This document shows positions 1 to 21,247 of a DNA stretch of 21,247 nucleotides, piece after piece. The position numbers and the translations under genes were made by a program. The stretch comes from Thermoplasmata archaeon (GTDB lineage: Archaea; Thermoplasmatota; SW-10-69-26; JACQPN01; JAJPHT01). A model generated the notes under the pieces. It was not told where the DNA came from. It saw only the letters and a list, made by a program, of their open reading frames with translations, and did not search any database. The DNA is taken from the NCBI GenBank assembly GCA_034667685.1, contig JAXDQU010000016.1:1-21247 (forward strand), read 5' to 3'. Within the stretch, counting starts at the first letter, position 1; each line of letters begins with the position of its first letter.

Positions 1-77
1 CCCCCCCCCCCCCCACGGCTTTCGTCTGTGGGAGACAGAAGCGGGGACGTTGGGGGGCTCCGCCCCCCAAACCCCCC
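1..77. repeat. Truncated REP-like palindromic element at the window edge
   Basis: Hairpin TTGGGGGG-ctccg-CCCCCCAA (50-70) followed by ACCCCCC, and an imperfect hairpin at 18-42. The CCCCCCAA(A)CCCCCC motif recurs in the 13303-13491 element. Confidence 0.5.
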
Positions 78-126
78 GTTTCGAGTTCGAAACCTTGAAT
101 GGCTCGCCCGGCGCGTGCTCGCGCGG

Positions 127-564
127 ATGCACGTCCAGGATCTCCTTTTGCCGGTCGGCACGGCCGTGGCCGCCGGGGGCGCCGCGATCCTCGTCGCGAT
201 GGCGGTGCGCAGCCGCCGCGCCGCGCGGGCCGAGATCGAGCCCGAGTTCGAGATCGTCGAGGACGCGCCCATCGTCGTCGTCCCCGTGAAGGACCTCGAC
301 GCGCCGGTCGCGTTCAACGTCGTGGACGAGTCCGCGCCGCGCGGCCCGATGCCGCTTCCGCCGATCCTCCGCGAGGGGCGCCAGGCCGCGCCGGCGCCCC
401 CGCCGCCCGTCCCCACCGAGTGGGCGCGCCGCCAGGTGGGCCCCGCGCCGGCCGGCCGCACCAAGGGCGCCTGCTCGGGGTGCGGCGCGATGCTCTCCGT
501 CACGAACCAGCGCCCCCTGCGCATCGCGTGCCCGGTGTGCGGGCGCACGCGCCTCCTCGCCTAG
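127..564 (+). CDS. Membrane-anchored protein with Pro-rich linker and C-terminal zinc ribbon
   Basis: ATG127 lies 32 nt after a CTTGAAT box. N-terminal hydrophobic helix (LLLPVGTAVAAGGAAILVAMAV) then RSRR; C-terminal CSGC...CPVC. Confidence 0.8.
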   Translation: MHVQDLLLPVGTAVAAGGAAILVAMAVRSRRAARAEIEPEFEIVEDAPIVVVPVKDLDAPVAFNVVDESAPRGPMPLPPILREGRQAAPAPPPPVPTEWARRQVGPAPAGRTKGACSGCGAMLSVTNQRPLRIACPVCGRTRLLA

Positions 565-597
565 TGAGACCGCGAGATGCTCGATCAGGGCCATCCG

Positions 598-709
598 GCC
601 GCGCTTCGCCATCCGCCAACACGCGAAGACGCCAACACGCTGACATGCCCGGTCTTGGGGCCGCTGGCGTCTCCGCGTGTTGGCGTGTTGGCGGCCAGCG
701 AAGCGCGGC
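598..709. repeat. Palindromic element built from 8-nt CGCCAACA-like units, at a convergent gene junction
   Basis: 598-609 pairs with 698-709 and 613-624 pairs with 683-694. Units: cgccaaca cgcgaaga cgccaaca cgctgaca. Same family as 21165-21241. Confidence 0.85.
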
Positions 710-725
710 GCGCAACCCCGGAGTT

Positions 726-1592
726 CTAGCACGTCGCGTAGCTCGTCCCGAGCAGGGGCGGCAGCGTCGTGCCCGTCTCCGCGGGGCCGCCCGGCGCGCC
801 GGCCTGGTATGCGAACGCGCCGTCCGCGCCCTGCAGGCCTTGGAGGTACGAGAGCGGCGTCGCGCCACCCGGCGTGGTCCACGCGGCGAGGTCCTCGCCC
901 GACGCGAGGAGGCCCATCGCGGCCCAGGCCGTGCTCAGGTCGTTGCTCTTCGCGCCGCCCGCGAGGCCCCAGCCGCCGTCCGCGTTCTGGATGCCGCGCA
1001 GGTAGCTCTCCGCGCGCGCCACCGCGGGCCCCCGGCCGGCCACGTCGCCCGCCGCGAGCGCCATGAGCGCGGCGCCGGTGTCGTCGGGGTCCGCGGAGCC
1101 GGTCGTGCTCCAGCTCCAGCCGCCGCCGGGGCGCTCGGCCGCGAGGATGAACTGTCCCGCGAGCTGGAGGCGCGCGTCGCTGGCGGGGACGCCCGCGGCG
1201 CGCAGGGCGAGGATGCCCCAGTCGTCGTCGTTGATCGCAGTGGGGCTCCCGAACTGGCCGCCCACGAACCACGCCTGCACGACGAGCGCGTAGTCGACGC
1301 CGTGGAAGTCGTTCGCGTCGTAGCCCGCGCACGCGAGCGCGAGCGTCGAACGCTCCCACGATAGCACCGAGGTCGGCTCGGGCGGGTTCGCCATGAGGTA
1401 CGTCTCGACGCCCCATGCGGCCGGGTCCTCGTGGGCGGCGGCGAGGCCCATCAGCACCCAGTCGGTCGTGGCACGCGTGCCCCATCCGCCGTCGGCCTGC
1501 TGCTCCGCGCGCAGCGAGGCGAGGGCGGCGTTCGGGTCGGCGAGGACGGCGGGCGCAAGGAGGACGATCGCGAGCAGCAGGGCGCGGAGCAC
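726..1592 (-). CDS. Secreted prenyltransferase/squalene-oxidase-repeat (alpha/alpha barrel) protein, possibly a cobalamin-binding alpha domain
   Basis: Signal peptide MLRALLLAIVLLAPAVLA. QW-like repeats QQADGGWG, ERPGGGWS, QNADGGWG, QGADGAF. Helix motifs INDDDWGILAL, DPDDTGAALMAL, STAWAAMGL. CTTATCC box 29 nt upstream of the GTG. Confidence 0.8.
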   Translation of the reverse strand: MLRALLLAIVLLAPAVLADPNAALASLRAEQQADGGWGTRATTDWVLMGLAAAHEDPAAWGVETYLMANPPEPTSVLSWERSTLALACAGYDANDFHGVDYALVVQAWFVGGQFGSPTAINDDDWGILALRAAGVPASDARLQLAGQFILAAERPGGGWSWSTTGSADPDDTGAALMALAAGDVAGRGPAVARAESYLRGIQNADGGWGLAGGAKSNDLSTAWAAMGLLASGEDLAAWTTPGGATPLSYLQGLQGADGAFAYQAGAPGGPAETGTTLPPLLGTSYATC

Positions 1593-1649
1593 GAAGCATC
1601 GCAGCCCACGCGCCGGGATAAGGCCCGCAGCAAGTCAGGTTCCAGTCGA

Positions 1650-1684
1650 TTCAATCCGGATTGAAATTCTTCAACTAGGCTGAA
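1650..1684. promoter_or_regulatory. Candidate tandem operator between divergent genes
   Basis: Perfect 16-bp palindrome TTCAATCCGGATTGAA (1650-1665) followed by the related TTCAACTAGGCTGAA (1670-1684), in an AT-rich island. Confidence 0.55.
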
Positions 1685-1712
1685 GCGTGGGGAGCGCTTG
1701 CGGGCGGCTCGC

Positions 1713-2156
1713 ATGATGCGAACCATCCTGATCGCGCTGCTGACGACCGTGCCGCTCGGCGCCGCGCTGCCTCCGCCCTTGGCCACCGTGCACGTGACGC
1801 TCCAGGTCGACGCGAGCGCCTACCCGCTGATCCCCGAGTCGAAGACCTGCGAGGTCGAGGTGCCCGCGGGCAGCGACGGCAAGGTCATGCTCACCGCCGC
1901 GACCGCGAGCGGCTGCATCGCCGGCTGGACCGCGACGTTCTCTCCGACCGTGGGCGCGTTCTACCTCGACGGCGTGGATGGCCGGCGCGCGGTGTGCGAC
2001 ACGCCGGTCTGGCTCGTCCACTGCACGTTCTGGTTCCTGAGCGCGAACGGCCAGCCCTCGGACGTGGGGATCGACGGCTGGCGCGCCGCCGAGGGCGACA
2101 CGTACGGCTTCACCTACGACCGCGAGTTCGCGGGGCTGCCTTCGCCTATGCCGTGA
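1713..2156 (+). CDS. Secreted DUF4430-like (transcobalamin beta-domain-like) protein
   Basis: Signal peptide; FYLDGVDG; and FWFLSANGQPSDVGIDGWRAAEGDTYGFTY, which fits the DUF4430-type pattern W-x4-NG-x4-VG...GD-x3-F-x-Y. Confidence 0.75.
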   Translation: MMRTILIALLTTVPLGAALPPPLATVHVTLQVDASAYPLIPESKTCEVEVPAGSDGKVMLTAATASGCIAGWTATFSPTVGAFYLDGVDGRRAVCDTPVWLVHCTFWFLSANGQPSDVGIDGWRAAEGDTYGFTYDREFAGLPSPMP

Positions 2157-2160
2157 AAAA

Positions 2161-2394
2161 CCTTAGCCTCAGCCTCAGCCCTAGCCTCAGCCTCAGCCTC
2201 AGCCTGTAGCCTCAGCCTCAGCCTCCATCCCTCCAGCCACAGAGGACACAGAGGATCACAGAGGCGATTTTTCTCGTTCCTCTGTGATCCTCTGTGTCCT
2301 CTGTGGCTGGAGGAGTCAGGGCAACAGGCTAGGGCTGAGGCTAAGGCTAAGGCTAAGGCTAAGGCTAAGGCTAAGGCTAAGGCTGAGGCTGAGG
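2161..2394. repeat. Nested palindrome: hexamer arrays flanking a 35-bp perfect inverted repeat
   Basis: (AGCCTC)n at 2161-2225 faces (GCTAAG/GCTGAG)n at ~2327-2394. Core 2230-2264 is the exact reverse complement of 2279-2313 (CACAGAGG units), with a 14-nt loop. Confidence 0.95.
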
Positions 2395-2396
2395 TC

Positions 2397-2693
2397 CTAC
2401 GCCAGCATCGGATGGCAGAGCTCGGGGTCCCGATAGCACGGGTCGTTGAGGCATCCGCCGACGGTGTCCGCGACGTCGAAGCACGCGAGGTACGGGACCG
2501 GGCAGTCGCCGTCCATCTCCGTGCAGGTGATGGGCTGGGCGACGCACTCGGTGAGCGCCTCGAAGGACACGCAGGCGAGACCCGGGCAGCTGCTCTGCAC
2601 GGCCTGCACGCAGGAGCTGCCCGGGAACGCCGAAGCGACGGCGGGGACCGACGCGACGAGCAGGAGCGGGACGAGGAAGAGCGGGACGCGCAT
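2397..2693 (-). CDS. Secreted Cys-rich peptide C (10 Cys)
   Basis: Signal peptide ending VASA; C-x7-CPGxxC-x8-C module, second 4-Cys module, DPCYRDPELC tail; GAGGCG RBS-like site overlapping the upstream stop. Confidence 0.85.
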   Translation of the reverse strand: MRVPLFLVPLLLVASVPAVASAFPGSSCVQAVQSSCPGLACVSFEALTECVAQPITCTEMDGDCPVPYLACFDVADTVGGCLNDPCYRDPELCHPMLA

Positions 2694-2703
2694 GCTCGTC
2701 GCC

Positions 2704-3093
2704 TCACGCCTGCAGGTTGCACAGCTCGGGGTCGAGCAGGCACGGGTCGGGGATGCACGCCGTCTTGCCGTTCACGCCGACGCAGGCGATCCACGGGTAG
2801 GAGCAGCGGGTGGTGAACGACGTGCAGTCGGTCACGCTCGGCTTGCCCGCGCAGGTCCACTGGCCGGTGGCGTTGACGCACGCCGTGCCGGGGCAGCTGT
2901 TGTGGTCCTGCTGGACGCAGACGATCTGGCTGACGACGGGGCTCTCGCAGACGTACTTGGCCTCGATCCAGACGCAAACGAAGCCGGGGCACGAGCCGCC
3001 CTCGGCCGTGGTGCAGACGCCCATCGGGACGGAGGCGGAGGCGAGCGGGACGGCGGCGAGCGTGGCGAGGAGGGCGACGAGGAAGACGCGCAT
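2704..3093 (-). CDS. Secreted Cys-rich peptide B (14 Cys, three modules)
   Basis: ATG3093 preceded by GAGGTG; signal peptide MRVFLVALLATLAAVPLASA; paralogous to both neighbours. Confidence 0.85.
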   Translation of the reverse strand: MRVFLVALLATLAAVPLASASVPMGVCTTAEGGSCPGFVCVWIEAKYVCESPVVSQIVCVQQDHNSCPGTACVNATGQWTCAGKPSVTDCTSFTTRCSYPWIACVGVNGKTACIPDPCLLDPELCNLQA

Positions 3094-3103
3094 GTTCCCC
3101 ACC

Positions 3104-3424
3104 TCACGCCAGCGTCGGGTTGCACCACTCGGGGGCGTCGTAGCAGATGTCGGGGGCGCAGGCGCGCACGGCGCCATACCAGACGCAGGCGAGGTCGCCG
3201 GGGGGGCAGCCGCCCTTCAGCTCGGTGCAGTCGCCGTGCGGCGGGAGCGAGAGGATGGGCGTCTCGCAGATGTACTTGGCCTCGATCCAGACGCACACGG
3301 TGCCGGGGCAGTAGGCGTCGGTCGCGCGGGCGCAGACGCCCATCGGCACGGAGGCCGAGGCGGCGGGCGTCATCGCGACGAGGACGAGCGGGACGAGCAG
3401 GGTCATGAAAAGCTTGGAGGACAT
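3104..3424 (-). CDS. Secreted Cys-rich peptide A (10 Cys)
   Basis: Signal peptide ending AASA; predicted mature N-terminus SVPMGVC and CVWIEAKY shared with peptide B. Confidence 0.85.
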   Translation of the reverse strand: MSSKLFMTLLVPLVLVAMTPAASASVPMGVCARATDAYCPGTVCVWIEAKYICETPILSLPPHGDCTELKGGCPPGDLACVWYGAVRACAPDICYDAPEWCNPTLA

Positions 3425-3499
3425 GGGGGTGTGCCCGCGGCGCGGAGATTGCCGCGAGCACGAGAAAGATACCAGGGTGCAACCCGCAGGCTGCGCGGC

Positions 3500-4834
3500 T
3501 CAGAAGACCGCGCCGGTGAACGCGTCCACCTTGGTCACGCCCGTCGAGGTCGTGATCTCCCAGACCGGGCAGAGGATCATGCCGCGGTGCTGGAGGCCGC
3601 ACTCGTCGGGCTCCGGGACGATCTTCAGGTTGGCCATCACCGTGTTGCCGGCGATCTCCTTCTCGACCTGGAGCGTCTTGCCGAACGTCTTGGCCATGTG
3701 CCCCTTGATCTTGTCGTAGATGTCCACGGCCTGGAGCTTCTCGGCCTCCTTGCGCGCCTCGGCGGGGGCGGCGGGCTCCCACGCGAGCGCGTCCACGGTG
3801 CGCAGGTCGCCCGTGAGCGAGGAGATCAGGACGCTCCCCTTGCCCACGATGGGCGCGGGAAGCTCGGGGCGCTCGACGCGCACGTCGTAGTCGAACGCGA
3901 TGTTGGGGTAGAGCGCGAGCTTGGGCGTGCCCTGCTTGCCGCTCTTGGCGAGCGCGTCCTGCGCGGTGACGTTGATCTTCAGCACGCCCGAGCCGTTGGT
4001 GGGCGCCTCGGTCGCCGCAACGGCCTTCTTCTTGGGCGTCGTGATGATCTCGTACGCCTCCTCCTCGGCGTTCGCGACGGGCGTCGCGGCGCGCGTGGGC
4101 GTCGCGGCCGCCGGCGCCTCCTGTCCCTCGGGGATCAGGTTGCCCCACTGGTCGACGTGCCGGGAGGGGTGGCGGCCGCTGCGGACCTGGGCGATGCCCG
4201 CGTTCGACGTGCCGCCCACGGCGCCGCCCCACGCGTAGCCCAGCGAGCCGCCCTTGCCCTGGGCGATGCCGCCCTGCATGTCGATGGGCTGCTCCTTGTG
4301 CTTGTTGGGCATGAAGTACGCCGCGCCCGCGTTGCTCACGACGGAGGCGCTGGCGGCCTGCGCGACGAGGCTGGGGAACTTGGCGGTGGACTTGTTCGTG
4401 GCCTGGACGGCGGGCGTCGCCTGGAACGCGCTGGGCTCCTTGGGGAAGGCCGCGGGGCCGAGGCTGGGGCTCGGGCTGGCGCTAGGGCTGGGGCCGGGGA
4501 CGACCGCGCCGTGGACCATGGCCTCGCCCACCTCGAGCACGAGGCGGCTCTCGGCCCAGGCTTCGACGCCCTTGGCGGCGGCCAGCGCGTCCTTGGCGGC
4601 AGGCTCGACGCCCTTGGGCGCCACGAGGATGCCGTGGGTCGCGTGGACCTGCTCGCAGGCCTGGAGGAAGAGCTGCGCGTCGGGGAGGCTGACGGGGCCG
4701 TCGAGCTTCCACGCCGCCAGGAGCGTGTCGTCGCCCTTGCGCGCGAACAGGGCCTCCGCGTCGGCCCCCTGGATGGTGAATCCCTTGTGCTCCGCCACGC
4801 GGGCGAGAAGCTGATCCATCGTTTGCATGTGCAT
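3500..4834 (-). CDS. Protein with degenerate Mrr-like restriction-endonuclease domain, long disordered linker and C-terminal domain of unknown function
   Basis: N-terminal HGILVAPKGVEPAAKDALAAAKGVEAW resembles the Mrr_cat C-terminal half. C-terminal P-x-W...VDAFTG. Start could be 4834, 4828 or 4819. Confidence 0.7.
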   Translation of the reverse strand: MHMQTMDQLLARVAEHKGFTIQGADAEALFARKGDDTLLAAWKLDGPVSLPDAQLFLQACEQVHATHGILVAPKGVEPAAKDALAAAKGVEAWAESRLVLEVGEAMVHGAVVPGPSPSASPSPSLGPAAFPKEPSAFQATPAVQATNKSTAKFPSLVAQAASASVVSNAGAAYFMPNKHKEQPIDMQGGIAQGKGGSLGYAWGGAVGGTSNAGIAQVRSGRHPSRHVDQWGNLIPEGQEAPAAATPTRAATPVANAEEEAYEIITTPKKKAVAATEAPTNGSGVLKINVTAQDALAKSGKQGTPKLALYPNIAFDYDVRVERPELPAPIVGKGSVLISSLTGDLRTVDALAWEPAAPAEARKEAEKLQAVDIYDKIKGHMAKTFGKTLQVEKEIAGNTVMANLKIVPEPDECGLQHRGMILCPVWEITTSTGVTKVDAFTGAVF

Positions 4835-4970
4835 CCCTGCGAGACTCACGCTGGACGGGGTTCATAGCGTTTCGCAAAGCGATCTGGGCGGGTGTTGCCC
4901 ACCTTGGCGACCACCGAAGGGGCTTGAAGGCGCCCCGCCACCCCGGGGGCGGGAGTCAGGAGGCTTCAGC

Positions 4971-6065
4971 GTGCGCACCAGGACCGTCGTTTTCGTCTCA
5001 GCCGTGGCCGTCGTGTTGCTGATCGCGGGGCTCGGCTCGGGCTTCGTGCGGATGCTCGGCCCGGTCCCCGAGCAGCTCGTCGAAGGGCACACCGTCTTCA
5101 CGGCGCTCCAGACCACCTACGTCACCAGCGCCACGGCCAACGCGCACTTCGCCGCCGCCGTGGCCGTGCTGATCCGCGACTTCCACCACAACACGGTGAT
5201 CCACAACTCGCGCTTCCCCGGCGTGCTCTGGTTCAACGACCAGTACCTCGTCGAATGCGGCGAGAACGGCCTGGGCGACAGCACGCCCGGCTGCGCCTCG
5301 TCGAGCACCCTCGTCAACACCAAGACCGTGCGCTATCCCTGCGGCGCCGCGATGGCGGTGCGCGCCGGCGATCCCGACCCGCGCAACGGCACGTTCGACG
5401 CGACGACCTACGTGGGCACCTACCACATCACGGACCCCAACAACCACGCCTGGGACGTCGACAAGTGGAGCCTGGGCGGCGAGCTCGTCTGGACCGTGCC
5501 GCTCACCGACCGCTTCGCGAACTACAACGACACGTCCACCACGTCCGACTGCGGCATGGACTCGGGGCAGGGCTTCACCTACAACGCCGTGCTCTACTTC
5601 GAGCTGCAGGACCTCACGATCACCGGCGCCAAGAACCACACCGCGGGCTCGACGGACCGCGCGCAGGACACCAACGGCTGCCAGGTGGGCGCGTTCAACT
5701 ACAAGACCGGCGCCTACGAGTGGCCCTGCCCGGCCAACGACGACGACCGCGAGGGCGACAGCCACGACTTCAACCCCGGCAACAGCTTCCCCTCGCAGAA
5801 CAGCGTCGCGCGCGGCAACCACGGCGGCAGCGCGGACTGCACGGGCGACGCCGCCCCCGACCCGGACTGCCACGCCACCGCGCGCATCGACATCTACTAC
5901 GGCGGCCTCAACGCGCCGACCTCGCGCAACTACCTGCTCTTCGAGGCCGAGGGGAGCGCCGCGCCCTTCTACTGCGAGCCCGACATCAAGACGTGCAACC
6001 AGGGCGACTACGAGGCGCAGGCGTGGCTCGACACCGGGTTCTACCAGGTGCCGCCCAATCCGTAG
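4971..6065 (+). CDS. Exported or membrane-anchored hypothetical protein, 10 Cys, Asp/Asn/Thr-rich
   Basis: AGGAGG at 4958-4963 before GTG4971; basic-then-hydrophobic N-terminus; strong GC3 codon bias. Confidence 0.85.
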   Translation: MRTRTVVFVSAVAVVLLIAGLGSGFVRMLGPVPEQLVEGHTVFTALQTTYVTSATANAHFAAAVAVLIRDFHHNTVIHNSRFPGVLWFNDQYLVECGENGLGDSTPGCASSSTLVNTKTVRYPCGAAMAVRAGDPDPRNGTFDATTYVGTYHITDPNNHAWDVDKWSLGGELVWTVPLTDRFANYNDTSTTSDCGMDSGQGFTYNAVLYFELQDLTITGAKNHTAGSTDRAQDTNGCQVGAFNYKTGAYEWPCPANDDDREGDSHDFNPGNSFPSQNSVARGNHGGSADCTGDAAPDPDCHATARIDIYYGGLNAPTSRNYLLFEAEGSAAPFYCEPDIKTCNQGDYEAQAWLDTGFYQVPPNP

Positions 6066-6066
6066 T

Positions 6067-6138
6067 CCCGAGTCCGATTCCGCTTCCTCTTCCGATTCCG
6101 GAATCGGAAGCGGAAGCGGAATAGGAATCGGGCTCGGG
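6067..6138. repeat. Loopless palindrome of hexamer units (TTCCGA/TCGGAA)
   Basis: cccgagtccgattccgcttcctcttccgattcc|ggaatcggaagcggaagcggaataggaatcgggctcggg, centred at 6099/6100. Confidence 0.85.
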
Positions 6139-6182
6139 CGGACGTGGCTATCGTCATATACGCGGCCGTGGGATGGCCGCGC

Positions 6183-7019
6183 ATGCCCTTCGACGTGGCC
6201 CTCGTGCAGGCCCGCCCCGCGCTCGGGGACGTCAAGGCCAACGCCGCGCGCGTCGTCGAGGCGCTCCACCGCGAGCGCGCCGAACTGGTGGTCTTCCCCG
6301 AGCTGTTCCTCTCGGGCTACGCGGTGAAGGACGCCTTCGCGCAGCTCGCGGTCGACGCGGCCGCGCCCGAAGGCCCGGTGGCCGAGATCGCGCGCGCGTG
6401 CCGCGACACGGGCAAGCACGTCGTCGTGGGCGCGCCCGTGCGGGGCCGCGCGCGGGGGATCGTCCACAACGCGCTCCTGCTGATCGGGCCCGAAGGTCTC
6501 GTGGGGCGCTACGACAAGGTCTACCTGCCCACGTTCAGCCTCTTCGAGGAGGACCTCTGGTTCCAGGAGGGCAACGCGCTCCCTGTTTTCGAGATCACGC
6601 TCGGGGGCGAGAAGGTCACGCTGGGCCTCTGCATCTGCTACGACCTCTTCTTCCCCGAGGTCACCAAGACCCTCGCGCGCAAGGGCGCTGATGTCATCGT
6701 CTGCGCGAGCGCGAGCCCCACGCCCAGCCGCGCGCACTTCGAGGCCGTCTTCCCCGCCCGCGCGCTGGAGACGACGTGCCACCTGCTCTACACCAACCTT
6801 TCCGGCGCGCAGGACGCGGCCATGTTCTGGGGCGGCGCGCAGGCCTGGAGCCCGCGCGGCGGCAAGATCGCGCAAGGGCCGTATGATATCGAAGCCGTCA
6901 CGCGCGCCACGCTGGACATGGCGGACGTGGCCGAGGCGCGCCGCCGGAGGCCCGTGCTGCGCGACACGCGCGACGAGGTGCTGCGGATGCTGCTCGACGC
7001 GGGACGCGAGGCGCCCTGA
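6183..7019 (+). CDS. Carbon-nitrogen hydrolase (nitrilase superfamily)
   Basis: Glu-Lys-Cys triad contexts VFPELFLSGY, YDKVYLP, ICYDLFFPE. Confidence 0.93.
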   Translation: MPFDVALVQARPALGDVKANAARVVEALHRERAELVVFPELFLSGYAVKDAFAQLAVDAAAPEGPVAEIARACRDTGKHVVVGAPVRGRARGIVHNALLLIGPEGLVGRYDKVYLPTFSLFEEDLWFQEGNALPVFEITLGGEKVTLGLCICYDLFFPEVTKTLARKGADVIVCASASPTPSRAHFEAVFPARALETTCHLLYTNLSGAQDAAMFWGGAQAWSPRGGKIAQGPYDIEAVTRATLDMADVAEARRRRPVLRDTRDEVLRMLLDAGREAP

Positions 7020-7076
7020 GCGTCCCCGAAGCGAGCATCGAAAGATAGAGAATGCCCGGCCGGCCTGGCCTCCACG

Positions 7077-7502
7077 ATGCCCGCCCGCAGCCCCGACGTC
7101 GACGCGATCATCGAGGCGACGCCGGACGAGCGCGGCATCATCCTCGCGAAGCTGCGGGACGCCATCCACGCCGCCGACCCCGGGATCGTCGAGGTCGTCA
7201 AGTGGCGCAAGCCGAGCAGCCCGCTGGGCGCGGCCGTCTTCGAGCACGACGGCATCGTCTGCATCCTCATCCCGCTCAAGGGGCGCGTCCGCGTCAGCTT
7301 CGCGGCGGGCGCCAGCCTCCCCGACCCCAAGAAGCTCTTCAACGCGCAGCTCAACGGCCTGTCGCGGGCCATCGATTTCCCGGTCGGCGGCAGGATCGAC
7401 GTGGCCGGCCTCAAGGCGCTCGTCCGCGCGGGCGTCAAGCACCGCATCGGCGCGAAGCGCAAGGCCGCGAAGCCGGCCACGAGAAAGAAGCCGGTCCGCT
7501 GA
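7077..7502 (+). CDS. DUF1801 (YdhG-like) protein
   Basis: LRDAIHAADPGIVEVVKW...FEHDGIVC...FAAGASLPDPKKLFN; basic C-terminal tail. Confidence 0.85.
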   Translation: MPARSPDVDAIIEATPDERGIILAKLRDAIHAADPGIVEVVKWRKPSSPLGAAVFEHDGIVCILIPLKGRVRVSFAAGASLPDPKKLFNAQLNGLSRAIDFPVGGRIDVAGLKALVRAGVKHRIGAKRKAAKPATRKKPVR

Positions 7503-7583
7503 GGTCCAGCGCCTCGCAGCGGCGTTCTCCGATGTTGGGCTGCCCGTCCCGGCTCCAGCCACGGAGGAGGGAGCACCGACCAG

Positions 7584-9089
7584 CTACCCTGACACCACGC
7601 GCGCCGCCGCGATCACGGGCGCCACGCCGTTCGACGCATCGGGGAACCCGCCCCACACCACATCCCCCGAAGCGCCCGCCCCGAGGTAGTCGCCGATGAA
7701 GCTCTGGCGCTCCTGGTGGCGGCCGAGGTCGCCGTCCCACGAGACGTTGGTGACGCGCTCGTCGGCCCACGTCTTCCCGCCGTCGAGGCTGACGCCGTGC
7801 GTGACGTCGATGAGGTGGTTGCTCGGATCGTAGCGCGTGTCGAGGTAGAAGACGTGCAGCGACCCGTCGCGCGGGATCGCCACGTTGGCGAGCCACTGCT
7901 GGCCGGCGCCCGCGTCCTGGTCGACGCGCACGGGCTCGGACCACGCGTGGCCGTCGTCGTGGCTGCTGCGCACGTAGACGTCGGCGTTGCCGCGGTCGTT
8001 GCCCGCGTAGAGCGCATAGAGCGTGCCGTCGGGCACGTACGCCAGCTCGAGGTTGGTGCCGGTGCGGAACTGCGAGCCGTTGAACGTGCCGGGGATCGAG
8101 TGGATATCAAAGCTGTGCGCGGGCGTCGTCCACGTGCGGCCATCGTCCGCGCTCCACGAGATGGAGATGGGCGTCTGCTGCTCGGTGGCCGCGCCCGAGA
8201 CGCCGGTGCCGGGCCGGCCCAGCATGACCAGCGTGCCGTTGGGGCTCGCCGCGAGCGCCTCGCACGTCGTGACGGGCGGCGCGTCGGGCCCGTTGACGAG
8301 CACCGGCGCGTCCGCGGTCTTGCCGCCGTCGCGCGAGGCGAGCACGTGGCAGTCCGTGTAGACCTTGCCCGTGATCGCGACGGGCCCGCCGCTCGTGGCG
8401 CGAATGGCCGTGATGACGCTCTGCGTCTTCGGGTTCACAACGGTGCGGTGGTAGTCGATGATGGCCGCGAGACCGTCGCTGACGTCCTCGGTCACGGCGT
8501 CGGGCCACGTGTCGCCCCCGTCGTGGCTCGTCGCGAGCACGACCTTCCAGCCCGGCGTCAGCAGCGCGCGGCGGCTCGTCGGGTCGGGCCCGAGCGGGCC
8601 GCTGGCGCTGGGCGAGGCGAGGTTGTACAGCTCGACCGCGTAGTGCACGTCGCCCTTCGCGTCGAACGCAAGGTCCGGGTCCGTGTTGCACGCGAAGCCG
8701 TAGTAGGGCGAGGTGGGGTCGCGCTCGTACCACTTGCCGCCGATGGTGACGTCCTTCCACGTCTTGCCGCCGTCGTGCGTGACCGCGAGGCCGTTCCAGA
8801 CGCAGTACGTGCTGCTCTCCGGATCGTCGTCCTTGCTTCCGATGACGACGTTGTTCGGGTCCTTCGGGTTGACCGCGAGCGCGATCTCGGCCTTGGGGCC
8901 CGGCGTGTGGCTGCCGCGCGCGACGCACTCCTGCACCCACGCGGGGTCGTGCGCGCGCTCGTCGCCGCCCAGCGTGCAGTCGAGGTGCCACGGTCCCGTC
9001 GTCGCCGTCGAGGCGGTCGAGACCCTGGCGCCGGGCGTCGCGCAGCCCGACAGGACCGCCAGGAGCAGGATGGCCGCAAGCCTCCGCAT
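7584..9089 (-). CDS. Sialidase-family (BNR/Asp-box beta-propeller) lipoprotein
   Basis: Lipobox-like LSGC after MRRLAAILLLAV; six Asp-boxes (THDGGKTW, SHDGGDTW, SRDGGKTA, SADDGRTW, SHDDGHAW, SLDGGKTW); C-terminal FIGDY. Confidence 0.88.
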   Translation of the reverse strand: MRRLAAILLLAVLSGCATPGARVSTASTATTGPWHLDCTLGGDERAHDPAWVQECVARGSHTPGPKAEIALAVNPKDPNNVVIGSKDDDPESSTYCVWNGLAVTHDGGKTWKDVTIGGKWYERDPTSPYYGFACNTDPDLAFDAKGDVHYAVELYNLASPSASGPLGPDPTSRRALLTPGWKVVLATSHDGGDTWPDAVTEDVSDGLAAIIDYHRTVVNPKTQSVITAIRATSGGPVAITGKVYTDCHVLASRDGGKTADAPVLVNGPDAPPVTTCEALAASPNGTLVMLGRPGTGVSGAATEQQTPISISWSADDGRTWTTPAHSFDIHSIPGTFNGSQFRTGTNLELAYVPDGTLYALYAGNDRGNADVYVRSSHDDGHAWSEPVRVDQDAGAGQQWLANVAIPRDGSLHVFYLDTRYDPSNHLIDVTHGVSLDGGKTWADERVTNVSWDGDLGRHQERQSFIGDYLGAGASGDVVWGGFPDASNGVAPVIAAARVVSG

Positions 9090-9113
9090 GCGCAGCCCAT
9101 CCCGAGAAGGCAT

Positions 9114-9120
9114 CTTGAAG
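9114..9120. promoter_or_regulatory. Candidate bidirectional TATA-like box
   Basis: CTTGAAG/CTTCAAG sits 29-30 nt from both divergent starts (9089 minus, 9144 plus). Confidence 0.5.
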
Positions 9121-9143
9121 ACTCGCGCGGCGCTGCCATCCAC

Positions 9144-9851
9144 GTGCGCGTGGCCGCCCTCGTCTCCGGAGGCAAGGACAGCATCCTCGCGCTCCACTGC
9201 GCGCAGGCCACCGGCTGGGACGTCACGCACGTCGTCACGGTCCGCAGCCGCGCGCCCGACTCCTACATGTTCCACGTGCCGAACACGGACCTCGCGCCCC
9301 GGATCGCCGAGGCGCTCGGGCTTCCGCTCGTGGCGGTGGAGACGCGCGGCGAGAAGGAGGCCGAGGTCGCGGACCTGGAGGCCGCGCTCGCGAGCCTGCC
9401 CCTCGACGGATTCGTCAGCGGCGCGGTCGCCAGCGAGTACCAGCGCACGCGCCTGGAGGGGATCGGCCACCGCCTCGGCCTGAAGAGCTTCACGCCGCTC
9501 TGGCACAAGCGCCCCGAGGCGATCCTGGAGACCGTGACGCAGCCCGGCTGGGACGTGCGCTTCGCCGCGGTCGCCGCCGAAGGCCTCGACGAGCGCTGGC
9601 TGGGCCGCCGCCTCGACGCCGACGCCGCGCGCGAGCTGGCCGCCCTCCACGAGCGATTCGGCCTCCACGTCGCGGGCGAGGGGGGCGAGTACGAGACGCT
9701 CGTGCTCGACGCGCCGTGCTATCAAAGTCGGATCGTCGTCGAGGAGGCGCGGGCGGAGTGGCGCCGCGACGGGGGCGTGTGGCAAGTCGCCGCCGCGAGG
9801 CTGGAGCCGAAGCCTCCAAGTAGCGTTGCGGGCCTGCCCGCGCGTGCTTGA
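9144..9851 (+). CDS. dph6: Diphthine--ammonia ligase (diphthamide synthase)
   Basis: PP-loop SGGKDS; DSYMFHVPN; GAVASEYQ; PLWH; GLHVAGEGGEYETLVLDAP. Confidence 0.93.
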   Translation: MRVAALVSGGKDSILALHCAQATGWDVTHVVTVRSRAPDSYMFHVPNTDLAPRIAEALGLPLVAVETRGEKEAEVADLEAALASLPLDGFVSGAVASEYQRTRLEGIGHRLGLKSFTPLWHKRPEAILETVTQPGWDVRFAAVAAEGLDERWLGRRLDADAARELAALHERFGLHVAGEGGEYETLVLDAPCYQSRIVVEEARAEWRRDGGVWQVAAARLEPKPPSSVAGLPARA

Positions 9852-10470
9852 CCCCAGCGAGGTCGACCGCATCGCGCACGTCACGGGTCTGCCCCTGATG
9901 CGCCTCGTGGACTGGAAGAACCGCGCCGCCGAGCCCTTCGAGCTGCGCTGCAAGCCCACCGAAGGCGGCGCGTTCGCCCTCGACCTCAACACGCCGCAGC
10001 CCACCGCCGTCCCCACCGCGGTCCCCGTCGTCCACGGCGACTACGAGTCGCGCAAGGAGGACGACGGCGCGGTCGTCTACAAGGGGCTCCCCGGCAACAG
10101 CATGGGGCAGGTGCTGGCCAACGACGGCCGCCCCGCGTTCGGCGTCGCCTACGACGTCACCGAGATGGATGCCGAGGGGCGTCCGCTCTTCAAGGTCTAC
10201 TTCGGCAGCGCCACCGAGTGGTTCGTCAAGAACGCCTACCACCAGAAGTGGAACGACCTGCGCGAGGCCAAGCGCGAGCTGGAGCCCGAGAGCGCCCCCG
10301 CGCCGCAGCAGGACGCGCCCCGCGGCAAGGAGGCCGGGCGCAACCCGCGGGACCGTGCAAGGAACGAGCAGCGCGGCGGCGGGCAGGGGGGCGGTGGTGG
10401 CCGCAGGCGCGGACGCCGCGGCGGACGGGGACGCGGGCGCGGCGGGGGCGGCAACCCCAGCGCGGAGTGA
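9844..10470 (+). CDS. Hypothetical protein with RG/RGG-rich C-terminal tail
   Basis: GTG9844 overlaps the end of dph6 by 8 nt; coding-like codon bias; tail RGGGQGGGGGRRRGRRGGRGRGRGGGG. Confidence 0.8.
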   Translation: MLDPSEVDRIAHVTGLPLMRLVDWKNRAAEPFELRCKPTEGGAFALDLNTPQPTAVPTAVPVVHGDYESRKEDDGAVVYKGLPGNSMGQVLANDGRPAFGVAYDVTEMDAEGRPLFKVYFGSATEWFVKNAYHQKWNDLREAKRELEPESAPAPQQDAPRGKEAGRNPRDRARNEQRGGGQGGGGGRRRGRRGGRGRGRGGGGNPSAE

Positions 10471-10522
10471 CGTTCGCTCCACGTCTCCCATGAGGGCTGA
10501 CCCGTGGCCGCCTCCGGCGGGA

Positions 10523-10687
10523 AAAGACGGAATCTCCGAATCACGGAATCTCCGTGCGTGACCTTGGCAGAAACCCGAGAACCCGTGGACCCGAGAACCC
10601 GGCGTTGGATTTCGGGTCGGCGGGTCCTCGGGGGTTTCCTCTCCAGCTCACGAGGCGGAGATTCCGTGATTCGGAGATTCCGTCTTT
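10523..10687. repeat. Nested palindrome of two 8-nt-unit families at a convergent junction
   Basis: 10523-10554 is the exact reverse complement of 10656-10687 (32 bp; CGGAATCT/CCGAATCA units). Inner imperfect hairpin at ~10570-10638 built from AACCCGAG units. Confidence 0.92.
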
Positions 10688-10721
10688 CCGCGCGGAGCGC
10701 GCCGACGACCAGCCATCGGCC

Positions 10722-12032
10722 TTAGCGCACCGGTCCGAGCCCGTTGGCCACGGCGCGCCCCAGCCGCTCGGCCGCGCGGTCCGTCTTCGCCACCACCGCT
10801 TGCTCGTCGAGCGTCAGGAAGCGCCCGTCGAGATAGAGCGGCTTGCCGGCGACGGCGGTCATGCGCACGTCGCCGCCGTGCGCGCAGTAGACCAGCGCGC
10901 TGGCCGGGTCGTGCAGCGGGCGCATGTGCGGCGCCTTCGTCGAGACGAGGCAGAGGTCCGCGGGCGCGCCCACCACGAGGCCGCGCGCGTCGAGGCCCAG
11001 GGCGCGCGAGCCGCCGATCGTCGCCTGGTCGAGCACGACCTGCGCGGGCGCGGCGCGGGCGTCCCAGCGGTGGTTCTTCTGGAGGATCGCGGCGAACTTC
11101 GTCGTCTCCAGCATGTCGAGGCTGTTGTTGCTCGCCGCGCCATCGGTGCCCAAGGCGACCGTGACGCCGGCCTCGCGCATCTCCTCCATGGGCATGACGC
11201 CGCCCGTGGCGAGCTTGAGGTTGGAGATCGGGCAATGCGCCGCGCTGGCGCCGTGCTCGGCCATGACGCGGATCTCGTCCTTCGTGACCCAGCCGCAGTG
11301 CGCCAGGACCGAGCCTCGCAGCAGGTCGTGGCGGCGCAGGACCTCCACCGGGCGCGCGCCCTTCTTTGATAGCACGTCCTGCACCTCGAAGCGTGTCTCG
11401 CTGCAATGGGTGTGGATGCGCATGCCCGTCTCGTCGCGGACCGCGCGGCAGCGCTCCAGCGCGTCGTCGCTCATGGTGTAGGTGGCGTGCGGCGAGAGCG
11501 TGGGCGTGATCAGCGCGTGGTCCTTCCACTTGGCGTGGTGCCGGCGCGCGTTGGGCTCCTGCTCGTGCACCTTCAGCTCGGGCGTGTCGAAGCCGATCAG
11601 CGTCGCGCCCACGTGCGCGCGGATGCCGGCCGCCGCGGCCGCCTGCGCCGTCGCGTCGCTGAAGAAGTACATGTCGTTGAAGCACGTCGTGCCGGTGCGG
11701 ATCATCTCCAGGAGCGCGAGCTGCGTGCCCGTGATGATATCATCCTGGGTGAGCCGGCGCTCGGCGGGCCAGATGCGCGTGCGCAGCCACTCCTCCAGCG
11801 GCAGGTCGTCGCCCAGCCCGCGGAAGAGCGTCATCGGGCTGTGCGTGTGCGCGTTGACGAAGCCCGGCAGCAGGATGTCGCCGCCCGCCTCCACCGTGAC
11901 GTCGGCGTCCGCGCGCAGGCCCGGCCCGATCGCCTCGATCATGCCCTCGCGCGCCAGCAGGTCGCCGCGCAGCGCGGTGCGCCGGGCGTCCTGCGTCAGG
12001 ATGATGGCGTCGCGCACCAGCAGCGAGGGCAC
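10722..12032 (-). CDS. mtaD: Amidohydrolase, 5-methylthioadenosine/S-adenosylhomocysteine (5'-deoxyadenosine) deaminase-like
   Basis: PGFVNAHTHSPMTLFRG, DMYF, PHATYT, HTHCSET, HCPISNLKLATG, GTDGAASNNSLD. Confidence 0.85.
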   Translation of the reverse strand: MPSLLVRDAIILTQDARRTALRGDLLAREGMIEAIGPGLRADADVTVEAGGDILLPGFVNAHTHSPMTLFRGLGDDLPLEEWLRTRIWPAERRLTQDDIITGTQLALLEMIRTGTTCFNDMYFFSDATAQAAAAAGIRAHVGATLIGFDTPELKVHEQEPNARRHHAKWKDHALITPTLSPHATYTMSDDALERCRAVRDETGMRIHTHCSETRFEVQDVLSKKGARPVEVLRRHDLLRGSVLAHCGWVTKDEIRVMAEHGASAAHCPISNLKLATGGVMPMEEMREAGVTVALGTDGAASNNSLDMLETTKFAAILQKNHRWDARAAPAQVVLDQATIGGSRALGLDARGLVVGAPADLCLVSTKAPHMRPLHDPASALVYCAHGGDVRMTAVAGKPLYLDGRFLTLDEQAVVAKTDRAAERLGRAVANGLGPVR

Positions 12033-12035
12033 GCG

Positions 12036-12098
12036 GCCCCCAGCCTCAGCCCCAGCCTTAGCCTTAGCCTCAGCCCCAGCCTTAGCCTTAGCCTCGGC
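12036..12098. repeat. Hexamer tandem array (AGCCTY/AGCCCC)n
   Basis: About ten units fill almost the entire spacer; same unit as 2161-2225. Confidence 0.9.
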
Positions 12099-12818
12099 TC
12101 ACGCCATCGGCGCCGCGGCTTGCCCGACGGGCGTGACCGCGGTCGCGTCGATGTACGTGTAGCCGCCCTCGCGCAGGAGCCGGCCCGAGACGCGGATGGT
12201 GGCGCCGCTCCACTGCGCGACGTCGCCCTGGCTCGTGACGACGCCCACGGCGGCCTTGCCGTCGGAGATGCGCAGCATCTTGCGGCCGCGGAACTCCAGC
12301 ACGTCGGCGGCCTGGCCGGTGACCTCGACCATGCGGCCCGCCTTGCCGCTGAGGCCCGAGACGCTGGCGACGGGCTCGACGTAGGGCGTGCTCTCGGACC
12401 AGAGGCGCTGGAAATCGCCCTGGAGGCGGCGCACGGCGTTGGTCTCCAGCGTCGTCATCGCGGTGGTCTTGGGGTGGACGGCGCCGCTGAAGACGAGCGC
12501 GCGGTCCTTGCCGATGGCCGCGTTGACGCGCACCTCGGGGTGCATGCGGACCTCGCAGGTCGCGAGGACCTCGGGCGTCACGCTCTCCGCGCGCGGCACG
12601 AGCACCTTGGCGTTGCTGGGCAGGCGGATCTCGGCGATGCGCGTGGCGAGGACGGCGAGCCGGGTCCCGGGGGACGCGACGTCGTCCAGGCTCCAGGTGC
12701 CCGAGAGGCGCGTGGATTCGGTGGGCTTGGAGGTGCGGCTGCTGAGGTTCCAGGCGATGGCGACCACGACGGCGCCCGTCACGAACCCGATGAACAGCGA
12801 AAGAGGATCGATCGGCAT
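12099..12818 (-). CDS. Membrane-anchored protein with degenerate PLD-like domain and OB-fold-like C-terminus
   Basis: N-terminal TM helix. RVNAAIGKDRALVFSG...VRRLQGDFQRLWSES resembles a PLD fold lacking HxK. GRMVEVTG...LRISDG...GATIRVSG resembles an OB fold. Confidence 0.7.
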   Translation of the reverse strand: MPIDPLSLFIGFVTGAVVVAIAWNLSSRTSKPTESTRLSGTWSLDDVASPGTRLAVLATRIAEIRLPSNAKVLVPRAESVTPEVLATCEVRMHPEVRVNAAIGKDRALVFSGAVHPKTTAMTTLETNAVRRLQGDFQRLWSESTPYVEPVASVSGLSGKAGRMVEVTGQAADVLEFRGRKMLRISDGKAAVGVVTSQGDVAQWSGATIRVSGRLLREGGYTYIDATAVTPVGQAAAPMA

Positions 12819-12971
12819 CCCATCACGACGACCGGACTCACCTCTGCGGGCTATTTCAAGTGTGCGAAGTGGAAACGCAGGCGGGCAGCCGCCGTGCGCC
12901 CCCGTACTTTCAGGCCCCCCCGGCCGCCGGCCGCTTGAGGGGCCTGTCGCTTGCTTCCCCTGGAGATTGGC

Positions 12972-13238
12972 ATGTTCTGCGCCCTGTGCGGCCAGCACGC
13001 GCGCCACCCGAAGAGCCCCGTCCTGGAGCTGCGGCGCAAGGAGTGCCCCCGCTTCCCCGACGGGGTGATCCACCGCGGGTGCTGCGCCGGCGAGGTCTGC
13101 TCCTTCCTCGACAGCCGCGGCCACGTCCGCTGCGGCTGGGAGATCGGGGGCAAGGAACGGCTCGAAGTCAAGATCCGGAACCAGCTTCTGAAGGAGATGA
13201 CGTCGCCTCCTCCCGCTGCGGACGTGGCGCACGACTGA
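12972..13238 (+). CDS. Small Cys/His-rich putative zinc-binding protein
   Basis: GGAG before ATG12972; CALC...C...HRGCC...C...HVRC; no signal peptide. Confidence 0.7.
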   Translation: MFCALCGQHARHPKSPVLELRRKECPRFPDGVIHRGCCAGEVCSFLDSRGHVRCGWEIGGKERLEVKIRNQLLKEMTSPPPAADVAHD

Positions 13239-13302
13239 AACCGCTCACGCTGGCGCTTTGCGCGCACATTCCGACAGGTCCTGCCATAAACGCCGCCTTC
13301 TT

Positions 13303-13491
13303 TCTTGCAAGTCTCCGGTGACCATCGACCCCCCAACCCCCCTGATCCCAGGGGGGCTACGACGGGCGCTCCTCGCTGCGCTCGTCGCGCTGATTTGTCA
13401 TCTGCCGAGCGCGCCGTGCGCGTGAGGCCGTCGTCGTCCCCCCAGAGAACAGGGGGGTTGGGGGGTCGATGGTCACCGGAGACGTGCAAGA
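13303..13491. mobile_element. MITE/REPIN-like non-autonomous element
   Basis: 42-bp terminal inverted repeats (13303-13344 and 13450-13491, one mismatch); inner stem ~13351-13365 with ~13428-13443; no coding capacity; no clear target-site duplication. Confidence 0.6.
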
Positions 13492-13614
13492 GACGACGGC
13501 GACCACGGCGCCGACGTCGACGCGGGGATCCGGCGACCAAATGTTGGAAACGCAAGTCCCGCGGTGCCGACCGGACGCCCACGGCCAGGAGACTGGCGCT
13601 CGGAAAAAACGATA

Positions 13615-14352
13615 TCACGAAGCCCGCGTGGGCGCCCGCGCCGCGAGCTTCGCGGGGCGGAAGCGCAACCGGACCAAGGTGCGCAGGAAGGCGACGAACT
13701 CGGAGGGGCCGAGCTTCGACTTGCCCACGGTGCGGTTCTCGAAGGTGATGGGCACCTCCACGATACGCATGCCGGTGCGCCGCGCGAGATGGAGCGCCTC
13801 GACCTGGAAGGCGTAGCCGTCGCTCTGCACGGCCTGCACGACGCCAGCGGCCTCGCGGACGTAGGCGCGGTACCCGCTCGTGGTGTCGCCGACCTTGAGA
13901 CCCAGCGCCAGGCGCGCGAGCGTGTTGCCGGTGCCGCTGACGAGCCTGCGATACCAGTTCCAGCCCACGACGCGGCCCTGCGGCGCGTAGCGCGAGCCCA
14001 CCGCGACGTCGGCGCCGCTCTCGATCGCCTCGATCAGCGCCGGGAGATAGCGCGGGTCGTGCGAGAGGTCGGCGTCCATCTCGAAGATGATATCACCCTT
14101 CGCGGCGGCGAAGCCGTCGCGGTACGCGCTGCCCAGGCCGCTCTTGGCGGGGCGGCTCACGACGCGGATCGGGTGCGCGCTCGCCAGGTCGCGCGCCAGC
14201 TCGCCGGTGCCATCGGGGCTGGCGTCGTCGACGACGACGATCTCGTAGTCGATCGGCATGTGCTCGGCGATGGCCGCGACGAGGCGGGGAAGGTTCTGTC
14301 GCTCGTTGTAGGTCGGCACGACGACGCTCGCGAAGCGCGCCCGGCGGTCCAT
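13615..14352 (-). CDS. Polyprenol/dolichol-phosphate mannose synthase (GT2, DPM1-like)
   Basis: VVVPTYNE, VVDDASPDGT, GLGSAY, EMDADLSH, GSRY, DTTSGYRAY, GYAFQVE, EVPITFENR..GKSK. Confidence 0.92.
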   Translation of the reverse strand: MDRRARFASVVVPTYNERQNLPRLVAAIAEHMPIDYEIVVVDDASPDGTGELARDLASAHPIRVVSRPAKSGLGSAYRDGFAAAKGDIIFEMDADLSHDPRYLPALIEAIESGADVAVGSRYAPQGRVVGWNWYRRLVSGTGNTLARLALGLKVGDTTSGYRAYVREAAGVVQAVQSDGYAFQVEALHLARRTGMRIVEVPITFENRTVGKSKLGPSEFVAFLRTLVRLRFRPAKLAARAPTRAS

Positions 14353-14385
14353 GATGCCAGGGGTCCGCGGCGGATCGAAGGCGGC

Positions 14386-14446
14386 TCTGGTACGCGCGTG
14401 GAACCGAGCGAGCGATCGCCTCGCGAGGCGCCATCGCTGTACCAGA
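14386..14446. promoter_or_regulatory. Mirror-placed GTACCAGA motifs at divergent promoters
   Basis: GTACCAGA on minus (14393-14386) and plus (14439-14446), each ending 34 nt from its start codon; third copy at 16797-16804. Confidence 0.5.
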
Positions 14447-14479
14447 AACCACTCCAAGCGCGCGAAGGACGGTGCGCGC

Positions 14480-15508
14480 ATGGCCTCCTCCAGGCTCAAG
14501 GCCGCCCTGCTCCTCGCGCTGGGTGTGACGATCCTCGCCGCGATGGTCGTCTGGGTCGGCCCTGGCCGCGTGCTCCTCGCGCTGTCCCGCGCCTCGCCCG
14601 TCTACCTGGGGCTCGCGGTCCTCGCCTACGCCGCGTTCTTCGTGCTGCGCGGGTGGCGCTGGAAGACGCTCTTCTCGCAGAGCGCGCCCGACGTGCGCCT
14701 TTCCTCCACCACCGGGATCACGGCGGTGGGCTGGCTGGCGAACAGCATCGTCCCGCTCAAGGGCGGCGACGTGCTGCGCGCGGCGCTCCTGGCGAAGAAG
14801 GAGAAGGTGGGCCTCGGCCCCGCGGCGAGCACGGTCGCCCTGGAGCGCGTCCTCGACATGCTGGGCCTCGCGATCGTCGCGGCCATCGGCCTCTTCATGA
14901 TCCCCGACGACACGCGCGCCGCGCTCCCGCACGGCATCGCGCGCGCGCTGGAGATCGCGTGGATCCTGCCGATCCTCGGCCTCGCGTGCCTGGGCGTGCT
15001 CGTGCTGCTGCGCGAGCGCGTCGTGGCGCTCGCCTCGCGCACCATCGGCCAATGGGGCCGCTTCGGCGTGCGCGTCGTGGAGTACCTCGCGACCACGCTC
15101 GCGGGCCTCGCGGCGCTCGCGCGCAAGCCCAAGCTCATGCTCGCGCTCGTGCCGCAGAGCATCCTCGTGGGCGCGGCGCAGGCGGCGATCTTCGCCTTCC
15201 TCGTCGCGGCCTTCCTGCCCGGCACGCCGCTCGTCCTCGCGTTCGCCGGCGGCAGCCTCTTCCTGCTATCATTCGTGGTGAGCGTCACGCCGGGCAACGT
15301 GGGGACCTACGAGGCCGCGTTCGTCGCGGTCTTCGTCGCGCTCGGGCTCCCCAGCGACCTCGTGGTGCCCGCCGCGATCCTCACGCACCTGACCACGACC
15401 ATGATCGTCGCGGTGCTCGGCAGCCTCGGCATGCTCACGCTGGGCCTGGAGGGCAAGGCGCTCGCCTGGCGCCCGGCCAAGGCTCCCCTCGGAGGTGGCG
15501 CGCAGTGA
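14480..15508 (+). CDS. Lysylphosphatidylglycerol-synthase-TM / flippase-like membrane protein (UPF0104 type)
   Basis: Multiple TM helices; LRGWRW, NSIVPLKGGDVLR, LERVLD, TPGNVGTYE. Confidence 0.9.
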   Translation: MASSRLKAALLLALGVTILAAMVVWVGPGRVLLALSRASPVYLGLAVLAYAAFFVLRGWRWKTLFSQSAPDVRLSSTTGITAVGWLANSIVPLKGGDVLRAALLAKKEKVGLGPAASTVALERVLDMLGLAIVAAIGLFMIPDDTRAALPHGIARALEIAWILPILGLACLGVLVLLRERVVALASRTIGQWGRFGVRVVEYLATTLAGLAALARKPKLMLALVPQSILVGAAQAAIFAFLVAAFLPGTPLVLAFAGGSLFLLSFVVSVTPGNVGTYEAAFVAVFVALGLPSDLVVPAAILTHLTTTMIVAVLGSLGMLTLGLEGKALAWRPAKAPLGGGAQ

Positions 15509-16725
15509 AGGCCGCCGTCACCTACCCGACCTACGTCCACGACCTCGTCGAGGGCGTCAGCAAGAACGTCCACCACCTGCGCGAGTCGCTCTGCGAGCGC
15601 GGCGTCGAGGCGGTCGACGAGAGCCCGCGCGTCGACGTGGGCGACATGAACAGCAAGAAGGTCTACCTCAAGCAGGGCGTGCGCGCCTACAAGCGCGTCC
15701 GCGCCGCGCTGGAGGACCCCAGCGTCGACGTCGTGCACTACCACGTCTCGATCCCCGGCATGGCGGTGTGGGCCGCGCTCGCCCGCGCGCGCAGCCGCAG
15801 CCGCACGCCGATGGTGCTCCACCTCTGGAACCCGTGGTACGACGCGGCCGACGTGCACGTCGACGCGGGCGCCGAGGCGCGCTATCACAAGCTCTTCAAC
15901 GGCGCGTTCACGACGACGCCCTGGCTGGCGAGCTTCGACGGCATCGTCGTCTCCAGCGAGTACCAGCGTCGCCAGCTCGAGGCGCGCGGCCACGAGGAGA
16001 TCCGCGTGATCCCCAACGGCGTCGACCTCGACGCGTACCCGCCCGCGCCCAGCGAGGCGACGAGCCGCAACGCCCGCCGCGAGCTGGGCCTCCCCACCGA
16101 CCGCACGCTCGCGCTCTACTACGGGCACCTCACGCCGTGGAAGGGCGTCCGCGTGCTCGTGGAGTCGCTGCCCGCGGCGTTCGCGGAGAACCCCGACGCC
16201 GACCTCGTCATCGCCCGCACGCACTACGGCAAGGACGAGCAGGCGATCCGCGCGCGCCTGCGCGAGCTGGGCCTCACCGACCGCGTGCGCTTCCTGGGCA
16301 TCTGCGACGTGCCGCTCCTCCTCCAGGCCGTCGACTGCGGCATCGTGCCCGCGACGGCGGCCGTGGGCACCGCGTGCCACCCCAACGTCGTGCTGGAGTA
16401 CCAGAGCGCGGGCGTGCCCACCGTCGCCTCGCGCGTGGGCAGCGTCCCCGAGGCCGTCGTGGACGGCAAGACGGGCCTGCTCGCGGCGCCCGGGGACGCC
16501 CAGGACCTCGGCGCGAAGCTGGGCCGCCTGCTGGGCGACGCCCCGCTGCGGCGCGGGATGGGCGAGGCCGCGCGCCGCCACGCGGAGACGCACTTCGACT
16601 GGCGCGAGATCGCGCGCCGCTACGAGACCACGCTCCTCGACGTGCAGGGCGCCACGAACGCCCGGCCACTGCGCCGCGAGCCCACGCGCGGGATCCTGCG
16701 CGCCAAGCCGCGCCGCGTGGCGTGA
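15505..16725 (+). CDS. Glycosyltransferase family 4
   Basis: GTGA overlap with the upstream stop; GGAGGTG RBS; VIPNGVD, GHLTPWKGV, VVLEYQSAGVPTVASRVGSVPEAVVDGKTG, FDW. Confidence 0.9.
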   Translation: MKAAVTYPTYVHDLVEGVSKNVHHLRESLCERGVEAVDESPRVDVGDMNSKKVYLKQGVRAYKRVRAALEDPSVDVVHYHVSIPGMAVWAALARARSRSRTPMVLHLWNPWYDAADVHVDAGAEARYHKLFNGAFTTTPWLASFDGIVVSSEYQRRQLEARGHEEIRVIPNGVDLDAYPPAPSEATSRNARRELGLPTDRTLALYYGHLTPWKGVRVLVESLPAAFAENPDADLVIARTHYGKDEQAIRARLRELGLTDRVRFLGICDVPLLLQAVDCGIVPATAAVGTACHPNVVLEYQSAGVPTVASRVGSVPEAVVDGKTGLLAAPGDAQDLGAKLGRLLGDAPLRRGMGEAARRHAETHFDWREIARRYETTLLDVQGATNARPLRREPTRGILRAKPRRVA

Positions 16726-16865
16726 GTCTATTTTTTGGGCGCGACTGGACGTACCCCGGATCGTTCGGCCCGGCCGCGCCCGCGTCTTTGTCGATAGTAC
16801 CAGAAACGTCCAGCCCTCGCGCGCGACCGGTGGGCGCAGCCACCCCGCCAGGGGGAAGAGACACC

Positions 16866-17540
16866 ATGATCGCGAAGACCTCCCTCCTCACGTCGCTCGT
16901 GCTCGCGTGCACGCTGGCGCTCGCGTCCCCGCTGGTCGCCGCCCAGGACAACTCCGCCATGCGCGGACAGGACTCCGAGTTCGGCACGGTGCGCACCGTC
17001 TACAGCGTGACGGTGAGCGGCCAGCCCGTCCAGATCACGGGCCACGCCATCCTGAAGAACATGTACACGGACCAGAACAGCCGCTTCTTCATGTTCAGCA
17101 TCAGCGTGGAGAACTCGCCCTCGCTGGGCATCAAGTTCGACCACCTGATCCGCACCGACAAGAACACCGAGCTGCCCTGCGTGCGCCCCGTCGAAGGCGA
17201 CGCGCACAGCAGCCTGCGCTGCTTCGTGGACCTCAAGGACCTCCCGCCCCCGGGCACCGAGATCCTCGTCGAGGGCACGCTGGACGCGCCCCGCCAGGGC
17301 ACGTTCCAGGTCGGCTACAACGTGATCGCGTTCGACTACAACTACCAGAAGATCAAGATGAGCAACGGCCTGGAGGCCGAGCTCTTCGCGTACTCGGACG
17401 TGAGCGTCACGAAGGCGACCGCGCAGGGGAGCAGCGGCCTCATCGGCATGGGCAACAAGGTGCCCGGCGTGGATGTGCTCGGCACCGCGCTGGCCGCCGT
17501 CGCCGCCGTGGGCCTGATCGCCTTCCGGCGCCGCCGCTGA
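16866..17540 (+). CDS. Cell-surface protein with signal peptide and PGF-CTERM-like archaeosortase sorting tail
   Basis: N-terminal signal peptide; C-terminal VPGVD + hydrophobic helix + RRRR. Confidence 0.82.
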   Translation: MIAKTSLLTSLVLACTLALASPLVAAQDNSAMRGQDSEFGTVRTVYSVTVSGQPVQITGHAILKNMYTDQNSRFFMFSISVENSPSLGIKFDHLIRTDKNTELPCVRPVEGDAHSSLRCFVDLKDLPPPGTEILVEGTLDAPRQGTFQVGYNVIAFDYNYQKIKMSNGLEAELFAYSDVSVTKATAQGSSGLIGMGNKVPGVDVLGTALAAVAAVGLIAFRRRR

Positions 17541-17545
17541 GTCCC

Positions 17546-17604
17546 TCGGGCTCGGGCTCGAAAGAGGGCTCGGGCTCGGGGGCCCTGGCCCGCTTTCGAG
17601 CCCG
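17546..17604. repeat. GGGCTC hexamer-based hairpin (possible terminator)
   Basis: CGGGCTCGAAAG (17553-17564) pairs with CTTTCGAGCCCG (17593-17604); four GGGCTC units. Confidence 0.65.
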
Positions 17605-17648
17605 CGTCTTCAGCCACCTTCAAGGCGGAGGCCCGCCCTGGCGACCTC

Positions 17649-18608
17649 GTGCAGGTCGCCGGCGGGAACGGCATCGAGGTCGTCTCCGGCGGACGCACGC
17701 TTTTTCTCGATCCCAAGCGCGCGATCGAGGGCTCGGTCGTCACGCACGGGCACACCGACCACCTCACGCCCGACGCGCACATGACGCCGCCCACACTCGA
17801 CTTCCTCAAGATCCGGAAGCCGGCGCGCACCGGCACCTCGCTCCCCTACGGCAAGACGGTGGACATCCACGGCATGCGCGTGCTGCTCCACGACGCGGGG
17901 CACATCTTCGGGAGCGCCATGGTCGAGGTCACCACACCCGAGGGCAACCTGCTCTACACGGGCGACTTCAACCCGCGCGGCAGCTCCACCACCGGCAAGG
18001 CGGAGCCACGCGAGGCGCGCGTGCTCGTCACCGAGTCGACGTACGGCGACCCGCGCTTCGACCTTCCCCCGCGCGAGCTGATCCTCGAGTCGCTGGAGGC
18101 CTGGACGCTCAAGGGGCTGCTCAAGGGCCCCGTCGCGCTGGGCGCCTACCCGCTGGGCCGCGCGCAGGAGCTGATCCACCTCGCCAACCGCGCCGGCGTC
18201 ACGCCCGTCGTCTCGCCCGAGATCGGCGCCCTCAGCGCGGTCTACAACGCGCACGGCCACGACCTCGCCTACGCCATCCTGGGCACCGAGCGGGCGCGCG
18301 ACCTGGACGGCTCCGGCGCGCTGCACGTCGTCCCGCGCGAGTGGCTCAAGCGCGACCACGCCTTCGCCCGCGGCCTCGAAGCGCGCGGCGGAGCGGCCGC
18401 CTACCTCTCGGGCTGGTGCCACCGCTACAGCTACTTCAACGCGTTCGCCATCCAGGCGCAGTTCGCGCTCTCCGACCACGCGAGCTTCTCCGACCTCATC
18501 GCCTTTGCGCAGGCCTGCAAGCCGCAGCGCGTCTACACGATGCACGGCGCGGCGGCGGCGCTCGCGAAGGAGCTTCGCAAGAAGGGATTGAAAGCGGAGC
18601 CTCTCTGA
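17649..18608 (+). CDS. MBL-fold beta-CASP-type nuclease (RNA-processing exonuclease-like)
   Basis: THGHTDH, AGHIFGSAM, YTGDF, TESTYG, LGRAQE, SDHASF, MHG. Confidence 0.9.
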   Translation: MQVAGGNGIEVVSGGRTLFLDPKRAIEGSVVTHGHTDHLTPDAHMTPPTLDFLKIRKPARTGTSLPYGKTVDIHGMRVLLHDAGHIFGSAMVEVTTPEGNLLYTGDFNPRGSSTTGKAEPREARVLVTESTYGDPRFDLPPRELILESLEAWTLKGLLKGPVALGAYPLGRAQELIHLANRAGVTPVVSPEIGALSAVYNAHGHDLAYAILGTERARDLDGSGALHVVPREWLKRDHAFARGLEARGGAAAYLSGWCHRYSYFNAFAIQAQFALSDHASFSDLIAFAQACKPQRVYTMHGAAAALAKELRKKGLKAEPL

Positions 18609-18721
18609 GGAAAAGGATTGGCCCGCCGCAAACGTGAGGAGGCTTTCACGCGGCGGGCCCTGGGAGGCTGTCTTCCCGGAGAACCGGGGCTACGAACCCC
18701 GCGCCAAAGGCACGGGGCCCT
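18609..18721 (-). ncRNA. Candidate structured small RNA (~110 nt)
   Basis: CTTATGT box (18751-18745) at the spacing used by neighbouring genes but with no ORF downstream; successive hairpins; final GC stem followed by CCUUUU. Confidence 0.45.
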
Positions 18722-18800
18722 TGCGTCACCGTTCCCGCGCGCGAACATAAGCTGCTCGGTTCTTCACGAGGTCCGGTCGTCACCGTGCCGGCGGGATCCG

Positions 18801-18908
18801 TCAGCCGTCCGACCGGCCGGTCGCGTGCTTGCGGACGCGGACCTCATGCTTGTCCGCCTCGCCGACGTAGGCGCGCAGGATCAGCGCCCGCTCCGGGATC
18901 TCGTCCAT
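18801..18908 (-). pseudogene. DUF190 (PII-like, Fluc-associated) remnant with internal in-frame deletion
   Basis: GAGGTGA RBS overlapping the crcB stop. 35-aa ORF MDEIPERALILRAYVGEADKHEVRVRKHATGRSDG reads as the DUF190 N-terminal motif (LRIFIGESD-like) joined to a C-terminal-like EVRVRK. Confidence 0.7.
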
Positions 18909-18912
18909 GATA

Positions 18913-19305
18913 TCACCTCGCCGCCGGGATCGCCAACGCCACCGCGCGCCCCAGGAGCGCCATGCCGAGGCTTCCCGCCACCGTCAACGTCGCGTAGCCC
19001 ACCGCGCGGAGCGTCTCGCCGTCGTCCAGGAACGCGGAGGTCTCGTACGCGAAGCTGCTCATCGTCGTGAAGCCGCCCAGCACGCCCGTGACGAGCAGCA
19101 GGCGCGCGTCGGGGCCGAGCCACCCCTGCTGGATCGCGCCGAACATCAGCACGCCGATGACGAACGAGCCCAGGAGGTTCACCGCCACCGTGCCCCAGGG
19201 AAAGTCGTCGCGCGTGAGCCAGACGCCCACGAGATATCGAAGCACGCAGCCGGCCGCGCCGCCCAACGCCACGAGCGCCGCGGCGCGCCACGACCAGTCC
19301 GCCAT
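18913..19305 (-). CDS. crcB: Fluoride efflux channel Fluc
   Basis: GGAAGCVLRY, FPWGTVAVNLLGSF, GVLGGFTTMSSFAYE. Confidence 0.95.
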   Translation of the reverse strand: MADWSWRAAALVALGGAAGCVLRYLVGVWLTRDDFPWGTVAVNLLGSFVIGVLMFGAIQQGWLGPDARLLLVTGVLGGFTTMSSFAYETSAFLDDGETLRAVGYATLTVAGSLGMALLGRAVALAIPAAR

Positions 19306-19377
19306 GCGCGGCGCAAGCCGGACGCTCGCGCAAAGCATTGTCGCTCCCTTCATGCAAGGCACGGGGCTGCGCGGCCG

Positions 19378-20127
19378 ATGGCGGACACCCCAACCCTGCG
19401 CGTCGGCGCCCTTCTCACCGAGACGTGGGAGCTCGTCAAGGCGCACCCGGTCACGCTCCTGCTCCCCTTCGCCCTGCTCGGCCTCATCGGCGGCAGCGGG
19501 CGCAGCCGTGGCATGTACGGCGCGCCCCCCAACATGACGCCGGCGAACTGGCTCGCCTACCTTCCCTTCTTCGCGCTCCTGGGCATCGTCGCCCTCGCCA
19601 TCCTCGTCCTCCTCTTCCTCGCCTACGTGATCGTCTCGCTCATGACGACGCGCGCCGCCCTCGTCGCCACCCGCGAGAACCGCGAGCTCGACTTCGGCGA
19701 GCAGTGGCGCGAGATCCAGCCGCTCTTCGTCCCCACCATCGGCACCGCGCTCCTCTGGGGCCTCGCGGTCGTGGTCGGCCTCATCCTCGTCATCGTCCCC
19801 GGCCTCATCGTCATCACGGCGCTCCTTCCGTGGGTCACCGTCGTCGTCGCCGAAGGCAAGACCGGCACCGACGCCCTCCGTCGCGCCTGGGACCTGACCA
19901 AGGGGCACCGCTGGCCCCTCTTCGGAAGCTGGTTCCTCGTCGCGCTCGCCGGCGGCATCGGAAGCGCCATTCTCAGCCCGCTCCCCATCGTCGGCGGCGC
20001 ACTGGGCGGCATCGTGAATGGCGCCTGCCTCGCCGCGAACGTCGCCCTCGCAACGCTCGCGTACGAGCACCTTCGCCAGGATCCCTCGCACCACGCCGCG
20101 GTCGTGGCCCAGGCGCCCATGCCGTGA
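19378..20127 (+). CDS. Polytopic membrane protein (GPDPase-membrane-domain-like family)
   Basis: About six TM helices; GLILVIVPG; DALRRAWDLTKGHRW; AYEHL. Confidence 0.85.
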   Translation: MADTPTLRVGALLTETWELVKAHPVTLLLPFALLGLIGGSGRSRGMYGAPPNMTPANWLAYLPFFALLGIVALAILVLLFLAYVIVSLMTTRAALVATRENRELDFGEQWREIQPLFVPTIGTALLWGLAVVVGLILVIVPGLIVITALLPWVTVVVAEGKTGTDALRRAWDLTKGHRWPLFGSWFLVALAGGIGSAILSPLPIVGGALGGIVNGACLAANVALATLAYEHLRQDPSHHAAVVAQAPMP

Positions 20128-20172
20128 GCGGAAACGCGGCAGCCTTACGCATCAGCAGCCCATCGCGAGGCC

Positions 20173-20745
20173 ATGCCCGCCACAAGCCAAAGCCAGGAGT
20201 TCGGCTTCGAGTCGCTGCTGCGCGGCGCCTCCGACCTCCTTCGCGCGTACCCGCTCCTGCTCGCCGGACCGCTCGTCCTCCTGGGCATCCTCGCCGCGGG
20301 CCCGGGCGGCGTCTACGCCGTCTCCGCCCGCCCCTGGTGGTCCCTCGGCTTCGCCGCGCTCGCGTTCCTCGCGGGCCTCATCGCGCTGGCCCTCGCGGCG
20401 CTCCAGATCGGATTGTGGTTCGTCACGTTCGAAGCGTCGCGCCGCGCGCTCGCCACCGGCCGCGCCCCCGACCTCGCGAGCGCGTGGGCCTCCGTGAAGT
20501 GGCACTTCGGAGGCGGCCGGCTCGGCGCGTCGTTCGGCAAGGCGTGGGCGCTCGCGGAGGATCACCTCGGCGCGCTGCTCGTCGCGATCCTCGTCCTCGT
20601 CGTCGCCGAGTGGCTCGCCAGCGCCGTCCTCCACTTCATCCCGCTCGTGGGCTTCGCGCTCGCCGGCATCGTGGGCGGCGTCTTCGCCGCGGCGACCGCT
20701 GCGCTGATGGCCGTCTATTACCACCGCAAGGGCGCGCCGGCGTAG
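20173..20745 (+). CDS. Shorter paralogue of the preceding membrane protein
   Basis: Colinear motifs (PLLL, DLASAW, SFGKAWAL, IPLVG, YY) but lacks ~40 central residues. Confidence 0.8.
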   Translation: MPATSQSQEFGFESLLRGASDLLRAYPLLLAGPLVLLGILAAGPGGVYAVSARPWWSLGFAALAFLAGLIALALAALQIGLWFVTFEASRRALATGRAPDLASAWASVKWHFGGGRLGASFGKAWALAEDHLGALLVAILVLVVAEWLASAVLHFIPLVGFALAGIVGGVFAAATAALMAVYYHRKGAPA

Positions 20746-20752
20746 GCTCGGC

Positions 20753-21079
20753 CTAGAGCGTGAACTGGCTGATGCAGGCCAGGCAGATGGGCGCGCAGAT
20801 CGTGGCGAACCGGAGGTTCCCCACGTTGCCGCTGAAGCACTCGGCCGTCTGGGTCGACGAGGTCACGCACGCGCTGAGCACGCAGGGGGCGCCGCAGTGC
20901 GTCCCGGAGCTCGAGAGGCAGATGCTGGGCTCGCTGTGGCTGCCAGGGTCGAGGCTCAGGCAGGAGCCCGTGACGTTCGGATCGTAGAGGACGTTGCAGC
21001 TTCCCGCGGAAACCACGGGAACCGACAGCGCGAGGAGGGTGAACGCGACGATGGCGGGAAGGGTCAGCATGGGCCTCAT
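20753..21079 (-). CDS. Secreted Cys-rich small protein D (10 Cys)
   Basis: Signal peptide ending VVSA; 10 Cys in ~83-aa Ser/Thr-rich mature part; start 21079 or 21070. Confidence 0.7.
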   Translation of the reverse strand: MRPMLTLPAIVAFTLLALSVPVVSAGSCNVLYDPNVTGSCLSLDPGSHSEPSICLSSSGTHCGAPCVLSACVTSSTQTAECFSGNVGNLRFATICAPICLACISQFTL

Positions 21080-21164
21080 GTAACCAAGCCTCGCGGCGTC
21101 ACCCTCGTGGGCGACCAAATAGTTGCCTCGACGAATTCTATCATTTTATTCCACGTCTGGCCAG

Positions 21165-21241
21165 GCTTCGCTTGCCGCCATCACGCGAACACGCCAACAC
21201 GCGGCGTGTTGGCGTGTTCGCGTGATGGCGGCAAGCGAAGC
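21165..21241. repeat. Perfect 38-bp inverted repeat, same family as 598-709
   Basis: 21165-21202 is the exact reverse complement of 21204-21241; units cgccatca cgcgaaca cgccaaca; GCTTCGC/GCGAAGC termini shared with 598-709. Confidence 0.9.
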
Positions 21242-21247
21242 GCCACG

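Follow-up and report, generated by a model that had tools for sequence, protein, structure and literature searches.

A rare family of small cysteine-rich modular proteins, probably secreted, encoded in tandem in a soil Thermoplasmata archaeon

In this work, we describe three adjacent genes of a Thermoplasmata archaeon whose products, P0001, P0002 and P0003, belong to a rare family of small proteins assembled from one homologous four-cysteine repeat, in which the Cys framework is kept, the remaining sequence changes fast and modules have moved between genes. We propose that these proteins would act as soluble extracellular binding modules stabilised by disulfides. The picture as a whole has, in our estimate, a probability of about 60%; its structural part is stronger than its functional part, in which the binding role is argued by the exclusion of other readings and by analogy.

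Three tandem genes and their surroundings

The window, by which we mean the whole 21,247-nucleotide stretch of DNA analysed, is one contig (C16) of a genome of 3.48 Mb and 71% GC in 124 contigs. The first-pass annotation, made from the letters of the window, had placed it in an apparent archaeon, and this agrees with the rRNA locus, on which the archaeal SSU (1498 bits) and archaeal LSU models were the best of their clans. The three genes lie on the minus strand. Gene 1 (positions 3104-3424, with the stop TGA at 3104-3106) encodes P0001, of 106 amino acids; gene 2 (2704-3093, from the ATG at 3093 to the TGA at 2704-2706) encodes P0002, of 129 amino acids; and gene 3 (2397-2693) encodes P0003, of 98 amino acids. 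Both spacers between them measure exactly 10 nt and, as had also been noticed at the outset, both upstream stops are overlapped by ribosome-binding-like sites. At the gene 1/gene 2 junction (3094-3106, minus strand, spacer 3094-3103) the SD-like GAGGTG runs across the TGA with the ATG 6 nt further on, and at the gene 2/gene 3 junction (2694-2706, minus strand, spacer 2694-2703) GAGGCGA does the same with the ATG 5 nt further on. The two sites match the SD sequence expected from the 3' end of the genome's own 16S rRNA, ...GGATCACCTCCT. Upstream of gene 1, a minus-strand spacer of 75 nt (3425-3499) that separates it from a conserved Mrr_cat-like gene (3500-4849) contains no SD-like site, and the ~18 nt of it nearest the ATG are also conserved at the syntenic locus in G003, a genome of the same genus. 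On the other side, everything between gene 3 and the DUF4430 gene that converges on it is taken up by a 240-nt near-perfect hairpin of hexamer repeats (2157-2396, assigned to no strand), whose folding energy as DNA is -102.7 kcal/mol (z -15.9, with 0 of 200 shuffles as good) and which may be a two-way terminator. The layout is that of a compact tandem array, probably read as one transcript.

These are real coding genes. Their GC3 (0.97, 0.98 and 0.95 for genes 1, 2 and 3) is close to that of the flanking genes (0.95-0.97), that of the overlapping alternative ORFs being 0.59-0.79, and the Cys codon is TGC in 34 of 34 cases. The locus is identical in contigs from two soil metagenome runs of two different studies, and a third soil run contains fragments of it with a few differences.

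The surroundings offer no modifying machinery. A comparison of the 19 ORFs of the window with Pfam, in which 8 of the 19 are without any match, revealed no RiPP-modifying enzyme of the lanthipeptide, sactipeptide or thiazole/oxazole type beside the genes, and the earlier remark that no radical-SAM, YcaO or Lan enzyme lies nearby holds for these ORFs. Furthermore, no partner gene recurs across the non-syntenic loci of the family, as, when 60 coding-like ORFs taken from 17 such loci were all compared with one another, the only matches were those of syntenic flanks and of the family genes themselves.

Export signals, cysteine framework and predicted fold

The N-termini of P0001, P0002 and P0003 (putative signal peptides encoded at 3353-3424, 3034-3093 and 2628-2693 of the minus strand, respectively) carry one basic residue, a hydrophobic stretch of 14-18 residues and a small-x-small site (ASA, ASA and ASA). 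These are features of substrates of Sec and signal peptidase I, recognised by eye and with a regular expression and thus a feature check and not a prediction score, and they are in keeping with the signal peptides proposed from the start. The same N-termini lack a twin arginine, none of the proteins has a lipobox Cys, and no hydrophobic tail or anchor is present at the C-termini, which end 4-5 residues past the last Cys. Therefore, export through Sec, cleavage by signal peptidase I and release as soluble protein is the most likely route for the three. When 31 proteins of the family are aligned, the signal-peptide region shows one Pro and one Ala column with a conservation of at least 90% of the rows. 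The first-pass annotation had spoken of secreted, disulfide-type peptides, and its secreted and cysteine-rich part is supported, while its size part is not, as at ~76-109 amino acids without the signal peptide these are small proteins.

The three products look secreted and disulfide-bonded. They contain 10, 14 and 10 Cys, all even numbers as first counted, and the mature Cys count is also even in 31/31 relatives scored, these being 31 of 35 proteins after four in which no signal peptide was found by pattern had been dropped. Net charge, scored on the same proteins, is -5, -4 and -9 in P0001, P0002 and P0003 and negative in 29 of the 31 relatives, with a pI mostly of 4.1-4.8. A search of the genome that covered the VKOR and Thioredoxin_4 families did not find an exported disulfide-forming enzyme: VKOR gave 0 matches, and the one Thioredoxin_4 match is a DsbA-like protein with a CPWC motif and no signal peptide.

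The spacing of the Cys was recovered just as initially described, with C-x7-C-P-G-x2-C-x8-C present one, two and one times in P0001, P0002 and P0003, followed by C-x6-C-x6-C-x8/9-C and then by D-[PI]-C-x6-C. The interpretation of these elements as two module types plus a tail has to be revised. A profile built from nine C-terminal modules of this genome alone found 13 domains in 10 ORFs and, after two more rounds, 18 domains in 11 of the 38,081 six-frame ORFs of the genome, and among them are the N-terminal C-x7-C-P-G-x2-C-x8-C units of all three proteins. As these N-terminal units are found by a profile seeded with C-terminal modules, there is a single homologous 4-Cys repeat with an optional 2-Cys tail. 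P0001 has two copies of it, encoded on the minus strand at 3266-3334 and, together with the tail, at 3122-3229; P0002 has three, at 2947-3015, 2851-2919 and, with the tail, 2719-2826; and P0003 has two, at 2544-2612 and, with the tail, 2415-2525, so that the D-[PI]-C-x6-C tail sits in each case on the last copy. Over 62 modules from 35 family proteins, the core Cys are kept in 55/55, 61/61 (a figure that sums two adjacent columns), 61/62 and 61/61 cases. The tail Cys pair occurs in ~35 of the 62 modules and is otherwise missing as a pair, which fits a self-contained tail disulfide. Besides the Cys, W or Y directly follows the third Cys in 21 of the 62 modules, and P0033 and P0039-P0042 represent W/F-rich subfamilies.

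Structure prediction with AlphaFold2 gave an all-beta model for mature P0001 (31-row alignment, pLDDT 82.7, pTM 0.46) and, for its C-terminal module alone (46 aa, 26-row alignment), a model of pLDDT 89.5 and pTM 0.58 in which residues 3-7, 17-23 and 26-31 form strands and a short tail containing helical turns comes after them. The 4-Cys unit is therefore predicted to be a three-stranded beta-sheet, and because its third and fourth Cys are opposed in the modelled hairpin, a cross-strand disulfide between them is possible. Foldseek against the PDB returned no row at E<=0.001 for either model, and neither did BFVD, a set of viral predicted structures, although domains of ~40 residues score poorly with such methods and the lack of a match therefore falls short of proving a new fold. 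The weak top Foldseek rows for the single module included TnpB, Nei and MutM with their zinc-finger parts (E 5.7-9, probability 0.05-0.13). At the sequence level, P0001-P0003 have no match in Pfam or NCBIfam, where the best rows stayed at 12 and 8.3 bits, the respective cut-offs being 25 and 80, and no Pfam family recurs over the 31 family members, in which isolated rows below threshold, for CLIP_SPH_Scar (E 0.25), PSI (E 0.31) and DX (E 0.061), appeared in 1/31 each. A profile search of the PDB gave 0 matches at E<=10, and the known small disulfide-rich domains (EGF, knottin, defensin, Kazal, CBM1/CBM14/hevein and PSI) showed no sequence-profile match in Pfam or PDB. Of the three outcomes that the first-pass annotation had named as refuting (a strong Pfam match, a missing signal peptide, a lack of homologues with the Cys frame), none came about, and the suggestion that this is an undescribed family is upheld by the searches of Pfam, NCBIfam and PDB sequences and by the fold comparison. 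The ESM Atlas was also queried with P0002, and its best feature score (0.81, for ASFV MGF 110, below the bar of 0.9) and its structure rows (all with TM<=0.35) were taken as chance.

Distribution and evolution of the family

Profile searches of this genome and of archaeal genomes, as had been recommended, were carried out, and homologues that keep the Cys frame were found in other genomes and in metagenomes. This genome has 11 family ORFs, and a second tandem trio lies on its contig C40 with spacers of 9 and 11 nt. With a 13-sequence profile of the mature proteins, the family was detected in 3/21 genomes of the class and in 3/401 genomes of a sample of the phylum, in each of which no more than 13 candidates were scored. 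Among 1,835,955,588 representative proteins there were 35 matches at E<=0.001, 18 of them at E<=1e-10, and the 35 include P0001, P0003 and one tick protein (P0030, E 1.7e-4, with a similar 4-Cys spacing) that we judged to be a probable product of chance or convergence and excluded from every count of the family. The nine family clusters that were looked up are all unnamed singletons. A word-indexed search added five further relatives, a narrower alignment search of genome contigs yielded one locus (L048), and a metagenome scan yielded two loci whose proteins equal P0005 and P0006, without new members. The family is real but rare. Of its members, P0038 shares 82% identity with P0001 and retains all 10 Cys, P0004 has 129 amino acids and the same three-module layout as P0002, and the largest relatives, of 288 and 305 amino acids, are rich in Cys along their whole length (32 and 28 Cys), and each gave four module matches. 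None of the 35 proteins listed by the length-unrestricted search is longer than 312 amino acids, so no fusion to an enzyme was seen among them. A rough census of this genome counted 34 small secreted ORFs whose Cys content is 7% or more and which show several unlike Cys patterns, the background being 1.0% Cys in 2,400 coding-like ORFs of the genome.

Across the relatives, the Cys frame is constant while the loops have diverged, as had been pointed out for the three proteins. Compared with G003, the Cys-rich genes show a dN of 0.34-0.61 and a dN/dS of 0.66-1.06, against 0.06-0.22 and 0.19-0.46 for four flanking genes; these are crude Nei-Gojobori values obtained at a GC3 near 0.95 and 40-57% amino-acid identity, and as such a GC3 compresses dS, only the contrast with the flanks is trustworthy. 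In this sense, the Cys-rich genes change faster than their neighbours, although a dN/dS near 1 also fits weak constraint instead of selection for change. Copy number varies too. Between the same flanks, the syntenic locus of G003 has one gene of 151 amino acids, 14 Cys and three modules where three genes are found here, and in two other genomes of the genus the Mrr-like gene is followed by an unrelated gene, with no Cys-rich gene present. Furthermore, module identities cut across gene boundaries: with Cys excluded, module 1 of P0004 has 79% identity to the first module of P0001 but only 47% to that of P0002, its own counterpart, and modules 2 and 3 of P0004 match modules 2 and 3 of P0002 at 79% and 50%. 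P0005 and P0011 share two modules in permuted order, with 70% and 74% identity. These sequence comparisons show that modules move between genes, and the relatives vary in module number and order.

Possible functions and their meaning

In the picture that we favour, the products of the array, probably made from one transcript, would be exported unfolded via Sec, cut after Ala-x-Ala and released as soluble acidic miniproteins without an anchor. Outside the cell, each would fold into a string of modules (2, 3 and 2 per protein), every module being a three-stranded antiparallel beta-sheet of ~25 residues whose four Cys would form two disulfides, with the tail of the last module clamped by a third one (D-P-C-x6-C). 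The Cys scaffold remains fixed, while loops, module number and module order change fast via duplication, gene conversion and shuffling. It is this combination of a fixed scaffold with fast-changing loops, module number and order that leads us to read the proteins as non-enzymatic extracellular binding modules, and P0001-P0003 appear non-enzymatic by size, scaffold-constrained and loop-variable. The variable loops would recognise targets outside the cell, most likely in interactions with other organisms or with soil polymers.

Defensins, knottins, conotoxins, EGF-like repeats and the small secreted Cys-rich effectors of fungi combine a signal peptide and a fixed Cys framework with hypervariable loops, and eukaryotic disulfide-rich miniproteins undergo tandem gene duplication and string modules in tandem. 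The P0001-P0003 family resembles these scaffolds in its working principle (signal peptide, Cys frame, variable loops and duplication), but there is no sequence or fold match, the Cys spacing is another one and the host is an archaeon.

A more specific reading is that the three proteins are archaeocins, that is, unmodified, disulfide-rich antimicrobials exported by Sec against competing archaea or bacteria, with the tandem paralogues forming a cocktail. Small, secreted, Cys-rich, tandemly duplicated and fast-changing proteins with a scaffold-plus-variable-loop design would suit this role, and the restriction to one lineage fits a family of weapons; an antimicrobial role is possible but unsupported, and we regard it as rather unlikely. 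Most membrane-active peptides differ from the predominantly negative charge found in the family (29 of 31 relatives, and -5, -4 and -9 here), no immunity, ABC-transporter or regulator gene recurs beside the family genes, and no halocin or bacteriocin model matches. The sole bacteriocin-type model to appear at all was that of the CCPGW family of putative bacteriocins (NF047792), whose members are, like ours, small Cys-rich proteins with a C-P-G, but membership was rejected: the score was 8.3 bits (E 2.3) where the cut-off is 80, and the 25 residues covered take in the signal peptide. One of the closest named systems in kind is halocin C8, which has 10 Cys and resembles P0001-P0003 in being archaeal, exported, small, Cys-rich and of the heat-stable type. 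Its Pfam models (the mature peptide and Hac8_like_N) are absent from P0001-P0003 (E<=10) and from the 31 family members (E<=1), nor is there any likeness to it; at the outset, no similarity in spacing had been seen. According to a recent preprint, halocin C8 is exported by Tat and cut, to a mature length of 76 amino acids, out of a precursor of 283 amino acids whose N-terminal part is the immunity protein, and regulator and ABC-transporter genes adjoin its gene (bioRxiv 10.64898/2026.07.27.741052). These traits are not seen here, where the signals are of Sec type, the precursors have 98-129 amino acids and no such neighbours flank the locus.

Less probable than an antimicrobial role, in our view, is that the modules bind polymers or carbohydrates, coating or binding cell-wall or plant/fungal polysaccharides or building an extracellular matrix. 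The predicted module, a three-stranded sheet of ~25-40 residues, the aromatics at fixed places (W/Y after the third Cys, and the W/F-rich P0033 and P0039-P0042) and the presence of up to four modules in tandem per protein would all be compatible with it, and fungal CBM1 and hevein-type domains are comparable small disulfide-bonded binding domains; but no Pfam CBM family and no fold matched, and none of the relatives has a glycoside hydrolase or other enzyme as a fusion partner. Metal capture or buffering outside the cell by zinc-ribbon-like or metallothionein-like Cys seems very improbable. There are four Cys per module, and zinc-finger parts figure among the weak Foldseek rows (E 5.7-9), yet those rows are far below significance, the C-x2-C knuckle is absent from P0001-P0003 (0/3), Sec delivers unfolded chains into an oxidising environment, and the two tail Cys are present or absent together, as expected of a disulfide. 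Hardly credible, finally, is the idea that these are chance ORFs or decaying pseudogenes, to which a 71% GC genome with many long spurious ORFs and a dN/dS near 1 might lead: GC3 (0.95-0.98) is like that of the flanking genes, the paralogues, the positional counterpart of G003 and the metagenome relatives all retain intact frames and signal peptides and every Cys, and the locus recurs identically in the two soil studies.

Beyond the binding-module picture, we would only tentatively, and as something doubtful, go further and suggest that this soil archaeal lineage may maintain a combinatorial library of beta-hairpin modules locked by disulfides, which would be duplicated, converted and reshuffled from gene to gene and whose loops selection would drive to change. 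The library could then be an archaeal counterpart of the arms-race families of conotoxin and defensin type, whose products might be Sec-dependent unmodified archaeocins, or decoys and neutralisers of viruses and of the proteins of competitors, with a fold that would be without any relative of solved structure.

In animals, plants and fungi, small secreted disulfide-rich proteins play a central part in both conflict and signalling; in archaea, to the best of our knowledge, they have hardly been described beyond the halocins. Full-text searches, taken at the level of titles and abstract openings, brought up no literature on such proteins in Thermoplasmatota or other archaea. Secreted disulfide-rich miniproteins are known as a kind, and what is new here is a family with a defined building block of ~25-40 residues, a confident model of it (pLDDT 89.5) that has no fold match, and module shuffling, which is directly evidenced in a wall-less soil archaeon with at least 34 small secreted Cys-rich ORFs. 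As weapons, decoys or polymer binders, the proteins would provide a route into how uncultured soil archaea deal with their neighbours, and the module may also be of use as a compact, stable scaffold. Were they only structural filler, they would still be a new family entry.

Hairpin element and secreted gene pair beyond gene 3

The entire gap between gene 3, the last of the three family genes, and the convergent DUF4430 gene is occupied by a 240-nt hairpin (2157-2396), the arms of which are made of hexamer tandem repeats and which, when folded as DNA, has a free energy of -102.7 kcal/mol (z -15.9). When contigs assembled from soil metagenomes were matched to the window at 80% likeness, the depth over this stretch was up to ~100 times that of the adjoining genes (up to ~1000 compared to ~9 in X1, a soil metagenome run in which the locus is present), an excess that places the hairpin in a highly repeated class of elements. 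The secreted DUF4430 protein (1698-2156, plus strand) is encoded divergently from a secreted protein with squalene-hopene-cyclase repeats (726-1592, minus strand), a pairing that may parallel the two domains of cobalamin-binding proteins. The syntenic locus of G003, a genome of the same genus, contains a counterpart of the DUF4430 gene at ~73-85% identity and, adjoining it, a secreted gene of a similar kind.

Signal-peptide stretch of gene 2

A second stretch of high depth, 3018-3119, is matched by many unrelated soil contigs (50-120 compared to ~9 nearby, again at 80% likeness), and the part of gene 2 that codes for the signal peptide (3034-3093) lies within it. Signal-peptide sequences like that of gene 2 are probably common among the GC-rich genomes of these soils.

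Further matches to the family and other Cys-rich genes

The search of genome contigs for the family gave a single match, L048 (4001-4102), which encodes a member identical to the family relative P0036 and has a GC content of 71-79%. This contig is labelled as a Proteobacteria MAG although it codes for such a protein, and a 743-nt stretch of it is 81% identical to contig C68 of the archaeon's own genome, G000; the label may be wrong. A protein of the tick Dermacentor andersoni (P0030/P0037) matched the family profile with an E value of 1.7e-4 and has repeated C-x6-C-x6-C-x8-C units and Pro/Thr-rich linkers, a likeness that is probably due to convergence or chance.

Near the other end of the window, a minus-strand ORF (20756-21145) encodes a small secreted protein of 108 aa with 10 Cys, whose pattern is unlike that of the family and which did not match the family profile. 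Tandem small secreted Cys-rich genes are also present elsewhere in G000: a plus-strand trio of family members in C40 (1637-2409; spacers of 9 and 11 nt), a plus-strand group with a different Cys pattern in C63 (~14200-15183) and a minus-strand cluster in C78 (~51912-53403). In the relatives P0012, P0019, and P0020, family modules are fused to some of the module types found in the C78 cluster.
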